64,000 nucleotides of DNA from an uncultured Gammaproteobacteria bacterium. GTDB taxonomy: Bacteria > Patescibacteriota > Patescibacteriia > Magasanikbacterales > UBA922. Below are positions 1-64,000 of the stretch, piece after piece. The notes under the pieces were generated by a model, which saw nothing but the letters and a program-made list of their open reading frames with translations, made no database searches and was not told where the DNA came from. The position numbers and the translations under genes were made by a program. How positions within the stretch are numbered: position 1 is the first letter of the stretch; every line of letters starts with the position of its first letter. Location: positions 83,697 to 147,696 of the forward strand of contig CAZTEU010000002.1 of the NCBI GenBank assembly GCA_964612105.1, in the 5' to 3' direction.

Positions 1-1278
1 TCTATACTCCTCAGCACTTAAACGCTTCCAGTCTTTGTCTAGTAACTCATTTGCTTCTGTAATACTAAAAGATTCTGCTTCTATCTGATCTGTATAACCG
101 GGAGAGCCTGGAAGTAGTGGTCCATCAATAACCTGACCCTCACCTGACAAGCTTTGCTTAACAATACGATCCTTGTCCAAAGCTTTGGTAAGAGCTGTAC
201 GCACATCATCATCCTGCAACGCTTCCAATCTTTTCTGATTTAAAAACAGAGCTGTATATTGAGGTAAACGCAGTGTCCTTAGAAGAATATGCTTACGCTC
301 TACCTTATCTCTAAGATCAAATGGAACATAGCTAAGCGCTGTAACCTTCTCATCTCTCAAAGCATTGATAGCCCCATCCGTTCCTTCATATTCTACAAAA
401 AATCTAAATACAAAATCTTGTATATATGCTATCTCGTCATAAAAATTTTCAAACCTCTCCAGTTCGAAACTATAAATAAACCCTGTCTCGTCTTTTGCTA
501 ACTTCTTAAACAGAAAAGGTCCTGTACCAACTGGTTGCAAATTTCTTTGTGCAAGCCCAATCCTATCTGGGGCAATATCAAACCAAACATGTTCTGGCAA
601 AACACCAACTGTGAGAGTAGACAAGAACGGCTGAAACGGTTCTGATAATGTGAACTCCACAGTATAGTCATCCAAAGCCTCAGTATTAACACCCTCAAAA
701 GCTACTCTTAGAGGACTGTTCACTAAAGGATCCTGTATGGTTTGTATTGTAAAGATAATATCATTAGATGTAAAAGGCTCTCCATCATGCCAGGTTACAT
801 CTTCTCTCAATTTAAATGTGTATGTTTTCTTGTCTTCACTAATCTCATAACTTGCACCAAGATCTGGAACAAGCCTCTGTTCACTATCATACTTCATTAA
901 ACCTGAATATACTAAACGCACAATATCTCTGTCTACATCATTAACAGAAGAAAACACTGGATTAATACGTTGAGGTGTTCCAACAACAGCCTCTATGTGT
1001 TTTCCCCCAACAGCTGGTATATCTGCATGACTTCTTCCAATTAAGACAGCGCCACCCCAAACAATACTTATGGCAAAGATAATAACGCTTGTCTTAAAAA
1101 TAATATACTCGGATGGACTAAGAATTTGTTTAATGTGACGAATCTGTTGCCACTTTGGCCAAGTTCTTTTTCTTATACGCCTTAAAATCGCAATGTCATG
1201 ATTACGAGAAATAAGTGGCTTTTTACCACGGAGACGATTAAAGCGTCGTTGTATATAATGAAGAAATCGTTTATGCAC
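1..1278 (-). CDS. ABC transporter substrate-binding protein, solute-binding family 5 (OppA/DppA-like); C-terminus truncated by window edge
   Basis: Hand translation of the minus strand gives a long ORF containing ...KKTYTFKLREDVTWHDGEPFTSNDIIFT..., the SBP_bac_5 signature. N-terminal hydrophobic anchor present. Start is GTG/TTG near 1278-1296. Absent from the ORF track because it runs off the window. Confidence 0.8.
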   Translation of the reverse strand, partial: MHKRFLHYIQRRFNRLRGKKPLISRNHDIAILRRIRKRTWPKWQQIRHIKQILSPSEYIIFKTSVIIFAISIVWGGAVLIGRSHADIPAVGGKHIEAVVGTPQRINPVFSSVNDVDRDIVRLVYSGLMKYDSEQRLVPDLGASYEISEDKKTYTFKLREDVTWHDGEPFTSNDIIFTIQTIQDPLVNSPLRVAFEGVNTEALDDYTVEFTLSEPFQPFLSTLTVGVLPEHVWFDIAPDRIGLAQRNLQPVGTGPFLFKKLAKDETGFIYSFELERFENFYDEIAYIQDFVFRFFVEYEGTDGAINALRDEKVTALSYVPFDLRDKVERKHILLRTLRLPQYTALFLNQKRLEALQDDDVRTALTKALDKDRIVKQSLSGEGQVIDGPLLPGSPGYTDQIEAESFSITEANELLDKDWKRLSAEEYR

Positions 1279-1328
1279 ACGAATACGGAAAGTCAATTAG
1301 GTAAATAATTACAGAATTGACAAACGAA

Positions 1329-1547
1329 TTATACTAGATGTGACAGAAGTGCCACGCTGAAGAATACGATGGATATTACTATGGTTGCCTTGTGCAATAC
1401 CAAGTCAATACCCCTTTTTGTTGTAAACATAGTCCCAGAACCACCAAATGCTGCACCAAGTCCTGTTCCTTTTTGCTGTAACATAACTACTGTAATTAGT
1501 GCTATTGCAAGCACCACCTGAGTAATTGTTAGAATATTTTGAATCAT
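1329..1547 (-). CDS. secG: preprotein translocase subunit SecG
   Basis: 72 aa; two TM segments flank a Gly-rich loop (LLQQKGTGLGAAFGGSG) typical of SecG. Confidence 0.75.
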   Translation of the reverse strand: MIQNILTITQVVLAIALITVVMLQQKGTGLGAAFGGSGTMFTTKRGIDLVLHKATIVISIVFFSVALLSHLV

Positions 1548-1638
1548 ATTATATAGAGTATAGCATGAATTGAGTCCTCCTTCAATCGAGCGTCATTATA
1601 TATAATATAGGCAAAAATGTCAATAGTCCACCATATCA

Positions 1639-1667
1639 TTGACAATAAAATGCCCCCGTGCTATAAT
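1639..1667 (+). promoter_or_regulatory. sigma70-type promoter (TTGACA-N17-TATAAT) for rpmE; predicted TSS 2-3 nt before the ATG (leaderless)
   Basis: TTGACA at 1639-1644, 17-bp spacer, TATAAT at 1662-1667; ATG at 1677. Confidence 0.5.
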
Positions 1668-1676
1668 CTCGCCACT

Positions 1677-2030
1677 ATGAAAAAAGACCTACATCCAACT
1701 AGTCACCCAGTAGTATTCGTGGATACATCATGTAATGCTGAGTTTGTGACTACGTCTACACTAAAATCAGAAGAAACACGTAAGATAGATGGTGTGGATC
1801 ATTTTGTTATACCAGTAGAAATTTCATCTGCTTCACATCCTTTCTATACAGGAAAGCAAATTCTTGTGGACACTGCTCGTCGTGTTGAGAAATTCCAAGA
1901 GCGTGCCAAAAAACAAGCAGAGGCTTCTGCTACAAGAAAAGGTAAAAAGGCAAAGAAGGCAAAGTCTTCAGTAAAAAAAGATAATAAAGCAAAGGCAGAG
2001 AAGAAAGACAAGAAAGAAGATTCAAAATAG
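1677..2030 (+). CDS. rpmE: 50S ribosomal protein L31 with a long Lys-rich C-terminal extension
   Basis: MKKDLHPTSHPVVFVDTSCN...HPFYTGKQ matches the L31 N-terminus and HPF(F/Y)TGKQ motif. Start taken at the third Met of the ORF; K/A-rich tail. Confidence 0.85.
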   Translation: MKKDLHPTSHPVVFVDTSCNAEFVTTSTLKSEETRKIDGVDHFVIPVEISSASHPFYTGKQILVDTARRVEKFQERAKKQAEASATRKGKKAKKAKSSVKKDNKAKAEKKDKKEDSK

Positions 2031-2102
2031 CCAACCAAATATAAAGGCAGGCGTTATTCGTCTGTTTTTTATTACTCGTGTATAATATACCTCAATAAAA
2101 AT

Positions 2103-3173
2103 ATGGAAGACAAATATATAAAAATCAAAGATAAGTTTAATGAACTAGAGCAGGCACTCCAAGACCCTGCTGTTATTGGTGATCAAAACAAGCTAAGGAA
2201 AATTTCTCAGGAATACAGTGAACTAAAAGATGTTGTAGAAAAAATAAAAGAGTTGGACAACATATCAAAGGAGCTTGGTGAGGTAGAGGCAATAATAGCA
2301 AGCGAACAAGATGAGGAGCTCAGGACCCTTGCGTCTGGAGAAGTATTAGAACTTCGTGATAGGAAAAAAATTATGGAGGATGAGTTGGCTATCGCAACCA
2401 GACCAAAAGATCCTATGGATAAGAAAAATGTAATAATAGAAATACGAGCGGGTGCTGGTGGTGATGAGGCTGCTCTTTTTGCTGGAGATCTTATGCGCAT
2501 GTACTCAAAGTACGCAGAAAGCAAAAAGTGGAAAGTACAACTTCTAAGTGAAAATAGAATCGGAATTGGTGGATATAAAGAAGTTATATTTTCCATAGAA
2601 GGAACAAACGTATATGCAGACATGAAATACGAGATGGGGGTTCATAGAGTACAGAGAGTTCCAGATACAGAAAAACAGGGGCGTATCCATACATCAACAG
2701 CTAGTGTGGCTGTACTTCCAGAAATAGAGGAAGAGGAAATTGAAATTAAACCACAAGACCTAAGAATAGATACATATTGTGCGAGTGGTCATGGTGGACA
2801 GAGTGTTAACACAACCTACTCTGCGGTGCGCATTACTCACATACCAACCGGATTGGTGGCACAGTGCCAAGATGAAAAATCCCAGTTAAAAAATAAAGAT
2901 AAAGCAATGGGAGTTTTACGTGCCCGTATCTTTGAAGCTGAACAAGAAAAGAAAGATGCGGAGCTCTCTGAAAAGAGAAAAAAACAAATAGGAACTGGTG
3001 ATAGAAGTGAAAAAATTCGTACATACAACTATCCTCAGGATAGGATTACAGATCATCGAATAAAAGAGAGTTGGAATAACATAAACACTATTTTAGAGGG
3101 TGATATTTCTAGTGTTATAGAATTACTGCGTAAAGCTGATTATGAAAAATTGGACGAAGGAGAAGACAGTTAA
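2103..3173 (+). CDS. prfA: peptide chain release factor 1
   Basis: GGQ motif ([11 protein letters not shown]) and [17 protein letters not shown] (RF1-type PxT region); followed by prmC. Confidence 0.9.
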
Positions 3174-3972
3174 ACAACTATTGAGTAGCTCCCCTATTGA
3201 CTCTTTGGATGCGGAATTACTCATTGCAAATATACTCGCGAAAACACGCGAGTTTATAGTTTCACACCCAGAGTTAGTTGTTGGTTTTTTTGATAGATTA
3301 AAATATTATAGAGCTGTTTCAAAAAGAAAGAACAATACTCCTATTGCATACCTACTGGGATACAAGGAGTTTTATGGACTAGATTTTATTGTAAACAAAA
3401 ATACTCTCGTACCAAGACCAGAAACTGAATTGCTTGTTGAGGAAGCACTGAAGCATATTACAAACGCAGATGTTCTTATAGATATAGGTACTGGTAGCGG
3501 CTGTATCCCTATCTCTATACTCAAAAACACAAAAAACAATATTAACACTGTTGCGGTAGATATATCCCAATCTGCAATTAATGTTGCAAGGAAAAATGCA
3601 AAAAAGCATGGAGTAAATATAGAATTCTTGCGAGGTAGTCTACTGACCCCAATAAAGAAAGAGATCTTACTGGGTAAGAAAGTAGTAATTACAGCCAATC
3701 TCCCATATCTTACAGAATCACAATATAATAATGAGATGTCCATAAGAAAAGAGCCAAAGGATGCACTTGTTGCAGAGAAAAAAGGACTTGCCTTATATAT
3801 GGAATTAGTTGATCAGATAAAGGATATAGACAGTAAAATTATAGCTATTTTTGAGATAGATCCAAGCCAGGAAAGTCTATTGAAGAGCTATATTAAACAT
3901 AAGTTGGGTATAGAGGACATAAAAACAGTTGAAGATCTTGCTGGCCATACAAGATTGGTGATATTTGGCTAA
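3142..3972 (+). CDS. prmC: release-factor glutamine N5-methyltransferase PrmC/HemK
   Basis: SAM-MTase motifs ([10 protein letters not shown]) and NPPY-type motif (TANLPYL); operon position after prfA. Confidence 0.85.
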
Positions 3973-4015
3973 AAAAGCATTGAAACTTGACAAATAAGCC
4001 AATTTATGATATTGT
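3965..4015 (+). promoter_or_regulatory. promoter module: GGCTAAAAAAGC element + TTGACA-N17-TATTGT
   Basis: ttGGCTAAAAAAGC at 3965-3979; TTGACA 3987-3992; 17-bp spacer; TATTGT 4010-4015. Same architecture recurs at 10.7, 16.9, 39.1 and 44.3 kb. Confidence 0.45.
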
Positions 4016-4032
4016 CCTTAGTCTCTCATATG

Positions 4033-4074
4033 GTTAGTGGCGCATGTCTATAAGCGTAGACATGCCCCACTAAC
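4033..4074 (+). promoter_or_regulatory. 18-bp stem hairpin (1 mismatch, loop taagcg) in the 5' leader of the island-0 gene
   Basis: gttagtggcgcatgtcta / tagacatgccccactaac seen directly; lies between the predicted TSS (~4022) and the RBS GGAGGT at ~4114. Confidence 0.5.
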
Positions 4075-4125
4075 GATGATGAGAACCCGCCAAACGAGTC
4101 ATATCTCGTAGGCACGGAGGTCAAC

Positions 4126-4650
4126 ATGGCTACCAAGAATGGAGTCCCTGATAGCAAGACTGAGGTCCTGTGGTTCAGGACTGGAGACCCAGAAAAGAAA
4201 GGTCTTATACTGCTTGGAAACTTGAAGTTGCTTGTCAACTTCGAGCCAGATGAGCCGGTGGTACCAGCCTGGTTTGGAAGCGCCGAACGTATACACCAAC
4301 TTATAACTCAGCTCAGAGGGGCTGGTGTAAAGGTTGAGACGTGCGCTCTGAAGACGTTCCTGAAAAGAACGAACTCAACCAAAATCAATCTCCGCATCCC
4401 TGACAAGAACACCATCTACTGCTACACAGTGCTCAGAAGTATGGTGAATGACATCAAACGTCATGCGGATAGAATCCGCATTCTCAACGATAACTTGTCA
4501 GAAGAAACGCTTTTGGAGCGAGCTCTAACAAGTTGGCTTTCCGAATGTTCTGGAATTGAGTTCTCCCACCTCGAAAGAGTTTGGAATGCATCTCCAGCTG
4601 AAGTACGTCGTGCGCTCGGACCAACAGCCAAAAACATGTTCAAGAGTTGA
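4126..4650 (+). CDS. hypothetical protein on a GC-richer (~48%) insert; no recognisable domain
   Basis: 174-aa ORF with canonical SD (GGAGGTcaacATG), unlike neighbouring host genes; composition differs from flanks. Confidence 0.5.
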   Translation: MATKNGVPDSKTEVLWFRTGDPEKKGLILLGNLKLLVNFEPDEPVVPAWFGSAERIHQLITQLRGAGVKVETCALKTFLKRTNSTKINLRIPDKNTIYCYTVLRSMVNDIKRHADRIRILNDNLSEETLLERALTSWLSECSGIEFSHLERVWNASPAEVRRALGPTAKNMFKS

Positions 4651-4751
4651 TCAGATTGCTCACATGCTGAGCGAAAAGATCACGGACAACCTGCGGGAGC
4701 TTCGCGCCCCCGCTCGTCCACCTGATAATAAAACTTGTTTTCAGATGGATA

Positions 4752-4782
4752 TAAAAAACTCCCATTAGGGAGTTTTTTGTTT
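4752..4782. terminator. bidirectional Rho-independent terminator
   Basis: aaaaaaCTCCCattaGGGAGttttttg lies between convergent genes 4126..4650(+) and 4781..5842(-). Confidence 0.6.
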
Positions 4783-5842
4783 ACTTATATTCCACTTCCC
4801 CTCTTGCATTTATCACCTCTATCCATATCTTTCCTGGCTTGATTGGAATTTCTTCACCTTCGCTGTTCAGCCATTTTGTTTTTTGTTCTCGTCCAATCTT
4901 CATCCAAGTTCCGTCTGCTCTGTGTCCATCACGGAATACTTGCACAGGACCTGCTCCCTGTGTCTGAATATGCAATCTACCAATTGCATCTACAACAGTG
5001 GAGGTTACGTGTTGGACAATTATAGTATCTGCAACAATTGGTCTCAAATCTTTGTCTACATGACGCACTCCACCTTGGTAACGGTCATACTGCAAGGTGC
5101 TTGTGTTAAATTTCCAGTTAGCCTGATACGTTTCCCCTAAAAACGTGACTGTAATATCTTCTGTGCAACCATCCTCACACGCATCCATTTCATTGTACGC
5201 CCATGATTCGGTTGTTGTTGTACCTCTACCCTCACCATAATCTTCCCATGCTTTATTCCAATGATCTTCGGAAGTATATACATTATGAGGAGCATACCTG
5301 TCTTTGCTTCTCCAATAATACCAACCTCTATAGAATTCGTTTAAATCAAAAAGGTCTATTTGTTTAATCTTTTCGAGCGCTTCCGGTGAGCCACCTACAT
5401 GCATATACATTGGATCATTATATTCGCTGACCCAGTCTAAGTAGTAAGGACGAGCACTGCGTACAGGCCCTACTTTTTTTACCTCAGCATCTTTTGGAAA
5501 GAGTAATAGGAATCTGGAATAATTAGCTTCTACCGGTGCCTCATATACAACAGAAGCATCTACAAGCCCAGACTGAGGGCGTGCATCTGGATGGTTTTCT
5601 ACCATAATAGCTACTACATTAGAAACAGTCTCATCTTCATTGTCTACACATTCTCCATTAAGAGTTTTGCGGAAATCACACTTAATTTTACTCTTTCCAT
5701 CAAAAAAATCTGTGACGAAAGAACCGTCACGAACAGGTTGTGTTATAAACTGATACCCCAGCCAAGCAATCAGACCAAATGCTACAAAAAAAACCACAAC
5801 AGCAAGGGAGTATACATATTTTGATTGTTGTTTCTTGTTCAT
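4781..5842 (-). CDS. membrane-anchored DUF3048 (YerB-like) family protein
   Basis: N-terminal TM anchor; VVAIMVENHPDARPQSGLVDASVVYEAPVEANYSRFLLLF resembles the DUF3048 N-domain signature. Confidence 0.6.
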   Translation of the reverse strand: MNKKQQSKYVYSLAVVVFFVAFGLIAWLGYQFITQPVRDGSFVTDFFDGKSKIKCDFRKTLNGECVDNEDETVSNVVAIMVENHPDARPQSGLVDASVVYEAPVEANYSRFLLLFPKDAEVKKVGPVRSARPYYLDWVSEYNDPMYMHVGGSPEALEKIKQIDLFDLNEFYRGWYYWRSKDRYAPHNVYTSEDHWNKAWEDYGEGRGTTTTESWAYNEMDACEDGCTEDITVTFLGETYQANWKFNTSTLQYDRYQGGVRHVDKDLRPIVADTIIVQHVTSTVVDAIGRLHIQTQGAGPVQVFRDGHRADGTWMKIGREQKTKWLNSEGEEIPIKPGKIWIEVINARGEVEYK

Positions 5843-5901
5843 AGGCTATATTGTATCGTAAAAACACAAATTAAAAAACCCCACATACGTGGGGCTTTAT
5901 T

Positions 5902-6606
5902 TTATTTACTGTCTTCTTTCTTTTCCTCAGCAGGTTTTTCTTCTTCTTTAGCTCCATCCTTTGCTTCTTCACCCTCTTCACCTTCTTTCTTCTCTCCATC
6001 CACTTCCACATCCTCCACACTAGGTGCTTCTGCTTCTTCCATTGCCTTAAGTTGCTCCTCTGTAAGAGGTGCTACTACTTTAGCAATTAATGTTGTTGGG
6101 TCATCTGTTACAGTTAATCCTGCAGGAAGTTTAAGATCACCAATAGAAATTGTATTCTCAAAAGTCTCTAGAACTGAAAGATCCACTGTGATGTTAGAAA
6201 CCAAGTCTTTTGGAAGACAGCGAACATTAACCTCACGGAGAGTTGTTTGTAATGTTCCACCAAGAGTTTTAACTGCAGCAGGCTCACCTTCAAACTCAAG
6301 TGATATTGTCGCAGACATTTCCTCACCCATTTTAATTTGTCTCAAATCTACGTGAGTAATAGTATCTTTTACTACATCATACTGTATATCCTGTATCAAC
6401 ATTTTTATTGGTTCACCACCATCAACAGAAACGTCAATCATGTTTGATCGCCCTGCTTCATCGTTTAATCTTTCAAATGTATTGTAATCCATCTCAATTG
6501 AAACAGAGTCTAGTTCTGGTCCATAAAGTACTGCTGGAATTTTTCCTTCAGCACGTACAGCTTCTGGTTTATTTGTTCTTTTCTGAACAGCAAGTGAAAA
6601 TGTCAT
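5902..6606 (-). CDS. rplY: 50S ribosomal protein L25 / general stress protein Ctc, with acidic/Lys-rich C-terminal tail
   Basis: N-terminal L25 fold signature (KIPAVLYGPE...), length 234 aa with E/K-rich extension. Confidence 0.85.
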   Translation of the reverse strand: MTFSLAVQKRTNKPEAVRAEGKIPAVLYGPELDSVSIEMDYNTFERLNDEAGRSNMIDVSVDGGEPIKMLIQDIQYDVVKDTITHVDLRQIKMGEEMSATISLEFEGEPAAVKTLGGTLQTTLREVNVRCLPKDLVSNITVDLSVLETFENTISIGDLKLPAGLTVTDDPTTLIAKVVAPLTEEQLKAMEEAEAPSVEDVEVDGEKKEGEEGEEAKDGAKEEEKPAEEKKEDSK

Positions 6607-6607
6607 A

Positions 6608-7036
6608 TTATTTACTGAGTAAGTGACTTAATTTCTTAGAGTGAATATTGACGGCGTTATGAAAAGATAGCACGTCATCCTCACTTATTGGTTCTTTTTC
6701 ATAAAATGTAACAACATCATCTGCAGATAGGTCTGTAAATAGTCCTACAGAACTCACACCCATCTGTGATATTGTTACAATGTTTAGAATCTTACTATGA
6801 CAACTTACACACGTTATGTGAACAAGGTGCACTCCATGCTCCTCGAAAAGAACATCCACACTTTGTTCCGAGTATGATTTACCACACATCGGGCATTCAC
6901 GCACCTGAGCTACTCCACCTTGTAAGCGGTCAAAGAAAGAGCTATTTGTTTTTTTTGTTGACCTCATATTTCTTAATGGCCAAGTGGCCAAAATTCTATC
7001 ATAGATAATAATAATCGTCAAGTCTCCTACATACAT
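6608..7036 (-). CDS. hypothetical zinc-ribbon protein; likely true start at the internal Met (~6967)
   Basis: CPMCG...CVSCHS Cys pairs; no family recognised. Confidence 0.35.
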   Translation of the reverse strand: MYVGDLTIIIIYDRILATWPLRNMRSTKKTNSSFFDRLQGGVAQVRECPMCGKSYSEQSVDVLFEEHGVHLVHITCVSCHSKILNIVTISQMGVSSVGLFTDLSADDVVTFYEKEPISEDDVLSFHNAVNIHSKKLSHLLSK

Positions 7037-7086
7037 TATATATTATGAAGATAAACAAGCTAAATATACCTGTGTGTAACCCGTTT

Positions 7087-7115
7087 TTGACAACCAATTT
7101 CCAAAGGGATATAAT
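7087..7115 (+). promoter_or_regulatory. consensus sigma70 promoter (TTGACA-N17-TATAAT); TSS ~7122, leaderless start at 7125
   Basis: TTGACA 7087-7092; TATAAT 7110-7115. Confidence 0.5.
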
Positions 7116-7124
7116 TCACCTGTT

Positions 7125-7433
7125 ATGTTTAATTTTTTCAATATGAAAACAAAGGAGGGGAACCTAAACAAGAAGCTCGACGAGGTTCTTGAGATTGTTC
7201 ATTTTATTAAAGACAACGCTGCTACAAAAGTAGAATTGAATGAGCTAAGGGTAGAGCTCAAAGAAGAAATAGGTGTTGTACGAGATGATCTGCAGGGTGT
7301 TAAAAGTGATCTGCAAAAAGTGAAAAACGAGATGCTAGATCACGTAGATGGTTTTATTAAACTCTACAAGAATCAAGAGTCTGAGAATGCAGCGCTTGGA
7401 ATGCGAATGCTTCGTCTGGAAAGTTCTAGATAA
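7125..7433 (+). CDS. hypothetical coiled-coil protein
   Basis: 102-aa ORF, heptad-like ELNELRVELKEEIGVVRDDLQGVKSDLQKVKNEM; followed by a terminator. Confidence 0.45.
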   Translation: MFNFFNMKTKEGNLNKKLDEVLEIVHFIKDNAATKVELNELRVELKEEIGVVRDDLQGVKSDLQKVKNEMLDHVDGFIKLYKNQESENAALGMRMLRLESSR

Positions 7434-7450
7434 AAATAAAGATAAACAAA

Positions 7451-7483
7451 AACACCCAGTATTTACTGGGTAGTTTTTTATTT
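7451..7483 (+). terminator. Rho-independent terminator
   Basis: aCCCAGTAtttACTGGGTag followed by ttttttatttcc. Confidence 0.6.
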
Positions 7484-7638
7484 CCACCGCTGACAACAGC
7501 CAGTCAAGACGTATCGCGGGGAGAGAGTGTAAGTACAAGTACTCACAGACCGTGATATGTTTTGGGTCTGGCTGATGCCAAGGGTGGTGGTTATTATAAT
7601 CCTCACTCAACCCTTTTGTAAAGATTGAGAATGGGATG

Positions 7639-7712
7639 CCGGAATCGTTTTATCGATTCCGGCTTAGCCCTCCTAATTTTCAAAGAACATAGTGATAACG
7701 CGCAGTCATCAC
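7639..7712. repeat. island-I repeat element copy 1: perfect 9-bp-stem palindrome CCGGAATCG-ttttat-CGATTCCGG + conserved 3' flank (cctcctaattttcaaagaacat...gataacgcgcagtcatcac)
   Basis: Direct repeat of 9047-9121 (about 85% identity over ~75 bp); ends 29 bp from the stop of the minus-strand gene 7741..8835. Confidence 0.6.
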
Positions 7713-7740
7713 TTTCTGGAACCGCGAGAGGGTGCTGAGA

Positions 7741-8835
7741 CTAGCACGCCTCGGAGTACACGCCGTTGAGAGTGTCCAGCAACACCTGCATGGTGTTGTT
7801 GTCGATCACGCCCAGCGTACGAGCGCTCTTGATCGTGCACTCGACCAACTCGTGCACATCCTCCCACCGGTGCGGTCGGTGAAGCCCCATCTCCGTGGCC
7901 AGCGCGTTGTGCTCGTAGCGACGCAGATTGGCAATCTCATTGATCTGCGCACGGAGCGGGTTGGCCCACCGGTCGTACATCGCCTGGAACTGCAGGTTGA
8001 ACACCCGCGCCTCGTCCACCTCGAACGCGATGTTCGAGCGGAGATTCCAGTAGAACTCCTCGGTGGTCTCGAAGCTACGATAGTCGTTGCCAACGAAGCG
8101 TCGGGCGATCCCCCGCAGCTTGGAGAAGCTGGAGTTGGGGTGACACCGGCGGATGTCGGTGAACACGGCCCAGAGGTTGCGCGCCTTGCGCAGGTTCTCT
8201 TCCTCATGGAGACGCTGGGCCTTGGCCAACGCCTCGGCATCGGCCTTCTTCTTCTGGATGACCGCGACGTACAGTGCTGACTTGGAGACGTAGGTCTCCG
8301 GGCTGTCGATGCCGTTCGCCTTGGCGAACTGGTTCGCATCGTAGCGGAGCCAATTCTTGCGCTCCGTCACCGTCCAGCGACGCTGGGTATCTACGACCAC
8401 CTGAGCCATGTCGATCCACAGCCAGTTGGCGTGGCTACGCAGTGCGTAGCCGACGCCCTTGCCGTTGCGGGTCATCTTGGCGATGATCCCCGTGATGAGA
8501 CGCTTAGCCTCGGAAAGATCCGCATCCAGGATGGATGCGTTGTGCCGGAGAACCTCCGGCACACCCTTGCCCACGTTGAGGAGATCGCTGATCTCCCCCT
8601 CGACGAGATGGCGCGCCTCGGAGAGGTTGATCCCCATCCGACAGGCGCGCTTCATCTGCCCGCCCGTGAGCTCGGTGCCCTCGATCAGTGCCGTCTCGAT
8701 ACCGTCGAGTTCGGCCTTGACCAGCTCCTCACGGAGGTCGGCCACAGCATCGGCACCGCCGAGCTTCTTGGTGATCACGGCGTCCGGGGACTTCCCCGCA
8801 CGCAACATCTTCTTCACCTTCTTGCGAATGCTCAT
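7741..8835 (-). CDS. hypothetical protein, GC-rich island I gene A; no recognisable domain
   Basis: ~60% GC, GC3-rich codons; start set at MSIRKKVKK, preceded by GGAGGG 5 nt upstream. The longer ORF-track start lacks an RBS. Confidence 0.55.
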   Translation of the reverse strand: MSIRKKVKKMLRAGKSPDAVITKKLGGADAVADLREELVKAELDGIETALIEGTELTGGQMKRACRMGINLSEARHLVEGEISDLLNVGKGVPEVLRHNASILDADLSEAKRLITGIIAKMTRNGKGVGYALRSHANWLWIDMAQVVVDTQRRWTVTERKNWLRYDANQFAKANGIDSPETYVSKSALYVAVIQKKKADAEALAKAQRLHEEENLRKARNLWAVFTDIRRCHPNSSFSKLRGIARRFVGNDYRSFETTEEFYWNLRSNIAFEVDEARVFNLQFQAMYDRWANPLRAQINEIANLRRYEHNALATEMGLHRPHRWEDVHELVECTIKSARTLGVIDNNTMQVLLDTLNGVYSEAC

Positions 8836-9046
8836 AACTCCCTCCTGTGGGAATAGTACGTGGTGTTGCCAAACACCTGTCCTTTTCATCCGTCAATGGA
8901 TGACCACCAGCGCGAGCAGCGCCGATAGAGACTTCAATTGTATAGAACTGCATAGGTCGTTGGCACGACCGCAGAGGAGCAAACACTCGCCCTCACTGCC
9001 CCCCGCACCCACCTGTTATGATAGGTACGAGAAACATTGTAGGACC

Positions 9047-9121
9047 CCGGAATCGTTTTATCGATTCCGGGTTTCCCTCCTAGTTTTCAAAGAACATTTC
9101 CGAGTAACGCATGGTCACTAC
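9047..9121. repeat. island-I repeat element copy 2 (same palindrome CCGGAATCG-ttttat-CGATTCCGG + conserved flank)
   Basis: Ends 4 bp from the stop of the minus-strand gene 9125..10234. Confidence 0.6.
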
Positions 9122-9124
9122 AGA

Positions 9125-10234
9125 TCACTTCTTGAGACAGGCGCCAGCACCAGTGCAGACCTCATTAGACCCGCAGTCTTTGTTGGTCTGACATTCATAG
9201 CACCAGTACACGGCACGAGGCTTCGTGGCCAGGAGCTTTCCATCCTCGGACTCGACGGCGACGCCCGAACCACAGTAGGGCTTCTCCGAGGGACAACCGA
9301 CCTCTATCGACTTGTCCGATGTGACCGCCGTGCATTGCTGACAGAGTCCGTAGCTCCCGTTGTGCATAATGCAATACTCGCCCCATGACGAGCCCTTGCA
9401 GTCCAAATCAGTCTCGCAAAGACCACTGTTGATGCACGACTTGTCCTGCTCGTGCACACACCCCTTCTTGGGGAGACAGTAGTCGAACGTGCAGAACTTG
9501 CCATCGTCACAGTCGTAGTTGGACTTGCAGACTTCGACGTTCTTGCAATTGCCGGACTTCTTGTCGCACGAGTCAATGGTGTTGGGGTTGCTGTCGTCGC
9601 AGTCCTTGGTACCATCCGACTGGCATTTTTGCTTGAAGAAGTTGCAGAACTCCATCGTGCAGACATTGCCGTCGTCACACGGCAACTTGATGCCTTTCTC
9701 CTGCAGTTCACCAATGCACTTTCCACCAAAGCAGAAGGAGACGTTGGTGCAGAGGTTGCCGTCGTCACAGCTGTCTCCGTCAACCATGGACGCGAAGTTT
9801 TGACAGCCACTGGCTTCGTCACAGGAGTCGGCGGTGCACTCGTTGTTGTCGTGACAATCGACCTGCGAGTGAACACACTCATTGTTGTCGCAGGAGTCGA
9901 TGGTGCAGGAGTTGTAATCCTCGCACTCCTCGTTGGTCTTGCACTCGACCGACGGCTCAATCTCCACCTCGCCTTCTTTCGTCGGCGTGGCGGAAACCGG
10001 AGTCTCCACCGGAACCTCGACCATCTCTTTCTCGATGATGACCGTCTCGACCTCCACCTCCACGGTCTCCGTGTTGGTGATGGTTTTGGTCTCGCCCTCG
10101 ACGATCACGACCTGCGCCGAACTGTCATCGCCAACGCCAGTGTAGTCACTGGTGCAGGCAACGGAATTCAGGATGCCGAGGATGAACGCCAGCGCGAACA
10201 GTTTGCCCAAGTGGGCCTTGATCAGATTCAACAT
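9125..10234 (-). CDS. secreted lipoprotein with Cys-rich repeats (C-T-x-D-x-C / CDDGN motifs, Myxococcus-type cysteine-rich repeat-like)
   Basis: Signal peptide + lipobox (ILNSVAC); repeated ...NxCTxDSCD... and CDDGNxCT units, many Cys. Start at second Met (AAGGAG RBS 6 nt upstream). GC-rich. Confidence 0.6.
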   Translation of the reverse strand: MLNLIKAHLGKLFALAFILGILNSVACTSDYTGVGDDSSAQVVIVEGETKTITNTETVEVEVETVIIEKEMVEVPVETPVSATPTKEGEVEIEPSVECKTNEECEDYNSCTIDSCDNNECVHSQVDCHDNNECTADSCDEASGCQNFASMVDGDSCDDGNLCTNVSFCFGGKCIGELQEKGIKLPCDDGNVCTMEFCNFFKQKCQSDGTKDCDDSNPNTIDSCDKKSGNCKNVEVCKSNYDCDDGKFCTFDYCLPKKGCVHEQDKSCINSGLCETDLDCKGSSWGEYCIMHNGSYGLCQQCTAVTSDKSIEVGCPSEKPYCGSGVAVESEDGKLLATKPRAVYWCYECQTNKDCGSNEVCTGAGACLKK

Positions 10235-10332
10235 GACTAACTCCTTCACCCGACTTGCGGGTGTTCGGTTTGTGGCGCAACTGCCATTCGGAATCCGTTT
10301 GGACGCCTAGGGTTGTCAGTCGCACCACGCGC

Positions 10333-10380
10333 TTCCTTCCCATTGCATATCCAGATTGTGGACATACAGTGGGAAGGAAG
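10333..10380. repeat. 11-bp perfect inverted repeat CTTCCTTCCCA-N26-TGGGAAGGAAG at the GC/AT transition on the right edge of island I
   Basis: Seen directly; lies 100-150 bp upstream of the island gene 9125..10234 on its coding strand. Confidence 0.4.
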
Positions 10381-10493
10381 AAGTAGATTGTAAAGATTGT
10401 TATCTATTGAGTTAGACTCAACAGGCAAGAGCGTAGGAGTGTTGGGCAGGTAATATATTTTCTCCCTCAGCCTATCGCTCTTTTCTGTTGGGT

Positions 10494-10522
10494 CAAACAA
10501 AAACCCTCTCGGGCGAGAGGGG
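10494..10522 (-). terminator. Rho-independent terminator (minus strand)
   Basis: Minus strand CCCTCTCGCCCGAGAGGG followed by TTTTTGTTTG. Confidence 0.55.
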
Positions 10523-10633
10523 TTGCGGGTTTTGGGCAGATAAAATCTACCTATATAACTCGACATTCCTCTCTCCAGAAATGTTTGGTCAATTGTAATG
10601 GGCCTATTACCAAGGCATTCTCTTTATTTTTAA
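10494..10633 (-). ncRNA. candidate ~140-nt small RNA from promoter to terminator (unclassified); alternatively a leader of island I transcripts
   Basis: Bounded by the promoter at 10640-10669 and the terminator at 10494-10522. The ORF 10246..10566 crossing the terminator is not credible. Confidence 0.25.
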
Positions 10634-10639
10634 CAACAA

Positions 10640-10742
10640 AGTATATCATAAAAAGAGGGTTTTGTCAAGACCCTAGCTCAATTAAAGTAATAAAAAATGG
10701 CTCAACTAAGCCAAATTATGTAATGTGATGGCTAATATTAGC
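10640..10742 (-). promoter_or_regulatory. promoter module (minus strand): palindromes GGCTAATATTAGCC and GGCTCAACTAAGCC upstream of TTGACA-N17-TATACT
   Basis: Minus strand TTGACAaaaccctctttttatgaTATACT; palindromic sites at 10699-10712 and 10729-10742. Confidence 0.5.
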
Positions 10743-10748
10743 CAAAAA

Positions 10749-11852
10749 TCACCTCTTCCCATGTAATACAACACTCTGCACCAGACCAACAAGTATAAAA
10801 TTAATGAGGAGAGAGGAGCCTCCATAACTAACAAACGGTAAAGTAAGTCCTGTAACAGGTAAAATACCTATGGTTGCCCCTATATTAACCAACATTTGTA
10901 TAAAAAAGAGTAACATCACCCCTAAAACCGTGTATGCACTAAAATCATCTCTTGTTTGACGTGCAATCCACATTAATCTCCATAATATTAGGAAGTATAA
11001 TCCTAATACTAATGTAATCCCAATAAAACCAAGCTCCTCCCCTATTACAGCAAAAACAAAGTCTGTATGTGCCTCAGGTAAGAAATGTAACTGACTCTGA
11101 GAACCAAAACCAAGCCCCCGACCAAAGAATTGCCCAGAACCTATTGCTATCATTGACTGTTGCACATTGTATCCAGAACCAAGAGGATCTCTCTCTGGTT
11201 GCATAAACGTGATTAAACGATCTTTCTGGTAATCCTGGAAGACAAATAACCACCCTACAGCAAGCAGTAGAATGCCTGTACCAACAATGGCTCCAATGTA
11301 ATGTTTTTTTGTTCCTGTTAACACCAACGCACCAAACCAAATACCAGCAATAATACTTGCAGACCCCAGGTCTGGCTGTAATAAAATTAGTATCACTAAT
11401 ACAGACATAATTAATCCAGAACTCACAACAAACTGCCATGTCTGGAATCTCCTATCATAACGATATATCCAATCTGCAAGAAAAAGTATAAAACCAATCT
11501 TTGCAAACTCAGCCGGTTGGAAAGAGAAGGTTCCAATACGAAACCAACCTGTTGTACCACGGATTGTAACTCCAAGAAACAGAACAGCAATTAATGCAAT
11601 TACAGATAGTCCATAAGCCCACCTTGCTCCTGTCTGATACACCCTAATATGAATAAAAGCAACAACAAAGAGAGCTATTGTTCCAAGGACAAGTGCTGTA
11701 ATTTGCGTTGGAAAATAACTGAGCACATCTCCTTGAGAAAGATCTACACTATATATTGCAGCTATACCGATTGACGTCAAAACAAAAACAAGGATGGCAA
11801 GCATCCAGTCAAACTTATATAAGATTATAAATCTTTTTCTTTTTAGAGGCAT
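10749..11852 (-). CDS. SEDS-family peptidoglycan glycosyltransferase (FtsW/RodA/SpoVE)
   Basis: 10 TM helices, C-terminal ...SYGGSSLLINFILVGLVQSV typical of FtsW/RodA. Confidence 0.85.
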   Translation of the reverse strand: MPLKRKRFIILYKFDWMLAILVFVLTSIGIAAIYSVDLSQGDVLSYFPTQITALVLGTIALFVVAFIHIRVYQTGARWAYGLSVIALIAVLFLGVTIRGTTGWFRIGTFSFQPAEFAKIGFILFLADWIYRYDRRFQTWQFVVSSGLIMSVLVILILLQPDLGSASIIAGIWFGALVLTGTKKHYIGAIVGTGILLLAVGWLFVFQDYQKDRLITFMQPERDPLGSGYNVQQSMIAIGSGQFFGRGLGFGSQSQLHFLPEAHTDFVFAVIGEELGFIGITLVLGLYFLILWRLMWIARQTRDDFSAYTVLGVMLLFFIQMLVNIGATIGILPVTGLTLPFVSYGGSSLLINFILVGLVQSVVLHGKR

Positions 11853-11871
11853 AAGTATCCTGGTGAGGACA

Positions 11872-12873
11872 CTATAAGTCAGTAATAGGCGTAACTTCTA
11901 TACTGTCTGAAGAAGGAGTTTCTATAATACTTTCTGGCTTCTTGAAACCAGGAACAACCTCTAGTGCACGTGCTGGTAGGAATTGTGTCTTGTCAAAAAC
12001 ATCAACGACCGGGTATATATTTATACTTCCTACGCTCAAGCCTTGTGTTGTGTTGCGTATATCTACACTATGGGTTTCTCCTGGACCAAATTCTTCAAGT
12101 ACAGTTTTCATTATTCCAACTGTTTGTGTCCCATTTTTTAGTTCTATATAAAGATCAATGTATTTGTATCCGTATACTGAGTTATTACTTACATCAAAAG
12201 TAATCTTATTTGATGGGATATTATCAGCTACACTGGAAGCTGTAAAGGAAACCTTTTCAAGAGAAAAATTTAACCTCTCTGCGACATAAGAGACAGGATT
12301 AAATACATAGTGAGGACTTATTCGGTTCCATCTAATATATACAAGTTCAAATCGCACATTTGTTGGAAAACCTTCCTCTCTATCAAATCCAATTATAGAA
12401 AGAGGTCTATTCTCCCCGGGAAGCAACTTAACTAAAGCCTCATCTGTTTCTCCCCCATCAAAAGTATACTTATACGTTACCTCAGCTGTATACCTCTGGT
12501 TAGGGTTTGTAACATTAGCAACAAAATCAAAACGATTATTTGCTGGAACAAAAACATCAATTTCCTGTATTTCCAGAGCCTGTGCTTGGTAGAGTGGTTT
12601 TGTCCTATTATAGTTCTGGAATGTTCCGACAACCTGCTGTTCCATGGCCAGATCTTCTGTAATACCAAATACCAAATAATTACCCCAAGCAAAGAGTCCA
12701 TATAGATTGAACCCTACTGCAAATAAAATCAAAGCACCGGTTCCTATTTGTCCCAGAAGTTGACGATTACGCACATACCATTCGCTCAGACGGAGCTGTT
12801 TAGTGGTGTATTCGCCAGTTGGATCAACATACCGGTCCACATTAATTGTTGGTTTCTTTTGTGCTTCTTCCAT
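11872..12873 (-). CDS. hypothetical membrane-anchored protein
   Basis: Single N-terminal TM then a large soluble domain; no family recognised. Confidence 0.4.
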   Translation of the reverse strand: MEEAQKKPTINVDRYVDPTGEYTTKQLRLSEWYVRNRQLLGQIGTGALILFAVGFNLYGLFAWGNYLVFGITEDLAMEQQVVGTFQNYNRTKPLYQAQALEIQEIDVFVPANNRFDFVANVTNPNQRYTAEVTYKYTFDGGETDEALVKLLPGENRPLSIIGFDREEGFPTNVRFELVYIRWNRISPHYVFNPVSYVAERLNFSLEKVSFTASSVADNIPSNKITFDVSNNSVYGYKYIDLYIELKNGTQTVGIMKTVLEEFGPGETHSVDIRNTTQGLSVGSINIYPVVDVFDKTQFLPARALEVVPGFKKPESIIETPSSDSIEVTPITDL

Positions 12874-12954
12874 ATAACAGGCAATTGTGTACTAATATTA
12901 TACACTATAATGGCGAGGTTTTCTATGCTTGTAATCTGTACGCAATTATGATAG

Positions 12955-15057
<2,103 letters not shown>

Positions 15058-15081
15058 AACTTAATTTTAAAAAGGAGGGGT

Positions 15082-15492
15082 ATGGGGGGATTTTTTTATA
15101 GAACTAAAGCGAATAGGTGCTGTAAAACCTCATTTACAGAAGCTATGGATTTTGGTTTAGCTAAATTACCAAAAAGCGCAAAGAAAACTCGGAGGCGTGC
15201 TTTTGTGCGTTCGATGTATTTTTCAAAGCAGAAAATATTTTTAGATCTTTTTTGGAGGCATTTATATCAGAAAAATATCAGTAATAGGAGGAGGAGAATT
15301 CGTCTGTTGGAAGCTGGTTTGGAATTGATTAGAAAATCAAAATTAGAACCTTCAAAAATACAAAATCCAAATAATTCTAAAGAATATTTTTATAAGTTTT
15401 TAGGAAAAACAAAGGACGGATATCCATTCTGTGTGCAAATTAAAGAAGATAAAAATAAACAAAAATGGCTTATGTCAATATTTCCAAAATAA
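15082..15492 (+). CDS. small basic hypothetical protein, paralog of 45407..45823 (shared KIFLD(L/I)FWRHLxQKN ... FP core)
   Basis: ~40% identity to the 138-aa protein at 45.4 kb; strong SD (AAAGGAGGGGtATG) unlike host genes; starts 22 nt after the gyrB stop. Confidence 0.5.
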   Translation: MGGFFYRTKANRCCKTSFTEAMDFGLAKLPKSAKKTRRRAFVRSMYFSKQKIFLDLFWRHLYQKNISNRRRRIRLLEAGLELIRKSKLEPSKIQNPNNSKEYFYKFLGKTKDGYPFCVQIKEDKNKQKWLMSIFPK

Positions 15493-15550
15493 AAAAGACC
15501 AGGGCCACTGATGTGTGGTTTATAAACCACCGCCTCAGGTCTTTTCATAT
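15493..15550 (+). repeat. 3' structured element of the paralog mini-cassette: AAAAAGACC ... nested hairpin ... AGGTCTT
   Basis: Same architecture as 45325..45406 on the minus strand (outer AAGACC/GGTCTT pairing, inner stem-loop with different sequence). Confidence 0.35.
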
Positions 15551-15589
15551 CCTCATTGTAGCACAATGAAAAACTCTGTCAATACAAAC

Positions 15590-15617
15590 AAAAAACCCCG
15601 TTTGGGGATTTTTTATT
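15590..15617. terminator. bidirectional Rho-independent terminator
   Basis: aaaaaaCCCCGtttGGGGattttttatt. Confidence 0.6.
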
Positions 15618-15762
15618 CTCTCAAGACTCCTAGTGTTAAGAAACTTGAGGGATTGGACTTTTGATGAGAGTCCAAACTCCGAGCGAGGCGTAGTGTGGTT
15701 TGTCGTCTAGCAACATCACCACAAACTTCGTCTGTTCGGCCTCGCTTGGTTGGAGCGAGGTC

Positions 15763-16710
15763 TTAGAGCATTGGATCAGTCGCCTTCTTGGGACGATCGA
15801 TCCAGTCACTCATGCTGATCACACGACCAGCCTGAGCGGACTTGACACCCTTGGTCTTCGTCAGGTGCTTGGCGATGAATTTCAGAATCTCATCCTTGGT
15901 GAAGGTGCTGTCACCGAACGGGGCAAAGACCGAGGTCTTCTTCCCGATGGTGAACTTGGCGTCCTTCTCGTACTCGAGGTACAGGGCAAAGATGGGATCC
16001 TTTTTGGTCTCGTAGGTGTTGAAGACCCCGGGCGTGTTCTCCATGAAGCGGTCCGTCCAACCACCGTCATCCGACGGGATTGGTGGTCTGAAATGGACAA
16101 CGAGCCTATGATCACGGACGACAGCCAGCCAGTGGTGCGTGCCGGTCTTCTTGGAGACCATCTTGCCGACACCAGCCGGTCGGATGTAGTTGGACCAATA
16201 AGGGAAGTCCCGCACGAAACGCTCTTCCAGACTCGGCATGACCTCACAGAGGATTCTCTCCTCCTGCTCGCACCAGAACTGGGTCGCCCACAGCAGGTTC
16301 TTGTAGGTTCCCAACTCGCGCTTGCAGACGCCGAGCTTGTGATCAGCATCGCGGAGATCCTTCAGGTCTCTCTGCTGAGCCTCTTTGTCCTTCTTCTGTT
16401 TCTCTTCCGCCTGAGCAACAGGCCAACAGCTTGCCAGGAAGATACCAACTTCCCGCTTGAGCTCGGTGGCGTCCTTCTTGACCACCTTGTCACGGCGGAA
16501 GCTCGCGTACGAACCACGGTACTCGCTGATCAGCGAATACGCCCTGTTCTTCCGCTGAGTATCACCAGACTTGTCCGCACACTCGACCGCCTCTTTGAGG
16601 AGGTTGTCGACCACGCTGTACGTGACCTCTTCCTCTTCCCTCTCAGTCTGGCAACCCAGGACGGACATGCTGGTCGCAACGAGCACGAGACACACAAACA
16701 AATTCTTCAT
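15763..16710 (-). CDS. lipoprotein of unknown function (GC-rich island II)
   Basis: Start at MKNLFVCLVLVATSMSVLGCQ (signal peptide + lipobox) with GGGAG RBS; ~58% GC. The antisense ORF 15700..16737 is judged spurious. Confidence 0.55.
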   Translation of the reverse strand: MKNLFVCLVLVATSMSVLGCQTEREEEEVTYSVVDNLLKEAVECADKSGDTQRKNRAYSLISEYRGSYASFRRDKVVKKDATELKREVGIFLASCWPVAQAEEKQKKDKEAQQRDLKDLRDADHKLGVCKRELGTYKNLLWATQFWCEQEERILCEVMPSLEERFVRDFPYWSNYIRPAGVGKMVSKKTGTHHWLAVVRDHRLVVHFRPPIPSDDGGWTDRFMENTPGVFNTYETKKDPIFALYLEYEKDAKFTIGKKTSVFAPFGDSTFTKDEILKFIAKHLTKTKGVKSAQAGRVISMSDWIDRPKKATDPML

Positions 16711-16816
16711 CTCAATCTCCCGCTCCCGTTGCATTAGGGAGCTCAGTTTCGATACGCGTAGGACCTCCCCACGCACACCAGATAAAGCTCCATAAATACA
16801 CTATTATGGACGTACA

Positions 16817-16845
16817 ACTATAGCATATTTATAGTGTTTTGTCAA
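16817..16845 (-). promoter_or_regulatory. promoter (minus strand) TTGACA-N17-TATAGT driving the island II lipoprotein gene
   Basis: RC of 16817-16845 reads TTGACAaaacactataaatatgcTATAGT; ~100-nt leader. Confidence 0.45.
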
Positions 16846-16852
16846 GACCTTA

Positions 16853-16877
16853 TGGCTAATTTTTGGCTAAAATAAGC
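16853..16877. promoter_or_regulatory. two adjacent GGCTAA-type palindromic elements (GGCTAATTTTTGGCTAAAATAAGCT) between divergent promoters
   Basis: Seen directly; matches elements at 3965, 10699/10729, 39062 and 44305. Confidence 0.4.
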
Positions 16878-16906
16878 TTTTTTTATTACTTTTTCCATGC
16901 CCAAAC

Positions 16907-16935
16907 TTGACAAATGACACAAAAAATGATAAATT
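16907..16935 (+). promoter_or_regulatory. promoter TTGACA-N17-TAAATT
   Basis: TTGACA 16907-16912; TAAATT 16930-16935. Confidence 0.5.
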
Positions 16936-16941
16936 ATGCCC

Positions 16942-17152
16942 GCTGGTTGGCACGGACACACCGGCGTGCGTTTTTCGTACGTGTCCCACAGCAGGAAGTT
17001 GCCGAACCAAATTGTGACGACCAGAGCCTGAAAGGTGAGCCTGAACACCACATGCGGATTATCCTTCGGGAGAAGCCGCGTGAAGGACATGCCCAGTCCG
17101 TATGATCTTGACTTCTTGTCAATTTTGTACGGGCTGGGCTATTGATTTTTTA
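16942..17152 (+). ncRNA. candidate ~210-nt GC-rich structured RNA (unclassified) with own promoter and terminator-like hairpin
   Basis: GC-rich non-coding segment between the promoter at 16907 and the hairpin CCCAGTCCGTA...TACGGGCTGGG + T-run (17092-17152). Only overlapping 62-63-aa ORFs on both strands. No tRNA T-loop, RNase P or SRP consensus recognised. Confidence 0.3.
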
Positions 17153-17179
17153 GTGAAAATTACAAAATCTTATGCACAC

Positions 17180-17208
17180 TTGACAAAATATATATATTGA
17201 TATATAAT
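17180..17208 (+). promoter_or_regulatory. consensus promoter TTGACA-N17-TATAAT for the secE-nusG-rplK operon
   Basis: TTGACA 17180-17185; TATAAT 17203-17208. Confidence 0.55.
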
Positions 17209-17252
17209 ACTCCCAGAAATTCCGGCCACAGGCCGTTTTTAAATACTTATAT

Positions 17253-17444
17253 ATGACTGTGATTAAAAAGCTAAGAGATTACCTACGAGGAGCTGTATCT
17301 GAGCTCAGAAAGGTTACTTGGCCTACACAAAAGCAGACCACAAGTTACTCAATCGTGGTTATAGCACTAACACTAGGAGTTGCTGCTTACTTTGGAATCT
17401 TGGACTTTGTTTTTAGTAAAGCCCTAAACCTTCTTATTTCATAA
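17253..17444 (+). CDS. secE: preprotein translocase subunit SecE
   Basis: 63 aa, single C-terminal TM, precedes nusG. Confidence 0.8.
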   Translation: MTVIKKLRDYLRGAVSELRKVTWPTQKQTTSYSIVVIALTLGVAAYFGILDFVFSKALNLLIS

Positions 17445-17447
17445 AAT

Positions 17448-17993
17448 ATGGCAAAACAAACATTAGACCTCGGACGCAGATGGTATGTATTACATACATA
17501 CAGTGGTTACGAGGAAAACGTAAAAAGAAATTTGGAACAGCGTATAGATACTTTTGATATGACAGATAAGATATATTCTGTAATGGTTCCAAAAGAAAAA
17601 AAGATTAAAATTAAGAATGGAAAACGCCAGGTTGTAGAAGAGAAAATCTTCCCTGGATATGTTTTGGTAGAAATGATTGTTACAGATGACTCTTGGTATG
17701 TTGTACGTAACACACCAAACGTTACTGGTTTTGTTGGTTCTGGAACAACTCCTGTGCCTGTAGATGCAAAAGAAGTAGAATCATTAATGGGAAGAATGAA
17801 TGTAGAAGAACCAACACACAAAATCGATGTTAATGTTGATGATCCTGTGCGTATTAGTGATGGACCATTCAAGAACTTCGAAGGAAAAGTGTCAGATGTA
17901 GATGAATCACGTGGAAAGATCAAAGTATTGGTCAGCATGTTCGGACGTGAAACTCCTGTTGAGTTGGACGCATTGCAAGTTAAGAAATTATAA
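17448..17993 (+). CDS. nusG: transcription termination/antitermination factor NusG
   Basis: NGN domain (WYVLHTYSGYEENVKRNLE) + KOW motif (FEGKVSDVDESRGKIKVLV). Confidence 0.9.
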   Translation: MAKQTLDLGRRWYVLHTYSGYEENVKRNLEQRIDTFDMTDKIYSVMVPKEKKIKIKNGKRQVVEEKIFPGYVLVEMIVTDDSWYVVRNTPNVTGFVGSGTTPVPVDAKEVESLMGRMNVEEPTHKIDVNVDDPVRISDGPFKNFEGKVSDVDESRGKIKVLVSMFGRETPVELDALQVKKL

Positions 17994-18054
17994 AAGAAAC
18001 AATGCAGACTGCCTACTTGTAGGGCTTCTCTTTCTGCGAATTAAGAATTAAAAT

Positions 18055-18480
18055 ATGGCTAAAAAATTATTGACACAGATTAAATTACAGATTCCTGGAG
18101 GAGCAGCTAATCCAGCTCCACCAGTAGGACCTGCGCTTGGACAGCACGGATTAAACATACAAGATTTTTGTACTCAGTTTAATAATGCCACAGCAGATAA
18201 AAAGGGAGAAATTGTACCTGTAATTATTAACGTATACGAAGACCGTAGTTTTGACTTTATTACTAAGGTTGCTCCAGCAAGTGCTTTAATTAAGAAGGCT
18301 GCTGGACTAAAAAGTGGTTCCGGAAGTCCACTAAAAGAAAAGGTTGGAAAGATTACAAAGGCTCAACTAAAAGAAATTGCAGAAAAGAAAATGCCAGACC
18401 TAAATGCAAACGATATAGAAGCAGCAATGAAAATTATTGCTGGTACGGCTCAACAGATGGGTGTGCAGGTGGAAGGATAA
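18055..18480 (+). CDS. rplK: 50S ribosomal protein L11
   Basis: [31 protein letters not shown]... canonical L11. Confidence 0.9.
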
Positions 18481-18535
18481 TATAAAAGATATAAAACTCG
18501 CCAAACAAGGCGAGTTTTTGGTATACTGTCTGCAT

Positions 18536-19447
18536 ATGATTACACCAAAAATAGCTATTATAGGAGCAGGTGCTGTTGGTTCTACTGCAGCGTATGCTTC
18601 AGCAATAAAAAATATTTCTTCAGAAATTCTTTTAATAGATATTAATGAAAGGAAAGAGCAGGGAGAGGTAATGGATATTGGAGATGGACTTTGTTTTGTG
18701 CAGACAGGCTGTGTTAAAGGTGCAGATTTCAAGGATGCACGCAGTGCAGATATTATTGTTATTACTGCTGGCGCTCCACAGAAACCTGGAGAAACTCGTT
18801 TAGACTTAGTAGAGAAGAATAAAAAGATATTGAGATCTATTTTTAAGAGCATAGGTAAATTAAAAAAGAGTGCGGTAGTACTTATCGTAGCAAACCCTGT
18901 AGATGTTCTTACTTACGAAGCTCAGAAAATAACAAAATTACCAAAGTCACAAGTGTTTGGTTCTGGTACAGGACTAGATACTGCAAGGTTAACCTTCCAT
19001 GTTGCTAAACATTTTAAGGTCAGTCCACAAGATGTAGATGGATATGTGCTTGGAGAACATGGAGACAGTGGGTTCATAGCCTGGAGTTCTATAAGCGTTG
19101 GTGGAGTACCCGTATCCCAACTCAAAGGTTTTACAAAAAAAGATGAGAAACGAATAGAAAATAAGGTTCGTAGAGAAGCATATGAAATAATAAACAGAAA
19201 AGGTGCAACATATTATGGTATTGGTTTGGTTATTGCAGATATATTAGAAGCCATAGTGTATGATCAACACAAAGTAATGCCTGTGACATCCAGACTAAAA
19301 AACTGGAACGGTGTGTCTGGTATATGTCTAGGCTCCCCTGCTGTAATTGGAAATTCAGGAATAGAAAAACACTGGCCACTAAAACTTACAGCTCAGGAAA
19401 AGAAGAAGTTACATAAATCTGCGAAGGTAATAAAACAATATATTTAA
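18536..19447 (+). CDS. ldh: L-lactate dehydrogenase
   Basis: Rossmann IAIIGAGAVGS, ITAGAPQKPGETRLDL (Gln at the substrate-specificity position as in LDH), LGEHGDS active-site motif. Start at MITPK. Confidence 0.8.
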   Translation: MITPKIAIIGAGAVGSTAAYASAIKNISSEILLIDINERKEQGEVMDIGDGLCFVQTGCVKGADFKDARSADIIVITAGAPQKPGETRLDLVEKNKKILRSIFKSIGKLKKSAVVLIVANPVDVLTYEAQKITKLPKSQVFGSGTGLDTARLTFHVAKHFKVSPQDVDGYVLGEHGDSGFIAWSSISVGGVPVSQLKGFTKKDEKRIENKVRREAYEIINRKGATYYGIGLVIADILEAIVYDQHKVMPVTSRLKNWNGVSGICLGSPAVIGNSGIEKHWPLKLTAQEKKKLHKSAKVIKQYI

Positions 19448-19448
19448 T

Positions 19449-20303
19449 ATGCACCTAAGACAGTTCTTATTCCTCGCTTTCTGCTTACTACTTGTTGGTG
19501 CTGGTTGTGGCTCAGAAGAATTAACACCTATAGTAGTTGAACAACCACAGGCACCCGCTGCCCCAACAGCAGAAATGCGCCCAGATACTGAACCTCCTCG
19601 CGCACAAGCGTATGAGTTTTGTGAATCACAAGGATACAATATAGCAATGTATTATGATGAAGGCTCTCAAAAACCTGTCATTTCTTGTGTGTTTTCTAAT
19701 AATACCCAATGTGATTCAGTCTTATTCTATAAAGGAATGTGCGGACCAAGCGCTGGAGGAAAAATAGTAGCAGATACTTACGACCCAAATCTTACAGCTC
19801 TTCGTTATTGTGACAAAAATTCTCCACACGTTTGTGGTACAAACGGTCAGAACTACACAAATCGTTGTGTTGCAACTCAACAAGGAGCAATGGTTCTTCA
19901 TGAGGGTCTATGTAATGAATCAGAGCAAGTAGAACCGTTTCTTGTCGGTAATTCTTCCGCACCACTTCCATCTGACTCATTAACAAGCGGACAAAAGGAT
20001 GCTGGAGTTACTCCGCAGAAACAACAAGACACTGGAGAGACGGCAACCTGGTTAACCATATTGTTCGATGTAGTAAAAGCACAGAAAGCAAAAAGTCCAA
20101 GATCTATTGTAGACAGGTGTGTAAATGGTGGAGAAGTATACTACTATTACCAAGAAGACAGTTCCAGTGGGTTTGCAATATTATATGGAAGTGATGGAAA
20201 TATAACCTGCTTTCCAAATAATGACATAACTAGTTCCTGCGGATGGTTTGATAGCAAAAACAGAAGTAGTACATGTAAGCGGATTTGGAGAGATAACAGA
20301 TAA
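19449..20303 (+). CDS. secreted lipoprotein with Kazal-type protease-inhibitor domain
   Basis: Signal peptide + lipobox (LVGAGCG); C-x7-VCGTNGQNYTNRC-x14-C Kazal signature. Confidence 0.6.
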   Translation: MHLRQFLFLAFCLLLVGAGCGSEELTPIVVEQPQAPAAPTAEMRPDTEPPRAQAYEFCESQGYNIAMYYDEGSQKPVISCVFSNNTQCDSVLFYKGMCGPSAGGKIVADTYDPNLTALRYCDKNSPHVCGTNGQNYTNRCVATQQGAMVLHEGLCNESEQVEPFLVGNSSAPLPSDSLTSGQKDAGVTPQKQQDTGETATWLTILFDVVKAQKAKSPRSIVDRCVNGGEVYYYYQEDSSSGFAILYGSDGNITCFPNNDITSSCGWFDSKNRSSTCKRIWRDNR

Positions 20304-20314
20304 TCCATAGGCTA

Positions 20315-20343
20315 TTGACAAAATATACAAACGTGGGTATAAT
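20315..20343 (+). promoter_or_regulatory. consensus promoter TTGACA-N17-TATAAT for rplA; -10 lies in the loop of a 9-bp stem hairpin (AAACGTGGG...CCCACGTTT)
   Basis: TTGACA 20315-20320; TATAAT 20338-20343; palindrome seen directly. Confidence 0.5.
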
Positions 20344-20408
20344 GCGCCCACGTTTTATTAATGTGGGACCTTGACCATTCAGGGGTTTGAACCACGTAAA
20401 AAAATCAT

Positions 20409-21095
20409 ATGGAAAATAAATCAAAGCGTATGACTGACAGCTTGTCAAAAATAGACAAGACACGTAGTTATGCATTAGATGAGGCAATTGACCTTATCAA
20501 AGAAACAAGCAAAGTGAAGTTCGACGCATCTGTCGAAGTCCACATGCGTCTTGGAATTAGTACAACAAAGAGTGATCAGCAGATTCGCTCAACTGTAACA
20601 CTTCCACACGGAACAGGAAAGACAAAAAAGATTGCAGCTTTTGTTGGACCAAACGACGAGGCAGCAGCAAAAGGTGCTGGAGCAGACCTGGTTTACGGAG
20701 AAGAAGAAATTAAACAAATTAAAACATCAGGAAAGCTAGATTTCGATATTGCAGTAGCAACCCCAGAGATGATGCCAAAACTTGCTCAAATAGCAAAGAT
20801 ATTGGGACCTCGTGGCTTAATGCCAAACCCAAAAACAGACACAGTTGGTCCGGATATAGCAAAAATAGTGGAAGAGCTAAAGAAAGGAAAGGCTGGGTTT
20901 AAGAATGACGATACAGGAAACATTCACATGAATATTGGAAAAATAAGCTTCGATAATCAAAAGATTAAAGAAAACTTTCAAGCCTTCCTTGACACCATTA
21001 AAAAACTAAAGCCTGCGGGAGTTAAAGGGACATACATTAAAAATGTATACCTAACAAGCTCAATGGGTCCAAGTGTAAAAGTAGTAATAGACTAA
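20409..21095 (+). CDS. rplA: 50S ribosomal protein L1
   Basis: ...VEVHMRLGI...TVTLPHGTGKTKKIAAF...LGPRGLMPNPKT... canonical L1. Confidence 0.9.
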   Translation: MENKSKRMTDSLSKIDKTRSYALDEAIDLIKETSKVKFDASVEVHMRLGISTTKSDQQIRSTVTLPHGTGKTKKIAAFVGPNDEAAAKGAGADLVYGEEEIKQIKTSGKLDFDIAVATPEMMPKLAQIAKILGPRGLMPNPKTDTVGPDIAKIVEELKKGKAGFKNDDTGNIHMNIGKISFDNQKIKENFQAFLDTIKKLKPAGVKGTYIKNVYLTSSMGPSVKVVID

Positions 21096-21106
21096 AAAAC
21101 TCATAA

Positions 21107-21137
21107 AAATCACCCCTCGAAAGAGGGGTTTTTTGTT
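21107..21137 (+). terminator. Rho-independent terminator after rplA
   Basis: CCCCTCgaaaGAGGGG + ttttttgtt. Confidence 0.65.
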
Positions 21138-21191
21138 AGTTGCATACGAACCCCAGATTTGATAAACTCACTGTACATATAATATAAAAAT

Positions 21192-21680
21192 ATGAACGAA
21201 TATCATAAAAGACCAAGTTGGGATGAGTATTTTATGGAGATTACCCGATCTGTAGCAAAACGTGCAACTTGCGATCGAGGAAGGAGTGGTTGTGTAATTG
21301 CACGAGATAAACAAATATTAGTCAGTGGGTATGTAGGATCCGCAGCAGGGCTTCCTCACTGTGATGAGGTTGGACACCAGATGAAAAAAGTCACCCATGA
21401 AGATGGGAAGGAAACAAATCATTGTGTAAGGACAACCCATGCGGAACAAAATGCAATTGTACAAGCAGCAAAGACTGGTGTGTCCATAGACGGAGCAACT
21501 CTCTATTGTCGCATGACACCATGCACTGTTTGTGCACGCATGATAATAAACTCTGGAATCAAAAAAGTTGTTTGCGAAAGAAAATACCACGCAGGAGCAG
21601 AGAGTGAAGAAATGTTTAGGAAGGTTGGTATAGGATTAAATTATGTTATAGAGGAGTTAGAAAAATATGATAACCAATAA
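21192..21680 (+). CDS. dCMP deaminase (ComEB/cytidine-deoxycytidylate deaminase family)
   Basis: Zinc-binding HAEQNAI ... PCTVCARMI motifs. Confidence 0.8.
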   Translation: MNEYHKRPSWDEYFMEITRSVAKRATCDRGRSGCVIARDKQILVSGYVGSAAGLPHCDEVGHQMKKVTHEDGKETNHCVRTTHAEQNAIVQAAKTGVSIDGATLYCRMTPCTVCARMIINSGIKKVVCERKYHAGAESEEMFRKVGIGLNYVIEELEKYDNQ

Positions 21681-22227
21681 GATAATCTTTGGGTTTGTTG
21701 GGCAAATTGCCAGTGGAAAAGGTGCAGCCACTAATCACCTAAAAGAAAAATATGAAGCAAAATCCTACCGCTTCTCTACAATGTTAAGAGATGTTGTAGA
21801 TCGTATTTATATAGAACAGAATCGAGAGAACCTGCAAAAAATATCACGTGTACTGCGAGAAAACTTCGGGGAAGATGTTATGGCAAGAGTAATGTCAGAA
21901 GATGTAAAAAATGATAATAGTAAATTTATTGTAATAGACGGTATACGCAGACCGAGTGATGTTGCATACCTAAAAGATGTTCCTGGTTTTGTTCTTATAA
22001 GCATAGAAGCAGACATAGAAAAGCGCTATGAACGAATAGTCAAAAGAGGAGAAAATCCAGATGAAACAAACAAAACAATGGAAGAGTTTAAAGAAGACAG
22101 CAGGCGTGAGTCTGAACTCAAAATAGATGAAATTGCAGAGCAAGCACACGAAAGAATAGACAACAACGGCTTGTTGGACGACCTATACAAACAGTTGGAT
22201 GAGCTTGTAGAGAAGTATGGAAATTAA
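21667..22227 (+). CDS. P-loop nucleoside/nucleotide kinase (dNMP-kinase-like)
   Basis: Walker A GQIASGKG near the N-terminus; embedded in the dTTP-synthesis cluster. Exact specificity not determinable. Confidence 0.5.
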   Translation: MITNKIIFGFVGQIASGKGAATNHLKEKYEAKSYRFSTMLRDVVDRIYIEQNRENLQKISRVLRENFGEDVMARVMSEDVKNDNSKFIVIDGIRRPSDVAYLKDVPGFVLISIEADIEKRYERIVKRGENPDETNKTMEEFKEDSRRESELKIDEIAEQAHERIDNNGLLDDLYKQLDELVEKYGN

Positions 22228-22639
22228 GGTAAAGATATTAAAAGAAGGTGCCAAAATGCCCACTTACGCCCACCCTGGAGATGTTGGAATGGATTTATAT
22301 TCTCTAGAGGATTATGTACTATATCCGGATGAGAAGAAAATATTTTATGTTGGTTTTGCCTTAGAGTTTTCAAATGGATATTCAGCAATTGTAAAAGACA
22401 AAAGTAGTTTTGCTGTTGCGGGACTTCACACAAATGGAGGTGTTTTCGATGCTGGATACAGAGGAGAGTATAGTGTGCAACTAACTAACCTTAGTAAAGC
22501 GCCTTTTGAAATAAGCAAAGGTCAAAAAATAGCTCAGCTATTAATCATACCTGTGGAAATAGCTAAACTTGTAGAAGTAAGTGAGTTATCTGATTCTTCT
22601 AGAGGTGAAGGAAAGCACGGCAGTACAGGTAAATTCTAA
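22217..22639 (+). CDS. dut: dUTP diphosphatase
   Basis: Trimeric dUTPase motifs (AHPGDVGMDL, GLHTNGGVFDAGYRGE). Confidence 0.85.
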   Translation: MEIKVKILKEGAKMPTYAHPGDVGMDLYSLEDYVLYPDEKKIFYVGFALEFSNGYSAIVKDKSSFAVAGLHTNGGVFDAGYRGEYSVQLTNLSKAPFEISKGQKIAQLLIIPVEIAKLVEVSELSDSSRGEGKHGSTGKF

Positions 22640-22642
22640 TAT

Positions 22643-23515
22643 ATGCAATCATACTTAAATATTGTAAAAAGAGTCCTTGATGAGGGTGAAGAAAAAGGAA
22701 ACAGAACAGATACTAGGGCTATTGCTGTTGCTGGTGCTATGTTTGAACACGACATGAGCAAAGGTTTTCCTCTTCTTACTACAAAAAAAATGCCTTTTAA
22801 GGTTATAGGAACAGAGTTGGAGTTTTTTATTAAAGGAATTACAGATAAACAATGGTTGCAGGAAAGAAAGTGTCATATTTGGGATGAATGGTGTAATCCA
22901 AAAAAAGTTGCATATGGTCACGATGCAGAAACAAAACAGAAGATGATGGAAGAGCGAGATCTTGGAGCAGTGTATGGTTTCCAATGGAGACACTATAACG
23001 CTTCTTATGATAGTTATGACACAGATTATACAGACAAAGGAGTAGACCAGCTAAAAAGAGTTGTAAATACATTAAAAACAAACCCCACTGACAGACGAAT
23101 GATAGTGATGGCGTGGAATCCGGGAATGATGGATCAGATGGCACTCCCCCCTTGCCATTATGGTTTCCAAGTTACTGTTACAAACGGAAAGCTAAACTTA
23201 CTGTGGAATCAGCGTTCTGTAGATGTAATGCTTGGTCTTCCTTTTAATATAGCTAGCTATGCTATACTTCTTCATCTGCTGGCAAAAGAGACTGGTCTGA
23301 AGGAAGGAAAGCTTATTGGTTTCTTAGGGGATGTGCATATATATGTGAACCATGTAGAGGGAGCAAGAGAGCAACTATCTAGAGATCCAAGTCTTTACCC
23401 TCTTTGTAAGATTGAGACAGATCCCTTTACTTCTATTTTTGAATGGGAGGCTAGTCACACTAAAAAAACAGGATATGAAAGTTATCCAAAGATTCCATTC
23501 CAAATAGCCGTATGA
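22643..23515 (+). CDS. thyA: thymidylate synthase (ThyA)
   Basis: GFPLLTTKK, active-site LPPCH, full-length 290 aa. Confidence 0.9.
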   Translation: MQSYLNIVKRVLDEGEEKGNRTDTRAIAVAGAMFEHDMSKGFPLLTTKKMPFKVIGTELEFFIKGITDKQWLQERKCHIWDEWCNPKKVAYGHDAETKQKMMEERDLGAVYGFQWRHYNASYDSYDTDYTDKGVDQLKRVVNTLKTNPTDRRMIVMAWNPGMMDQMALPPCHYGFQVTVTNGKLNLLWNQRSVDVMLGLPFNIASYAILLHLLAKETGLKEGKLIGFLGDVHIYVNHVEGAREQLSRDPSLYPLCKIETDPFTSIFEWEASHTKKTGYESYPKIPFQIAV

Positions 23516-23985
23516 TATCACTAGTTGTAGCAACCTCAAAAAATAATTGTATTGGTAAAGATGGAGATCTTCCATGGCATATTCCAGAAGATTTAAAGCA
23601 TTTCAAAAAAATTACCACGGGTCATGTTGTATTAATGGGAAGAAAGACTTGGGAGTCCATTCCAGACAAGTTCCGCCCATTACCAAACAGAAAGAATATC
23701 GTTATTACCAGGCAAGAAAACTATTCTGTTCCAGAAAATGTAGAGGTATATAACTCCATTAATGATGCACTGTCTGCACATAAGGATGAAGACATAATGA
23801 TTATTGGTGGGGGTGGCATATATAAGCAAACAATGGAGCAGGCAGATGTTTTATTTATTACTCATGTGAACAAAGAGGTGGATGGAGACACTTTCTTTCC
23901 GGAAATAGACCCTTCTAAATGGAAAGAGGCAGAACGAGAAGATCACGATGAGTTTTCTTTTGTAAAATATGTTCGTAATAATTGA
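23512..23985 (+). CDS. folA: dihydrofolate reductase
   Basis: IGKDGDLPWHIPEDLKHFKKITTGHVVLMGRKTWESIP canonical DHFR. Confidence 0.85.
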   Translation: MISLVVATSKNNCIGKDGDLPWHIPEDLKHFKKITTGHVVLMGRKTWESIPDKFRPLPNRKNIVITRQENYSVPENVEVYNSINDALSAHKDEDIMIIGGGGIYKQTMEQADVLFITHVNKEVDGDTFFPEIDPSKWKEAEREDHDEFSFVKYVRNN

Positions 23986-24673
23986 TGGTATAGATGGCTC
24001 TGGAAAGAGTACAATCATACAGGCGTGGTCAGAACAATTACAGAACCAAGGCAAAGAAATAGTCTCTCTTAAAGATTATTGGAATACTAATAATGAACAT
24101 CCTACTCTTGCAGAAGTAGAGCATGCAGATGTAATTATTTCTGCAGAACCAACAACTGTGTGGGTTGGTGCAGGTATTCGTAAGGAAATAATCAGCAACA
24201 GCACTGACTACTCTGCCCTCTCTACTGCTAATGCGTATTCACTAGACAGACTGATGCTTTATAAAAGACTTTTAATACCCCTTTTGGAAAAAGGTAAAAC
24301 TATAATCCAAGATAGGGGCGTCACAACATCATTATGCTATCAGCCAATACAGGACTCATCATTATCAAGAAGTATTATAAAAGAATTAGAAGGAAACAGG
24401 TTAGCACTAGAACACAGTCCAGATCATCTGGTAATTGCTGACCTTTCTCCTGAGGTTGCTATGCAAAGACTTGGATCTCGTCATGACAAAAATGACAATG
24501 CTCAATTTGAACAGAAGTCTTTCTTAGAAGAAGCCAGAAAAACCTTTTTGGAAGAAGAATATCAAAATATTTTTACTGAGCGTGGAACCAAAATACACAC
24601 ATTGAACACAGGTGCCTCAATTGATATAATGAAGCAAGAAGCTATAAAATTATTTAATACAATAACAAAGTAA
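23969..24673 (+). CDS. tmk: thymidylate kinase-like
   Basis: P-loop IIDGIDGSGKST; position after thyA-folA. Confidence 0.7.
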   Translation: MFVIIDGIDGSGKSTIIQAWSEQLQNQGKEIVSLKDYWNTNNEHPTLAEVEHADVIISAEPTTVWVGAGIRKEIISNSTDYSALSTANAYSLDRLMLYKRLLIPLLEKGKTIIQDRGVTTSLCYQPIQDSSLSRSIIKELEGNRLALEHSPDHLVIADLSPEVAMQRLGSRHDKNDNAQFEQKSFLEEARKTFLEEEYQNIFTERGTKIHTLNTGASIDIMKQEAIKLFNTITK

Positions 24674-24676
24674 AAT

Positions 24677-25408
24677 ATGTTAATACCTGCCGGAAAACTG
24701 ATGACTAGTAGTGCAAAAATATACAAAGATAAGTTTAAACAACTAGGGCACTATGTATGGATTATGCTAATTCCAACTTTATTGATTGCTGTCGTAGATA
24801 AAAAAACTGGATTAGTTGCAATTCCTGGAATATTCCTTAATGTTTTTATTAGTCTTGCTCTGTCTGTTCTTCTAATTTGGATTTCCATTGCATTAATTCG
24901 CGCAACAGCAAGCGCAATTAATAATAAGCCAATAAAAAAATACTCCAAAGAGCTTCGAGATACATCTTCTCTTATAATACCAATGATATTTGCATCGATA
25001 TTAAGTGGAGCGGCAGTATTAGGTGGTTTGATACTACTAATAATTCCTGGAATAGTGTTTATAATTTGGTTCACTTTTGTAAGTCAAGAAATTGCACTAA
25101 ATGGAAGATCTGCTACACGCTCACTAAGCACCAGTAAAGACCTTGTAGAAGGGCGCTGGTGGGCAGTGTGTTGGCGTGTTGTTGCCCCAGGATTTATTTT
25201 CTTAGTAATTGTTGCAATTATTCAAATGATTGTAGGTCTTATCTTGTTACCTCTAAACCTACTTGGAAATATCGGAACTGGCACGTACTATGTGATTACA
25301 TTGTTAAGCACACTTATACACACAACAATATCTGTTTTCTTCATTCCTTGGATTACTCTTGTGTCCACAATGCTGTTCCTAGATTTACAGGCACATCCCA
25401 AAAAATAA
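24677..25408 (+). CDS. hypothetical polytopic membrane protein
   Basis: Multiple hydrophobic helices; no family recognised. Confidence 0.4.
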   Translation: MLIPAGKLMTSSAKIYKDKFKQLGHYVWIMLIPTLLIAVVDKKTGLVAIPGIFLNVFISLALSVLLIWISIALIRATASAINNKPIKKYSKELRDTSSLIIPMIFASILSGAAVLGGLILLIIPGIVFIIWFTFVSQEIALNGRSATRSLSTSKDLVEGRWWAVCWRVVAPGFIFLVIVAIIQMIVGLILLPLNLLGNIGTGTYYVITLLSTLIHTTISVFFIPWITLVSTMLFLDLQAHPKK

Positions 25409-26965
25409 ATGAGCAAATACCAAACAATAATTGGAATGGAGGTTCATGTAGAACTAAAAACTCGTTCTAAGATGTTTTGTTCGTGCAAAAATGAGCCAGA
25501 ACTAAAAGACCCAAACACAAATATCTGCGAAATCTGTGTAGGACATCCAGGAACATTACCTGTTCCAAACAAACAAGCAATAGAATGGACAGCTCTAATT
25601 GGTAAAGCTCTTGGTTGTAATATAAGAGAGCTATCAAAATTTGACCGTAAGCATTACTTCTACCCAGACCTCCCAAAAGGATATCAGATATCTCAGTATG
25701 ATGAACCAATTGCAGAAAATGGAAAGATGACGCTCAGCCTTGCACTAGAAGACAACATTCGTGATATTGCAGAAATTGGAATAGAGCGCGCTCATTTAGA
25801 AGAAGATACAGCAAAACTAATTCATAATTCAGACAAAAGTACACTTGTGGATTTTAACCGTGCAGGTACTCCCCTTGTGGAAATTGTTACAAAGCCAGAT
25901 TTTAAGACTGCACTAGAAGCAAAAACGTACTGTCAAGAACTACGAACATTAATGCGTGCCCTTGGTGTAAGCGACGCAGACATGGAAAAGGGGCAGATGC
26001 GCTGTGAAGCAAATATCTCTGTGCAAGAGGCTGGTCAGTTTGAAATCGCAGATAATCTTGTTAAACCACTTGGTGATTACAAACTAAATGCCAAGGTTGA
26101 ACTAAAAAATATTAGTTCATTCAAGGCAATAGAGAAAGCAATACTATTTGAAACAGAAAGACAAATAAGTATGTTAGAAAAAGGAGAGGTGTGGACTCAG
26201 CAAACACGTGGATGGAACGACGCAAAAGGAGAAACAGTTATGCAAAGGAAAAAAGAGACTTCTGCTGACTATAGGTACTTCCCAGATCCAGACATACCAC
26301 CCTTTCACCCAAATAAAATAGCTGGAGACTTAAAACTTCCAGAATTACCACAAGCTAAAAGAGAAAGATTCCATGAGGAGTATGGTTTTTCATACGCAGA
26401 CGCTAAACTACTTTCAGATAATAAGGACTGGGCAAACTTTACTGAGTCAGTAATGAGTGAGTTAGTTGATTGGCTGTATAACTTACCAGAGATAAGTGGA
26501 GACAGTGATGACATTAAAGAACAGAAAAAAAATAAGATTGCGCGTCTTGCGGGAGGTTGGATGACAAATAAACTTCTTGGATACATAAAGGAAAAGAATA
26601 TTAGAATATCTGATATTAAGGTAACTCCTGAAAACTTTGCAGAATTAATGGCACTTGTATATGCTGAGCGTGTTAACTCAACAAATGCTCTTAAAATACT
26701 GGTAGAAATGATCGAAAGTAAAACAGACAGGGACCCAACTCACATTATGGAAGAGAAAGGGTACGGTCAGATAAAGGATGAGGGAGCTTTGTTATCTGTT
26801 ATAGATGAGGTTATAATAAACAATCCTGCACAAGTAGAACAATATAAATCTGGTAAGGAAACAGTAATTAAGTTTCTAGTGGGAATGGTTATGAAAGCAA
26901 CAGAAGGAAGTGCAAATCCACAGATAGCAGAAAAGCTACTTGTAGAAAAGTTAAAAATTAAGTAG
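25409..26965 (+). CDS. gatB: Asp/Glu-tRNA amidotransferase subunit B
   Basis: IIGMEVHVELKTRSKMFCSC... canonical GatB N-terminus; C-terminal YqeY-like domain. Confidence 0.9.
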   Translation: MSKYQTIIGMEVHVELKTRSKMFCSCKNEPELKDPNTNICEICVGHPGTLPVPNKQAIEWTALIGKALGCNIRELSKFDRKHYFYPDLPKGYQISQYDEPIAENGKMTLSLALEDNIRDIAEIGIERAHLEEDTAKLIHNSDKSTLVDFNRAGTPLVEIVTKPDFKTALEAKTYCQELRTLMRALGVSDADMEKGQMRCEANISVQEAGQFEIADNLVKPLGDYKLNAKVELKNISSFKAIEKAILFETERQISMLEKGEVWTQQTRGWNDAKGETVMQRKKETSADYRYFPDPDIPPFHPNKIAGDLKLPELPQAKRERFHEEYGFSYADAKLLSDNKDWANFTESVMSELVDWLYNLPEISGDSDDIKEQKKNKIARLAGGWMTNKLLGYIKEKNIRISDIKVTPENFAELMALVYAERVNSTNALKILVEMIESKTDRDPTHIMEEKGYGQIKDEGALLSVIDEVIINNPAQVEQYKSGKETVIKFLVGMVMKATEGSANPQIAEKLLVEKLKIK

Positions 26966-26975
26966 GTTAAGAAAT

Positions 26976-27008
26976 ATAAAACAGGCTATTAGACCTGTTT
27001 TATTATTG
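26976..27008. terminator. bidirectional terminator between gatB and the convergent gene
   Basis: aaAACAGGctattagaCCTGTTttatt. Confidence 0.5.
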
Positions 27009-27013
27009 ATTAA

Positions 27014-27712
27014 TTATTCCAAACCACCAATGATTTTCTTGAAGTTCTTGTAATCACTGTAGCTAATACTACCAGATTTGTAATGCTTGCGCGCCTCTCT
27101 TCCTAGTTTTCTCCTATCACGAAAAGAGAATTTAGATCCTGTACTCTTATTTTTCGCTCTATCTTCTATCATTTTGTTCAATATCTTTCTGTCTGAGGCT
27201 GACATACCCTTTTTCTGATATCTGTCTTTTTTTACAACACCTCGCATGGTCTTTTTTAGCCCACCAAAACCAGATAATTTGAATGACCTTCCTTTCCTTA
27301 GGGCTACTTTTCCGGGTTTCGACATTGCAAGTTCCTCAGCTTCTTTAGCTTGTCTTTCTTTTATCTTTCCTCTTATGTGTGCATATCTTCTTCTGTCTGC
27401 CGCCTCTTGATCATAACCATCATCTCCATCATTTACCATCTGAGCAGGTGAATTTATGGATGTGCGAGCCTGTGCCCTTTCTTTTCCTTGATGATGAATA
27501 GAAGTGGTAGCTGTCTTATCTGCAGGATCATCCCCGGCGTGACCAATAGATGTTGTAGCCTTTGCTCTTTCCTTGTGTTGTTTTAGCTGGGATGTACTAA
27601 AATTTTGCGCATGTCCTGTGCTGGGGTTAGGTTTTGCACCAGACGAACCAACTGGCATTACTGGTGGGAGATTTGAAGTCATATTCATTATTTTAAAAAC
27701 TCTTTCACACAA
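27014..27712 (-). CDS. hypothetical highly basic protein
   Basis: K/R-rich, no family recognised; overlaps the miaA end. Confidence 0.35.
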   Translation of the reverse strand: MCERVFKIMNMTSNLPPVMPVGSSGAKPNPSTGHAQNFSTSQLKQHKERAKATTSIGHAGDDPADKTATTSIHHQGKERAQARTSINSPAQMVNDGDDGYDQEAADRRRYAHIRGKIKERQAKEAEELAMSKPGKVALRKGRSFKLSGFGGLKKTMRGVVKKDRYQKKGMSASDRKILNKMIEDRAKNKSTGSKFSFRDRRKLGREARKHYKSGSISYSDYKNFKKIIGGLE

Positions 27713-28623
27713 TTACTAGCTTCGTTAATGTCCTTTATCCAAACTATCCTTTTGTCTCTACGAAACCAAGAAAGTTGTCGTCTAGCTAGTCTCCTTGTGT
27801 CTCTCTTTAATGTTTCTACTGTTTTTTCTAAATCTTGATCTCCTTTGAGATATGGACGAAACTGACTATATCCAATTCCTTGCATACTTGGTAAATCCCA
27901 GCTGTATTTCTGCCTTACAAGTGCACGCACCTCAGATTCTAGCCCTTCGTCAATCATCTTATCTACCCTTTTGTTTATTCTATCATACAGAATATCCCTA
28001 GGAACCTCAACTCCCATTATTAGAAGGTTAAACATCGGTGCGCTTTTTGTGCGCTGTTCAGAAAAAGGCTCACCTGTAAAAATACAAACCTCTAGTGCAC
28101 GAATTAGTCGTCGTTTATTCTTTTTATCTATTGTTTTCATTATGTCTGGATCCATTTGTTCTAGTAAATCGGAAAGTTCATCTAGACTTTTCTCATCCAA
28201 ATTTGCCCGGAGTTGCTTGTTTGGTGCAACACGTGGAATCATGTAATTATCTATTACAGCAGAGACATAGAGTCCTGTTCCACCGACTAGCATAGGTAGT
28301 CTTTTGTTTTTATTTGCTAATTTTATGTACTTAATTGCCTTATCGCGAAACTCTGCAACAGTAAACTTTTTTCCTGGATCCATGAAATCAATTAGGTGGT
28401 GCGGAATATCATTTACCATGTACGTACGCCTAAATCCATTTCTTTCCCACTTACCCTTCACCTTTGCTGTACCAATATCCATCTTCTTATAGAACTGACG
28501 AGAGTCTGCAGAGATAATTTCTCCATTAAACTCTTTTGCCAAATCTAAACTAATCGACGTCTTACCAGACGCAGTCGGTCCAATTAAAACTAGGAGTTTT
28601 GGCAAATTACTAGATTTCTTCAT
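27688..28623 (-). CDS. miaA: tRNA dimethylallyltransferase
   Basis: P-loop LIGPTASGKTSISL, ...ISADSRQFYKKMDIGTAKV. Confidence 0.85.
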   Translation of the reverse strand: MKKSSNLPKLLVLIGPTASGKTSISLDLAKEFNGEIISADSRQFYKKMDIGTAKVKGKWERNGFRRTYMVNDIPHHLIDFMDPGKKFTVAEFRDKAIKYIKLANKNKRLPMLVGGTGLYVSAVIDNYMIPRVAPNKQLRANLDEKSLDELSDLLEQMDPDIMKTIDKKNKRRLIRALEVCIFTGEPFSEQRTKSAPMFNLLIMGVEVPRDILYDRINKRVDKMIDEGLESEVRALVRQKYSWDLPSMQGIGYSQFRPYLKGDQDLEKTVETLKRDTRRLARRQLSWFRRDKRIVWIKDINEASNCVKEFLK

Positions 28624-28638
28624 ACCACTAATCTTTTC

Positions 28639-30432
28639 TTATGCTGTACGCTCCTCTGACTCCTTTAATACCCTTGCAAGAAACTTCTTTGTCTCGACAG
28701 TTTCTTGTTCTTCCTGCCCTCTTATTCTTACGGTCACCTCTTTTCCATCTGCCTCCTTGTCACCTACAACAATCGCATATGGTATTTTTTGTTTTGCAGA
28801 CGCTCGTACTTTCTTTCCAACACTTTCATCTGTACTATCTACAGCAACCCTTAGACCAGCTTCTGCAAAATTAGCTGCAATTTTATTTGCTGAGTCTACG
28901 TGTTTTTCTGACACAGCTATAAACTGTATTTGCACAGGTGATAACCACACAGGAAAGGCGCCTTCTGTGTGTTCTATTAGAATTGATAGAAACCTTTCTA
29001 TAGATCCCATAATTGCAGCATGTACCATAACAACCCTTTCTTGTTCTCCTTTTTCATTAATACAATTAAGATCAAAACGTTCTGGCAGGTTAATGTCTAA
29101 CTGGATTGTAGCCACCTGCCACTCTCTTCCTATTGAGTCCTTAGCAACAAAATCTATTTTTGGTCCATAGAAGGCCGCTTCTCCAATCTCTTCTACAAAC
29201 TTTACACCTCTCTCATCTGCTAACTCTCTCATCTGCGACTCAGCTTTTTTCCAAAGCTCTGGTGTTCCTAAATAGTTATCGAAGCTGTCTGGATCATGCA
29301 AAGATAGTCTCACAGACAAGTCACCGAAGCCTACTGCCTTATAGAAGGTATCAATTATATCCCATATTTTTAGGAACTCATCTTTTACCTGAGTTTGCCT
29401 ACAGAACACGTGAGCATCATCTTGACTAAATGCACGTGTACGAGAAATTCCATGTAGTTCACCTGTCTGCTCATCTCTATAACAAGTAGTGGTTTCTGCA
29501 TATCTTTGTGGCATATCACGATAGCTTCGTGGAATGTGGTTGAAAATCTGTGTATGATGAGGACAGTTCATTGGCTTCATTGCAAACTCATGCCCTTCCC
29601 TTGTTGCTATCTTAAACAGTCCATCAGAAAACTTATCCCAGTGACCACTTGTCTCGTATAATTCTTTTTTTGTAATATGAGGAATTGTGACCTTTTCATA
29701 ACCACGCTCTTTTCGCAACTCCCAAACAAAATCATCTAACACATTCCTTAACAAAGTACCTTTTGGTGTCCAAAGAGGAAGACCTGGACCAACCAAGTCC
29801 GAGAAAGTGAATAAATCCAGTTCACTTGCTATTTTCCTGTGATCTCTTTTTTTTGCCTCCTCCAACATTTGAAGGTGTTTGTTTAATTCATCCTTTGTCT
29901 TAAAACAGATTCCATATACACGCTGTAGTTGTGAATTATTCTGATCACCTCTCCAATATGCACCTGCAAGCTTTGTTAATTTTAAAGCCCCAATCTCTTT
30001 TGTGTTTTCTACATGAGGACCACGACACAAGTCTACAAAGTCTCCCGTCTTGTACACTGAGATTGAGTCTACAGACTCTCCCAAATCCTGCAACTCTTCT
30101 TCACTCATTTTAGTTGTGCCTCGTTCTTTTAAATCTTTGAGCAAATCTACCTTGTAGTCCTGCTTTTTCTTTTTAAACAATTTTATTCCTTCATCAATTG
30201 ACATCTCTTCACGCACAAACTCCTTATTTTGTTTAATGAGGTATTTTGCTTTCTTTTCTATGCTTTTTAAGTCTTCTTCAGTAAGAGGCTCTGGAGTTTC
30301 TACATCATAATAAAAGCCGTGCTCTATTACTGGACCGACTCCAAACTTGGTTCCTGGAAATAACTGCTCAATTGCTCCAGCAACCACATGCGCACAAGAG
30401 TGGCGCATAATTTCTAATTTATCATTACTCAT
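28639..30432 (-). CDS. thrS: threonyl-tRNA synthetase (lacking the N-terminal TGS domain)
   Basis: Second-additional-domain HxxxH (HSCAHV), class II motifs, C-terminal anticodon-binding domain. Confidence 0.9.
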   Translation of the reverse strand: MSNDKLEIMRHSCAHVVAGAIEQLFPGTKFGVGPVIEHGFYYDVETPEPLTEEDLKSIEKKAKYLIKQNKEFVREEMSIDEGIKLFKKKKQDYKVDLLKDLKERGTTKMSEEELQDLGESVDSISVYKTGDFVDLCRGPHVENTKEIGALKLTKLAGAYWRGDQNNSQLQRVYGICFKTKDELNKHLQMLEEAKKRDHRKIASELDLFTFSDLVGPGLPLWTPKGTLLRNVLDDFVWELRKERGYEKVTIPHITKKELYETSGHWDKFSDGLFKIATREGHEFAMKPMNCPHHTQIFNHIPRSYRDMPQRYAETTTCYRDEQTGELHGISRTRAFSQDDAHVFCRQTQVKDEFLKIWDIIDTFYKAVGFGDLSVRLSLHDPDSFDNYLGTPELWKKAESQMRELADERGVKFVEEIGEAAFYGPKIDFVAKDSIGREWQVATIQLDINLPERFDLNCINEKGEQERVVMVHAAIMGSIERFLSILIEHTEGAFPVWLSPVQIQFIAVSEKHVDSANKIAANFAEAGLRVAVDSTDESVGKKVRASAKQKIPYAIVVGDKEADGKEVTVRIRGQEEQETVETKKFLARVLKESEERTA

Positions 30433-30439
30433 AGATTTA

Positions 30440-30695
30440 TTTTAATAATATTAATATTTTATAAAAAAACCCGGCATACAATCCTTACGAAAAAGAATTA
30501 CATACCGGGGTCTTGCTTTATGGCTAGACGGTTCCACCCGTGGTTTTACTTTTATAGATTTTCTGTTCTCCAAGAGTGGTATCGGTTCCATTTTCTCCAG
30601 AAGAAGAATCTCAGTCTAGTTCTTCTATCTCTGTCTGGGAATCTATGGTCGAGCTGGCTCTTTATCCAATAGAGATATGTTACGCTCAAAAGGTT
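30440..30695 (-). promoter_or_regulatory. T-box riboswitch leader of thrS (promoter TTGACA-N17-TAACAT, T-box sequence, intrinsic terminator)
   Basis: Minus strand CACGGGUGGAACCGUC (T-box consensus AGGGUGGNACCGCG) at 30528-30544. Downstream 9-bp-stem terminator CCCGGUAUG...UGUAUGCCGGG + UUUUUUU (30464-30510). Promoter at 30667-30695. Confidence 0.55.
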
Positions 30696-30717
30696 GTGGT
30701 GTCAAGTCTTGTGATGA

Positions 30718-31737
30718 CTACTTCTTTTTTGTTTTTGCCTTTGTCTTCTTAGTCGACTTTTTCTTTATCTTCTTCCTCATGTCTGGAAACTTATCTGTCT
30801 CATCCACTATTTCCATCTTTAATATTTCTTCTATAACATCTTCCAAAGTTACTATCCCATAAAATCCACCAAACTTGTTCTGTACAAATGCTAAATGGTT
30901 TTTAGACTTAATTAATTTGTCCAAAAGAACGTCCAGTTTTGTTTCGCTACTAACAATTGGAGTTCTACCTTTGTGGCAAACGTATTTTATTTTCTTACCT
31001 ACTTTTATATTAATAAGATCTTTTGCATACAACAGACCAACCACATTGTCCATGTTTTCCCTATACACCGGTATTCTTGTAAATCCTTCTTTTCTTATTT
31101 CATCTAGTTTCTTTTTATCCAGAGCCACATTTTCTTCAAGAGCAAAAACAGCTTGTCTTGGTGTCATAACATCTTCTACTTTTTTATCAGAATAAGAAAG
31201 TGCTCCTTTAATTATTCTTTCTTCATCACCATCAACATCACTATGCTTAGATCCTTCGTGCTCCTCTACTATTTTCATTAGCTCCTTCTTAGAATAAATA
31301 GTGGCCATTTCTTCACCAAGTGTTTTATCTAATATCCATGCAATCGGGAAACAGATAGGAAACATTACGAAAATAAATATCTTTACCAGCCACGCAGTTC
31401 TTGCACCAACCTCCAAAGCATATCTAGAAAATGTAGCTTGTGGAATAATTTCACCAAAAACTACAATTAGCCCTGTGGCCACAATACCAGCCACAAAACC
31501 GCTGGCTATATTCCCTAAAAATATAGCGAGTGTGGAATTAACAGCTACATTTCCAAGTAAAAGTGTACACAATAAAAGGTTTCCTCTTTTTCTTACAGAA
31601 TACACCTTTTTTGCTTTTTTGTTTCCAAGAGTTATTTTTCTTTTTAGCTCACTCTTATCCAAACTAAGTAAACCTAAAGTGAGTCCGGAGAATAGTCCGG
31701 AAAGAAGAACTAGAAATATTACAATTGCGTAATCCAT
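30718..31737 (-). CDS. CNNM/DUF21 + CBS-pair transporter-associated protein (HlyC/CorC family)
   Basis: N-terminal DUF21 TM domain, tandem CBS domains, C-terminal CorC_HlyC-like region. Confidence 0.8.
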   Translation of the reverse strand: MDYAIVIFLVLLSGLFSGLTLGLLSLDKSELKRKITLGNKKAKKVYSVRKRGNLLLCTLLLGNVAVNSTLAIFLGNIASGFVAGIVATGLIVVFGEIIPQATFSRYALEVGARTAWLVKIFIFVMFPICFPIAWILDKTLGEEMATIYSKKELMKIVEEHEGSKHSDVDGDEERIIKGALSYSDKKVEDVMTPRQAVFALEENVALDKKKLDEIRKEGFTRIPVYRENMDNVVGLLYAKDLINIKVGKKIKYVCHKGRTPIVSSETKLDVLLDKLIKSKNHLAFVQNKFGGFYGIVTLEDVIEEILKMEIVDETDKFPDMRKKIKKKSTKKTKAKTKKK

Positions 31738-31757
31738 TATGACAGGTCTTATTTATT

Positions 31758-32906
31758 TTATTGTACTGTTTTGACAATAACTTGAACGTGCTCTGGTACA
31801 AAAGGAATGGAACGAACCCACATTGGTCTAAACTTCACATCCACACTGTATACGTGATCTAGGGTAAGAACATGTCTTCTTACTTCTTCTTTTGACTTTC
31901 CAAAGAAAAGCATCTTCTCTAGTTGTTTACTATCTGCATTAAGCCTTTCTACAGCACTGTGATATATGGTTAGCATTGCAACCCCGTCTCTTAGGTCATA
32001 TTCTTTAAGCTGTACAGTCGCATTTCCATCTGCCCCACGCAGTACGGTTACGTCATCCACAACTCTCTTAAGGAGTTGAGCTCGTGCATATTCCTGCACC
32101 TTTGTAGGATTGTAGAAAACAGCAAGAATCGTTGCTTTTCCAGAGAGTGTAAATTCTCCAACTTCCTCCCCAATAGGCGCTTCATTATTTATCGTATGCT
32201 GAACGACTTTGTATACAGCTTTTTTATCTGAAAACTTTTTTTGTAGAGTTTCTTTTCCTAATTTCTCAAGTTCTGCCAAAAGCTGAGCCTCTGCTTTTTT
32301 TACATCACTAGCACTTAGCACACCTATCGTGTGTACACCTCCTGTCATACCAGAACTACTGCTACCATATACTATTTTTTGTTTTTCTGCCCTTAATCCT
32401 GGAATAGTAAACTTATCTATTGCACCCACATCACCACTCGCCCCTTCTTTATCTGCGTATACTTCTGCTTGTATTGTACCATTGGCTGGAACAACTACTC
32501 TGTCCTTTAGCCTAAACAAAACACTGTCTGGCGTGAGGAGTCTTGTTGTGGCAACTAATGGTTGTGCTACGTTCCCATCATTATGTAACGTAACAGTACC
32601 CCTTGCTATACCAGGCTCTGTTTTACTTCCTGTTGGAGAAAACCCTCTTGCTAGACTAACAGTTGTTGTTGCCAGCACAGACCCTATCATATCGCCATCT
32701 TTTTCTACAGACACCAATGACTCTACATCTACAGGACTCTCCTTCGTTGTAATTACAATTGTTGCACGCTTACTGGACATGAAAATTATCATTCCCAAAA
32801 GCGCTATTGTCGGGAAGAGAAATGACAGGGCTACTAACTTATAAAATCTGACAGGCTGACTCATGGCAGGACTTGCTTGTTTTCTTCTAAGACCCATATT
32901 ATTCAC
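31758..32906 (-). CDS. hypothetical membrane-anchored protein adjacent to pilB
   Basis: N-terminal TM, no family recognised. Confidence 0.4.
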   Translation of the reverse strand: MNNMGLRRKQASPAMSQPVRFYKLVALSFLFPTIALLGMIIFMSSKRATIVITTKESPVDVESLVSVEKDGDMIGSVLATTTVSLARGFSPTGSKTEPGIARGTVTLHNDGNVAQPLVATTRLLTPDSVLFRLKDRVVVPANGTIQAEVYADKEGASGDVGAIDKFTIPGLRAEKQKIVYGSSSSGMTGGVHTIGVLSASDVKKAEAQLLAELEKLGKETLQKKFSDKKAVYKVVQHTINNEAPIGEEVGEFTLSGKATILAVFYNPTKVQEYARAQLLKRVVDDVTVLRGADGNATVQLKEYDLRDGVAMLTIYHSAVERLNADSKQLEKMLFFGKSKEEVRRHVLTLDHVYSVDVKFRPMWVRSIPFVPEHVQVIVKTVQ

Positions 32907-34653
32907 TTACACGGAACACCTCTTCTAGAGAAGTTATTCCTTTAACTGCTTTAAGAATACCATCTTGAACCATTGTCGTCATCCCCTTGGATATTGCTAC
33001 CTGTTGAATATCTGATTCTGAGACCTTCCCCTCCTGAATCATACCTTCTATCTCCTTATCTATTTGTAGCACTTCATACACACCAACTCTACCCTTATAT
33101 CCAAGTCCATTACACTCTTCTTTACATCCTTTTGACTTATAGAACTTTATTTCTGCTCCTTTTACTTCCTCTTTTTCCTTTTCTGGCATTCCTTCTATTA
33201 TTTGATTAACCTTCTCCTGCTCTTCTGGACTAAGCGTGTGAGACTCCTTGCACTTTTCACATAATTTTCTAACTAGCCTTTGCCCAAGCACAACATTTAA
33301 CGCGGGAGCAAGAAGAAACGGCTTAACTCCCATAGAGACAAATCTAGCAATTGCACCAGCAGCACTATTTGTATGAAGTGTAGAAAGCATTAGGTGGCCT
33401 GTTAAAGAAGCTTGTATAGCAATCTCTGCTGTCTCTAAATCTCTAATCTCACCAACCATACAAATATCTGGATCCTGACGCAAAATTGATTTTAACCCTT
33501 TAGCAAATGTGTAGTCCTTGCTTTTATCTATCTGACTCTGATTTATTCCTTCCATTCTATATTCAACAGGATCTTCCAGTGTAATTATTTTTACATCTGG
33601 ATTGTTAAGCATAAACATCACAGCATATAGCGTTGTAGTCTTACCAGAACCTGTTGGACCAGTTGTAATAACCATTCCATTTGGTCTCTTTATTTGGTTT
33701 ACTAAAATATTATATGCACTTTCTCTAAAACCAAGAGAGTCTAGGGAGATTCCTTTGCGGTTCTGTCTCAATAAACGCATAACTATACTCTCCCCATACA
33801 CAGTTGGCATTGTAGAAACACGAATATCCACATCTCCTTCTTTTATTTTTATTGTAAAACGACCATCTTGTGGCTTATCCGTAATATTTAACTTTAGGCT
33901 AGCTAAAAGTTTTACACGTGAAACTAATTTTTTAAAAGATTCTTTTGGAATATTTGCTACATCGTGAAGAATGCCATCTACACGAAACCTTACAACAATC
34001 TGCCCCTCTTCTGCTTCTACATGAACATCAGAAACCCCCATCTTTACTGATGCTCCCATAATATATGTAACTAAATCTGTAGTAGATTTACCATCTATTA
34101 GTTTTTGTAATGATTCAAAATCAGTAATATCTCCCCCAACCTGCTCTAAATCCTCTGCGCTTATTTTTACATCCTTACTTACCACTTGCACTGTTGGCAA
34201 AGTAGCATATAGTTTAATTACTTTATCAAAACTGTGCTTGGATATTACATAAATAGCACCATTCTTATTATTTTCTTGAGCAATACGATCAAACAGTTGC
34301 TTTACCTCTGGTTTCTGTGGATCTAATACCCCAAGACGAAACTGTTCTCCTTCTACATAAAAACAAACAGCTCCTGTGCTTCTTGCCTCCTCTTCTTGAA
34401 CCATACGAAGTGCGTTTTGACTTACAGGAAACTTTTCTAAATCAATATGAGGCACCCCAATCTTACTTGCAAATCGTTTTGCTTGCACCTCTCTTTCTTT
34501 CTCTCCAATCTTTTCCATCTTCTTAGCAAATTTACCTGTAACTGACTGATCCACAAGTGGCTCGTCTTTGTCTTTTTTTACAGCACCAACACCAGCCGCC
34601 GAAGCAGCTGGTTTCTTTTTCATTAAATCAGATATGGAAGGAAGGTCAGACAT
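32899..34653 (-). CDS. pilB: type IV pilus assembly ATPase PilB (GspE family)
   Basis: Walker A GPTGSGKTTTLYA, GspE signature region, tetracysteine CxxC...CxxC. Confidence 0.85.
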   Translation of the reverse strand: MSDLPSISDLMKKKPAASAAGVGAVKKDKDEPLVDQSVTGKFAKKMEKIGEKEREVQAKRFASKIGVPHIDLEKFPVSQNALRMVQEEEARSTGAVCFYVEGEQFRLGVLDPQKPEVKQLFDRIAQENNKNGAIYVISKHSFDKVIKLYATLPTVQVVSKDVKISAEDLEQVGGDITDFESLQKLIDGKSTTDLVTYIMGASVKMGVSDVHVEAEEGQIVVRFRVDGILHDVANIPKESFKKLVSRVKLLASLKLNITDKPQDGRFTIKIKEGDVDIRVSTMPTVYGESIVMRLLRQNRKGISLDSLGFRESAYNILVNQIKRPNGMVITTGPTGSGKTTTLYAVMFMLNNPDVKIITLEDPVEYRMEGINQSQIDKSKDYTFAKGLKSILRQDPDICMVGEIRDLETAEIAIQASLTGHLMLSTLHTNSAAGAIARFVSMGVKPFLLAPALNVVLGQRLVRKLCEKCKESHTLSPEEQEKVNQIIEGMPEKEKEEVKGAEIKFYKSKGCKEECNGLGYKGRVGVYEVLQIDKEIEGMIQEGKVSESDIQQVAISKGMTTMVQDGILKAVKGITSLEEVFRVSE

Positions 34654-34656
34654 ATA

Positions 34657-35667
34657 CTAACCGCCGAGCCAATGAAGGGTACGGCTTTTAACTTTTTTCT
34701 TATGCATTTTCATGAATAAATATGTCCAGGCACTTGTACTAAATACTGTGTATACAGATCCTACAAACATTATAAACATACTTAACAGTAGGAACGCGAC
34801 CGTGGTCGCTGTTGCAAACAAAGTAGAGCTTCCAAGAACAGCTGCTATAATCCACATTATTAGACTTGGTATAAAGAATACAAATGCAACCAGAGCAACG
34901 AATAGCCCTAATAGCATGTTTATAGCTAGTAATATCACTCCAATTTCAATTGAGACAAACCAATGGTGAGTAAATAGGTGCCATGCGTCCTCCATCGCCT
35001 CCCAAATAGATTTCTCGTCTACAACCACATAGCAAGCAGAGTAGATGACAAAGAAGGAAACAACAAGTCCAACAATTATTGCTGAGGTGAACACAGCTAG
35101 GAATGAAAATACTTCAAACGTGCCTGAATGCAAGGCTAGTTGTACGGTAAAATAACCAACTACAACTGCCATTGCCAACAATACTAATTTTTTAAAGACC
35201 TGAATGAAAAACAGTCTCCAGAAGTGGCTTACACCAGCGTGCCAAGACTTACCTACGTCTGGAAGCTTACTCTTACTCTTTACAGAACGAGAAGCTACAT
35301 GTATCAAAGCTCCTTGCGACACCGTTGCCACGAAAGCAAGAAATACTGCTATTCCCACAAAAATGACTAGTACCCAGGTAATTCCAACTATATCTATCAT
35401 TGGAAGAGCAGAAAGGAACCCATAAGAGAATCCTTGCAAGTCTGCAATAATCTCAAACATGTACTGTGACGGTGTGGCTCCGTTGTCCACGATTCCAACA
35501 GTAGTTAATAGTTCTAGGATTCCCATTTGTCCTAGGAACGTTGCAAAGAGTCCAAGAGGCCAAAGCCACTTGTGCTTCCAGGCTAACCCCCAGCTATGCT
35601 TGAGGGCCTGGCGATACAATGGTGTTTTCATAATGACAGGCTTTTTAAATAGTACTAACCGGCACAA
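34657..35667 (-). CDS. hypothetical polytopic membrane protein
   Basis: Several TM helices; no family recognised. Confidence 0.4.
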   Translation of the reverse strand: MCRLVLFKKPVIMKTPLYRQALKHSWGLAWKHKWLWPLGLFATFLGQMGILELLTTVGIVDNGATPSQYMFEIIADLQGFSYGFLSALPMIDIVGITWVLVIFVGIAVFLAFVATVSQGALIHVASRSVKSKSKLPDVGKSWHAGVSHFWRLFFIQVFKKLVLLAMAVVVGYFTVQLALHSGTFEVFSFLAVFTSAIIVGLVVSFFVIYSACYVVVDEKSIWEAMEDAWHLFTHHWFVSIEIGVILLAINMLLGLFVALVAFVFFIPSLIMWIIAAVLGSSTLFATATTVAFLLLSMFIMFVGSVYTVFSTSAWTYLFMKMHKKKVKSRTLHWLGG

Positions 35668-35805
35668 ATTGTGTTTGTACCAGTGTTTACATTATAACAC
35701 AGTAGTGTTATATGACAAACATTTTCTCTGTTTATATCCAGATTATTAATTTATTAAAAAACCACCCTTTGATAGGGTGGTTTTTAACGTTTAGTTTACT
35801 TTTCT

Positions 35806-37707
35806 TTACACCTCAGCAGAAAAAGAATTGTCTGCACCTTTGTCTTGTATCATCTCATCCTTTTCTACCCCTTCTCCCATTATTTTCTTAAACTCATCTT
35901 GCTCTACTGTCTCTTTTTCTAAGAGCACTTTTACCAACTCGTCCACCTTCGTGCGATTAGTGTCAAAAACCTCTTTTGCTCTCTGTTTAGCGGTCTCTAA
36001 CAAACTATTAATCTCTTCATCAATAAGCTCTGCTGTCTTTTCTGAGTAGTTTTTCTTCTCATGGATTTCCTGTGCCAAGAAAATAAGCTCATCATTTTCT
36101 CCATACATTCTTGGTCCAAGCTTTTTACTCATTCCATAACGAAGTACCATTGATTTTGCTGAGTTTGTTGCTTGCTTAAGATCATTGGAAGGTCCAGTTG
36201 TAAGATGATCTTCACCATACACTGTAGTTTCTGCAACATAGCCTCCAAGAGCCATTGCTAAATCATCCTTAAACTGTGCAATTGTCTTGTATGTTGCATC
36301 CTTCTCTGGCATTGATAATGTATAACCACCAGCCATACCACGGCCAATAATAGATACCTTACGCACAGGATCACAATTCTCTAGGAAGTGAGCTACAACA
36401 GCATGACCAGCTTCGTGGTAGGCTGTCATCTCTCTTTCTTTGTCTGTCATTATTCTAGATTTCTTCTGGGGTCCCAACAGAACTTTTTCTATACTTTCTA
36501 GTACATGCTCCTGAGTAACTTCTTTCTTTGATTCACGAACAGCTAAAATTGCGGCCTCGTTAAGAAGGTTTTCTAAATCTGCACCTGTAAAGCCAGGTGT
36601 ACGCTCTGCAAGACGACGAAGATCTACATCTTTTGCAAGAGGCTTATTATTTGCGTGTACTTTTAATATCTCTTCCCTGTCTTTAATGTGTGGTTTGTCT
36701 ATAACAACTCTACGATCGAAACGACCAGGACGAAGAAGAGCGCTGTCTAACACATCTGGCCTGTTTGTTGCTGCAACAACTATAACTCCAGAGTTTGGTT
36801 CAAAACCATCCATCTCTACAAGTATCTGGTTTAGTGTCTGCTCTCTTTCATCGTGACTTCCACCAAGTCCAGCTCCACGCTTTCTTCCAACAGCATCGAT
36901 TTCATCTATAAAGATAATAGAAGGTGAATTTTTCTTTGCCTTTGCAAACAAGTCACGAACACGACTAGCTCCTACACCAACAAACATCTCAACGAACTCG
37001 GAACCAGAAATGTGATGAAAAGGAACGTTTGCCTCTCCTGCAACAGCTTTAGCTAATAAGGTTTTACCTGTACCAGGAGCGCCCATTAATAGTACACCTT
37101 TTGGAATCTTAGCTCCCATGTCTGCAAACTTTTTTGGGTTCTTCAAAAAATCAACAATTTCTTCCAACTCGTCTTTTGCTTCTTTTGCTCCTGCAACATC
37201 TTTAAATGTCTTCTTATCTTTTTGTTCTTCTGGCTTAACTGACTTTGCATTAGTCTTTCCAAATCCCATTGCTCGATTGTTTACTCCAGAAACCTGCCTG
37301 CTCATAAAATAGATAAGCCCACCAATAAGCAAGAATGGGAACATGTAAGGAGCCAGCGATTTTAGCCAGAATGCCCAACCACTTTCCTTCTTCACAGAAA
37401 GCTCTATTTCTTTGATCTGCTCTGCTGTTACTCCATAGTTGCTCAACATTTCTGAGACGGACTCTCCAAACTCTTTCTTAACATCTTGTTTTGTTCCATT
37501 CTCATCATTAAGAGTAATGTGTAGTACATCACCTTGTATCTCTATTGTTTTTACTTTCCCATCACCAATTTCCTGTACCAAAGTACTTATAGCAACCTCC
37601 TCCGGAGCCTCCTCACCAATCTGACCAAAGGTCGCAATTGAAGCAATCAAAAACAAGATTAGGAAAATAATCCCAAAGTTTTTGATTAACTGTATAATGT
37701 TTTTCAT
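35806..37707 (-). CDS. ftsH: ATP-dependent zinc metalloprotease FtsH
   Basis: AAA Walker [20 protein letters not shown] zinc motif. Confidence 0.9.
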
Positions 37708-37719
37708 AACACCTTATGA

Positions 37720-38925
37720 TTATGCTGTAACTTCTTCCGGTGTTTTTTCTTCTGAAGTCTCAACAGGGGCTGCTTCTTCTTTTGGTTCCTCAGCTACTGT
37801 CTCTGCAGTTTTATCTTCTACTTTTGGCTCTTCTTCTTTTTTCTGAGGTCTACCTTTTACACCAAAAACCTTAAGTCCTAATCTGTGCTCTGAGGGTTCT
37901 ATATTTATAATTTCGAATTTGTGTTTTGAGCCAATTGAATATTTTTCTCTTAGCTCACTTTCTGAGATTGGATCATCTGAGACCTCAGAAATATGTGCAA
38001 GTCCATGAATCGCGCTGTCTAGTTTTACCATCAAACCAAAACCTTCTATCTTGTGAACTTCTCCTTCTACAGCCTGACCAACTTTATATGTGTCTTTCAC
38101 ACTTTTCCAAGGGTCATCTTTAAGTCTCTTAACAGAAAGATATATCTTTGACTTGTTGAGGTCTATAATCTGCGCTTCAACCTTGTCACCAACTTTTAGC
38201 ATGTCTTTAGGGTGAGAAATTCTTTGCCATGCAATTTCTGAGATGTGAATAAGACCTTCCAGTCCTTCACCAAATCTCATAAATGCACCAAAAGATGTAA
38301 GAGCGCTAATCTCTCCTTTTACAATATCACCAATCTTGTATGATTCTAGTACAGATTTCTGATCATCTTCCCAAACTGCTTTTTCAGAAACAATCAGTTT
38401 TTCTTCTCTGCGGTTTGCATCCAATACTTTTGTCTGCACAGTCATTCCAATCAACTTTCTAAGATGTTCTAAGATTTTATTTTTGTCTCCGCCTGGAACA
38501 CGTGGGTAATTCTCTGGAGAAAGCTGAGATACTGGCATAAAACCAACTAGTGCATCCACCTTCATCATAAGACCACCTTTATTTGCAGAAATAATCTTTG
38601 CTTCAACTGTAATACCATCTTTCATGTATTGTTCCATTGTGTCCCACACTAATTGATGACCAGCAACACGGAAAGACAGCTCCATCTCTCCATTTTCGTT
38701 TTCTTGTTCTACAACTGTAGCTTCTACAGTGTCCCCAACGTTAATATTTGCATATTTGCTTGACTCAGAAAAGAGTTCTGGACCACGAACAACACCTGTA
38801 GTCATTCCTTCTATGTCTACACGTACAGCACCTTTATCTACTGAGATAACTGTGCCCTTAATTAAATCATCCACCTTGGGTATGGTGGTAAAATGGTCCT
38901 TTAGCAATGTTCCAAAATCTGTCAT
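37720..38925 (-). CDS. rpsA: 30S ribosomal protein S1 (four S1 domains)
   Basis: Repeated S1 OB-fold units (G.V..G.V..i..fGaFv). Confidence 0.85.
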   Translation of the reverse strand: MTDFGTLLKDHFTTIPKVDDLIKGTVISVDKGAVRVDIEGMTTGVVRGPELFSESSKYANINVGDTVEATVVEQENENGEMELSFRVAGHQLVWDTMEQYMKDGITVEAKIISANKGGLMMKVDALVGFMPVSQLSPENYPRVPGGDKNKILEHLRKLIGMTVQTKVLDANRREEKLIVSEKAVWEDDQKSVLESYKIGDIVKGEISALTSFGAFMRFGEGLEGLIHISEIAWQRISHPKDMLKVGDKVEAQIIDLNKSKIYLSVKRLKDDPWKSVKDTYKVGQAVEGEVHKIEGFGLMVKLDSAIHGLAHISEVSDDPISESELREKYSIGSKHKFEIINIEPSEHRLGLKVFGVKGRPQKKEEEPKVEDKTAETVAEEPKEEAAPVETSEEKTPEEVTA

Positions 38926-39061
38926 ATTTTTTTGCTTAACCCAGTAATGTTTACTGAGCCTCTCACCAAGAGTAAATAGGTGAGAAATGAATAATTTATT
39001 AGCCGAAATACTATAACATAAGTATAATTATATTGCAAGAGTGCGTAGTGCGATATTTTTT

Positions 39062-39122
39062 GGCTTATTTTAGCTGTTTTTTAGCTCTCAGGGTTGACAA
39101 TAGGCATAAAATGTGTTATTGT
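39062..39122 (+). promoter_or_regulatory. promoter module: GGCTTATTTTAGCT element + TTGACA-N17-TATTGT
   Basis: Element 39062-39075; TTGACA 39094-39099; TATTGT 39117-39122; ~230-nt leader to the island III gene. Confidence 0.45.
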
Positions 39123-39231
39123 CCAGTGTCGTTCTTTACACAATTTGTTGCTAAATATAGCAGGCAAATCCACCAAGAATGTGATTTTCTCATATTTTTT
39201 ATGGATTTGCTTGTAAAAAGGCGGTCAAGTG

Positions 39232-39243
39232 TGCCATGTGGCA
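39232..39243. promoter_or_regulatory. perfect 12-bp palindrome TGCCATGTGGCA in the island III leader
   Basis: Seen directly; candidate operator. A 6-bp hairpin GGCCTGtaatctaatCAGGCC (39320-39340) lies just upstream of the RBS. Confidence 0.3.
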
Positions 39244-39348
39244 TGCGTATCTGTGAAAAAAGTCGACCTCCTCGCCCTACGGTGGGCCATGGGGGTATTC
39301 GTGCCAACATACGGCCTGTAATCTAATCAGGCCACGGGAGAAGAAGAT

Positions 39349-40269
39349 ATGGGTAGCAACGGAAGAAACTCGGGACAGATCCTGTTCATGGACTGGAATT
39401 TCACTGAAGACAAGTCCGAGAGTCAGCGCTGGGAGCGACTCCTCCAGAGCTGCGACTACATCGGTCGCTGGAAGGAAGGTGTCACACCCGACCACTTCGG
39501 CGGGAAGACCCTCGCGAAGATCAGCAACCTGTTCGTTGAGGCGATGAAGATTGTCGCACCCAAACTGGAGTACAAAACCTCACGGCCGGCGCTCTACAAG
39601 ATCCTGTACCGTCACCCGAGACGGGTCGTCATCCGCGTGGACAAGAGCCTCTCAATTCCGCGACGTGTGGAGAATGGTCAGGATGTGTTCGGGTCGGACT
39701 GCGGTCTGAACATGGCCACGCGCCTGAAGCTCGTGAACGGCAATTTCAACAAGTCGCAGGGTATCCTGCGGACTGTGCTGAACAACGTCGCCAACGAGAC
39801 CACGACCAACGTCTCCGAAGCCTGCATCGACATGCTGTGGACCATCTCGCGCCTGGTCAATGGGCTGGGCATCCGCACCGACAAGGGCATGCAGTACGAG
39901 GGAGAGCTCATCTCGCCATGGCACATCGTTGTCGAGCGAGGGACCATGTCTCCCAAGAAGATGCTCGAACTCGAGCAGCAGAATGCCATCGAAGAGGCCG
40001 CTGCGAAGAAGGGGGCGGACCTGACTCAGTCTGAGAAGCATTCGGCGCTCTGCCGATACAAGGCCAAAGAGCGCGATGCTGGTCATGTGCGCCACGCCAA
40101 GATCCTCAAAGACTGGGATCTCGACGACTGGAAGGCGGAAGCGCGAGACTGCGGTGTGCGGTACGAAAATGATGTCGAGCTCGACACCCTCTCCACTGCG
40201 GTTCGCGCCAACGTGGAAGCCCGTGTCGGCAAGGCCTGGAAGCGCCTGAAGAAGTCCACGTCCAAGTAG
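39349..40269 (+). CDS. hypothetical protein (GC-rich island III); no recognisable domain
   Basis: 306 aa, ~58% GC, RBS GGGAGAAG upstream. Confidence 0.5.
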   Translation: MGSNGRNSGQILFMDWNFTEDKSESQRWERLLQSCDYIGRWKEGVTPDHFGGKTLAKISNLFVEAMKIVAPKLEYKTSRPALYKILYRHPRRVVIRVDKSLSIPRRVENGQDVFGSDCGLNMATRLKLVNGNFNKSQGILRTVLNNVANETTTNVSEACIDMLWTISRLVNGLGIRTDKGMQYEGELISPWHIVVERGTMSPKKMLELEQQNAIEEAAAKKGADLTQSEKHSALCRYKAKERDAGHVRHAKILKDWDLDDWKAEARDCGVRYENDVELDTLSTAVRANVEARVGKAWKRLKKSTSK

Positions 40270-40432
40270 TACCAACGTCTGCAACCACGCAACGTCGAGG
40301 TACATAGCAACAATCTCGTAGAGTCTACAACTCAAAAGTAGAAGCTACACAATCCCCGCCCGTTCATAAAATAAGGAGAGAACGGCGGGCACACATTGTG
40401 CATGAACACTCGTGCAAAGTGTGTACACAACA

Positions 40433-40458
40433 ATCCCGTAAAAGCGGGATTTTTGTAT
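40433..40458 (+). terminator. Rho-independent terminator after island III
   Basis: ATCCCGtaaaagCGGGAT + ttttgtat. Confidence 0.55.
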
Positions 40459-40528
40459 ACATTACCCCTTGCTTTATATAGCAAAATCAGCTATAATAAA
40501 CATGCTTTTAAGCGCCATTTTTATTATC

Positions 40529-41150
40529 TCAATATATGCATCTTTCTTGGCTAGGTAACACCGGAATGAAAATCCAGGTTAAACCATTTGATAAAGACAT
40601 TACAATTGTAATAGATCCATACAAGCACAAAACAGGAACATCTCCGCGCAGTCTTGCCCCAGATATTGCTCTATTTACAAGAACACAAAAAGATAGTGTT
40701 ACTCTTTCTGGAAGCCCTTTTATACTAGATGCTCCCGGTGAGATAGAAACTGGTGGAGTACTTGTTACTTCAGCACAAGGACACACGCAAGAATCTACAG
40801 TAGTGCGTGTAGATGCAGAACATATGAGTGTTGGACATCTAGGTCTTATTCATAAACAACCTACAGACAAACAGCTAGAAGTGTTGTCCGGGGTAGATAT
40901 ACTGTGCATACCCGTAGGTGGAAAAGACGTATACGAACCAGAACAAGCATCTCGTGCAATTAGTGCTATAGAACCGAGAGTTGTAATACCTATTGCATAC
41001 AAATCAGACAATGATCCAAAGGCAGGAACAGTTGAATCTTTCCTAAAGGAAATAGGACTGAAGGCTGACAAACCAGAAAAAAAGGTTATCATTAAAAAGA
41101 AAGATCTTCCTCAGGAAGACATGATGGTAATTGTTTTGTCTAAAGAGTAA
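40529..41150 (+). CDS. MBL-fold metal-dependent hydrolase (Lactamase_B_3 / UPF0173-like)
   Basis: MxxSWLGNTG...IDPY start and overall pattern typical of the small beta-lactamase-fold hydrolases. Confidence 0.6.
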
Positions 41151-41159
41151 ACAATCAAT

Positions 41160-41735
41160 ATGCCTGCAAAAAAACACACAAAAAAAACCAAAGACGACAG
41201 CAAAAAGAAGAAGAGGAAGAAGAAAGCCCCAACAAAGAAAAGAAAAACTAGCAAGAAATCAGCTGTAAAGAAAGATATAGCAAAAGCTGTTGAGCAGATT
41301 CCTGCAATTATTACAGAAGAAATCCGCGAAGAAGAGGTTGAGGTGAAAAAGCCAACCCTAAAGTCCAGCCGGAAGACCCATGCACATCATTTCATGTATG
41401 AACATCATCATGTAATGCCTAAGAAAAAATTATTATGGTTTGGGGTAATCTGTTTGACTGTTGTAATGATTGCAATGTGGGCGTTAAACACAAGAGTGTT
41501 TCTTTATCAAATAACTCAACAAGGGGAAGCGCTCAAATCACCAACTGTCTTACTTAATGTAAAAGATGATTTTCAGAAAGTACTAGATGCTACTAAAAGA
41601 GAAGAGGCAAAAAGAGAGGCAACTAAAGCACAAGTAGAAAAACAAATTAAGACTGCAGAATCAGAAATTAAATTAGAACAAGGACTCAAGTCCGTAATAA
41701 AAGAAAAGACGCAACCAAAAGAACTAGATGAATAA
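41160..41735 (+). CDS. hypothetical Lys-rich protein with one TM helix
   Basis: K-rich N-terminus, single TM (LLWFGVICLTVVMIAMWAL). Confidence 0.4.
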   Translation: MPAKKHTKKTKDDSKKKKRKKKAPTKKRKTSKKSAVKKDIAKAVEQIPAIITEEIREEEVEVKKPTLKSSRKTHAHHFMYEHHHVMPKKKLLWFGVICLTVVMIAMWALNTRVFLYQITQQGEALKSPTVLLNVKDDFQKVLDATKREEAKREATKAQVEKQIKTAESEIKLEQGLKSVIKEKTQPKELDE

Positions 41736-41737
41736 TT

Positions 41738-44260
41738 ATGCCAAAAAAGAAACCCGCTTCAAGCAAAAAAACCACTCCTAAAAAAGGGGGGAAGACAATG
41801 GAGGCTGTTCCTGAGGAAAAATCAATAGGAAAACTAGAGCCAATATCACTGGTCGACGAAATGCAGACCTCGTATTTAGATTACGCAATGAGTGTTATTG
41901 TTTCACGTGCCTTACCAGATGTTCGTGATGGGCTAAAGCCTGTTCACAGAAGAATCCTTTACGCAATGTGGAAGATAGGATTAAAACACAACAGTAAATT
42001 TAGAAAATCTGCCCACGTTGTTGGTGAGGTGATGGCAAAATACCATCCTCATGGTGATGCAGCAATATACGACTCCATGGTTCGTATGGCACAGGACTTT
42101 AGCATGAGGGAAATGCTTGTGCACGGACAAGGTAACTTCGGGTCCATGGATGGAGATAGAGCAGCTGCAATGCGTTATACCGAGGCAAAACTAAAATCTA
42201 TTGCTGAGGAATTACTATTTGATATAGAAAAAGAAACCGTTAACTTCTCACCAACATACGACTCAGCAACAAAAGAACCAAGCGTACTTCCAAGTAAACT
42301 ACCCAACCTGCTACTAAACGGAAGCATGGGTATTGCTGTTGGAATGGCTACAAATATTCCCCCTCATAATCTTGGAGAACTTTGTGATGGGGTTGTACAT
42401 TTAATAGAACACCCAAAAGCCACAGTTGAAGACTTAAACAAATTTATAAAAGGACCAGATTTTCCAACAGGTGGAATTATATATAATAAAGCAGACATAC
42501 AGACTGCGTATGCAACAGGTCGTGGTGGAATGGTTGTGCGTGCAAAGACAGACATACAGGAAAGTAAGGCGGGGCGTTTTCAGATAGTAGTAACTGAGGT
42601 GCCTTATCAGGTTAACAAAGCAAACCTATTGGAAAAGATAGCTAAGCTAGTACAAGAGAAAAAACTTGAAGGAATAAAAGACCTAAGAGATGAATCAAAT
42701 AAAGATGGTGTTCGTGTTGTTGTAGAGCTTAAAAAAGATGCCTACCCAAGAAAAGTGCTTAATAGGCTGTTTAAAATGACCCAACTACAGACTACCTTCC
42801 ACATGAACATGATTGCTCTTGTAGATGGCATACAACCACGTGTTCTCAATCTCAAGTCAGTCCTCAAGGAATACATTAAACATCGCCAAGAAGTTGTAAG
42901 ACGTAGAACTCAATTTGATTTGGATAAAGCAAAAGAAAGAGCTCATATTTTAGAGGGTCTTAAAAAGGCCTTAGATAAAATAGATCAAGTTATCAATACA
43001 ATTAGAAAATCAAAAGATAAAGAAATGGCAAAAGCTAATTTGATGAAAAAATTCAAGTTTACAGATAGGCAGACAGTTGCAATCCTAGACATGCGCCTAC
43101 AGCAACTTGCCAACTTGGAAAGACAGAAGATTATTGATGAATTAAAAGAAAAGAAAGCTCTTATAAAAGAGCTTATGGCACTTCTCGCAAGTGAGGCAAG
43201 AATAAAGACTGTAATTAAAAAGGAAGTAAAAGCAATAAACGATAAGTACTCTTCAGACCGCCGTACTCATATCGTTCCTCATGGAGTAAAAGACTTCAGC
43301 ATGGAAGACTTGGTACCAAACGAACCTACAATTATCATGGCAACTCAAGATGGATATATAAAAAGAATGCCTGTAGATACATTTAAGACACAGGGTCGTG
43401 GTGGTAAAGGTGTGATTGGTCTTACCACAAAAGAGGAGGATGTTGTAGAACACCTAATCTCTACAAACACTCACGACAACATACTTTTCTTCACAACAAG
43501 AGGACGAGTATTCCAAATGCATGCATACGATATTCCTCAAGCTTCTAGAACAGCAAAAGGGCAGGCATTAGTAAACTTCCTACAACTTGCTCCAAATGAA
43601 AAGGTTTCATCTATCCTGTCTTTCGATGATGTAAGTAAATACAAATTTCTAGTAATGGTTACAAACAAAGGAACAATAAAACGTACGAAGCTTGAAGATT
43701 TCAAGAACGTGCGTAAGTCTGGTCTTATTGCACTAAAACTAAAAACAGATGATATGTTAGAGTGGGTACGTCCATCCACTGGAAAAGACGAAATTGTACT
43801 AACAACTTCTCTTGGACAAGCAATTCGTTTCAAAGAATCTGGAGTGCGTGCAATGGGAAGAACCGCTGCTGGAGTTAGAGGAATAAAACTAAAATCACAA
43901 GACTCCATCGTTGGTATGGGAATTGCAGAACCAGAACTAGCAAAGAAAAAAGTACTAGAGCTGTTGGTTGTATCAGAAAACGGTCTTGGAAAGAGAACAA
44001 ATCTTAATGAGTATAAAGTACAAGGACGCGGTGGAAGTGGAATAAAAACAATGGCTGTAACAGCAAAGACTGGTAAATTAATTAGTGCTAGAGTTATTAA
44101 TAAGACAGATGAACAAGATCTAATGCTTATCTCCACAGGTGGGCAGGTGGTAAGAACTCCACTAAAGACAGTTTCCACTCTTGGAAGAGCTACACAAGGT
44201 GTGCGAATAATGAGATTTAAGAAAGACGGAGATACAGTTGTGAGTATGGCGTTGTTATAA
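41738..44260 (+). CDS. gyrA: DNA gyrase subunit A
   Basis: N-terminal ...[29 protein letters not shown]... with the active-site Tyr region; C-terminal beta-pinwheel repeats. Confidence 0.9.
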
Positions 44261-44279
44261 AAAACACTAAATAGCAATA

Positions 44280-44306
44280 AAAACACCATGATTATGGTGT
44301 TTTTTG
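44280..44306 (+). terminator. Rho-independent terminator after gyrA
   Basis: ACACCATgattATGGTGT + tttttt. Confidence 0.65.
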
Positions 44307-44376
44307 CTAAAATAAGCTATTTTCTTGCGTATTTCTACCCCTAAGGCTTGACAAAACCACAAAAGCGTACTATACT
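44306..44376 (+). promoter_or_regulatory. promoter module: GCTAAAATAAGCT element + TTGACA-N17-TATACT
   Basis: Element 44306-44318; TTGACA 44348-44353; TATACT 44371-44376. Confidence 0.5.
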
Positions 44377-44383
44377 CCATCGT

Positions 44384-44712
44384 TGTAATAGTGAGTCAGA
44401 ATTACACGGATGTATATAGATAGTAATAAATAGTGTCTAGATATATCCGTAGCGTAATGGAGATGGTAATTGAAATACCCGACGTTGTGAGCGGGAACCA
44501 CACTTCCAATGCGGATGTTTTTCCTCGGCGTGTGTCGGGGTTAGGAGGTTGGTGCTTGTCGGAACCCTTCGCGAGAGGGAAGACGAGATTGCGCACGGCC
44601 ATGCGTAATTGTGGGAGAAAAGGAGACTCTTCTCCCACCCACCACCACCATGTAGACATCACTCGCTGGTGTATAGATAAAAACAAAAAATCCCTGCTGG
44701 GGATTTTTTGTT
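44384..44712 (+). ncRNA. candidate ~330-nt structured RNA (unclassified) with own promoter and terminator
   Basis: GC-rich core 44470-44690 with hairpins (e.g. GGGAGAAAAGGAGACTCTTCTCCC) in an AT-rich genome. The only ORFs read through the terminator AAUCCCUGCUGGGGAUUUUUU. No tmRNA T-loop or RNase P P4 consensus found by eye. Confidence 0.35.
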
Positions 44713-44733
44713 TACTAAATTTTATTCTATATA

Positions 44734-45324
44734 TTACATCTTACCCAATATCTTTAAGGCTTCTCTCAACAAGTCTTCCGTATCCTTATCTTTACTGTCT
44801 AAATCTTGCACAACAGACTTTACAGCTTCTTTGCTATAACCCATTGTTACAAGCCCTTCTATAACCTCCGCAAGAACAGCTCCATTTCCTTGATTGTCTG
44901 CTATCTCAGACAAAGATGTAACTTTGTTTTTTAGCTCCACAACAATTCTTTCTGCTGTCTTCTTACCCATCCCCTGCACAGCTGTGAGATATTCTACATC
45001 TCCTCTTGCTATTGCAGATTTTATTTCCTCAATAGAACCAAGTGATAGTATGTGCATTGCACTTTTTGGCCCTACGCTTTTTACAGATAACAGAAGTGAG
45101 AAGAAGTCTCTGTGCGCGTTGGATTCGAAACCAAAAAGCTCTAAAGAATTGTCTGAAACCTTAAGATATGTTGGTATTTGTACTTCCTGGTTAATTTCAT
45201 AACCAGAGAGCTGTAGGCGTGAAAGCCTTACACTATAACCAACACCACCAGATGTTAGTATTGTGACTTGATCTGTATTTTTATCTACCACATGTCCGGA
45301 TAGTATAGTTATCATACTTGACAA
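44734..45324 (-). CDS. ruvA: Holliday junction DNA helicase RuvA
   Basis: OB-fold N-domain, tandem HhH (SVKSVGPKSA...GMGKKTAERIV), C-terminal domain III. Confidence 0.85.
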   Translation of the reverse strand: MSSMITILSGHVVDKNTDQVTILTSGGVGYSVRLSRLQLSGYEINQEVQIPTYLKVSDNSLELFGFESNAHRDFFSLLLSVKSVGPKSAMHILSLGSIEEIKSAIARGDVEYLTAVQGMGKKTAERIVVELKNKVTSLSEIADNQGNGAVLAEVIEGLVTMGYSKEAVKSVVQDLDSKDKDTEDLLREALKILGKM

Positions 45325-45406
45325 TATTTTCTTAAAGTGTTAGAGTAATTTTGATGAAGACCTCTCGGCCGTAGTTCATATACTACACCTGGCAGAAGGT
45401 CTTTTT
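45325..45406 (-). repeat. 3' structured element of the second paralog mini-cassette (AAAAAGACC ... nested hairpin ... AGGTCTTC)
   Basis: Minus strand reads aaaaagaccttctgccaggtgtagtatatgaactacggccgagaggtcttc; same architecture as 15493-15550. Confidence 0.35.
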
Positions 45407-45823
45407 CTATTCCCAAGGAAATACAGATATTAAATATTTCACTCCTGTTTTCTTTTCCTCTACAACCTGGACAGCAAATAACATATTGTTTGGTGTTTCT
45501 CCAATAAAACGGTGTAGTATTCTAGATTTGTTCTTTTTATTAATCTTTGAGACTGGTTCTATTGCGGTGTTTTGTATAAGATCAATTGAACAAGGAAACA
45601 GGCTTAGTCTTCTCTTCCTATCACGCCAATTCTTTTGGTGTAAGTGTCTCCAAAAGATATCTAAAAATATCTTTTCTTTCTTAAAAAACTTGGAACGAAC
45701 ATAGGGTCTCCTTTTTGATTTACTTTTTATCCCATCAAAAAAGCCAATGGCCTTCCTTTCAATATCTCGATATCTACCCCCAGAAATAGGATATCTATTT
45801 GTTTTGTAAACCCCCCTCTTCAT
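45407..45823 (-). CDS. small basic hypothetical protein, paralog of 15082..15492
   Basis: Shared core KIFLDIFWRHLHQKN...ISVFP; SD AAGGAGGgtgtATG; starts 18 nt after the pepA stop. Confidence 0.5.
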   Translation of the reverse strand: MKRGVYKTNRYPISGGRYRDIERKAIGFFDGIKSKSKRRPYVRSKFFKKEKIFLDIFWRHLHQKNWRDRKRRLSLFPCSIDLIQNTAIEPVSKINKKNKSRILHRFIGETPNNMLFAVQVVEEKKTGVKYLISVFPWE

Positions 45824-45841
45824 ACACCCTCCTTTATTAAG

Positions 45842-47329
45842 TTATCGCAGGTATTCTACCATGGTCTGCACACCAAATCCATTCGCACCAGAACGGATAT
45901 ATGGTTTTCCTTTGCCACCATAGTATGAACAAGATAGATCAATATGTGCCCAAGGATAGTCTGTAAAATATTGTAAAAATGCCGCAGCAGTAGAAGCACC
46001 TCCATGTCCGCGACCACCAACTTGCCCAGAATTCTTAATATCTGCAATCTCACATTTCATTGCCTCGCTATACTCTTCTCCCAGTGGTAATCTCCATAAT
46101 TGCTCTCCAGATTCCTCAGAACTGGCTATAAGTTTATTTACAATCTTTTCTTCTTTAGAAAATACAGCAGAGCGCTCATTACCAAGAGCCACCATGCAGG
46201 CACCAGTGAGTGTGGCGAAGTCTATAACCTCTTTTGGTTTGTATTTTTTTGCATAACATAATGCATCCGCAAGAATTAGTCTACCTTCTGCGTCTGTATT
46301 ATCTATTAGGACGCTTTTTCCACCCATGCTTACTAATATGTCATCCGGTCGATACGAATTTCCTCCCGGCATATTCTCACATGTTGGTATAAGTCCAATA
46401 ATATTTTTCTTTAAACCAAGAGAGGCTGCTGCCTTTATGGTTCCAAGAACAGTTGCAGCACCAAGCATATCAAACTTCATGTCTGTCATGTAGTTTGCAG
46501 GCTTTAATGAAAGCCCTCCTGAGTCAAAAGTAATTCCTTTTCCAACCAGAACAGTGGGGCTTTGGTTTTTTAGAGCATTTTTATACTCTAGTATAATAAA
46601 CTTTGGCTCTTCTACGGAACCCCTAGCCACACCAAGCAAGCACCCCATTCCTAATCTTTCTATTTCTGGAAGAGATAGTACTCTTGTGCGTAAATTTCTG
46701 TATTGTCTCGCTAAATCTTCTGATTTTTCTGCCAGAAGAGTTGGTGTCATAACAGATGGTGGAACATTACCGAGCTCTCTGGCATAATTTACTGATTCTG
46801 CAATCAATTGTCCGTCATCCATGCCACGTGTCATTGCTGTCTTTATTTTCTGATCAAAAGACCCAACAAGCGCCACTTTCTTGATAGGGCTTACTCGCCC
46901 ATCTTTTTCTTTATGAACATCGTAGCTGTAGTTAGACAGCTCCAGAGCAACTATTGTTTCGCTTCCTATCTTTTTTGCTCCAATCTTCTTAGTAAGAGCA
47001 GACGGAATCATTAATGAAAGAGAGGTTATTTTTTTACTTTGGCAAAATAGTACAGATGAACCAACAGCTTCTTTCCATTTACGGATTGTTATATTTTTAT
47101 ATTCTCCTATTCCAACTAAAAGAATGCGGGGAATTTGTTTATCTTTTGTATATAAAAGAGTTGTTTGAGATTTCTTCCCCTCAAAGTCTTTGGTGTCTAT
47201 AATATTGCTAATTTGCCCATCTAATTTCTTGTCTAAATTCTTCACAAAAGGCTCTAAGCCCTTCCCTTCCCATATAGGCAAAATAAGACACTGTGTTTTT
47301 CCATTTTCTTGTGTAACTTCTGTTAACAT
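45842..47329 (-). CDS. pepA: leucyl aminopeptidase (M17 family)
   Basis: NTDAEGRL motif and metal-binding residues of M17 peptidases. Confidence 0.85.
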   Translation of the reverse strand: MLTEVTQENGKTQCLILPIWEGKGLEPFVKNLDKKLDGQISNIIDTKDFEGKKSQTTLLYTKDKQIPRILLVGIGEYKNITIRKWKEAVGSSVLFCQSKKITSLSLMIPSALTKKIGAKKIGSETIVALELSNYSYDVHKEKDGRVSPIKKVALVGSFDQKIKTAMTRGMDDGQLIAESVNYARELGNVPPSVMTPTLLAEKSEDLARQYRNLRTRVLSLPEIERLGMGCLLGVARGSVEEPKFIILEYKNALKNQSPTVLVGKGITFDSGGLSLKPANYMTDMKFDMLGAATVLGTIKAAASLGLKKNIIGLIPTCENMPGGNSYRPDDILVSMGGKSVLIDNTDAEGRLILADALCYAKKYKPKEVIDFATLTGACMVALGNERSAVFSKEEKIVNKLIASSEESGEQLWRLPLGEEYSEAMKCEIADIKNSGQVGGRGHGGASTAAAFLQYFTDYPWAHIDLSCSYYGGKGKPYIRSGANGFGVQTMVEYLR

Positions 47330-47344
47330 ATATGCACATCAAAA

Positions 47345-47382
47345 GAGTGAGTTACCTTACTCCTTTTTTATAATATTGTCAA
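47345..47382. terminator. bidirectional terminator between pepA start region and ileS stop
   Basis: GAGTGAGttacCTTACTC + ttttttat; minus strand gives hairpin + UUUU after ileS. Confidence 0.45.
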
Positions 47383-47386
47383 GATA

Positions 47387-50300
47387 TTAATTTTTTTGGA
47401 CTTTTAGAGCCACTTTTGCCCCTGGGAGCTCTACTTCTACGCCACCCTTACCTTTCTTTATATCCTCACTACGTGTAGACTTGGCTATTTCTTCTCTGTG
47501 TTTATCAAAAACACTCTCCACTATCTTATCTTTAGAATCCCAAACAACAGTACCAGAATCATTTATGGTAAGTTTCTGCTCTTTCCTCATCTGATTAATT
47601 GCACGTATAAGTTCACGAGCAAGACCTTCTTCTTTAAGGTCTTCAGTAATATTCACATCCATAGACACTTTTATTTCTCCATCTTCTCTAGAATCCCACT
47701 TTTTGTTTCCAGAACTTACAACCTCTTTTACATTTAACTCTTCAGAGATAAGTTGCTCATAGTCTTTTATGTTTTTTACTCCAGAAACAGCGCAAGTAGC
47801 TAGCGGTTGTCGTACGCGAATACCTACTTCCTTTCTTAGTGACATTCCAAGCTCAACTGCCTTTCTTGTTTTTTCCATTTCATCTAATATTTTTTCATCT
47901 ACCTTTTTTTGCTTTTGTGGCCACATTTCCAAATGAACTGACTCTTTATAATCACCGGAGCCGTATTGTTTTACTGATTGATAAATCTTCTCAGACACAA
48001 ACGGAGTGAATGGTGCCATCACTTTTGAAAGAGTGAGTAATACGTCATGCAAGGTGGCTAGGGCAAATTGTTTATCCGCCTCATTATCCCCCTTAAACCT
48101 ATCACGAGAGCGTCGCACGTACCATTGTGATAAATCAGAGATAAAATCCTGTATTGGTCTACTTGCATATGCAAGCTCATAATTATTCATTCTGTCTGTT
48201 GTCTCTTTTACTAGCTGATTAAGTCTAGCCATAATCCATTTATCTAGGACATTGTCTGATTTTTTCTTTGGCTGTTTAGACTCTTTTGCAAACATTTCAT
48301 AGAATGACAAAACATTCCACAGTGTGTTTACAACTTTGTTATATACTTCTCTCACTCCAGATTCGGAAAAATTGAGGCCTTCCGCATGCATTACAGGTGA
48401 TGTAACCAAATAGAAACGCATTGCGTCTGCGCCATATGTTTCTAAAACTTTCATTGGGTCAGGGTAGTTCTGTAAACGCTTGCTCATTTTCTTTCCATCT
48501 TCTGCCAGCACAATCCCATTTACAATCACATTACTAAATGCAGGAACCATTTTGCCTGTTGGAATTGATCTTTCCTCGCCCATTGTAAGAGCTGTTGCTA
48601 AGACATGAAGTGTATAAAACCATCCACGTGTCTGATCCTGCCCTTCTGCAATAAACTCGGCAGGAAATCCTTTTTCAAATTTTTCTTTATTCTCAAAAGG
48701 ATAATGCATTTGTCCGTATGGCATTGAACCAGACTCAAACCAGCAATCTAATACTTCTGCTACTCTGTGATATTTCTTTCCATCTTTGTTTATAACAAGT
48801 TTGTCTACAACATGTTTATGTAAATCTTTTACAGGTTTACCAATCAACTCCTCCAGTTCTTTTACAGAACCTACGCAAATAACATCGCCGTCTTCACTCT
48901 TCCAAGCTGGAAGAGGTGCGCCCCAGAATCTATTTCGCGAAACTGCCCAATCTCTTGCGTTTTCCAACCATGTTCCAAATCTTTTTTCTTTTATGTGCGA
49001 TGGAACCCACCTTGTATTCTTTTCATTGTTTTTTACCAGCTTATCACGTATCTCACTCACACGAACAAACCAACTATTTGTTGCATAATTAAGAAGAGGT
49101 GTATCACAACGCCAACAGTGAGGGTAGCTGTGTAAATATTTCTTTTTTGAAAATATTTTATTATTCCCAGCAAGCCATTTAATAATTTCTATATCTGCTT
49201 CCTGAGGATTTTCTTTGGGTTTTACTTTTTTTCCTGCAAAATCCGTAACCTCTTCCGCAAACGTTCCGTCCATTTTCACATGCTGAATAAGTTCTGTGCC
49301 CTCTTCCAAACCAACCTGATAATCATCTTCACCAAAGGCCGGAGCAATATGCACAACCCCAGTACCTTCTTCTGTAGTTACAAAATCACCAGAGACAATA
49401 TGAAAAGCGTTCTTTGTCTTAGCAAAATAAGGAAACAGTGGTTCGTATTTAGTTCCAACCAAATCTTTTCCTTTCATTTCTGCTAATTTATACGGAGTTG
49501 TCATCAGCTCCTTTTCCTGCTCATTTGTAAGCCCTTCTAAGTTAAAAGGAGGCCAATAGTTTGTAACTTCTGGATAATCCTTACGGCTTGAATTCCAGTT
49601 TGCAAAAATTTCTTTTGCTAACAAATAATTTTCATACACAGGTTCTCCTTTTTCATCCTGACGTACAAAAAATTTGGCGATTACGTATGTTATATCTGGA
49701 TTAACAGCGAGCAAAGCGTTTCCAGGCAGTGTCCAAGGTGTTGTTGTCCATGCAAGAGCATGAACAGAACCGTCTATGCCATCAAAATCTTTATTTAACT
49801 TAAACTTCGCAGTAACAGAAATGTCTTTTATATCTTTGTAGCCCTGAGTAACTTCAAAATTAGAAAGAGGAGTAACACAACGAGGGCAAATGTGCATTGC
49901 TTTTTTTCCTTCGTACACTAAATCTTTGTCCCAAAGTTGTTTAAAGACCCACCAAACACTTTCCATGTATTCTATATCCATTGTCTTGTAGTCATTTTCC
50001 ATATCTACCCAGCGACCCATGCGATTGATTGTCTTTTTCCATTCTTCCGCATACTTTAGGACAGTCTTATGACACGCGCTATTGAACTTATCTACCCCAT
50101 AATCAACGATTTCTTGACGGCCGTGTAAATCCAGCTCTTTCTCCACTATATTTTCTATTGGAAGACCGTGACAATCCCACCCCCATTTTCTCTCAACCCT
50201 GTGACCTTGCATCGTCCAGTATCTAGGCACAACATCTTTCATTAAAGATGCAACGATATGACCATAATGAGGAAGTCCTGTAGCAAACGGAGGTCCGTCA

Positions 50301-50413
50301 TAAAAAACATACGGATTGTCTTCCGGACGTTCATTTACGGATTTTTCAAAAGTTTTATTCTTTTCCCAAAACTCTAAAATTTCTTTCTCATTTTTATCCG
50401 CTTGATAAGGCAT
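47387..50413 (-). CDS. ileS: isoleucyl-tRNA synthetase
   Basis: HIGH-region PPFATGLPHYGH, WDCHGLPIE, KMSKR, 1008 aa with editing domain. Confidence 0.9.
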   Translation of the reverse strand: MPYQADKNEKEILEFWEKNKTFEKSVNERPEDNPYVFYDGPPFATGLPHYGHIVASLMKDVVPRYWTMQGHRVERKWGWDCHGLPIENIVEKELDLHGRQEIVDYGVDKFNSACHKTVLKYAEEWKKTINRMGRWVDMENDYKTMDIEYMESVWWVFKQLWDKDLVYEGKKAMHICPRCVTPLSNFEVTQGYKDIKDISVTAKFKLNKDFDGIDGSVHALAWTTTPWTLPGNALLAVNPDITYVIAKFFVRQDEKGEPVYENYLLAKEIFANWNSSRKDYPEVTNYWPPFNLEGLTNEQEKELMTTPYKLAEMKGKDLVGTKYEPLFPYFAKTKNAFHIVSGDFVTTEEGTGVVHIAPAFGEDDYQVGLEEGTELIQHVKMDGTFAEEVTDFAGKKVKPKENPQEADIEIIKWLAGNNKIFSKKKYLHSYPHCWRCDTPLLNYATNSWFVRVSEIRDKLVKNNEKNTRWVPSHIKEKRFGTWLENARDWAVSRNRFWGAPLPAWKSEDGDVICVGSVKELEELIGKPVKDLHKHVVDKLVINKDGKKYHRVAEVLDCWFESGSMPYGQMHYPFENKEKFEKGFPAEFIAEGQDQTRGWFYTLHVLATALTMGEERSIPTGKMVPAFSNVIVNGIVLAEDGKKMSKRLQNYPDPMKVLETYGADAMRFYLVTSPVMHAEGLNFSESGVREVYNKVVNTLWNVLSFYEMFAKESKQPKKKSDNVLDKWIMARLNQLVKETTDRMNNYELAYASRPIQDFISDLSQWYVRRSRDRFKGDNEADKQFALATLHDVLLTLSKVMAPFTPFVSEKIYQSVKQYGSGDYKESVHLEMWPQKQKKVDEKILDEMEKTRKAVELGMSLRKEVGIRVRQPLATCAVSGVKNIKDYEQLISEELNVKEVVSSGNKKWDSREDGEIKVSMDVNITEDLKEEGLARELIRAINQMRKEQKLTINDSGTVVWDSKDKIVESVFDKHREEIAKSTRSEDIKKGKGGVEVELPGAKVALKVQKN

Positions 50414-50465
50414 AATGTTATAAATCTCATTATTATTTAGTGTTAACTACTATAAGGAAAAGAGG

Positions 50466-50504
50466 GGGCTGTGTCAACAAAATTACAAGACGCCCACCTT
50501 TCGA
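50466..50504 (-). terminator. terminator-like GC-rich hairpin at the end of island IV (minus strand)
   Basis: GACGCCCACctttcgaGTGGGCGTC; on the minus strand followed by UUGUAAUUUUGUU. Confidence 0.4.
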
Positions 50505-50543
50505 GTGGGCGTCGTCGTACTCCTACATTCCCCAAGCTTTCAC

Positions 50544-50966
50544 TCAAGGATATCGTTCTTTCATGTACTGCTCGAGAAGTGCCCGGCGCGCATGTTCTGG
50601 AACCCAACGCAGAGCTCCATCCAAACCCATGAAAAAACTGGTCATGCGTGAATCGAGAGTGTCTGCACCGTCGTCTCTGTGGCCAGAGAACCCACCTTCT
50701 GCCTCCTTGCAGAGAAGCTCGTCCATACGACTTGCCAAAAAATCCTTGCTGAATTGGAAAGTCTCGACAGTCCCATCCGTCTCTCTGCGCTCGATAATCT
50801 TGCGCTTCAACAGCTCCTCAAAATCGCCATCCTTTACACTAACTCCGCCAAATTCGCGGAAGTCGATATCCAGGAAAGCCCTCTTGGTGAACGGGTGCCA
50901 TTTCAAGAACACCATCATCGTCTGAACGACACCATATAGAGGACCCCCTTCTTTCACTCTGCACAT
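50544..50966 (-). CDS. hypothetical protein (island IV)
   Basis: 140 aa, GC-rich, no family recognised. Confidence 0.45.
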   Translation of the reverse strand: MCRVKEGGPLYGVVQTMMVFLKWHPFTKRAFLDIDFREFGGVSVKDGDFEELLKRKIIERRETDGTVETFQFSKDFLASRMDELLCKEAEGGFSGHRDDGADTLDSRMTSFFMGLDGALRWVPEHARRALLEQYMKERYP

Positions 50967-51000
50967 GTCACCCTCCTTTTTGGGTTACCTCTCGTTATGA

Positions 51001-51849
51001 TTATGACAAGGCGTTGTTGAGAAGCTCACCAACACCACCTGCACCAGGAACGATGTAGTGGTTGTCGGTCAGACCTCGTTCTTCGTCTGGGTGTGCACCC
51101 GGAATGCTGTTGAGTGCCTTTTCGGATGACAGTCCACGATCCAGGCGCAGAGCCCAAATCTCCATCTTGGGAAACCGCTTGGTCACGTGCCGGATGAACT
51201 CCGGAGTGACCATGAGGTTCATGGAAATCATCTTCGCGGGCATGCCCGGAACGGCGTCTCCAGCGTACAGCTCTGCAGCCTTGCACAGCGAGTGGCCTGT
51301 GGCTCCCATTGGATCTGGGAAGATGACGATGTGCTCGTCCACATTACCACAAGGCTTGAAGCCCGACAGTCCTGCACCAGTGACACGCTCAGACTTCCCC
51401 TCAACAGTCCTCTGCATCATGAGGTGATCCTGGTGAAGACCAGCAGGCAGGAGGATTTCCCCAAGCGCCTCGAAACAAACACCCGCTGGCGACGTGCCCG
51501 CACGAGCGACGTTCACAACCGTGACTTTTGTATCGTAGTCAACCACAGGCGCATGAAACTGCGCTTGCGCTGGATACTGCCTCACCATGCGAGTTGTCGC
51601 ACGTCTGTGGAAGCGTGGAAATGACCTGGAAACCACCGTGTGAATCATCCGGCGGTAAAGCTGTTTGACCAGCTTGTTCATCCGAGGGTGTAGACACTCC
51701 TCCGACCCGAACTCCGCCAGCCAGGTGAAGATCATGGGGTCCCAGGCCAAGTGCACCTTGGAACCGTAGAAGTGATGCACCTCGTCGGCACGAACCGCCG
51801 TCCCTTCTTGGTGTTTTTCCGTGTAAATGATATCGAAATGAGCAGGCAT
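51001..51849 (-). CDS. uracil phosphoribosyltransferase-like (PRTase) protein with N-terminal extension
   Basis: PRPP-binding-loop analogue IVIFPDPMGATGHSL (cf. ALIVDPMLATGGS) and C-terminal YIVPGAGGVGELL (cf. YIIPGLGDAGD). Start at MPAHF with AAGGAG RBS. Confidence 0.6.
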   Translation of the reverse strand: MPAHFDIIYTEKHQEGTAVRADEVHHFYGSKVHLAWDPMIFTWLAEFGSEECLHPRMNKLVKQLYRRMIHTVVSRSFPRFHRRATTRMVRQYPAQAQFHAPVVDYDTKVTVVNVARAGTSPAGVCFEALGEILLPAGLHQDHLMMQRTVEGKSERVTGAGLSGFKPCGNVDEHIVIFPDPMGATGHSLCKAAELYAGDAVPGMPAKMISMNLMVTPEFIRHVTKRFPKMEIWALRLDRGLSSEKALNSIPGAHPDEERGLTDNHYIVPGAGGVGELLNNALS

Positions 51850-51991
51850 GTTCTTTCTCCTTTTTGCACTCTTGTATTGGCGCAAATTATGAACAGCTTA
51901 CACTAATATCAGCATAAAAGCAAGAAGCACCTGCGCTTATCGACGAATCGACTTGCGCTAGGTGCTCTTTACTCCTTTTTTTTGTTCTTCG

Positions 51992-53020
51992 CTAGCCAGG
52001 TATGCCGAGTGGTAGCACAGCCTGTCCGTTGCTGTTGTCAGCAGTAGGACTTCCCCTCTCTGCTCGCATGCGCTCCAGCTCCGGTCCGATCAACCACTCC
52101 AGCTCTTCCCTGATTGTTGGGTAGAATCTGCTGTCAGGATTGGTCAGAATTGCTCCACGAAGGTGCATCCGTGAGCTCCTGTCTGGAACCTCGTCTGGCA
52201 GATGCCCCCGAACCAACTCAGCAATGATCTTCGTGGCATTGCTGGCGTTCTGGGTCATGTTTCTCACGACTCTTGCATTGTCGACGTGCTCACCATCCTT
52301 CCAAGCATCCAGGTCTGTGACCAGTGCCATGTGCCCATGAATGAAACCAAGCTCCGCAGCGAGACAGGCTTCCTGTGCCCAGTTCATACCGACAACATCC
52401 ACCTTTATGTCACTCACTTCAAGAATGCCTCCATTCATGTTCTTGTACAGAAGTGACTCCGCCTTTGTGGAGAACTGTGGACCATCGATGCAGATATGTG
52501 CGGATGGTGTTGTGTGTCGCCAGAAGAGCGTCTTGTCTTCCATGCCGAGAGCACGTTGACCGGCTCTGATCAGCGCGATGCGGAATTCCGGGTCCACCGG
52601 CGTTGCTGTGCTCACATGTCCCGCAAGACCTCTCCTCCAGAAGAAGGTCTTCTGACGATTGCTGGTCCTGTTGATGAAGTGCGTTGGAAGCACGATCCTG
52701 CACTCTTCGATTGCTTCTTGGAGCGAACCCACCGCGTTCACCGAGAGTGTGTGTGTCGCGTGCAACATATCGAGTACATGGAAATGCGCCCTGGACTGGA
52801 TCAGCGAAGGCGGGTCTGTATGATCCTCCCCGTGACGATTCACGAAGATAATATTCTTCCCTGCCATCTCGCCAACCACCACGTGTACTCCAGGCGGACC
52901 CTCGTCCAGCACTTCGTAGTACGGACTCTTGTAGTAACGACTCTCGAGAATCGTCATACCTTCGATCATGGCGAGTCCTGTGCCGCCTATCACTCCCAAC
53001 ACCGTTGGTTGTGTTTTCAT
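51992..53020 (-). CDS. 5'-methylthioadenosine / purine nucleoside phosphorylase (PNP/MTAP family)
   Basis: VLGVIGGTGL N-terminus, NIIFVNRHG, VVGMNWAQEACLAAELGFIHGHMALVTDLDAW typical of MTAP. Start at MKTQPT with GGAGGG RBS. Confidence 0.7.
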   Translation of the reverse strand: MKTQPTVLGVIGGTGLAMIEGMTILESRYYKSPYYEVLDEGPPGVHVVVGEMAGKNIIFVNRHGEDHTDPPSLIQSRAHFHVLDMLHATHTLSVNAVGSLQEAIEECRIVLPTHFINRTSNRQKTFFWRRGLAGHVSTATPVDPEFRIALIRAGQRALGMEDKTLFWRHTTPSAHICIDGPQFSTKAESLLYKNMNGGILEVSDIKVDVVGMNWAQEACLAAELGFIHGHMALVTDLDAWKDGEHVDNARVVRNMTQNASNATKIIAELVRGHLPDEVPDRSSRMHLRGAILTNPDSRFYPTIREELEWLIGPELERMRAERGSPTADNSNGQAVLPLGIPG

Positions 53021-53088
53021 CTCGTCCCTCCATGGCGCCTTGGCGCCTGTTGTGTCCTTTCGGATTTTATCACCGCAGGACATGAGCG

Positions 53089-54207
53089 TCAAACCTTTTC
53101 CTTAAGGTCTGGTTCGATCAGTCTGTAATAAATCTCCATCGCTTTTGCAAGAACATCTGGAGGGACAGCTTTTGACAACACACCGATTTGATCCAGTGCA
53201 TAGTCGAGAAGCACCTCTTCCTTACTAAGCTTATCATACCAAGACCTTGGAACCTTTGCTGTCCAGACGTTCAGATACGCTCTTACCGTTGAGTCGTCTC
53301 GCACCCCACGAAGCCATCCGCTTTCTCTCATTCTGTCCACGAACACACGGTAGGCCTTCTTGTTCTTGAAGGTTCTTCCAGGACCCACCATTTTTCTTGT
53401 GAACTTAGAAGTGTGGAATGGAATTCCTCCTGACAATTGGAACAGCTCTTGTCTAGTTGCATTTGCAGCTTCCATCGTACCAGACATCTTTGTTGTGGCC
53501 CCTTCTATGGCCTCCGAAGGTTCTATGCATAATTCTGATGTAAAGATGGCGAGAGTAACTTGGAGCTCCCACAAGAGCATCCCTTCGTCTGCAGGACATG
53601 CAGCCCGAAGTTCGTCAGGAAGGTTCTTATCTACCCAGGAGTACAGGTAACCAACCTCTCCTGTGTGCGTATGGCGAATTCCTTTGAGCCATCCCCTTCT
53701 ACAGGCCCGTGATAGAAACGAACGAAAGGACTGGTCTGTTGAGAAGTGGGCGTCCAGCCCATTACCAACCATTTCATAGGACATGTCCTTGGCGTAAAAC
53801 GGACGAGCTTGAGATTTTACACGCAAACGGATCATGCGCGTAAGATGTTCTCGAGCCTTCCCACTCATAATTCTAGTCCTTGGTGTTGGCACGGACCCAA
53901 TATCTTCTACGACCTGTTTTGCCCAGGCACTTCTACCCCTCTTGAACCTGTACTGATAGTCCGACCAACCACCGTTTGCCCTTAATGACGCGTGCCTGCG
54001 CTCCAAAAGACGTCCTGGATGATCTTCTACGATTGAGTTCTTGTTGATCTCGCGGACGATATCTCCAACTGATGTTATGGAAGGTACCTTATGGTCTCTT
54101 GCTGCGAGACTAACGTCTGGAATATAGAACCAGCCCAAGCCAAAGCGGTAGTATATCCACCGCATGAGCGTCAAACCTTCTGACATGTTACTATCTTGGC
54201 ATGTCAT
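53089..54207 (-). CDS. hypothetical protein (island IV), no recognisable domain
   Basis: 372 aa, GGAGGTG RBS 4 nt upstream of the ATG. Confidence 0.5.
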   Translation of the reverse strand: MTCQDSNMSEGLTLMRWIYYRFGLGWFYIPDVSLAARDHKVPSITSVGDIVREINKNSIVEDHPGRLLERRHASLRANGGWSDYQYRFKRGRSAWAKQVVEDIGSVPTPRTRIMSGKAREHLTRMIRLRVKSQARPFYAKDMSYEMVGNGLDAHFSTDQSFRSFLSRACRRGWLKGIRHTHTGEVGYLYSWVDKNLPDELRAACPADEGMLLWELQVTLAIFTSELCIEPSEAIEGATTKMSGTMEAANATRQELFQLSGGIPFHTSKFTRKMVGPGRTFKNKKAYRVFVDRMRESGWLRGVRDDSTVRAYLNVWTAKVPRSWYDKLSKEEVLLDYALDQIGVLSKAVPPDVLAKAMEIYYRLIEPDLKEKV

Positions 54208-54334
54208 TACTCACCTCCGTGCGATGAATTGATGTAAACTCTTACGAGCCACACTTGGACGCTATCACTTTTCCTTATAAAATTCAAGACCTCTGCCGTG
54301 TACTCACGCATATGCGCTTTCCTGCGACAGAGGT

Positions 54335-54799
54335 CTAGTCCTTGTTTGTCCAGCGATATCTACCGCGACTCACTCTCTCCAGAAGTTCGTGTTGGATAAG
54401 GGTTTCCAACATACGGTATCGTGCTGTCCTATTGCGAGAAGGTCTCCAATCCTCACGCTTGGAAAACTCAGCCAAGTCGTCCGTTGTAAACTCCGGACCG
54501 GTAAGCTCCCAAAGTTGCTCTGCTCCGTAGACAGACTTCATCCTCCCCCATTTCTCAGTCCCGTAGACCCATTCGTAGCTGAAGGTATGCCTTGGTCTTG
54601 GGTGCTTTGTGCTCTTGTGCACAGTCTGTCGTATCCACCCTTTTTCCACAAACCTGTTGAGTATGGTTACTGCGAAAGTTGCGGTAGGTAGTGGCGAATT
54701 ATGACCTGTAAGGTCGTTCACGTGTGCGAACTTGAACTCGTCGTTCGGGATTTGGCCACGCAACCAATCCCGGAGCTCTGTGTCTCTTTCTGGTTGCAT
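54335..54799 (-). CDS. hypothetical protein (island IV)
   Basis: 154 aa, GGAGGT RBS; C-terminal part has winged-helix-like character (weak). Confidence 0.45.
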   Translation of the reverse strand: MQPERDTELRDWLRGQIPNDEFKFAHVNDLTGHNSPLPTATFAVTILNRFVEKGWIRQTVHKSTKHPRPRHTFSYEWVYGTEKWGRMKSVYGAEQLWELTGPEFTTDDLAEFSKREDWRPSRNRTARYRMLETLIQHELLERVSRGRYRWTNKD

Positions 54800-54800
54800 A

Positions 54801-55034
54801 TTAACCTCCGCCTCTCTTCTGTGTCCTTAGGTCCTCGTGCAACATGTAGTGAGGCAGTCCTCTTTTCCTGCGTCCCGCCTTCTTGAGCACACCCAAGGCA
54901 ATGAGTCGGTCTACGGGTATACGAATCCCAGTGTTGCGAATCTCACTGACTGTGTATTTCCCATTCTGACCAAGATGCGCTTTGATTCTCATCACAGCCC
55001 GCTTCACAGGCTCTGGAAGTTCTGAAAGCTTCAT
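54801..55034 (-). CDS. small basic putative DNA-binding protein (HTH-like)
   Basis: 77 aa; TVSEIRNTGIRIPVDRLIALGVL resembles a helix-turn-helix; AGGAG RBS. Confidence 0.4.
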   Translation of the reverse strand: MKLSELPEPVKRAVMRIKAHLGQNGKYTVSEIRNTGIRIPVDRLIALGVLKKAGRRKRGLPHYMLHEDLRTQKRGGG

Positions 55035-55179
55035 AGTCTTCTCCTGTATTGCGACCTACCGGTCTTGGCTGGTGGAAACACTCCTTGTACAGAGACACTA
55101 GCAGAACAAAGACACAAAGTCAACCTGTTGCTCACCCTAAAACCTCGTGCTATAATCCCGCTATGTATAATGTATAACT

Positions 55180-55632
55180 ATGTATAAAGGAAAACTGTAT
55201 ATTGCTAGTGACCATGGGGGATATAAGCTAAAAAAGCGTCTTATTCGCTATGTGGAAAAAGAGCTAAAACTAAAAATTGAGGATATGGGACCACATGAGT
55301 ATAATGAAGAAGACGATTATCCAGATTATATTATTCCTCTTGCTAATGAGGTGGTAAAAAATAAAGGACGTGGTATAGCAATATGCAGAAATGGAATCGG
55401 GGTGTCTGTTGCATCTAATAAGGTGAAAGGGATACGTGCAGGAGTTGGATATAGTATAAAAGTGGCAGAAAGTATGATGAAAGATGATAATACAAACATA
55501 CTTGCTCTTGCTGGAGACACACTTTCACAGGATCATGCAATGGCGATTGTAAAAAGATGGCTCAAAACTGAGTTTAGTAAAGAGAAACGCCACAAGCGAA
55601 GAATTAATAAAGTTATGGCGATAGAGAAATAA
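55180..55632 (+). CDS. rpiB: ribose-5-phosphate isomerase B
   Basis: LYIASDHGGYKLK...ICRNGIGVSVASNK canonical RpiB/LacAB. Confidence 0.85.
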   Translation: MYKGKLYIASDHGGYKLKKRLIRYVEKELKLKIEDMGPHEYNEEDDYPDYIIPLANEVVKNKGRGIAICRNGIGVSVASNKVKGIRAGVGYSIKVAESMMKDDNTNILALAGDTLSQDHAMAIVKRWLKTEFSKEKRHKRRINKVMAIEK

Positions 55633-55633
55633 T

Positions 55634-56290
55634 ATGTCCGTTAAGATAATCCCATCTACACTTGTACAATCCAAAAATGAGTTTCTTTCGCAGATAAAAG
55701 GACTAGGAGAGTCCTTAGATATGATTCAGCTGGATATTGCAGATGGAGGGTTTGTAGACAATAAGACCTGGGCTGACCCAAAAGTAGTAAGAAATATATC
55801 TTTGGATGTCGAACTACATTTAATGGTAGATGATCCATACGAAGAACTAAAAAAATGGGAGGCTGTTTCTCAGATAAAAAGAGTGCTTATCCATTACGAA
55901 TCAGAGGGGGAAAGCACAAAAGAGTTGATACATAAACTAAAAGATAATAATATTTGGCAAATAGGCGTTGTCCTTAATCCTGAGACAGACATTTCTGTTC
56001 TAGAGTCATTTCTTGGAAGTATAGATGTTGTGATGTTCATGGGGGTACACCCTGGATTACAAGGTCAGTCATTTTTACCAGAAACTCTAGAAAAAATAAG
56101 GCAATTTAAAAATATGAACACAAGCCACATGATTTCCATAGACGGTGGTGTAAACAAAGAAACAATAAATGATATTGTAATGGCTGGAGCAGACATCGTC
56201 TGTCCCGGAAGTGCAATATTTCATACGGATAAAACTCCCTCAGAAAATGTTGAGGAGATGAAATACATAATAGATAATATTAATAAATAG
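55634..56290 (+). CDS. rpe: ribulose-phosphate 3-epimerase
   Basis: IIPSTL...LDIADGGFV...MGVHPGLQGQSF TIM-barrel epimerase motifs. Confidence 0.85.
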   Translation: MSVKIIPSTLVQSKNEFLSQIKGLGESLDMIQLDIADGGFVDNKTWADPKVVRNISLDVELHLMVDDPYEELKKWEAVSQIKRVLIHYESEGESTKELIHKLKDNNIWQIGVVLNPETDISVLESFLGSIDVVMFMGVHPGLQGQSFLPETLEKIRQFKNMNTSHMISIDGGVNKETINDIVMAGADIVCPGSAIFHTDKTPSENVEEMKYIIDNINK

Positions 56291-56292
56291 AT

Positions 56293-57261
56293 ATGGCACA
56301 AGAAGAACTATTGGACTTGGTAATAATAGGAGCTGCTGCTGCAGGAAGCGCAGCTGCAATATATGCAGCAAGAAGACACCTCAACTTTGTTATGGTTGCA
56401 AAAGACACAGGTGGTGAAGTTGCTCTTTCTGGAGAAGTAGAGAACTGGCCAGGAACAATTAACACAACAGGTTTTGAGCTTGCAAAGAACTTTAATGATC
56501 ATGTTAAGTCCTATAATGTAAAAATAGATGAGGGTTTTGGTGTTACAAAAATAGAACAAGAAAAAAACTATCATGTTGTACACGCAGAAACTTCTACTGG
56601 AAAAACTCAGTCTTATAAAACAAAGAGTGTAATCATAGCAAGCGGAATCCATCCAAGGTTATTAGAAATCCCAGGAGAAAAAGAATTAAAAGGAAAAGGG
56701 GTTACGTACTGTACTGTGTGTGACGGACCTCTTTTTGGAGGTAAGACTACTGCAACAATCGGTGCTGGTAATTCTGCTGTGGAGTCCGCACTAATGATGG
56801 CAGAAATTGCAGAGAAGGTTTTTCTTGTTACAAAATATGCAGACACACCAGAAAACAAAGGTGGTTTTCCAAAAGCAGAGGATATTCTTGTAAAGAAACT
56901 AAAAGAAAAGAAGAATGTGGAAATTATATATAGTGCATCTACAAAGGAAATCACAGGAGATGGAATGGTGTCTGGTATAAAATATGAGGATACAGCCACC
57001 AAAGAAAATAAAGAAATAAAAGTAGATGGAGTAATGGTTCATATTGGAATGATTCCAAACTCTGACTTTGTAACCTGTGGCAAAAAGAACAAAGCAGGAG
57101 AGATTGTGGTAAACACTCGTTGTGAAACAGATTGCCCTGGTATTTTTGCAGCTGGAGATGTTACAGACATTCCCTTCAAACAAATTAGTATTGCAGTAGG
57201 GCATGGGGCAACATCTGCGTTGTCTGCAATAGATTATCTCAACAAATGGGAGCCTAAGTAG
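56293..57261 (+). CDS. trxB: thioredoxin-disulfide reductase
   Basis: FAD GxGxxG (IIGAAAAGSAAAIYAA), redox-active CTVCDG, NADPH motif. Confidence 0.85.
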   Translation: MAQEELLDLVIIGAAAAGSAAAIYAARRHLNFVMVAKDTGGEVALSGEVENWPGTINTTGFELAKNFNDHVKSYNVKIDEGFGVTKIEQEKNYHVVHAETSTGKTQSYKTKSVIIASGIHPRLLEIPGEKELKGKGVTYCTVCDGPLFGGKTTATIGAGNSAVESALMMAEIAEKVFLVTKYADTPENKGGFPKAEDILVKKLKEKKNVEIIYSASTKEITGDGMVSGIKYEDTATKENKEIKVDGVMVHIGMIPNSDFVTCGKKNKAGEIVVNTRCETDCPGIFAAGDVTDIPFKQISIAVGHGATSALSAIDYLNKWEPK

Positions 57262-57304
57262 TAGCTAGTTTGCGGGAAAATAGGAATAGTGCTAGGATAA
57301 AAAT

Positions 57305-57505
57305 ATGAACATAGCAAAGATTAAAACAAAGAAGCCTATAATCACGTTGTTGGACTTTTTTAGCATGAGAAGTGGGGCAAAAAGTAGTGCAGAAAAAGGG
57401 CAAAAAGTGGACAAGATTATAGAAAATGCCAGGAAGGACTACAACGCGGGTAATTACACTACTCATAAAAATGCTAAAAGCATCATTGCAGAATTAGAAT
57501 CATAA
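57305..57505 (+). CDS. putative antitoxin of a type II TA pair
   Basis: 66-aa ORF immediately upstream of the RelE/ParE-like toxin gene. Confidence 0.4.
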   Translation: MNIAKIKTKKPIITLLDFFSMRSGAKSSAEKGQKVDKIIENARKDYNAGNYTTHKNAKSIIAELES

Positions 57506-57521
57506 TTTATCTGAGATTAGT

Positions 57522-57785
57522 ATGGAGGTTAATCTCTCACCGGGCTTTAAACGAGCCTACAAAAAAATGACGCAACAAATTAGGGAGGATTTTCAAGAAA
57601 AAATTACTATTTTTTGCAAGAATCCAAGACATCCATCACTTAAAACGCACAAACTGAAAGGTTATTTACAAGAATGTTTTGCGTTTCGACTCAAAAATGG
57701 ATATAGGGTTCTTTTTGAATTTAAAAAACCAAACACGGTTAATATGCCAGACATAGGACCTCATGATTTATACAAAAAGAGATAA
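57522..57785 (+). CDS. RelE/ParE-family toxin (YoeB/Txe-like)
   Basis: 87 aa; ...HPSLKTHKLKGYLQECFAFRLKNGYRVLFEF... matches the RelE/ParE core pattern. Confidence 0.6.
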   Translation: MEVNLSPGFKRAYKKMTQQIREDFQEKITIFCKNPRHPSLKTHKLKGYLQECFAFRLKNGYRVLFEFKKPNTVNMPDIGPHDLYKKR

Positions 57786-57786
57786 T

Positions 57787-59349
57787 ATGAGGAACAAATA
57801 CATAGTAATACTAATTGGACTCTTCCTCCTTCAATTCTTTTTTGTCTCCCCAATCGGTGAGTTTGCTCTTAATGATGACTGGGTGCAGGCAGACACTGTT
57901 AGACATTTAACAGAAGCTGGGGAATGGAGAGTTATGCCTTATGCAGGGGCAACATTTCATGCCTTAGTTGGTTATGGCTCATTCTTTACCTCTATGTTTG
58001 GCTTCTCATTTACAGTTCTGCGTATCTCTACTCTTATACTAATGCTTACAACTATTGTTGTGAGTTTTTTACTGTTTGAAAAAATAACAAAAAATAAAAA
58101 GTTGAGTTTTGTTGGAACATTACTACTCTGGTTAAACCCGATTGTCTATAATCTTTCTTTTACTTTCATGACAGATGTTCCTGCTTTATTTCTCCTTATC
58201 GCAGGAATGTATTTATACCTAATAGGCTTTGAGAGAAAGAAGTCTGTTTTGGTCTTCCTAGCATCTTCTCTTTGTGTTATTGGCTTCTATACAAGACAGA
58301 CAAATATACTATTACTTGTAGCAGGACTTGTATTTTCTTGTTATAAGAAAAGGCTGTCGTACAAAGAAATATTACTTACGTTTGGAATACCACTAATCAT
58401 TGGGGCTGGAATATATTTTGGGTTGTCTGCCAAAGATTTATTACCACAAACAACAGACTCTCATATTATAAAAGGTTTTTGGCGACAAATAGGCCATATG
58501 AAGTGGTGGAGTTTTTATATTCCAATGTATCTTGGTATGTTTCTATCCCCTCTTACTTTTGGATGGTTAGTAAAACAAAAAGATGTACTAAAAAACTCTC
58601 GTCTTTTAGTTATCGTATTTGTTTCCACTCTATTTGCACTTATTATTCGTCAAGCATTTCACTTACAAATGCCTTATGTGTCTAATATGATAGACATATA
58701 TGGTCTAGCCCCAATGAGCGGTGTATTGCGAGGTTTGTTTATTCCAATATTCTCCAGTAAGCTGTGGGGCGTGATTACATTACTAAGTGCAGGCAGTGTG
58801 GGTATAGGTGTTGAGATGTTGTTACAAAAGAAAGATAGGTTTAATTATTGGTTTATATACTTATTTGGCGTCTTATACACTCTTGCCTTACTTGCTTTTG
58901 ACAGTTTCGATCGTTACATAATAATGCTAATACCTGTACTTATAATTGCGCTTATTAAAAGTATAGGAAAAGACTTTTCCTACTCTGTGTCTGCAATTAT
59001 CCTTTGTGTCTTCGCTATATACGGAATTAGCCAAACCCAATTCTATATGAACTGGAATAACACAAGATGGAAACTAGCTGATGAAGTATTAATAGAAATG
59101 AAGCTAGAGCCAAAAAATATAGATGCTGGGTACGAGTGGAATGGTTGGCATGATTATTGGAGAGCGTCTAAAGAAGGTCCAGAACCAATCCCAAATAATA
59201 ACCCTTGGTGGATTCTTGGATTATTTACAGATAACACAGAAGACATAGTGGTGTCTCAATCTGCAATGGAAGGATATAGTGTTATAAAAGAAGAAAAGGT
59301 GAGAGGTTGGAACCCAAACAATATTCTGTTTGTTTTGCAAAAATCATAG
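57787..59349 (+). CDS. GT-C fold glycosyltransferase (ArnT/PMT-like, GT39/GT83-type membrane protein)
   Basis: ~11 TM helices, N-terminal periplasmic-loop acidic motif (NDDWVQAD), overall architecture of the ArnT/PMT family. Start at the second Met to avoid overlap with the toxin gene. Confidence 0.5.
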   Translation: MRNKYIVILIGLFLLQFFFVSPIGEFALNDDWVQADTVRHLTEAGEWRVMPYAGATFHALVGYGSFFTSMFGFSFTVLRISTLILMLTTIVVSFLLFEKITKNKKLSFVGTLLLWLNPIVYNLSFTFMTDVPALFLLIAGMYLYLIGFERKKSVLVFLASSLCVIGFYTRQTNILLLVAGLVFSCYKKRLSYKEILLTFGIPLIIGAGIYFGLSAKDLLPQTTDSHIIKGFWRQIGHMKWWSFYIPMYLGMFLSPLTFGWLVKQKDVLKNSRLLVIVFVSTLFALIIRQAFHLQMPYVSNMIDIYGLAPMSGVLRGLFIPIFSSKLWGVITLLSAGSVGIGVEMLLQKKDRFNYWFIYLFGVLYTLALLAFDSFDRYIIMLIPVLIIALIKSIGKDFSYSVSAIILCVFAIYGISQTQFYMNWNNTRWKLADEVLIEMKLEPKNIDAGYEWNGWHDYWRASKEGPEPIPNNNPWWILGLFTDNTEDIVVSQSAMEGYSVIKEEKVRGWNPNNILFVLQKS

Positions 59350-59364
59350 TGATATAATGTATAT

Positions 59365-59673
59365 ATGAATTTAGAACATTGTGTACCACTAGTACCAACG
59401 TGTACAAATGAAGTAACTATCCTAGTCGTTGCTATTCTTGGCACGATTCTTTTGATATACTCTCAATTTGTGGAAGCAGAGCATCGCAGAGATGTTATTC
59501 GCATGCTTGGAGCTGCAGGTCTTTTTGTTTATTCATACTTTGTTGCAGATAAAATATTTATGGTAGCTTCTGCTGGTATTTTTCTTGCAGCACTAGTTGA
59601 GTTCATAGAAATATTGCTTGGATTACACAGACACAAGAGAGAAGATATAACTAGATATAAAAAAATGAAATAA
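59365..59673 (+). CDS. hypothetical small membrane protein
   Basis: 102 aa, three hydrophobic helices. Confidence 0.35.
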   Translation: MNLEHCVPLVPTCTNEVTILVVAILGTILLIYSQFVEAEHRRDVIRMLGAAGLFVYSYFVADKIFMVASAGIFLAALVEFIEILLGLHRHKREDITRYKKMK

Positions 59674-59674
59674 T

Positions 59675-60646
59675 ATGTTGGATATTGTAACAATAGGTGA
59701 TGCATTAATGGATATATTTCTTGTGCTGGACGAGTCAGATGCTAATTGTGTAATTAATAAGAAATCAAAGAAGTTGTGTTTTGAGTATGCAGATAAGATA
59801 TGTATACAGCATTCTACACACGCTGTTGGAGGAAACGCAGCAAACGTTGCGATTGGCACAAAGAAATTAGGGTTGGATTCTGCAATTATGACAGAGCTTG
59901 GAGATGATATTAATGGGCAAGTTGTCTTTAATAAGTTCAAAGAGCGTGGAGTAGATACCCGCATGATAAAAATACACAAAGGAAAGGAAACGAGGTACTC
60001 AGTGGTATTAAATTACGACGCGGAACGCACAATACTTAGTTATCATGTACCAAGGAAATATAAGCTTGCAAAAATACCTGCAACAAAGTTAATTTACTAC
60101 ACATCACTAGGAAAATCTTTTGAGGGTTTGCAAAACAAGTTGGTTGACTACCTTAAAAAACACAAGTCTACAAAACTTGCTATCAACCCAGGTTCGTATC
60201 AATTTCGTAATGGGCTTAAAAAGATAAAAGAAATAATACCAATGGCAGATATTCTTATTGTAAATAAAGAAGAGGCGGGAAAGCTTCTCGGAAAGAAGGC
60301 TCAATCAAAACAATGTGCAAAAGCATTAAATAAAATGGGTGCAAAGATTGCTGTAGTCACAGACGGAATGGATGGATCATATGCATCAGATGGAATAAAC
60401 CTTTGGCACCTAAAACCATACCCAATTAAACCTGTAGCAAAGACAGGTGCTGGAGACGCATATACAAGTGGCTTTTTGTCTGCAATAATTGCAGGAAAAG
60501 ACATACAAGAGGCTATGCAGTGGGGCACAGCCAACGCTGGAAGTACTGTTTTACAGTTTGGGGCGCAGAAGGGGTTGGCTTCTCGTGCAGGGGTACGGAA
60601 AATCATACAAAAGTACAAGAATAACAAGCCAAAAAAACTCACTTGA
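59675..60646 (+). CDS. PfkB-family carbohydrate/nucleoside kinase
   Basis: GGNAANVAIG (PfkB motif 1) and GAGDAYTSGFL (motif 2). Confidence 0.8.
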   Translation: MLDIVTIGDALMDIFLVLDESDANCVINKKSKKLCFEYADKICIQHSTHAVGGNAANVAIGTKKLGLDSAIMTELGDDINGQVVFNKFKERGVDTRMIKIHKGKETRYSVVLNYDAERTILSYHVPRKYKLAKIPATKLIYYTSLGKSFEGLQNKLVDYLKKHKSTKLAINPGSYQFRNGLKKIKEIIPMADILIVNKEEAGKLLGKKAQSKQCAKALNKMGAKIAVVTDGMDGSYASDGINLWHLKPYPIKPVAKTGAGDAYTSGFLSAIIAGKDIQEAMQWGTANAGSTVLQFGAQKGLASRAGVRKIIQKYKNNKPKKLT

Positions 60647-60725
60647 CAAATCCTAGAACACCCTCTAGGGTTTTTTAATACTCGTTTGACAGTTACCCCA
60701 AAAGACAAATATACTACTCACATAT

Positions 60726-62123
60726 ATGTCAAAAACAACAAAAAAAGCAAAGCAGGTGGTAAAAAGGACTGTGCAGACAGTCGTCCCAATCACCTTAGTT
60801 GGTAAGCTATACGATCAGGTGGTTCGTACGGTAACTACATCCAGTGGGAAGGATAATCGCAACATCATATTATACGTCGGTGTGGTATATAACCACATGA
60901 TAGACGCTGTAAAGCAATACCAGAGACTTAAGAAAAAGAAGTATAGGATTGCGCTGTTGCACGACAGCAGACAAAAGCTAGATAAATACACGCAGGCTGC
61001 ACTAGAACGGGTAGACATTGTGCTCTCTTGTGATACAAAAGACCACATTGCTGTGCAAAAAACCCTTCTTCCCTACACAAACGAATTGCTGGCTGTTACC
61101 TGTCGCTCAGAGAAAAACATACCTGTCCTTTCTCGTGTAATACCTAATGTTCCCTTTCTCAGAACACCCACAACAGACTCTCTTCGTTGGTCATCCGATA
61201 AAATTAGCATGAGACAAAGGCTTAGGAATTATGATGAAAATATTGCGCCTCATTTTGCTGTCATATCAGACTTATCTAAAGAAGCAATAAAAAAGGTGGA
61301 AGAAAATGTAGGATACCCGCTTATCGTTAAGCCGGCCGGTCTTGCAGAAAGTATTTTGGTTTCTATCTGTTACCATCGTGAAGAGTTGCAGGAAGTTCTG
61401 GGAAAGGTGTTTAAAAGAATGGAAAACTTATACAAGAAAAATCATTTCCATCATGAACCAGAAGTTTTAGTGGAACAGTTTATGGAAGGGGAAATGTATT
61501 CTGTAGATGCATATGTAAGTGGAACAGGTAAGATATTTTTCTGCCCAATTGTTTATATAAAAACAGGGAAACAAATTGGATTTGATGACTTTTTCGGATA
61601 TTTCCAAGTCACCCCAACACTTCTTAACAATGAAAGCATAAAAGAGGCTAAGTTGTCCGCAACACAGGCTATATATGCACTGGGAATGAGAAATACTACT
61701 GCTCATATAGAGATGCTAAAGACGGAGCAGGGTTGGAAGATTATTGAGGCAGGAGCAAGAGTTGGTGGTTTCCGACACATGCTATACGAGTTTTCCTATG
61801 GAATAAATCACACAGCAAATGATGTGGCAATTCGTTTGCAAGAAAAGCCTATTATTCCAAAATCATTAAAGGGGTACACCTCTGCAATGAAGTTCTATGC
61901 AAAGAAAGAAGGAAAACTAACATCTGTCGTTGGAATAAAAAAGGCGCAAGAGTTGAAGTCATTTAAAAAACTTTACATAAATAAAAAGATTGGAGATCCT
62001 TGTAAGTTTGCAAAGCACGGAGGCGTAAGTGTGTTTAACGTAATAATGCACAACAAGGACAGGTCTGAGTTGCTTGCAGATGTAAGAAGGCTCGAGCAGA
62101 TGATAAGGATAGATACAGAATAA
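60726..62123 (+). CDS. ATP-grasp domain protein
   Basis: GYPLIVKPAGLAESILVSICYHREELQEVL and downstream E..Y..D motif typical of ATP-grasp ligases. Confidence 0.55.
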   Translation: MSKTTKKAKQVVKRTVQTVVPITLVGKLYDQVVRTVTTSSGKDNRNIILYVGVVYNHMIDAVKQYQRLKKKKYRIALLHDSRQKLDKYTQAALERVDIVLSCDTKDHIAVQKTLLPYTNELLAVTCRSEKNIPVLSRVIPNVPFLRTPTTDSLRWSSDKISMRQRLRNYDENIAPHFAVISDLSKEAIKKVEENVGYPLIVKPAGLAESILVSICYHREELQEVLGKVFKRMENLYKKNHFHHEPEVLVEQFMEGEMYSVDAYVSGTGKIFFCPIVYIKTGKQIGFDDFFGYFQVTPTLLNNESIKEAKLSATQAIYALGMRNTTAHIEMLKTEQGWKIIEAGARVGGFRHMLYEFSYGINHTANDVAIRLQEKPIIPKSLKGYTSAMKFYAKKEGKLTSVVGIKKAQELKSFKKLYINKKIGDPCKFAKHGGVSVFNVIMHNKDRSELLADVRRLEQMIRIDTE

Positions 62124-62126
62124 ACA

Positions 62127-62160
62127 ATAAAAAAACACGGTACGCTTGTACTGTGTTTTT
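62127..62160. terminator. bidirectional terminator
   Basis: aaaaaaACACGGTACgcttGTACTGTGTtttta between convergent genes. Confidence 0.5.
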
Positions 62161-62164
62161 ATTT

Positions 62165-62680
62165 CTAGGCTAGTTTCTCTGCTATTTTCCTACCAAACTC
62201 TTCTGCCGAACTTGGTCCGTTTGCTGTTATTAGGTTTCCATCAACCACAACCGGTTCTGGAATATATATCGCTTCATTCTCGTCTGCAATATCTTTTAAC
62301 TGCTCATCTCCATCCCAACCTGTAATCTTCTTTCCTTTCGTTATTCCAGAATGAGCAAGTATACGAGGGGAAATACATATAGCACCAAATACCTTCCCGC
62401 TATTACTCCATTCTTTTAATACATCATAAGTTGCACTGTTGTCTAAGTGGTCTACAGCACCAGGTCCTCCGATTAGGAAAAAGGCGTCTGATTTATCTGG
62501 TGTGGACTCAAAAACAAGTAAATCCACTTCTGTAGTGGAGTTATCTGAACCCGTTGCAAATCCCTCACCATCACTTGCCGTAATAACTTCATGCCCTTCA
62601 TTTTCTAATATCTGTTTTGGTATTCCGTACTCGATTGGCTGATATCCAGTATATGCAACAGCTAAAATTACTTTCGCCAT
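62165..62680 (-). CDS. DJ-1/PfpI family protein
   Basis: GAICISPRILAHSG nucleophile-elbow Cys and class I glutamine-amidotransferase-like fold pattern. Confidence 0.8.
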   Translation of the reverse strand: MAKVILAVAYTGYQPIEYGIPKQILENEGHEVITASDGEGFATGSDNSTTEVDLLVFESTPDKSDAFFLIGGPGAVDHLDNSATYDVLKEWSNSGKVFGAICISPRILAHSGITKGKKITGWDGDEQLKDIADENEAIYIPEPVVVDGNLITANGPSSAEEFGRKIAEKLA

Positions 62681-62684
62681 ATCT

Positions 62685-63410
62685 TTATTTCTTGCTTGTA
62701 TGATTTACTCTCTTTTTGAGGTGTTCTTTTCTTCCTGTAAAATGCTCGGAGGCACTACAAAGAGCCTCGTAGCTTAGTTCTGGTCCTAGGGCACACATGC
62801 CGAGTTCGAAAGCGCGCACGTGATCACGTATTTCTGACGCTAATTGAGGGTGTTCTTGTTCTGCATCTGCCATTATACGCAAGCTTTCTAGACGGTGCTC
62901 TAAATCTTCTAATATGTCTGAGAAGTCTAGTACTTTTTCTACAAACTTTTTTTGTTTTGTGCTGTTAATTGCTTGGGCTGTATTGCTACGAAGCTCGTTT
63001 GCTAGATCTACTAGCACTTCGCAAAGCTCTGCCCTCTCTTTGCTATCAAAAAAATCTATCTTTCTTCCTGTATGCAAATCTCGCATGGTTCCACCACTCT
63101 TCTTAAAATCATGAAACTTCTTTTTCATCTTTCCAGATAACTTTCCTTCTAGAAATTTCTCACCAACCTTGCCCTCCTGAAGTGTAAGAAGTTCTATATA
63201 TGCTTTCCTGTAAGGCCAGACCTTCTTTCCAAAAACAATCATTGTTTCTTCTAATTCTTCCAAAGGAAGTGACAGATCATTTTCTATCTGCTCTAATGCC
63301 TGTGACATTTCCTTACGAATATCTTCTGGCACAATAGGACTAACAAAATCAGAAAGTTGTTTAAAAATAGAAAGCGTGTGTTGTATTGTCTCTTTATGCA
63401 TATAATGCAT
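62685..63410 (-). CDS. hypothetical protein
   Basis: 241-aa ORF, helical, no family recognised. Confidence 0.4.
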   Translation of the reverse strand: MHYMHKETIQHTLSIFKQLSDFVSPIVPEDIRKEMSQALEQIENDLSLPLEELEETMIVFGKKVWPYRKAYIELLTLQEGKVGEKFLEGKLSGKMKKKFHDFKKSGGTMRDLHTGRKIDFFDSKERAELCEVLVDLANELRSNTAQAINSTKQKKFVEKVLDFSDILEDLEHRLESLRIMADAEQEHPQLASEIRDHVRAFELGMCALGPELSYEALCSASEHFTGRKEHLKKRVNHTSKK

Positions 63411-63871
63411 TATACCAAAACCTGGCGAGCAATGGTATCCATAGCTATTCCTCCTGCTACAGAAACATTGAGACTTTCCTTTTTACCTCTCATTGGTATA
63501 TGAACCACCTTGTCTACCTTTTTTAGTGTTTCTAGGTCTAACCCATCCACCTCATTACCCACAATTAGCGCAATAGGGGCCTTAAAATCAACTGTATTTA
63601 TATCTTCACTAGAATCCGTCTTCTCCAGCGCAATTACGCTTATACCTCCATTTTTTAGCTCTTCAATGAGTTGTGGCAGGTCTTCTTTCGCTTCCCACGG
63701 TACCCAAGTTTCTGCACCTAGAGAAACCTTATCTATCTGCACCTTTGGTGGATGTGCGGTGTACCCAACCAAGTATAGTTTTTCAAAGCCCGTAGCATCT
63801 GCAGTCCTAAACATAGCACCAACATTGTGGCAAGAACGTATATTTGGGAGTATTAATGATAATTTTTCCAT
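63410..63871 (-). CDS. SpoU/TrmH-family RNA 2'-O-methyltransferase
   Basis: SPOUT motifs (NVGAMFRTADATG, LIVGNEVDGL, NVSVAGGIAM). Confidence 0.8.
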   Translation of the reverse strand: MEKLSLILPNIRSCHNVGAMFRTADATGFEKLYLVGYTAHPPKVQIDKVSLGAETWVPWEAKEDLPQLIEELKNGGISVIALEKTDSSEDINTVDFKAPIALIVGNEVDGLDLETLKKVDKVVHIPMRGKKESLNVSVAGGIAMDTIARQVLV

Positions 63872-64000
63872 ATGTAATACTCTAACCTACGAACAAATAA
63901 AAAACAACCCTGTTACGGGTTGTTTTTGTTTATCTTGTTGAGGGCTTGTTTCTGTCTGCCTCCTTGTATATAGGGTCTATTATATCTGTAGATCCTCTAA

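What the first reader, a model, noticed from the sequence alone, without database searches (positions are those of the whole stretch)
15058..15550. Two-copy mini-cassette family: small basic protein gene inserted 18-22 nt after host stop codons, with a conserved SD leader and a conserved 3' stem-loop
The 136- and 138-aa proteins (15082..15492 + and 45407..45823 -) are clear paralogs (shared KIFLD(L/I)FWRHLxQKN ... F/YxVQxxE(D/E)K...L(M/I)S(I/V)FP). Both start with the same leader, (A)CTTAAT-A/T-rich-AAAGGAGGG-(g/t)T-ATG, placed immediately after the stop codon of a housekeeping gene (gyrB, pepA). Both carry a strong SD that host genes lack. Both end in an AAAAAGACC...AGGTCTT outer pairing enclosing an inner hairpin whose sequence differs but whose structure is conserved (compensatory changes). 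This looks like a ~470-bp selfish or mobile cassette (gene + structured 3' end) rather than two ordinary genes. The C-terminal pattern is vaguely reminiscent of RelE/BrnT-like small nuclease toxins, but no antitoxin partner is adjacent.
Basis: seen in the sequence. Interest (0 to 1): 0.65.

Follow-up and report, generated by a model that had tools for sequence, protein, structure and literature searches.

The report
RNase-like gene with convergent antisense RNA
The two "mini-cassettes" are copies of a widespread, undescribed two-part module of Patescibacteria (CPR): a small predicted RNase gene always followed by a strongly promoted ~55-nt hairpin RNA gene on the opposite strand, most likely a toxin with an RNA antitoxin.

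Summary
Two paralogous genes (136 and 138 aa, 43% identity) sit directly after gyrB and pepA. They share a leader with a strong Shine-Dalgarno (SD) sequence, and each is followed by a related hairpin.

The interpretation needs correcting. The 3' element is not a cassette end or an ordinary terminator. It is a separate small-RNA gene on the opposite strand, with a near-consensus TTGACA-N16/17-(TGn)TAnAAT promoter, a covarying ~55-nt hairpin and a U-tail that abuts the stop codon. G·U pairs place the functional RNA on the antisense strand (95.6% of cells paired, against 83.7% on the sense strand).

Every family gene with enough downstream sequence (about 120 loci from many Patescibacteria lineages) has this partner. 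Rfam, Pfam, PADLOC, PHROGs and NCBIfam have no match for either part.

The protein folds confidently (pLDDT 94.7) into helices plus a four-stranded sheet. It has a near-invariant His in a helix and an invariant Ser in strand 4, which is the colicin D/PBECR-type BECR RNase configuration, but the homology signals are weak.

The module lies in variable contexts, is often multi-copy, and is missing from the same gyrB-secE site in the closest relatives. Orphan small RNAs occur next to decayed genes.

Best reading: a toxin-antitoxin-like module with an RNA antitoxin. Toxicity and transcription are untested.

The parts
15058..15081 (+). Leader of gene A: AACTTAATTTTAAAAAGGAGGGGT. It starts directly after the gyrB stop codon (15055-15057) and carries a perfect SD sequence.
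   Evidence: Read directly. Shared with copy B. A perfect AGGAGG is present in only 2 of 58 window genes.
15082..15492 (+). Gene A, 136 aa. Small basic protein, predicted BECR-type (PBECR/colicin D-like) endoribonuclease, with His60 in helix 55-62 and Ser132 in strand 4.
15491..15548 (-). Small RNA A, about 56 nt, antisense and convergent to gene A: 5'-(AU)GAAAAGACCUGAGGCGGUGGUUUAUAAACCACACAUCAGUGGCCCUGGUCUUUUUU-3'. Its U-tail overlaps the TAA stop codon of gene A. The same hairpin read on the + strand is the terminator of gene A. The 5' end is predicted from the -10 box, not mapped.
   Evidence: Covariance-model hit 15491-15551(-), 48.1 bits, E 5.6e-9. Fold -19.6 kcal/mol. Family covariation.
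15555..15582 (-). Promoter of small RNA A on the minus strand: -35 TTGACA (15582..15577), 16-nt spacer, TGc extended -10 TACAAT (15563..15555).
   Evidence: Read directly. Promoter conserved across copies.
45824..45841 (-). Leader of gene B: CTTAATAAAGGAGGGTGT. It starts directly after the pepA stop codon (45844..45842) and carries a perfect SD sequence.
45407..45823 (-). Gene B, 138 aa, paralog of gene A (43% identity). It keeps the His (FWRHL) and the Ser (LISVFP).
45353..45407 (+). Small RNA B, about 55 nt, antisense and convergent to gene B: 5'-GAUGAAGACCUCUCGGCCGUAGUUCAUAUACUACACCUGGCAGAAGGUCUUUUUC-3'. It ends at the stop codon of gene B. The 5' end is predicted, not mapped.
   Evidence: Covariance-model hit 45349-45407(+), 56.7 bits, E 3.1e-11. 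Fold -20.5 kcal/mol, z -4.1.
45318..45346 (+). Promoter of small RNA B on the plus strand: -35 TTGACA (45318..45323), 17-nt spacer, -10 TAGAGT (45341..45346). The -35 box lies 3 nt from the ruvA start codon, which is on the other strand.
   Evidence: Read directly. ruvA identified.

Best explanation
Each copy is a two-gene, toxin-antitoxin-like module of Patescibacteria.

Gene 1 encodes a ~136-aa basic protein with a BECR-type (colicin D/PBECR-like) endoribonuclease fold. This is the putative toxin or effector.

Gene 2 lies on the opposite strand, immediately downstream and convergent. It has a near-consensus sigma-70 promoter that fires straight into a long imperfect hairpin followed by a U-run. 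The product would be a ~55-nt highly structured small RNA whose 3' end abuts or overlaps the stop codon of gene 1.

The same DNA is the terminator of gene 1, so the small RNA is perfectly complementary to the 3' end of the mRNA. The proposed mechanism is as follows:
- The abundant small RNA pairs with the mRNA 3' hairpin through a kissing interaction that extends to a duplex.
- This removes the protective 3' structure, probably through RNase III, or interferes with termination of translation at the stop codon.
- RNase production is thereby kept low.
- When the balance is disturbed, the RNase is made and cleaves cellular RNA.

Shown here: the paralogy, the obligate gene-element pairing, the RNA structure and its strand, promoter conservation, the variable and patchy genomic location, the orphan small RNAs, and the confident fold with conserved His and Ser.

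Inferred: RNase activity, toxicity, actual transcription of the small RNA, and the antisense mode of action.
For: (1) The pairing is obligate.
- In loci found by the RNA pattern, the gene lies directly upstream of the element.
- In 80 loci found by protein pattern, 72 of 86 gene hits have the element by nhmmer.

(2) The RNA is real and lies on the antisense strand.
- 20 pairs, 95.6% of cells paired, 16 of 20 pairs with compensatory changes.
- 0 of 500 shuffles reach the observed values, and slid controls stay at or below 66%.
- There are 209 G·U cells against 16 A·C cells. Pairing is 95.6% on the antisense strand and 83.7% on the sense strand.
- The consensus folds at -22.2 kcal/mol (z -4.95) antisense, against -13.3 kcal/mol sense.

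(3) The promoter is conserved. 67 of 100 unique copies match TTGACA/TATAAT at 10 or more of 12 positions with a 16-18-nt spacer, against 1.4% of control windows. 75 of 100 have a TGn extended -10.

(4) The coupling is tight. The G/C stem starts a median of 7 nt after the stop codon, and in 24 of 68 modules the A-run overlaps the stop codon.

(5) The protein looks like a BECR RNase.
- The AF2 model has pLDDT 94.7 and pTM 0.87, with helices followed by four antiparallel strands.
- His60 is conserved in at least 90% of members and lies in helix 55-62. Ser132 is invariant and lies in strand 4. This is the BECR active-site configuration described for colicin D and PBECR (PMC5512222).
- Weak Pfam hits fall on PBECR2, PBECR3 and DUF4258.
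- Foldseek on viral structures puts phage polyvalent and MuF-C proteins on top (E 3.5e-3, prob 1.0, TMq 0.51-0.54 over about 140 columns).
- RelE, BrnT and CdiA-CT recur at the top of the non-significant PDB lists.

(6) It behaves like a selfish or conflict module.
- No conserved neighbour gene.
- Empty site in the nearest relatives.
- Two copies in this window, and two or more copies in single MAGs or loci.
- In the RNA-ascertained set, 33-35 loci have an intact gene, 3-5 a decayed gene and 12 no gene, out of 50.
- The domain is fused to the C-terminus of HNH+STAND NTPase proteins, and that fusion has no small RNA after it.

(7) There is no room for a protein antitoxin in either window copy.

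(8) The same small RNA also follows other nuclease genes: a DUF1016 gene 18 nt upstream in L002, and bona fide PBECR3 genes in L095 and L029. This fits an mRNA-level, protein-independent mode of action.
Against: - No expression, toxicity or RNase data exist.
- The BECR assignment rests on weak signals. No PDB match reaches E<0.05, no Pfam hit passes the gathering score, and hhalign against two single PBECR3 sequences found nothing.
- I could not check that His60 and Ser132 are close in space.
- Canonical type I toxins are small hydrophobic peptides and their antitoxin RNAs are labile. Here the protein is soluble and basic, and the RNA is a very stable hairpin.
- A cis-antisense pair keeps its complementarity whatever the sequence. 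Antisense action alone therefore does not explain why unpaired bulge and loop bases (GGUU..., ACCACAC) are nearly invariant. That pattern suggests recognition by a protein.
- In this genome both copies have a strong SD and appear to be co-transcribed with essential genes (gyrB, pepA). That is odd for a dangerous toxin.
- The PBECR3 association is through 73-106-nt spacers, and close PBECR3 homologs lack this small RNA.
Confidence: 0.55

Rival explanations
1. The parts are the same, but the small RNA acts on the protein rather than on the mRNA. The hairpin binds the RNase as a pseudo-substrate or inhibitor, in a type III-like way, or it is itself the RNase's processing substrate.
For: Unpaired positions of the RNA are nearly invariant: the inner stem with its flanks GUGGUU...ACCACAC, and the GCGG/CGGCC internal loop. 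The 60-nt region keeps about 79% identity where the proteins are only 45-55% identical. A purely cis-antisense RNA has no need for a conserved sequence. The two window paralogs have clearly different small RNAs, as expected for insulated cognate pairs. Precedent: ToxN is inhibited by direct binding of ToxI RNA (PMC8167048).
Against: The architecture is unlike known type III systems. Those have the RNA upstream in the same transcript, built of tandem repeats that the toxin processes. Here there is a single hairpin, convergent, with its own promoter. The same small RNA follows unrelated genes, including DUF1016 in L002 and cupin-like and other genes at orphan sites. That is hard to reconcile with specific protein recognition, although those copies may simply be orphans. 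I could not test protein-RNA coevolution.
Confidence: 0.2
2. It is not a toxin system. It is a Patescibacteria-specific ribonucleoprotein or regulatory pair, in which a small RNA-binding or RNA-processing protein and its dedicated small RNA have a physiological (housekeeping or regulatory) role.
For: The pair is spread over many Patescibacteria lineages, including Saccharibacteria, Peregrinibacteria, Peribacteria, Uhr-, Moran-, Magasanik-, Falkow-, Kuenen-, Doudna- and Gracilibacteria. The RNA is strongly conserved and has a near-consensus promoter. In this genome it is co-oriented with, and probably co-transcribed with, gyrB and pepA. An inactive PBECR domain in phage Mu MuF is thought to bind RNA (PMC5512222). 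A DnaA-box-like motif lies next to the small-RNA promoter in about 10 loci.
Against: The module is absent from the orthologous site in the nearest relatives. Its position is non-syntenic. Paralogs within one genome are only 43% identical. Orphan RNAs and decayed genes occur. The domain is fused to conflict-system STAND/HNH proteins. Only about 294 clusters at 50% identity were found among 1.84 billion representatives.
Confidence: 0.12
3. One reading: a mobile mini-cassette whose 3' stem-loop is a DNA- or mRNA-level recombination or recognition structure (like an integron attC site or an IS200/IS605 end), and whose gene serves its mobility or selfishness.
For: The two window units have almost equal length (about 525 bp) and begin within 1-2 nt of a host stop codon. 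The location is variable and an empty site exists. A 7-nt repeat GATAACT lies at both edges of unit B. Orphan elements lie within 30 nt of the stop codons of unrelated genes.
Against: The structure is selected as RNA on the strand opposite to the gene (G·U 209 against A·C 16 cells), and a conserved promoter drives it. There is no HUH, integrase or transposase signature. No integron-like arrays were seen. Unit A has no repeat at its edges. There are no copies in viral, phage or plasmid collections. Most family members have their own promoter and variable distances to the upstream gene.
Confidence: 0.05
4. These are two ordinary paralogous genes that happen to share a bidirectional intrinsic terminator. 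The apparent promoter is a chance or irrelevant match.
For: The hairpin with its flanking A-run and U-run is a textbook bidirectional terminator. AT-rich genomes give many promoter-like matches.
Against: The element occurs only after this gene family: 2 of 2 copies in the window and none elsewhere in 64 kb. Its sequence is conserved across phyla. The promoter sits at a fixed distance and scores 10 or more of 12 in 67% of copies, against 1.4% of controls. The strand asymmetry in G·U pairs also argues against it.
Confidence: 0.03

Closest known systems
Type I toxin-antitoxin systems with 3'-overlapping convergent antisense RNAs (B. subtilis txpA/RatA and bsrG/SR4; E. faecalis par, Fst RNAI/RNAII)
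   Same: The toxin gene and the antitoxin RNA gene are convergent and overlap at their 3' ends, which gives full complementarity there. In par the two transcripts share one bidirectional terminator (PMC8167048). The module is compact, has no protein antitoxin, sits in accessory locations and is multi-copy.
   Different: The known toxins are hydrophobic peptides of about 30-60 aa. Here the protein is a 136-aa soluble basic protein predicted to be an RNase. The small RNA consists of essentially nothing but the shared terminator hairpin (about 55 nt), with no extra interaction region such as DRa/DRb. Its sequence is conserved across phyla. The host range is Patescibacteria.
SymE/SymR (E. coli type I system with a nuclease-like toxin)
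   Same: It is a precedent for a type I system whose toxin is a soluble nuclease-type protein of about 110 aa, and whose antitoxin RNA is more stable than usual (PMC8167048).
   Different: SymR overlaps the 5' end and ribosome-binding site of symE. SymE has an AbrB-like fold and is under SOS control. Here the overlap is at the 3' end and the fold is BECR-like.
Type III toxin-antitoxin systems (ToxIN, AbiQ/AntiQ, CptIN, TenpIN)
   Same: An endoRNase toxin is neutralised by a small structured RNA, and the RNA sequence is constrained by protein recognition. That would explain the conserved unpaired bases here.
   Different: In type III systems the RNA lies upstream in the same operon, is made of tandem repeats and is processed by the toxin. 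The toxins are ToxN/AbiQ-like. None of these features is present here.
PBECR domains and colicin D-type BECR endoRNases (Iyer et al. 2017, PMC5512222); RelE, BrnT, CdiA-CT
   Same: The core is helices followed by a four-stranded antiparallel sheet, with a conserved His in a helix and Ser/Thr in strand 4. Weak Pfam hits fall on PBECR2/3 and DUF4258. The best structural neighbours are phage polyvalent and MuF-C proteins. In the STAND-fused form the His is replaced by Arg, as in one PBECR family.
   Different: No model passes its threshold. There is an extra N-terminal ~50-residue part (two short helices and a beta-hairpin). The protein is chromosomal and solo in Patescibacteria rather than part of phage polyvalent proteins. 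Known BECR toxins are neutralised by protein antitoxins or immunity proteins, not by RNA.

Membership tests
Type I toxin-antitoxin system | The antitoxin is an antisense RNA encoded in the same locus, with a region fully complementary to the toxin mRNA. | tested here: met
   By sequence prediction only. A conserved promoter plus hairpin plus U-run lies on the opposite strand and overlaps the gene's terminator and stop codon. No transcript data.
Type I toxin-antitoxin system | The toxin is a small (usually <60 aa) hydrophobic, membrane-active peptide. | tested here: not met
   The protein is 136/138 aa, basic and soluble, with an alpha/beta fold. Exceptions exist (SymE, RalR).
Type I toxin-antitoxin system | The protein is toxic when expressed, and the RNA represses its synthesis. 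| not testable with these tools
   Needs expression experiments.
Type III toxin-antitoxin system | The RNA antitoxin lies upstream of the toxin in one operon, separated from it by a terminator. | tested here: not met
   The RNA is downstream, convergent, and has its own promoter.
Type III toxin-antitoxin system | The antitoxin is made of tandem repeats that the toxin processes. | tested here: not met
   It is a single hairpin. Only occasionally are whole small-RNA genes duplicated in tandem (L075, L155, L118).
Type III toxin-antitoxin system | The toxin belongs to the ToxN/AbiQ, CptN or TenpN families. | tested here: not met
   No Pfam or PADLOC match.
BECR-fold endoRNases (PBECR / colicin D type) | [quoted passage not shown] | tested here: met
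   AF2 model with pLDDT 94.7: helices 55-62, 66-73 and 76-85, then strands 91-94, 102-109, 115-122 and 128-135.
BECR-fold endoRNases (PBECR / colicin D type) | A conserved His (or Arg) in the helix and Ser/Thr in strand 4. | tested here: met
   His60 is conserved in at least 90% of members and Ser132 in 70 of 70. I did not verify equivalence with the catalytic positions by superposition.
BECR-fold endoRNases (PBECR / colicin D type) | A significant match to the family profiles (Pfam PBECR1-5, DUF4258, RelE/ParE). | tested here: not met
   Only 4 of 70 members give sub-threshold hits (PBECR2 0.0019, PBECR3 0.012 twice, DUF4258 0.024). hhalign against two PBECR3 sequences gave probability 0.1.
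BECR-fold endoRNases (PBECR / colicin D type) | Structural similarity to solved or predicted members. | tested here: inconclusive
Integron gene cassette (attC) | A promoterless ORF plus a 3' attC site that folds as single-stranded DNA, arranged in arrays next to intI. | tested here: not met
   No arrays and no integrase. The structure is selected as RNA on the antisense strand and has its own promoter.
IS200/IS605-type element | A HUH Y1 transposase (or TnpB) and subterminal hairpins at both ends. | tested here: not met
   No HUH motif (only one conserved His). No Pfam hit. The hairpin is at one end only.
Ordinary intrinsic terminator | A generic GC-rich hairpin plus T-run, not gene-specific and not conserved in sequence. 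| tested here: not met
   It does have terminator form, but it is specific to this gene family, conserved across phyla, and coupled to a reverse promoter.
Known RNA families (Rfam 15) | A match at gathering score. | tested here: not met
   No match in the window at gathering threshold. Only chance-level hits at E>0.6 around the element.

The most novel reading that the evidence does not exclude
The convergent promoter-hairpin unit may be a portable RNA antitoxin of a new kind for nuclease effectors in Patescibacteria. In this reading, a single ~55-nt terminator-hairpin RNA silences its partner gene at the mRNA 3' end and also docks on the BECR RNase through its invariant bulge and loop bases, making it a type I/type III hybrid. 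It would be able to serve different nucleases: this family, PBECR3 and DUF1016. That would be the first RNA antitoxin described for a BECR-fold RNase, and a new conserved small-RNA family specific to the CPR.
Probability: 0.3. Interest if true: 0.8.

Novelty: new variant of a known kind. Interest (0 to 1): 0.66.

Why it matters
Patescibacteria (CPR) make up a large share of bacterial diversity, yet almost none of their non-coding RNAs or conflict systems have been characterised. This finding pins down three things:
- a small-RNA family with strong covariation support that is absent from Rfam;
- a protein family absent from Pfam, NCBIfam, PADLOC and PHROGs;
- an invariant genetic link between the two, across many Patescibacteria lineages.

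If the RNA is the antitoxin, BECR RNases would gain a new, RNA-based mode of control. Known BECR toxins use protein antitoxins or immunity proteins. The type I repertoire would also extend to a soluble RNase toxin in a phylum where no RNA-regulated toxin-antitoxin system has been reported.

The module is small (about 525 bp) and self-contained, so the hypothesis can be tested directly in a heterologous host.

Tried and rejected
- **Known RNA families and tRNAs.** Rfam at gathering threshold on the whole window found nothing. Rfam at E-value threshold around the element gave only chance-level hits. ARAGORN found no tRNA or tmRNA.
- **Protein family libraries.** Pfam, PADLOC, PHROGs and NCBIfam, on the two proteins and on 70 family members, gave no family above threshold.
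- **Solved structures by sequence.** A profile search of PDB sequences gave nothing meaningful.
- **Profile comparison with PBECR3.** hhalign of the family profile against two single PBECR3 proteins gave no signal.
- **Conserved neighbour gene or protein antitoxin.** All-against-all clustering of ORFs within ±4.5 kb found none.
- **Phage or plasmid carriage.** The protein is absent from IMG/VR, INPHARED and PLSDB. The four IMG/VR matches to the RNA pattern were chance.
- **R1 small RNA as a general partner of PBECR3 genes.** Rejected. Close PBECR3 homologs lack it and have a different conserved 3' element.
- **Small-RNA loop pairing with the 5' end or start region of the mRNA.** Examined by eye across loop variants. 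Only AU-rich 4-6-mers match and nothing covaries, so I dropped it.
- **Target-site duplications.** Only a 7-mer (GATAACT) at unit B and nothing at unit A. Not pursued.
- **The search for related loci with the 70-sequence alignment.** Failed because the alignment was too diverse. The 6-sequence alignment worked.
Full report
**1. The observation**

The window encodes two paralogs, 15082..15492 (+, 136 aa) and 45407..45823 (-, 138 aa). They share 43% identity over 102 residues (E 5e-30).

The upstream ORFs are GyrB and a Peptidase_M17 aminopeptidase. The paralogs start 24 and 18 nt after those stop codons.

Both leaders read (A)ACTTAAT...AAAGGAGGG(G/TG)TATG. Among 58 likely genes in the window, only these two have a perfect AGGAGG at -18..-4.

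Each gene is followed by AAAAAGACC...GGTCTT enclosing a 5-bp inner hairpin with a compensatory change.

A profile HMM and a covariance model of the element each find exactly two copies in 64 kb, both right after the paralogs. A family HMM on the six-frame translation finds only the two genes.

The organism is a Candidatus Magasanikbacteria relative (Patescibacteria/CPR), judged from GyrB.

**2. What the 3' element really is**

Homologs fetched from elsewhere (L001, L002) carry the same sequence after the stop codon, and L002 has extra copies.

Read on the strand opposite to the gene, the conserved block is TTGACA-N16/17-(TGn)TAnAAT, then 7-9 nt, then a long imperfect hairpin, then a U-run. That is a complete small-RNA gene convergent with the protein gene.

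The consensus RNA is 5'-GAAAAAGGCUUUCGGCCGUGGUUUAUAUACCACACUUAGCGGAAGGUCUUUUUU-3'. It folds at -22.2 kcal/mol (z -4.95). The sense-strand version reaches only -13.3 kcal/mol.

I built a covariance model (R1) and aligned 90 copies. The results:
- 20 pairs, 95.6% of cells paired.
- 16 of 20 pairs show compensatory double changes.
- No shuffle out of 500 reaches the observed values.
- Slid controls fall to 66% or less.

G·U wobble cells outnumber A·C cells 209 to 16. The same helices are therefore 95.6% paired on the antisense strand and 83.7% on the sense strand. The selected structure belongs to the antisense RNA.

Among 100 unique copies, 67 match TTGACA/TATAAT at 10 or more of 12 positions with a 16-18-nt spacer, against 1.4% of control windows. 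75 have the TGn extension.

The G/C stem begins a median of 7 nt after the stop codon. In 24 of 68 modules the A-run (the complement of the RNA's U-tail) overlaps the stop codon.

In the window:
- Small RNA A is about 15548..15491 (-), with -10 TACAAT at 15560..15555 and -35 TTGACA at 15582..15577.
- Small RNA B is about 45353..45407 (+), with -35 at 45318..45323 and -10 TAGAGT at 45341..45346.

Rfam 15 has no matching family.

**3. Distribution and obligate pairing**

A pattern scan of one genome per species returned about 55 true elements. Most are in MAGs labelled Patescibacteria: Saccharibacteria, Peregrini-, Peri-, Uhr-, Moran-, Magasanik-, Kerfeld-, Falkow-, Kuenen-, Portnoy-, Doudna-, Gracilibacteria, Parcubacteria and Paceibacterota. 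A few are in MAGs labelled Gammaproteobacteria or Nitrospirota. I did not verify that binning.

In most of these loci the protein gene lies directly upstream of the element.

The converse test scanned metagenomes with protein patterns only and gave 80 loci. 72 of 86 gene hits have the element by nhmmer.

The pairing is therefore obligate from the gene's side. The 60-nt RNA region keeps about 79% identity between modules whose proteins are only 45-55% identical.

**4. The protein**

Word-indexed search found 5 relatives. A full HMM scan found 294 clusters at 50% identity, mostly 130-145 aa. No Pfam, PADLOC, PHROGs, NCBIfam or PDB-sequence match passes threshold.

AlphaFold2 with 70 sequences gives a confident model (pLDDT 94.7, pTM 0.87). 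It has two short helices and a beta-hairpin, then helices 55-62, 66-73 and 76-85, then four antiparallel strands at 91-94, 102-109, 115-122 and 128-135.

His60 (FWxHL) is conserved in at least 90% of members and sits in the first of these three helices. Ser132 is invariant and sits in strand 4. [quoted passage not shown] They describe a common active site of a His in the helix and Ser/Thr in strand 4, as in colicin D and the phage PBECR domains (PMC5512222).

Independent weak signals point the same way:
- Sub-threshold Pfam hits of four members to PBECR2, PBECR3 and DUF4258.
- Top Foldseek matches in BFVD to phage polyvalent and MuF-C proteins, the architectures that carry PBECR domains (E 3.5e-3, prob 1.0, TMq 0.51-0.54 over about 140 columns).
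- RelE, CdiA-CT(Kp342) and BrnT at the top of the non-significant PDB lists.

**5. Genomic behaviour**

No neighbouring gene family recurs around the module.

The nearest relatives (GyrB 83-86% identical) keep the backbone ftsW - hypothetical - gyrB - [spacer] - secE - nusG - rplK. The spacer differs in each:
- A bare 157 nt in a complete 1.23-Mb genome (L122).
- A 75-aa ORF plus a GC-rich segment in L123/L124.
- A DUF4407 gene in a JGI contig.
- Module A plus a GC-rich island in the window.

Multiple copies per genome or locus are common:
- Two in this window.
- Two contigs of one Peregrinibacteria MAG (L026, L043).
- Two contigs of one Peribacteria MAG (L108, L117).
- L046.
- Three RNA copies in L002.

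In the RNA-ascertained set of 50 evaluable copies, 33-35 have an intact gene and 3-5 have a decayed one (L008, L018, L094). Twelve have none and sit after unrelated genes.

Two of these orphans lie 73-106 nt after bona fide PBECR3 genes (E 5e-18 and 6e-11). One L002 copy lies 18 nt after a DUF1016 nuclease gene.

The domain also occurs at the C-terminus of HNH + STAND-NTPase proteins. In the one such locus examined, His60 is replaced by Arg and no small RNA follows.

Neither the protein nor the RNA occurs in IMG/VR, INPHARED phages or PLSDB plasmids.

Elsewhere the gene usually has its own -10 box 7-10 nt before the ATG, which suggests leaderless transcripts. The SD leader and the position right behind a host stop codon are peculiar to this genome.

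**6. Most likely mechanism**

The anatomy is that of a toxin-antitoxin-like pair with an RNA antitoxin. An effector RNase gene has an mRNA that ends in a hairpin. A constitutively strong convergent promoter makes the exact complement of that hairpin.

The best-supported mode is antisense, type I-like. The two complementary hairpins kiss and extend to a ~55-bp duplex that reaches the stop codon. This exposes the mRNA to RNase III and 3' exonucleases, or disturbs termination.

It fits three observations: the 3'-end location in a family with mostly leaderless mRNAs (which have no ribosome-binding site to mask), the presence of the same RNA behind other nuclease genes, and orphan RNAs that outlive decayed genes.

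Antisense action does not explain the near-invariance of unpaired bases (GGUU..., ACCACAC, the CGGCC/GCGG internal loop). That is the main argument for the rival in which the RNA also, or instead, binds the protein in a type III-like way.

All functional steps are inferred: transcription of the RNA, RNase activity, toxicity and neutralisation.

**7. Comparison with known systems**

In layout, the closest systems are Gram-positive type I systems with 3' overlap, and the par locus, whose two RNAs share a bidirectional terminator (PMC8167048). SymE/SymR is a precedent for a soluble nuclease-type type I toxin with a stable antitoxin RNA.

The module fails the usual type I toxin criterion (a small hydrophobic peptide). 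It fails all architectural criteria of type III (RNA upstream, tandem repeats, ToxN-like toxin).

The protein meets the structural and active-site criteria of BECR/PBECR RNases but not the profile-match criterion. Known BECR toxins are controlled by protein antitoxins or immunity proteins. I found no report of an RNA partner, nor of RNA-regulated toxin-antitoxin systems in the CPR.

**8. Verdict**

It missed the key point that the 3' structure is a separate antisense small-RNA gene and the likely antitoxin.

I rate it a new variant of a known kind (an RNA-antitoxin toxin-antitoxin module). It brings a new protein family and a new small-RNA family specific to Patescibacteria.

The main caveats are the lack of any expression or activity data and the weak homology support for the RNase assignment.

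Noticed in passing
window 15600-16800: A GC-rich island (55-57% GC, against 31-40% around it) carries a 337-aa ORF (15763..16776, minus strand) with no Pfam match. It lies next to module A inside the gyrB-secE spacer. Relatives have an empty spacer or different cargo there, so this spacer is an insertion hot spot.
   Followed up: partly
L036, L108, L115, L038, L114, L085 (copy at 780), L053 and others: 10-25 nt upstream of the small-RNA -35 box: A DnaA-box-like TGTGGATAA lies next to the small-RNA promoter in about 10 of 55 copies, roughly 4-fold above the locus background. It is not present at the window copies. It may indicate DnaA-linked control of the small RNA.
   Followed up: partly
L205 2957-3060, L208 772-870, L209 1838-1930, L211 about 2972-3030, L095 3084-3185: Solo PBECR3 genes of Patescibacteria carry their own, different conserved 3' non-coding element (CTCCGCAGTAGAGCCGAnTTTCTGCnTTTCAGCyCC, preceded by a covarying hairpin). 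TTGACA-like boxes often lie on the reverse strand further downstream. This suggests that 3' RNA elements are a general theme for solo BECR RNase genes in this phylum.
   Followed up: partly
L121 (99% identical to window 14644-15454): A near-identical strain contig diverges from the window at 15454, inside gene A. This truncates the protein before strand 4 and separates it from the small RNA. The sequence that follows is unrelated. It is either a natural disruption of the gene or an assembly chimera.
   Followed up: partly
L002 1128-3400: There are three small-RNA copies (1128, 2249, 3107) and direct repeats of about 300 bp flanking the protein gene. A DUF1016 nuclease gene is bracketed by two small-RNA copies, and gene fragments lie further downstream (4713-4927). 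The region also holds KilA-N and T4SS-pilin genes.
   Followed up: partly
window 45846..45840 and 45313..45307 (minus strand): The 7-mer GATAACT occurs at both edges of unit B, at the pepA stop codon and at the ruvA start (ATGATAACT). Unit A has no counterpart. It may be chance or microhomology.
   Followed up: no
window 45313-45407: ruvA (RuvA_N/HHH_5/RuvA_C; likely ATG at 45315) starts 3 nt from the small RNA B -35 box and is co-oriented with pepA and gene B. ruvA must therefore be transcribed by read-through of the module's hairpin or from a promoter inside the module.
   Followed up: no
P0074 / L212 203-2260; P0099: The family domain occurs as the C-terminal domain of HNH + STAND (NACHT/AAA_16) NTPase proteins. 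In L212 the conserved His is Arg and no small RNA follows the gene.
   Followed up: partly
window, all genes: Most genes of this genome lack an SD sequence. Only 5 of 58 have GGAGG within 22 nt of the start, and many starts are preceded by A/T-rich ...AAAAT.
   Followed up: no
window 15589-15620: A second, generic bidirectional terminator-like hairpin (AAAAAACCCCGTTTGGGGATTTTTT) lies immediately outside the small RNA A -35 box, between the module and the GC-rich island.
   Followed up: no

Follow-up and report, generated by a model that had tools for sequence, protein, structure and literature searches.

A predicted transcription unit in the gap between gyrA and ruvA, here called RNA1, may be a young gene, independent and restricted to one lineage, whose product is a structured non-coding RNA of ~300-335 nt. 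The probability of this reading was put at about 0.5. The window, the whole stretch of DNA analyzed, is 64 kb in length and all positions refer to it. By its sequence RNA1 has the generic make-up of an independent small RNA gene, with a predicted promoter and terminator of its own and a non-coding body. The features of the region are given in Table 1.

Table 1. Features of the gyrA/ruvA region and helices of the predicted RNA1 fold.
Feature	Position	Strand	Remarks
gyrA	41738-44260	+	
gyrA intrinsic terminator, left boundary of the unit	44279-44304	+	perfect 11-bp inverted repeat AAAAACACCAT/ATGGTGTTTTT
Promoter module	44300-44378	+	T-run, GCTAAAATAAGCT, T-rich spacer, -35, -10
Upstream element GCTAAAATAAGCT	44306-44318	+	
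-35 box TTGACA	44348-44353	+	
-10 box TATACT	44371-44376	+	
Predicted transcript RNA1, ~335 nt (about 300-335)	44382-44716	+	from promoter and terminator positions
P1, closing helix	44383-44396 with 44661-44676	+	pair probabilities 0.65-0.95
P2, long AU-rich hairpin, 18 bp	44406-44450	+	inverted repeat; pair probabilities 0.93-0.98
P3, interrupted hairpin with large internal loop	44453-44513	+	pair probabilities 0.75-0.91
GC-rich core domain (P4-P9)	44514-44660	+	pair probabilities 0.77-0.99 except distal P7
P4, encloses P5 and P6	44514-44520 with 44654-44660	+	
P5, hairpin	44523-44540	+	
P6, closes four-way junction with P7, P8 and P9	44544-44554 with 44640-44649	+	
P7	44555-44587	+	distal 5-bp segment 44565-44569/44575-44579 at 0.59
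P8	44588-44609	+	
P9, GAGA tetraloop tip	44611-44638	+	
ORF	44433-44864	+	crosses the terminator, then 130 nt antisense to ruvA
ORF	44402-44686	minus	begins within the terminator
Terminator common to RNA1 (+) and ruvA (-)	44681-44713	both	14-15 pairs, then U-run
ruvA	44734-45315	minus	converges on RNA1

The unit (44306-44716) is enclosed by two separate terminators, that of gyrA on the left and that of ruvA on the right. The genome is that of a marine Candidatus Magasanikbacteria member (Patescibacteria/CPR). GyrA was 54-83% identical to the GyrA of Candidatus Magasanikbacteria metagenome-assembled genomes. The exact protein was also found on JGI 3300007509 contig Ga0105012_1000039 and on 18 further contigs. 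The RNA1 sequence was identical across independent JGI, Logan and ENA assemblies, which rules out an assembly artefact. Copies of RNA1 within the species were 100% identical and the flanking 10-14 kb were equally identical. The copies are therefore clonal and uninformative on selection. The start of RNA1 was placed 6-9 nt past the -10 box and its 3' end in the U-run after the terminator. The intrinsic terminator named in the initial annotation is present. It was called on both strands with a pair probability of 0.97 and ends ruvA too, which would require it with or without an RNA; because it is bidirectional it is not independent evidence for an RNA. A replication terminus or dif site was also considered for the region and dismissed, as the GC skew merely tracks gene strand.

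The promoter is of the sigma-70 type with 11 of 12 consensus matches and a 17-nt spacer. This bears out the TTGACA-N17-TATACT promoter with its upstream element that had been described here. Sites with at least 11 of 12 matches numbered 15 in the 64 kb, compared to 1.5 expected from Markov shuffles, and nearly all of them were intergenic and faced genes. Given this roughly 10-fold enrichment and the intergenic placement, the RNA1 promoter is a meaningful prediction in this organism.

The RNA1 promoter appears to be a paralogous copy of a promoter cassette. Two further segments of the window, 16860-16937 (+) and 10720-10639 (-), were homologous to approximately 75 nt of the RNA1 promoter region (profile E-values 1e-14 to 1e-16). 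The cassette consists, in order, of a T-run, GGCTnAnnTnAGCy, TTTTTTATTACTTT, a spacer and cTTGACAAAAC-17-TATACT. The copy at 16.9 kb heads a GC-rich, Rfam-negative unit of ~210 nt which is closed by a terminator and directly followed by a second promoter and secE-nusG. No counterpart of this unit was found in 80 nusG loci of relatives. The copy at 10.7 kb heads a segment of ~140 nt ending in a terminator-like hairpin (10521-10504), although it may alternatively read on into a GC-rich gene. All three copies precede short terminator-bounded units, at least two of them non-coding, and the transcribed bodies behind them are mutually unrelated. Weaker versions of the cassette were seen at the rpsA promoter region (profile E-value 0.024) and before a tRNA-Asn leader located 8 kb left of the window (E-value 0.09).

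A bolder proposal is that RNA1 is the largest of a lineage-specific set of stable structured RNAs, together with the 16.9-kb (~210 nt) and 10.6-kb (~140 nt) units, all under one shared promoter/operator cassette, in which case the three units may form one regulon. RNA1 itself would then be a large folded RNA of a new class, a ribonucleoprotein scaffold or a catalytic RNA, of recent origin in a reduced-genome symbiont. This was regarded as a long shot.

The initial annotation had described a GC-rich segment full of helices, and this description held. The RNA1 body has a GC content of 55% (core 55-57%; 0.56 at 44475-44624) compared to a window mean of 40.5% (0.405). GC content alone is not diagnostic because the window contains many GC-rich islands, several of 55-65% GC lying next to strong promoters. 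The body without the terminator (44383-44678, 296 nt) had a predicted folding energy of -107.3 kcal/mol compared to -83.0 ± 4.9 kcal/mol for shuffled sequences (z = -4.99), and none of 200 dinucleotide shuffles was equally stable. With the terminator included the minimum free energy was -124.7 kcal/mol (z = -6.6). The reverse complement, representing the minus strand, gave a z of only -2.4. In a GC-corrected comparison with 850 natural 298-nt segments of the 64 kb, the plus strand came 18th (z = -2.4), the minus strand being average. Several other intergenic stretches in the window folded equally well or better. The plus strand of RNA1 is G-rich (GC skew +0.26 to +0.29), which favours G-U pairing on that strand.

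The predicted RNA1 fold is compact, well defined and strand-biased. Most helices had pair probabilities of 0.8-0.99. The helices quoted in the initial annotation were recovered, GGAUGUAUAUAGA...UCUAGAUAUAUCC as hairpin P2 and GGGAGAAAAGGAGACUCUUCUCCC as hairpin P9. The predicted four-way junction is essentially without unpaired bases and long single-stranded segments are nearly absent. In the predicted fold P6 pairs AGGAGGU with CCACCACC, by which the Shine-Dalgarno sequence would be sequestered.

RNA1 was non-coding by every test applied. The GC content by codon phase was flat (0.59/0.53/0.51), without codon periodicity, compared to GC3 values of 0.56-0.84 and GC2 values of ~0.4 in the GC-rich genes of the window. 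The codon-usage score was -0.06, compared to 0.26 ± 0.10 in host genes. No Pfam match was obtained in any RNA1 frame. A six-frame query against 5.8 billion proteins returned zero matches; it also missed the Logan-called ORF itself, probably on account of the X-rich query. The plus-strand ORF was searched with HMMER against 1.84 billion cluster representatives, and the only matches were itself, as an automatic call, and two marginal ones (E-values 8e-5 and 3.5e-4). Its 90% identity cluster contained two members of the same sequence. Apart from these self and marginal matches no protein homologs of the RNA1 region were found among ~15 billion proteins. Both ORFs involve the terminator, as the initial annotation had noted. 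The region was concluded to be non-coding on the basis of the missing periodicity, the ORFs crossing the terminator and the lack of homologs.

The same results bear on whether RNA1 is instead a small-protein gene encoding an orphan of ~100-135 aa from a TTG start at 44556 or an ATG start at 44459 or 44465. A perfect Shine-Dalgarno sequence, AGGAGG (44543-44548), lies 7 nt before the TTG, and two gene callers placed ORFs of 133 and 135 aa here. The JGI annotation placed none. The ORF would have to cross a 15-bp terminator and 130 nt antisense to ruvA, its codon score is poor, periodicity and Pfam matches are lacking, its homologs amount to itself and two marginal matches, and the Shine-Dalgarno sequence is buried in predicted helix P6. 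A small-protein gene was judged very unlikely.

Searches against known RNA families were negative. The whole 64-kb window gave no match to Rfam 15 at the gathering score. Relaxing the threshold to an E-value of 10 (cmscan with 601 nt and with 301 nt, the latter with relaxed filters) gave just terminator and hairpin noise (OrzO-P, rimP and miRNA models). ARAGORN predicted no tRNA or tmRNA genes. As a positive control, the tmRNA of another marine CPR genome (L041/L042) was found by both ARAGORN and Rfam, with a score of 125.7 bits. Since this control was detected, CPR divergence does not explain the negative Rfam result.

The housekeeping RNAs have recognizable hallmarks. RNase P RNA has a P4 pseudoknot and conserved CR-I/CR-V sequences. 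No RNaseP_bact_a or RNaseP_bact_b match was obtained, and GGAAAGUCC and ACAGAA..GGCUUA were not visible in the sequence. A tmRNA has a tRNA-like acceptor and T-arm ending in CCA and a tag reading frame; it was rejected because ARAGORN and Rfam were both negative while the control CPR tmRNA scored. SRP RNA is marked by a helix 8 that carries a GNRA tetraloop and conserved loops, both symmetric and asymmetric. Both the 4.5S and the large type were rejected as there was no Rfam match at an E-value of 10 or below. 6S RNA, ~150-240 nt in length, forms a rod in which a large central bubble separates the closing stem from the terminal stem. It was rejected for want of an Rfam match and because RNA1 is predicted as a multi-branched fold of about 300-335 nt rather than a rod. 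By these searches RNA1 belongs to no described RNA family.

The initial annotation had pointed to a housekeeping stable RNA (RNase P, tmRNA, SRP or 6S), and the cmscan and ARAGORN results spoke against this. It had allowed for a divergent or novel RNA, and of the two 'novel' is the better description than 'divergent known RNA' because there is no Rfam match. It is very unlikely that a highly divergent housekeeping RNA was missed by the covariance models. The size, the helix closing the 5' and 3' ends and the strong promoter do recall stable RNAs, the cassette is weakly similar to sequence at the rpsA and tRNA-Asn leader promoters, and none of these RNAs was found elsewhere in the 64 kb. Against it stand the lack of any family match even for the 301-nt query under relaxed filters, a negative ARAGORN result where a CPR tmRNA is readily scored, and a branched fold unlike the 6S rod. 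In addition, housekeeping RNAs are conserved, and no examined locus of a relative, the syntenic slot included, contained RNA1.

The comparison covered 31 gyrA loci of related species, one genome per species, together with the closest ruvA contigs and the exact-protein contigs, and blastn, nhmmer and tblastx detected no counterpart of RNA1 outside the species itself. RNA1 was absent also from the 80 nusG loci, and a further 18 kb of flanking sequence of its own genome held no second copy. The nearest RuvA relatives in a collection of 15 billion proteins were 71, 67, 65 and 60% identical. Searched against 418 kb of related loci, a covariance model (R1) of the four-way-junction domain recovered itself alone, besides two junk matches that were both inside one locus (L025). 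No relative turned up when viral and metagenome contigs were scanned with back-translated patterns; the species is apparently absent from the metagenome collection. BLAST against phage and plasmid collections returned nothing past a 32-nt chance match, and a P9 DNA pattern had no match in viral contigs. A 17-mer matched twice in viral contigs, one match extending to 20 nt in a gene read by eye as uracil-DNA-glycosylase-like (protein 12/25 residues, E-value 0.005 in a single post-hoc comparison, no Pfam support). Both were judged chance matches. In 82 kb of this genome the RNA1 body is single-copy and the promoter cassette alone is repeated. With no homolog and only identical copies there is no covariation and nothing from which to read selection.

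The initial annotation had held that absence from related genomes would count against the candidate, and the element was absent from all relatives examined. A functional RNA can therefore be proposed but not claimed.

The gyrA/ruvA slot itself varied among relatives. It was empty in one locus (L038), with an 81-nt gap and a single shared terminator, and another (P0005) had a gap of 41 nt by gene coordinates only. Three loci (L006, L035, L036) carried a GC-rich GATase-like gene of ~400 aa, one (L001) an AAA_28 ATPase and three (L002, L005, L013) small or unknown ORFs. The slot seems to gain and lose cargo in this clade, and the RNA1 unit is probably an insertion into an originally empty gap. 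A miniature (MITE-like) mobile element would be expected in several genomic copies with terminal inverted repeats and target duplications. A 13-nt inverted repeat (44370-44382/44664-44676) with 85% complementarity was found and no target duplication was seen. A very basic protein of 138 aa encoded adjacent to the unit was missing from the ruvA loci of relatives. Its homologs in marine CPR genomes lie beside smpB-tmRNA, beside pnp and inside a ribosomal protein operon. These loci are without an RNA1-like element, and the protein was rejected as a partner of RNA1.

The variable slot also accommodates the main rival explanation, that RNA1 is left over from acquired GC-rich DNA, transcribed yet without a function as RNA, for example decayed slot cargo, lying by chance behind the cassette and ahead of the ruvA terminator, with a fold that is a by-product of G-rich composition. 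This was considered rather unlikely. The slot holds cargo or is empty among relatives, GC-rich and probably acquired DNA is frequent in this genome, several islands of 55-65% GC lie beside strong promoters in the window, RNA1 is confined to one species, and the plus-strand skew would itself favour G-U pairing. However, neither at the protein nor at the DNA level was RNA1 found to resemble the cargo genes of relatives or any other sequence. A relic of the GATase-like gene was specifically rejected for lack of similarity, and tblastx showed no relic similarity to any slot cargo. Residual codon periodicity is absent, and the excess of stability survives same-strand dinucleotide shuffling (z = -5.0). 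Paired 5' and 3' ends and gap-free junctions are not expected from random decay.

The convergent arrangement with ruvA raises a different possibility, an antisense or interference device in which partial read-through from the strong promoter into antisense ruvA and the genes upstream of ruvA would tune that operon and the body would act as a conditional, riboswitch-like control of the read-through. RNA1 converges on ruvA with the bidirectional terminator alone between them and there is no plus-strand gene downstream. Such a device was held to be improbable, as the terminator, of 14-15 pairs, is long and followed by a good U-run, inspection gave no convincing antiterminator pairing, and the ruvA of relatives manages without an RNA1 unit. 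No known riboswitch class was matched. A conventional riboswitch or cis-acting leader was rejected because the terminator is followed by converging ruvA and not by a plus-strand gene, and because no Rfam aptamer was found.

If RNA1 is an independent structured RNA gene, its unit would have come about by placing a copied promoter cassette and a GC-rich body ahead of the ruvA terminator that was already there. The near-consensus promoter would direct transcription just past the gyrA terminator, and transcription would end at the bidirectional terminator common to converging ruvA. The product would accumulate as a stable, end-protected molecule. It may act in trans by virtue of its fold, for instance as a scaffold that binds proteins, a decoy or a sponge. 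RNAduplex comparison with 58 translation-initiation regions of the 64 kb gave antisense targets no better than those of shuffled RNA1. A shape-dependent role is favoured over seed pairing by the scarce single strands, the paired ends, the gap-free junctions and the lack of an above-chance target. It is the most likely mode of action, as a guess from architecture.

RNA1 resembles several known systems in part. Screens for long GC-rich intergenic regions (GC-IGRs) in AT-rich genomes seek structured non-coding candidates, and a motif is accepted in these studies only with several covarying homologs (PMC6429828, PMC8632094, PMC11109978). Like such candidates RNA1 is GC-rich, has its own predicted promoter and terminator, is strongly structured by prediction and has no coding signal. 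Unlike the accepted motifs it has not a single homolog in the data searched. RNA1 would be left unnamed or unranked by GC-IGR criteria because there is no homolog with covariation. Orphan status in a single species is the commonest fate of GC-rich intergenic candidates.

Stable RNAs that bind RNA polymerase include 6S RNA and the mycobacterial Ms1 of ~300 nt. RNA1 is similar to these and to scaffold or decoy RNAs in its strong promoter, paired ends, high degree of predicted structure and few seed regions, and in an Ms1-like length. It differs in having no central-bubble rod, Rfam match or conservation, and its protein binding is only proposed. The unit also recalls type I toxin-antitoxin (hok-like) mRNAs, being ~300 nt, structured, intergenic and predicted to have paired ends and a sequestered Shine-Dalgarno sequence. 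Unlike these it lacks an antisense promoter and a short hydrophobic ORF stopping ahead of the terminator, and it has no homolog. Propagated or mobile promoters are homologous promoter segments upstream of unrelated genes in one genome, and the ~75-nt cassette common to three units with unrelated bodies is similar. It is different in that all three copies drive short terminator-bounded units, at least two of them non-coding, and it carries no transposase or terminal repeats that define a mobile element. RNA1 was classified as an orphan of the generic kind of independently transcribed small structured bacterial RNAs and not as a new class.

To our knowledge almost nothing is known of the regulatory and structural RNAs of CPR bacteria beyond the universal ones. 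A multi-helix RNA of 300 nt under a strong promoter would be costly to retain in a genome of ~1 Mb if it were useless. If expressed, RNA1 would be among the few large lineage-specific RNAs of CPR bacteria. The cassette further provides a starting point for understanding how such genomes build new transcription units, by joining a copied promoter and a new GC-rich body to a terminator already in place.

A second candidate non-coding unit was found at 16860-17151 (+), where it carries the same promoter cassette as RNA1, the candidate structured non-coding RNA between gyrA and ruvA. Its fold had a folding-energy z score of -3.9 relative to shuffled sequence. An Rfam search at E≤10 returned no match for the unit, and no homolog was present in any of the 80 nusG loci of relatives. 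Immediately 3' of the unit is another consensus promoter (17180-17208), followed by secE-nusG. Coordinates of the individual features are listed in the table.

Features of the window and of related or flanking loci (L006, L035 and L036, gyrA/ruvA loci of related species; L045, a nusG locus of a relative; L126, extra flank from the same genome as the window)
Feature	Position	Strand	Remarks
Upstream element GCTAAAATAAGCT	window 16866-78	+	candidate unit at 16.9 kb; as in RNA1
-35 TTGACA	window 16907-12	+	promoter of same unit
TG-n-TAAATT	window 16927-35	+	promoter of same unit
GC-rich body	window about 16940-17090	+	same unit
Terminator hairpin, then U-run	window 17091-17139	+	same unit
secE 5' leader: short GC hairpin, then UUUUUAAAU	window 17223-17245	+	conserved in relatives
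Third promoter-cassette copy	window 10639-10720	-	
Long leader ahead of GC-rich gene	window 10249-10500	-	
Long leader ahead of GC-rich gene	window 39099-39349	+	
Very basic 138-aa protein	window 45407-45823	-	pI 10.6, 34 Lys/Arg; between pepA and ruvA
Palindrome sites	window 10728-10741, 16853-16878, 39062-39074; L045 about 516-529; L126 about 2986-2997		
Promoter, then leader ORF MKMKRVNNNNNNSL	L126 2800-2930	-	six consecutive Asn codons
GC-rich gene of about 400 aa	L006 6540-7850 (-); L035 4608-5861 (+); L036 3057-3446		between ruvA and gyrA in relatives

The third cassette copy drives a segment of roughly 140 nt at 10495-10634 (-), which ends in a terminator-like hairpin (10521-10504; z -2.7). 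Alternatively, this segment is the start of an mRNA: a 107-codon ORF crosses the hairpin, and its stop codon lies shortly ahead of a GC-rich gene. The start of that gene is probably ATG 10234.

Several promoters have a palindrome of the type GCTAA-N(2-4)-TTAGC at a distance of 25-60 nt on the 5' side of their -35 box (e.g., GGCTAATATTAGCC, GGCTAAGATTAGCC and GCTAAGCTTAGC). Among the loci fetched, the exact 12-mer GCTAAAATAAGC occurred only in this species. The palindromes might be the operator of a regulator or weak terminators of the genes upstream.

In relatives the secE leader lies about 230-270 nt upstream of nusG, and its stem changes in sequence while pairing is kept (e.g., GGCC..GGCC, GCCC..GGGC) in at least 23 of the 80 related loci. 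It resembles an attenuator or a pause element ahead of secE-nusG. Some 8 kb to the left of the window, and on the same contig, the leader ORF with the Asn codons is followed by a terminator hairpin and directly by tRNA-Asn(GTT) at 2788-2714 of L126. This arrangement looks like a leader-peptide attenuator in control of the gene for the cognate tRNA.

Relatives lack the basic protein beside ruvA at this locus, and it had no match in Pfam or NCBIfam. Its homologs fall into about 27 clusters, the greater part of them from marine samples. Examined homologs were located beside smpB-tmRNA, beside pnp and inside a ribosomal protein operon, and the protein may be RNA- or ribosome-associated. In three relatives the gap between gyrA and ruvA holds the GC-rich gene, whose product of about 400 aa has a weak class-I glutamine amidotransferase domain; in others it contains an AAA_28 ATPase, small ORFs of unknown function or nothing. 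The gap between the converging genes is one of fast turnover.

In the GC-corrected ranking, both long leaders ahead of GC-rich genes belonged to the most over-structured parts of the window; of the 850 ranked segments, those that begin at 39001 (+) and at 10201 (both strands) took places in the top five. Neither leader had a match in Rfam. Islands of 55-65% GC are located at 7.7-10.25, 15.7-16.7, 39.2-40.2 and 51-53 kb in a genome of roughly 40% GC, each of the four adjoined by a near-consensus promoter. They code for proteins without a Pfam match, for a repeat protein rich in Cys (Dicty_CTDC), for one resembling UPRTase and for a nucleoside phosphorylase. GC3 in the island genes reaches 0.84, and these genes were probably acquired.

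Follow-up and report, generated by a model that had tools for sequence, protein, structure and literature searches.

Nucleoside phosphorylases and uracil phosphoribosyltransferases (UPRTs) together make up the classical two-step route from uridine to UMP. PNP domains also occur in defence systems, as in DtcC of Detocs and Cap17 of CBASS, but there they are of a nucleosidase type distinct from MTAP, and pairs of a phosphoribosyltransferase (PRTase) and a wHTH protein occur in type III retrons, which also act in defence. Genomic-island hotspots are fixed sites between conserved divergent core genes, empty or variably filled across relatives. We analyzed a stretch of DNA of 64,000 nucleotides (the window) that carries, between the divergent ileS and rpiB genes, an island encoding an MTAP-family phosphorylase (PNP), a UPRT-family PRTase (UPRT), and four further proteins, p77, p154, p372, and p140. 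The reading that we favor, with a probability of about 0.6, is that accessory genes acquired by lateral transfer were assembled stepwise at this hotspot into a mosaic island, whose enzymes would extend salvage.

The island (positions 50481..55100, minus strand; 4.6 kb) lies in a small, AT-rich genome between the host ileS promoter, where a promoter-like site at 50477-50449 gave 11/12 matches, and the host rpiB promoter region. Its borders follow from the GC profile and from alignment with the locus of a sister genome (L016), in which host-like conserved promoter sequence was seen beyond both limits. All six minus-strand open reading frames of the original prediction were present where it had placed them, and the foreign composition that it had claimed was borne out: the GC content of the island is 0.49-0.56 (0.49-0.55 per kb) against approximately 0.38 in the host, and the GC3 of its genes is 0.48-0.64 against 0.25-0.38 in host genes (about 0.28 for the host). 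Judged by this composition, the island is foreign DNA inside an AT-rich genome. Since it was 100% identical, wherever overlap exists, in 15/15 fetched contigs (L001-L015, window-derived loci from 10 sample accessions in JGI, ENA, and Logan, retrieved with two island proteins), an assembly chimera is excluded. The host's relatives stem from CPR-rich data sets, and the host clade of small AT-rich genomes is probably Patescibacteria/CPR.

Comparison with related contigs, approximately 20 of which have the frame ileS, rpiB-rpe-trxB in common, showed that some have an empty gap of 120-940 nt between ileS and rpiB and that others carry unrelated cargo there, among it an R-M system, a DGR, and GC-rich orphans. 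Thus, the site is an insertion hotspot. One contig (L153) carries defence genes here, with GmrSD_N and a HEPN protein besides an HpaII R-M system, and another (L108) has an RT with bAvd. At the same site, the sister genome has only a p154 homologue and UPRT; in a further contig (L091), UPRT stands alone and adjoins trmD. The arrangement is like that of genomic-island hotspots in its fixed position between conserved divergent core genes and its variable filling. It differs from them in lacking att-like repeats that flank the island borders, a tRNA anywhere in the window, and any match of the six island proteins to a recombinase family. A further difference is that insertion appears to have proceeded one gene at a time, in some cases precisely where the next gene starts and with a short duplicated stretch.

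The original prediction described the six genes as a single tightly packed operon. This does not agree with the spacers, which measure 1, 127, 5, 142, and 34 nt in the order p77, p154, p372, PNP, UPRT, p140, nor with a sister genome holding only p154 and UPRT. A strong hairpin with a U-rich tract was found in each of the two long spacers and at the 3' end: one terminator-like element after p154 (54283..54336, minus strand; -26.7 kcal/mol, z -4.5; inverted repeat I20), another after PNP (51916..51975, minus strand; -31.6 kcal/mol, z -5.7), and, at the island end, an intrinsic-terminator-like hairpin with a T-tract (50479..50513, minus strand; -24 kcal/mol, z -5.6), the 10-bp stem of which has 7 GC pairs. 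The genes likely form three units, p77-p154, p372-PNP, and UPRT-p140. The GGAGG ribosome-binding site that had been ascribed to all six genes holds for five, which have an AGGAG or GGAGG core; PNP has only AAGGAAAAGG.

UPRT (51001..51849, minus strand; 282 aa) was confirmed as a member of its family by a Pfam UPRTase match above the gathering score (1e-12; 48 bits, cut-off 27 bits), and its active-site motifs are essentially intact. The N-terminal extension of about 90 aa that had been claimed for it is an artefact. Its ATG at 51849 and RBS align with the start in the sister genome, and it belongs to a clade of approximately 272-aa proteins with a common N-terminal region; with the true start at this ATG there is no such extension, and the protein begins only about 30 residues ahead of the canonical UPRT start. 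The upstream region (51850..51915, minus strand), with a CATAAT -10-like box and an AAGGAG RBS, is likewise conserved in the sister genome. With canonical Upp (PF14681) the protein shares, in alignable form, the PRPP loop PDPMGATG and the ARAG and YIVPG motifs, but compared with the approximately 208 aa of Upp it has the additional N-terminal residues (~30) and an insertion of ~15 aa ahead of the C-terminal motif, which reads PGAGGxGE in its clade and PGLGDAGD in canonical UPRTs. It scores far under the NCBIfam upp cut-offs (TIGR01091, PRK00129).

Within the ~272-aa Myxococcota/Bdellovibrionota clade, UPRT is a full-length member (43-56% identity) and keeps 68/68 clade-invariant columns, including the PRPP loop and YIVPGxGGxGE. 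There were 3849 homologues, the best non-self match being the sister CPR-like genome (56%) and the next ones 50-52%, and more than 584 matching stretches in GTDB species-representative genomes. The clade UPRT is a core gene in Myxococcota and Bdellovibrionota, and in most Myxococcota loci it is directly followed by an HGPRT-like Pribosyltran gene (hpt), whereas the window UPRT has no hpt and lies in an AT-rich CPR-like genome. A profile of the clade matched only UPRTs in the PDB; we found no biochemical study of the clade in the literature. In a neighbor-joining tree, the window and sister-genome UPRTs were sisters within a Myxococcota-labelled clade, and a third, Patescibacteria-labelled genome had gained the clade UPRT independently. 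On this phylogenetic evidence, Patescibacteria-like genomes have received the gene on at least two occasions. Simple transfer followed by amelioration is insufficient to explain the high GC3 of a gene gained before the two hosts split.

PNP (51992..53083, minus strand; 363 aa) had been called MTAP-like, and this assignment was confirmed by its Pfam, NCBIfam, and PDB matches and by alignment. It has a Pfam PNP_UDP_1 match of 2e-21, above the gathering score, its top PDB matches are MTAPs, and approximately 265-285 of its residues can be aligned with MTAPs (E 7e-40 to the metagenomic RsfP, PDB 4GLF; human MTAP, 1CB0). The phosphate, ribose, and adenine motifs of the family are kept (GGTG, RHGxxH, AVGS, GPQFSTxAES, TDxDxW), as are 26 of 27 MTAP-invariant columns. 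The exception is position 234, where the GMT motif has a Thr in 99/99 homologues and Asn in PNP (T234N); we take this Thr to be the equivalent of Thr197 of human MTAP, a ligand of phosphate and ribose. PNP is nevertheless a long-branch member, with a best non-self BLASTP identity of 38% (32-42% in a 100-sequence alignment), and its NCBIfam MTAP score (TIGR01694) of 182 bits lies under the 274.85-bit cut-off and under every NCBIfam MTAP equivalog cut-off. Against the approximately 285 aa of MTAP, its greater length includes a private 21-aa tail at either terminus and three internal insertions (6, 7, and 10 aa).

The p372 gene (53089..54207, minus strand) has a GGAGG RBS, and its stop lies 5 nt ahead of the PNP ATG. 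It is flanked by exact 17-nt direct repeats (AAGGTTTGACGCTCATG) that are in frame and lie within the 5' end of the PNP open reading frame: the upstream copy (54163..54179, minus strand) corresponds to p372 codons 3-8, and the downstream copy (53081..53097, minus strand) covers the stop of p372 together with the ATG of PNP. Excising the 1082 bp between the copies gives a single continuous PNP frame. No relative of p372 other than itself was found among 5.8 billion proteins, and its AF2 model failed (pLDDT 34). Within the protein, one module is present twice (residues 135-194 and 262-318; z = 12.6) and is probably winged-helix-like; a faint PaaX-type wHTH match lies at residues 159-180.

The description of three of the remaining proteins as domainless does not hold for p372, with its significant repeat, or for p154 (54335..54799, minus strand), a putative DNA-binding regulator. 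The AF2 model of p154 (mean pLDDT 61; 71-89 in the C-terminal half) has an order of secondary-structure elements suggestive of two consecutive winged helices, as in the tandem winged-helix proteins (Vps25/ESCRT-II-like; PaaX, PadR, and AbiEi-type wHTH). The top Foldseek match was the tandem winged helix of Vps25, although such matches were weak and generic (TM ~0.3, E ~6e-4). Neither p154 nor p372 has a significant sequence match to any family; p154 gave faint AbiEi and IclR wHTH matches, and the AbiEii toxin partner of AbiEi is absent here. Among 1.84 billion representatives, the p154 family has two members including p154 itself, and in the sister genome the homologue (44% identity) adjoins UPRT. 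The orphans p77 (54801..55034, minus strand; 77 aa; RBS AGGAG) and p140 (50544..50966, minus strand; 140 aa; RBS AGGAGG) are both absent from the sister genome and gave no domain or family matches in Pfam, NCBIfam, PADLOC, or PHROGs, so that the "HTH-like" label once given to p77 has no model behind it. The p77 stop lies 1 nt ahead of the p154 start, and the sequence just upstream of p77 resembles the RBS and start of the sister-genome p154 homologue. At p140, 34 nt after UPRT, no relic of the donor's neighboring genes was found. Of the findings that the original prediction had named as speaking against it, synteny in a related genome was seen for p154 and UPRT, but the unknowns match no ordinary metabolic families.

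The possibility that the island is an anti-phage module, in which PNP- and PRTase-like effectors deplete nucleotides or modify them upon infection while winged-helix or unknown proteins sense or regulate, gains something from the R-M, HEPN, and RT cargo of the hotspot in relatives and from the faint AbiEi-type matches of p154, and the island shares broad superfamilies, winged-helix proteins, and a variable region with Detocs, CBASS, and type III retrons. It is nevertheless very improbable. PADLOC models matched none of PNP, UPRT, p372, p140, and p77 even at E <= 1, leaving only faint wHTH matches; no island protein had a PHROGs match under E = 0.02, and a scan of viral contigs with four of the proteins (p372, PNP, p154, and p140) gave no relatives. 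RT/msr-msd, ncRNA (no Rfam match), two-component sensor, kinase, cyclase, nuclease, and NTPase partners are all absent. The defence PNP and PRTase effectors belong to other subfamilies, whereas the island enzymes are a housekeeping MTAP and a UPRTase from a clade usually found beside hpt; UPRT would produce UMP and destroy no nucleotides, and the genes travel apart, as UPRT occurs without PNP in L016 and alone in L091.

It is equally hard to credit that the two enzymes form one uridine-salvage pathway, with the MTAP-like enzyme shifted to uridine phosphorolysis and feeding uracil to UPRT. The strong divergence of PNP, which includes the T234N exchange and private insertions close to the active site (residues 218-227), would fit such a shift, but the MTAP purine-contact columns are all kept (F204, S205, T206, and D257 and D259 of T-D-x-D-x-W), a terminator separates the two genes, and their acquisition times differ; the trimeric MTAP/PNP branch is not known to include a pyrimidine-specific enzyme. 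That the island is hitch-hiking DNA whose genes serve no joint function is unlikely, though less so: selection would act only on UPRT and perhaps p154, PNP would be decaying, and p372, p77, and p140 would be recent, possibly non-functional or de novo frames. It draws on the lack of relatives or family matches of these three proteins, the failed model of p372, the repeats that bracket p372 inside a former PNP frame, the T234N exchange, insertions, and low identity of PNP, and the absence of PNP, p372, p77, and p140 from the sister genome. Against it, the frames are intact and long, and at 48% GC one of 372 codons is very unlikely to arise by chance; ribosome-binding sites are good and coupling to the following gene is tight; PNP keeps nearly all invariant residues; and the p372 repeat is too well preserved for random sequence. 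All copies have the same sequence, so the population offers no polymorphism as a measure of selection.

In the stepwise mosaic that we prefer, the oldest layer would be p154, followed by the UPRT-family enzyme from a Myxococcota-type donor. The phosphorylase gene with its own terminator would then have been inserted between them, the p372 frame would have entered the phosphorylase 5' end in frame, leaving the 17-nt duplication, and p77 and p140 would have joined last at the island's two ends. p154 would most likely be a DNA-binding regulator of the neighboring UPRT unit; for p372, nucleic-acid binding is at most a proposal. The phosphorylase would use phosphate to split 6-aminopurine nucleosides (MTA, 5'-deoxyadenosine, adenosine) into adenine and a ribose-1-phosphate, and UPRT would convert uracil and PRPP to UMP. 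These would be independent salvage steps, linked only through pentose phosphate and PRPP, beside the host rpiB-rpe genes. Lateral transfer has moulded the metabolic repertoires of CPR, in which genes for nucleotide salvage are patchily distributed (PMC7304191). The acquired-salvage option of the original prediction is thus the one that fits best with a UPRT of this clade, and both enzymes may extend base and nucleoside salvage in the host.

Island IV lies between the host genes ileS (window 47387–50413, minus strand) and rpiB (55180–55632, plus strand) and comprises approximately 4.6 kb with six minus-strand genes: p77 (54801–55034), p154 (54335–54799), p372 (53089–54207), the MTAP-like phosphorylase gene PNP (51992–53083, 363 aa counted from its ATG), the uracil-PRTase-like gene UPRT (51001–51849, 282 aa counted from its ATG), and p140 (50544–50966). 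Its GC content is 0.49–0.55 compared with approximately 0.38 in the remaining window, and the GC3 values of its genes are 0.48–0.64, whereas those of host genes are 0.25–0.38. Fifteen overlapping contigs, fetched with two of the island proteins and originating from 10 sample accessions (JGI/ENA/Logan), all matched the island at 100% identity, which rules out an assembly chimera as its origin. With all 15 contigs identical over island IV, there was no polymorphism among strains for a dN/dS analysis.

The original prediction described the six genes as one tightly packed foreign operon with a GGAGG-type RBS at every gene. Its observations were largely right, except for the operon structure, the start and extension of the PRTase, and the labeling of the remaining proteins as domainless. 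The shared strand stands, but the spacers between the genes measure 1, 127, 5, 142, and 34 nt, and a strong hairpin followed by a U-rich tract is found at three places, i.e. in the 127-nt spacer, in the 142-nt spacer, and at the 3′ end of the island (energies of -26.7, -31.6, and -24.0 kcal/mol; z -4.5 to -5.7 against shuffled sequences). These terminator-like hairpins make three transcription units likely, namely p77–p154, p372–PNP, and UPRT–p140. A single operon is contradicted by the two internal hairpin and U-tract sites and also by L016, the locus of a sister genome, in which p154 and UPRT alone co-occur. An AGGAG or GGAGG core precedes five of the six genes; the exception, PNP, has just AAGGAAAAGG, and its translation may depend on coupling to p372. 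An E-value scan of the island spacers against Rfam gave no match to a riboswitch or other regulatory RNA.

The UPRT product matched the UPRTase domain PF14681 with 48.2 bits against a Pfam cut-off of 27 bits (profile positions 10–191 of 206), but missed the cut-offs of the NCBIfam upp equivalogs (47.4 bits vs 114, and 41.1 vs 208.35), and the whole clade of approximately 272-aa proteins to which it belongs has diverged from canonical Upp. Among 5.8 billion proteins searched, 3849 homologues were found, the best non-self match (56% identity) coming from a related AT-rich genome and the following ones being 50–52% identical. More than 584 stretches of GTDB species representatives encode the clade, and the labels of the best 80 of these are almost exclusively Myxococcota and Bdellovibrionota, with Anaeromyxobacter, Myxococcus, Vitiosangium, Halobacteriovorax, and Bradymonadia among them. 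In most Myxococcota loci an HGPRT-like Pribosyltran gene, a purine-salvage neighbor, directly follows the clade gene; no leftovers of such donor neighbors (hpt and others) were found inside island IV.

The island protein aligns with the clade over its full length and is nested in the clade tree as the sister of the L016 copy. It retains 68 of the 68 columns that are invariant across an 18-sequence clade alignment, including the PRPP loop PDPMGATG, ARAG, and YIVPGxGGxGE; its own PDPMGATGHS and YIVPGAGGVGE correspond to the family motifs DPMxATGxS and YI(V/I)PGxG. The active-site motifs of the PRTase, whose residues the original prediction had singled out for checking, are essentially intact. 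In canonical Upp, the GDAGD motif carries acidic residues, whereas the corresponding positions of the island protein are G and E. Searched against the PDB, the clade profile matched UPRTs exclusively, with the N-terminal, PRPP-loop, and C-terminal segments aligning. Since no biochemical paper on the 272-aa clade was found, we infer the activity of UPRT from its family membership. An unusual N-terminal extension of ~90 aa had been proposed for this protein and did not hold up. The TTG start in the ORF listing adds 12 residues, the L016 gene lines up in its start region with the RBS and the ATG at 51849, and the N-terminal segment is common to the whole clade, so that only ~30 residues precede the canonical UPRT start.

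The history of the island was examined by comparison with L016, whose host proteins share 74% (IleRS), 82% (GyrA), and 71% (RpiB) identity with those of the window. The rpiB–ileS gap of L016 contains a p154 homologue and a UPRT gene alone; gene order is therefore shared in a relative for these two genes, and the four others are missing there. Each of the two UPRTs is the best hit of the other, an NJ tree pairs them as sisters within a clade whose labeled members are all Myxococcota, and their upstream non-coding regions align with a CATAAT box, an AAGGAG RBS, and the ATG. The shared site, the sister relationship, and the aligned upstream regions of copies that are only 56% identical indicate that p154 and UPRT were acquired once, ahead of the split between the two hosts, and that the PNP unit, p77, and p140 were added later in the window lineage. 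The UPRT GC3 is 0.64 in the window (51001–51849) and 0.55 in L016 (8001–8912), compared with approximately 0.28 and 0.18, respectively, for the hosts themselves. Such persistently high GC3 since an acquisition predating the divergence is not predicted by simple amelioration. Another UPRT-clade gene adjoins trmD in a Patescibacteria group MAG (L091, JBBTXJ010000120.1, 797–1654). Its GC content is above that of its flank, and it falls in a different Myxococcota subclade of the NJ tree from the window copy, indicating an independent acquisition.

A metagenome scan with RpiB gave 80 loci. In approximately 20 contigs the ileS|rpiB-rpe-trxB frame is preserved and the gap fully covered. In about a dozen of them (within the set L105–L170) this gap is 120–940 nt long with host-like GC content, whereas in the others it holds 1.2–8.6 kb of unrelated cargo that is mostly GC-richer than the flanks. 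The cargo consists of GC-rich orphan ORFs in L106/L116, L117, and L136, an ECF-sigma fusion (588 aa) with a 703-aa orphan in L139, a DGR-like RT and bAvd pair with a GC-rich ORF in L108, and, in L153, an HpaII REase (R-M), a C5 methylase–RadC fusion, Vsr, GmrSD_N, a HEPN protein, and a transporter. None of the six island genes was present in 80 other rpiB loci, and relatives of the island proteins were found in the scan only in L016. The divergent genes ileS and rpiB thus flank an insertion hotspot.

Two observations were made on the rpiB side of the island. The host rpe (55634–56290) is 35% identical to the rpe of L016, compared with 71% for rpiB and 76% for trxB on either side of it, and it has ≤56% identity to the rpe of all other relatives, which suggests gene replacement or fast evolution. 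Further on, at 57305–57785 and 2 kb from island IV, a 66-aa ORF precedes an 87-aa protein that weakly matches a ParE-like toxin in Pfam; the two probably form a toxin–antitoxin pair.

The PNP protein contains the PNP_UDP_1 fold domain (PF01048; 76.7 bits vs the Pfam cut-off of 25.1 bits). Its match to the NCBIfam MTAP model TIGR01694 (E 1e-53, 182 bits) is under the cut-off of 274.85 bits, as are its matches to every other NCBIfam MTAP and MTIP equivalog, including the PRK models. The top PDB matches are MTAPs (4GLF RsfP at 7e-40, archaeal MTAPs, and human MTAP), and the closest non-self protein has ≤38% identity by BLASTP, with 32–42% in an alignment of 100 sequences. Its private insertions are a 21-aa tail at either terminus and internal segments of 6, 7, and 10 aa. 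Of 27 columns invariant among 99 homologues, 26 are retained (GG, RH, GS, GP.FST.AES, M, E, and TD.D.W). At the one remaining column, in the GMT motif, all 99 homologues have Thr and PNP has Asn234. The equivalent Thr197 of human MTAP binds phosphate and the ribose 3′-OH. As Asn could make the same hydrogen bonds, it is plausible that PNP is active. The retained Asp-x-Asp motif, which in MTAP structures goes with 6-aminopurine nucleosides, argues for these as the probable substrates.

The p154 family has two members among 1.84 billion cluster representatives: p154 itself and a protein with 44% identity at the corresponding site in L016. An AF2 model from this two-sequence alignment had a mean pLDDT of 61, with 71–89 in the C-terminal half, and its order of helices and strands reads as two consecutive winged helices. 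The best Foldseek matches were generic tandem-winged-helix proteins (Vps25 with E 6e-4 and TM ~0.3), and faint wHTH matches to AbiEi and IclR were obtained with Pfam and PADLOC. As a conserved neighbor with a predicted tandem-winged-helix fold, p154 is most simply explained as a DNA-binding regulator. For p372, a search of 5.8 billion proteins found no relative besides itself, and AF2, run on the single sequence, gave no usable model (pLDDT 34). It has an internal repeat (residues 135–194 and 262–318; z 12.6, none of 300 shuffles scoring as high) and a faint PaaX-type wHTH match at residues 159–180. The term domainless thus fails for p154 and p372; p77 and p140 had no family match in Pfam, NCBIfam, PADLOC, or PHROGs, and the HTH-like label proposed for p77 found no support there. 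Apart from the p372 repeat, BLASTP and Smith–Waterman comparisons showed no significant similarity among the island IV proteins, to the proteins of islands I–III (three other GC-rich patches of the window), or to the hotspot cargo of relatives.

The p372 gene has a further peculiarity. The 17 nt AAGGTTTGACGCTCATG (minus strand) are present twice as an exact direct repeat, in frame both times: the copy at window 54163–54179 covers p372 codons 3–8, and the copy at 53081–53097 spans the p372 stop codon and the PNP ATG. Deletion of the 1082 bp between the copies leaves one unbroken ORF, MTCQDSNMSEGLTLMSCGDK..., in which the p372 start codon is joined to PNP. Since one ORF is restored in this way, p372 has the appearance of an ORF inserted in frame into the 5′-terminal part of PNP, accompanied by a duplication of 17 nt. 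Directly upstream of p77, window 55040–55075 reads GGTAGGTCGCAATACAG and is similar to L016 7340–7395 (GGAGGTCGCCATGCAG), where the p154 homologue has its RBS and start codon. This is only suggestive, but p77 may likewise have gone in precisely where the resident gene began, with a degenerate remnant of the original start persisting upstream.

Islands I (7741–10249, with minus-strand genes at 7741–8889 and 9125–10249), II (15763–16776), and III (39349–40269) have GC3 values of 0.75–0.84, above those of island IV, and appear to have been acquired more recently, from a donor with high GC. Their proteins have no Pfam match, save the 374-aa protein at 9125–10249, which has Dicty_CTDC Cys-rich repeats behind a hydrophobic N-terminus. 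Each island I gene is followed by an element of ~58 nt (window 7634–7690 and 9042–9097), composed of ATGTTCTTTGAAAAYTAGGAGGG and then a hairpin, CCGGAATCGATAAAACGATTCCGG. The window has no further copy of this element, which resembles a cassette or a 3′ end that has been duplicated.

The best-supported reading is that island IV is an accessory island assembled stepwise at a hotspot, whose two recognizable genes add base and nucleoside salvage. PNP would carry out an MTAP-type phosphorolysis of adenine nucleosides to adenine and ribose-1-phosphate, and UPRT would convert uracil and PRPP into UMP. The product of neither enzyme is the substrate of the other; their sole link would be the pentose-phosphate/PRPP pool, near the host rpiB–rpe, and this is perhaps coincidental. 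A uridine-salvage pair formed by PNP and UPRT is very doubtful, as the adenine-type residues are conserved in PNP and the two genes appear to have been acquired separately. The recurrent independent acquisition and the long retention of UPRT in small AT-rich genomes argue that selection acts to keep the enzyme itself. This pattern is consistent with the published picture in which lateral transfer shapes CPR metabolic repertoires and nucleotide-salvage genes are patchy in CPR (PMC7304191); the CPR-like standing of the host is deduced from its relatives and their data sets. The acquired-salvage half of the original interpretation is supported. Passenger or decaying DNA, which would be plausible for p372, p77, and p140, is less plausible for the two enzymes and is unlikely as an account of the island.

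The other half of that interpretation, a nucleotide-targeting anti-phage defense module, fared poorly. The hotspot context and the faint AbiEi matches of p154 (PADLOC wHTH models, E 0.005–0.05) speak for it, but the other five proteins, both enzymes included, had no PADLOC match at E ≤ 1, and both enzyme subfamilies are housekeeping ones. Island IV had no Pfam or NCBIfam domains of defense partners (RT with ncRNA, histidine kinase, cyclase, or nuclease) and no Rfam RNA. In addition, its genes do not co-occur in relatives, and the four proteins scanned against IMG/VR (p372, PNP, p154, and p140) had no relatives on viral contigs, which also speaks against a phage or viral origin. PHROGs gave no match under E = 0.02 for any of the six proteins. 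With nothing meaningful in PADLOC and PHROGs for all six, defense was rejected as the primary reading, and we regard it as highly improbable. An AbiE toxin–antitoxin system was likewise dismissed (AbiEi_4 match of 17 bits vs a cut-off of 25; no adjacent AbiEii-type NTase gene). We also rejected an integrase island or prophage: no convincing att-like or inverted repeats were found at the borders, no recombinase family was represented among the six proteins, and ARAGORN detected no tRNA or tmRNA gene in the whole window (1–64000).

A bolder joint reading, which we consider improbable, is that this CPR-like clade captures foreign GC-rich ORFs singly at ileS|rpiB and elsewhere by an undescribed mechanism and keeps them GC-rich over very long times, and that p154–UPRT is a new module. 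An incoming ORF would land directly on the start of a resident gene, whose RBS and start region would be duplicated. One-at-a-time capture is proposed because of the 17-nt in-frame repeat at p372 and the putative relic of the p154 start upstream of p77, and the long GC-rich upkeep because UPRT has a GC3 of 0.55–0.64 in hosts that now share 74% IleRS identity. The tandem-winged-helix and UPRT pair would then be a regulator–enzyme module specific to these episymbiont-like bacteria, whose source may have been a host of the Myxococcota type.

That CPR bacteria acquire metabolic genes laterally has been documented before, and the salvage reading is therefore useful but expected. It was less to be expected that the winged-helix proteins are orphans, that an apparent in-frame insertion duplicated 17 nt, and that an anciently acquired gene has kept a high GC3; these points are leads rather than findings. 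Island IV represents laterally acquired metabolic genes, with curious details, at a hotspot of a reduced genome, and the ileS|rpiB gap is a well-defined insertion site that can be traced across the clade. If the salvage reading is true, the island would be a datable case of a genome-reduced, probably episymbiotic bacterium patching its nucleotide economy with genes of unrelated bacteria, the donor of UPRT being of the Myxococcota type.
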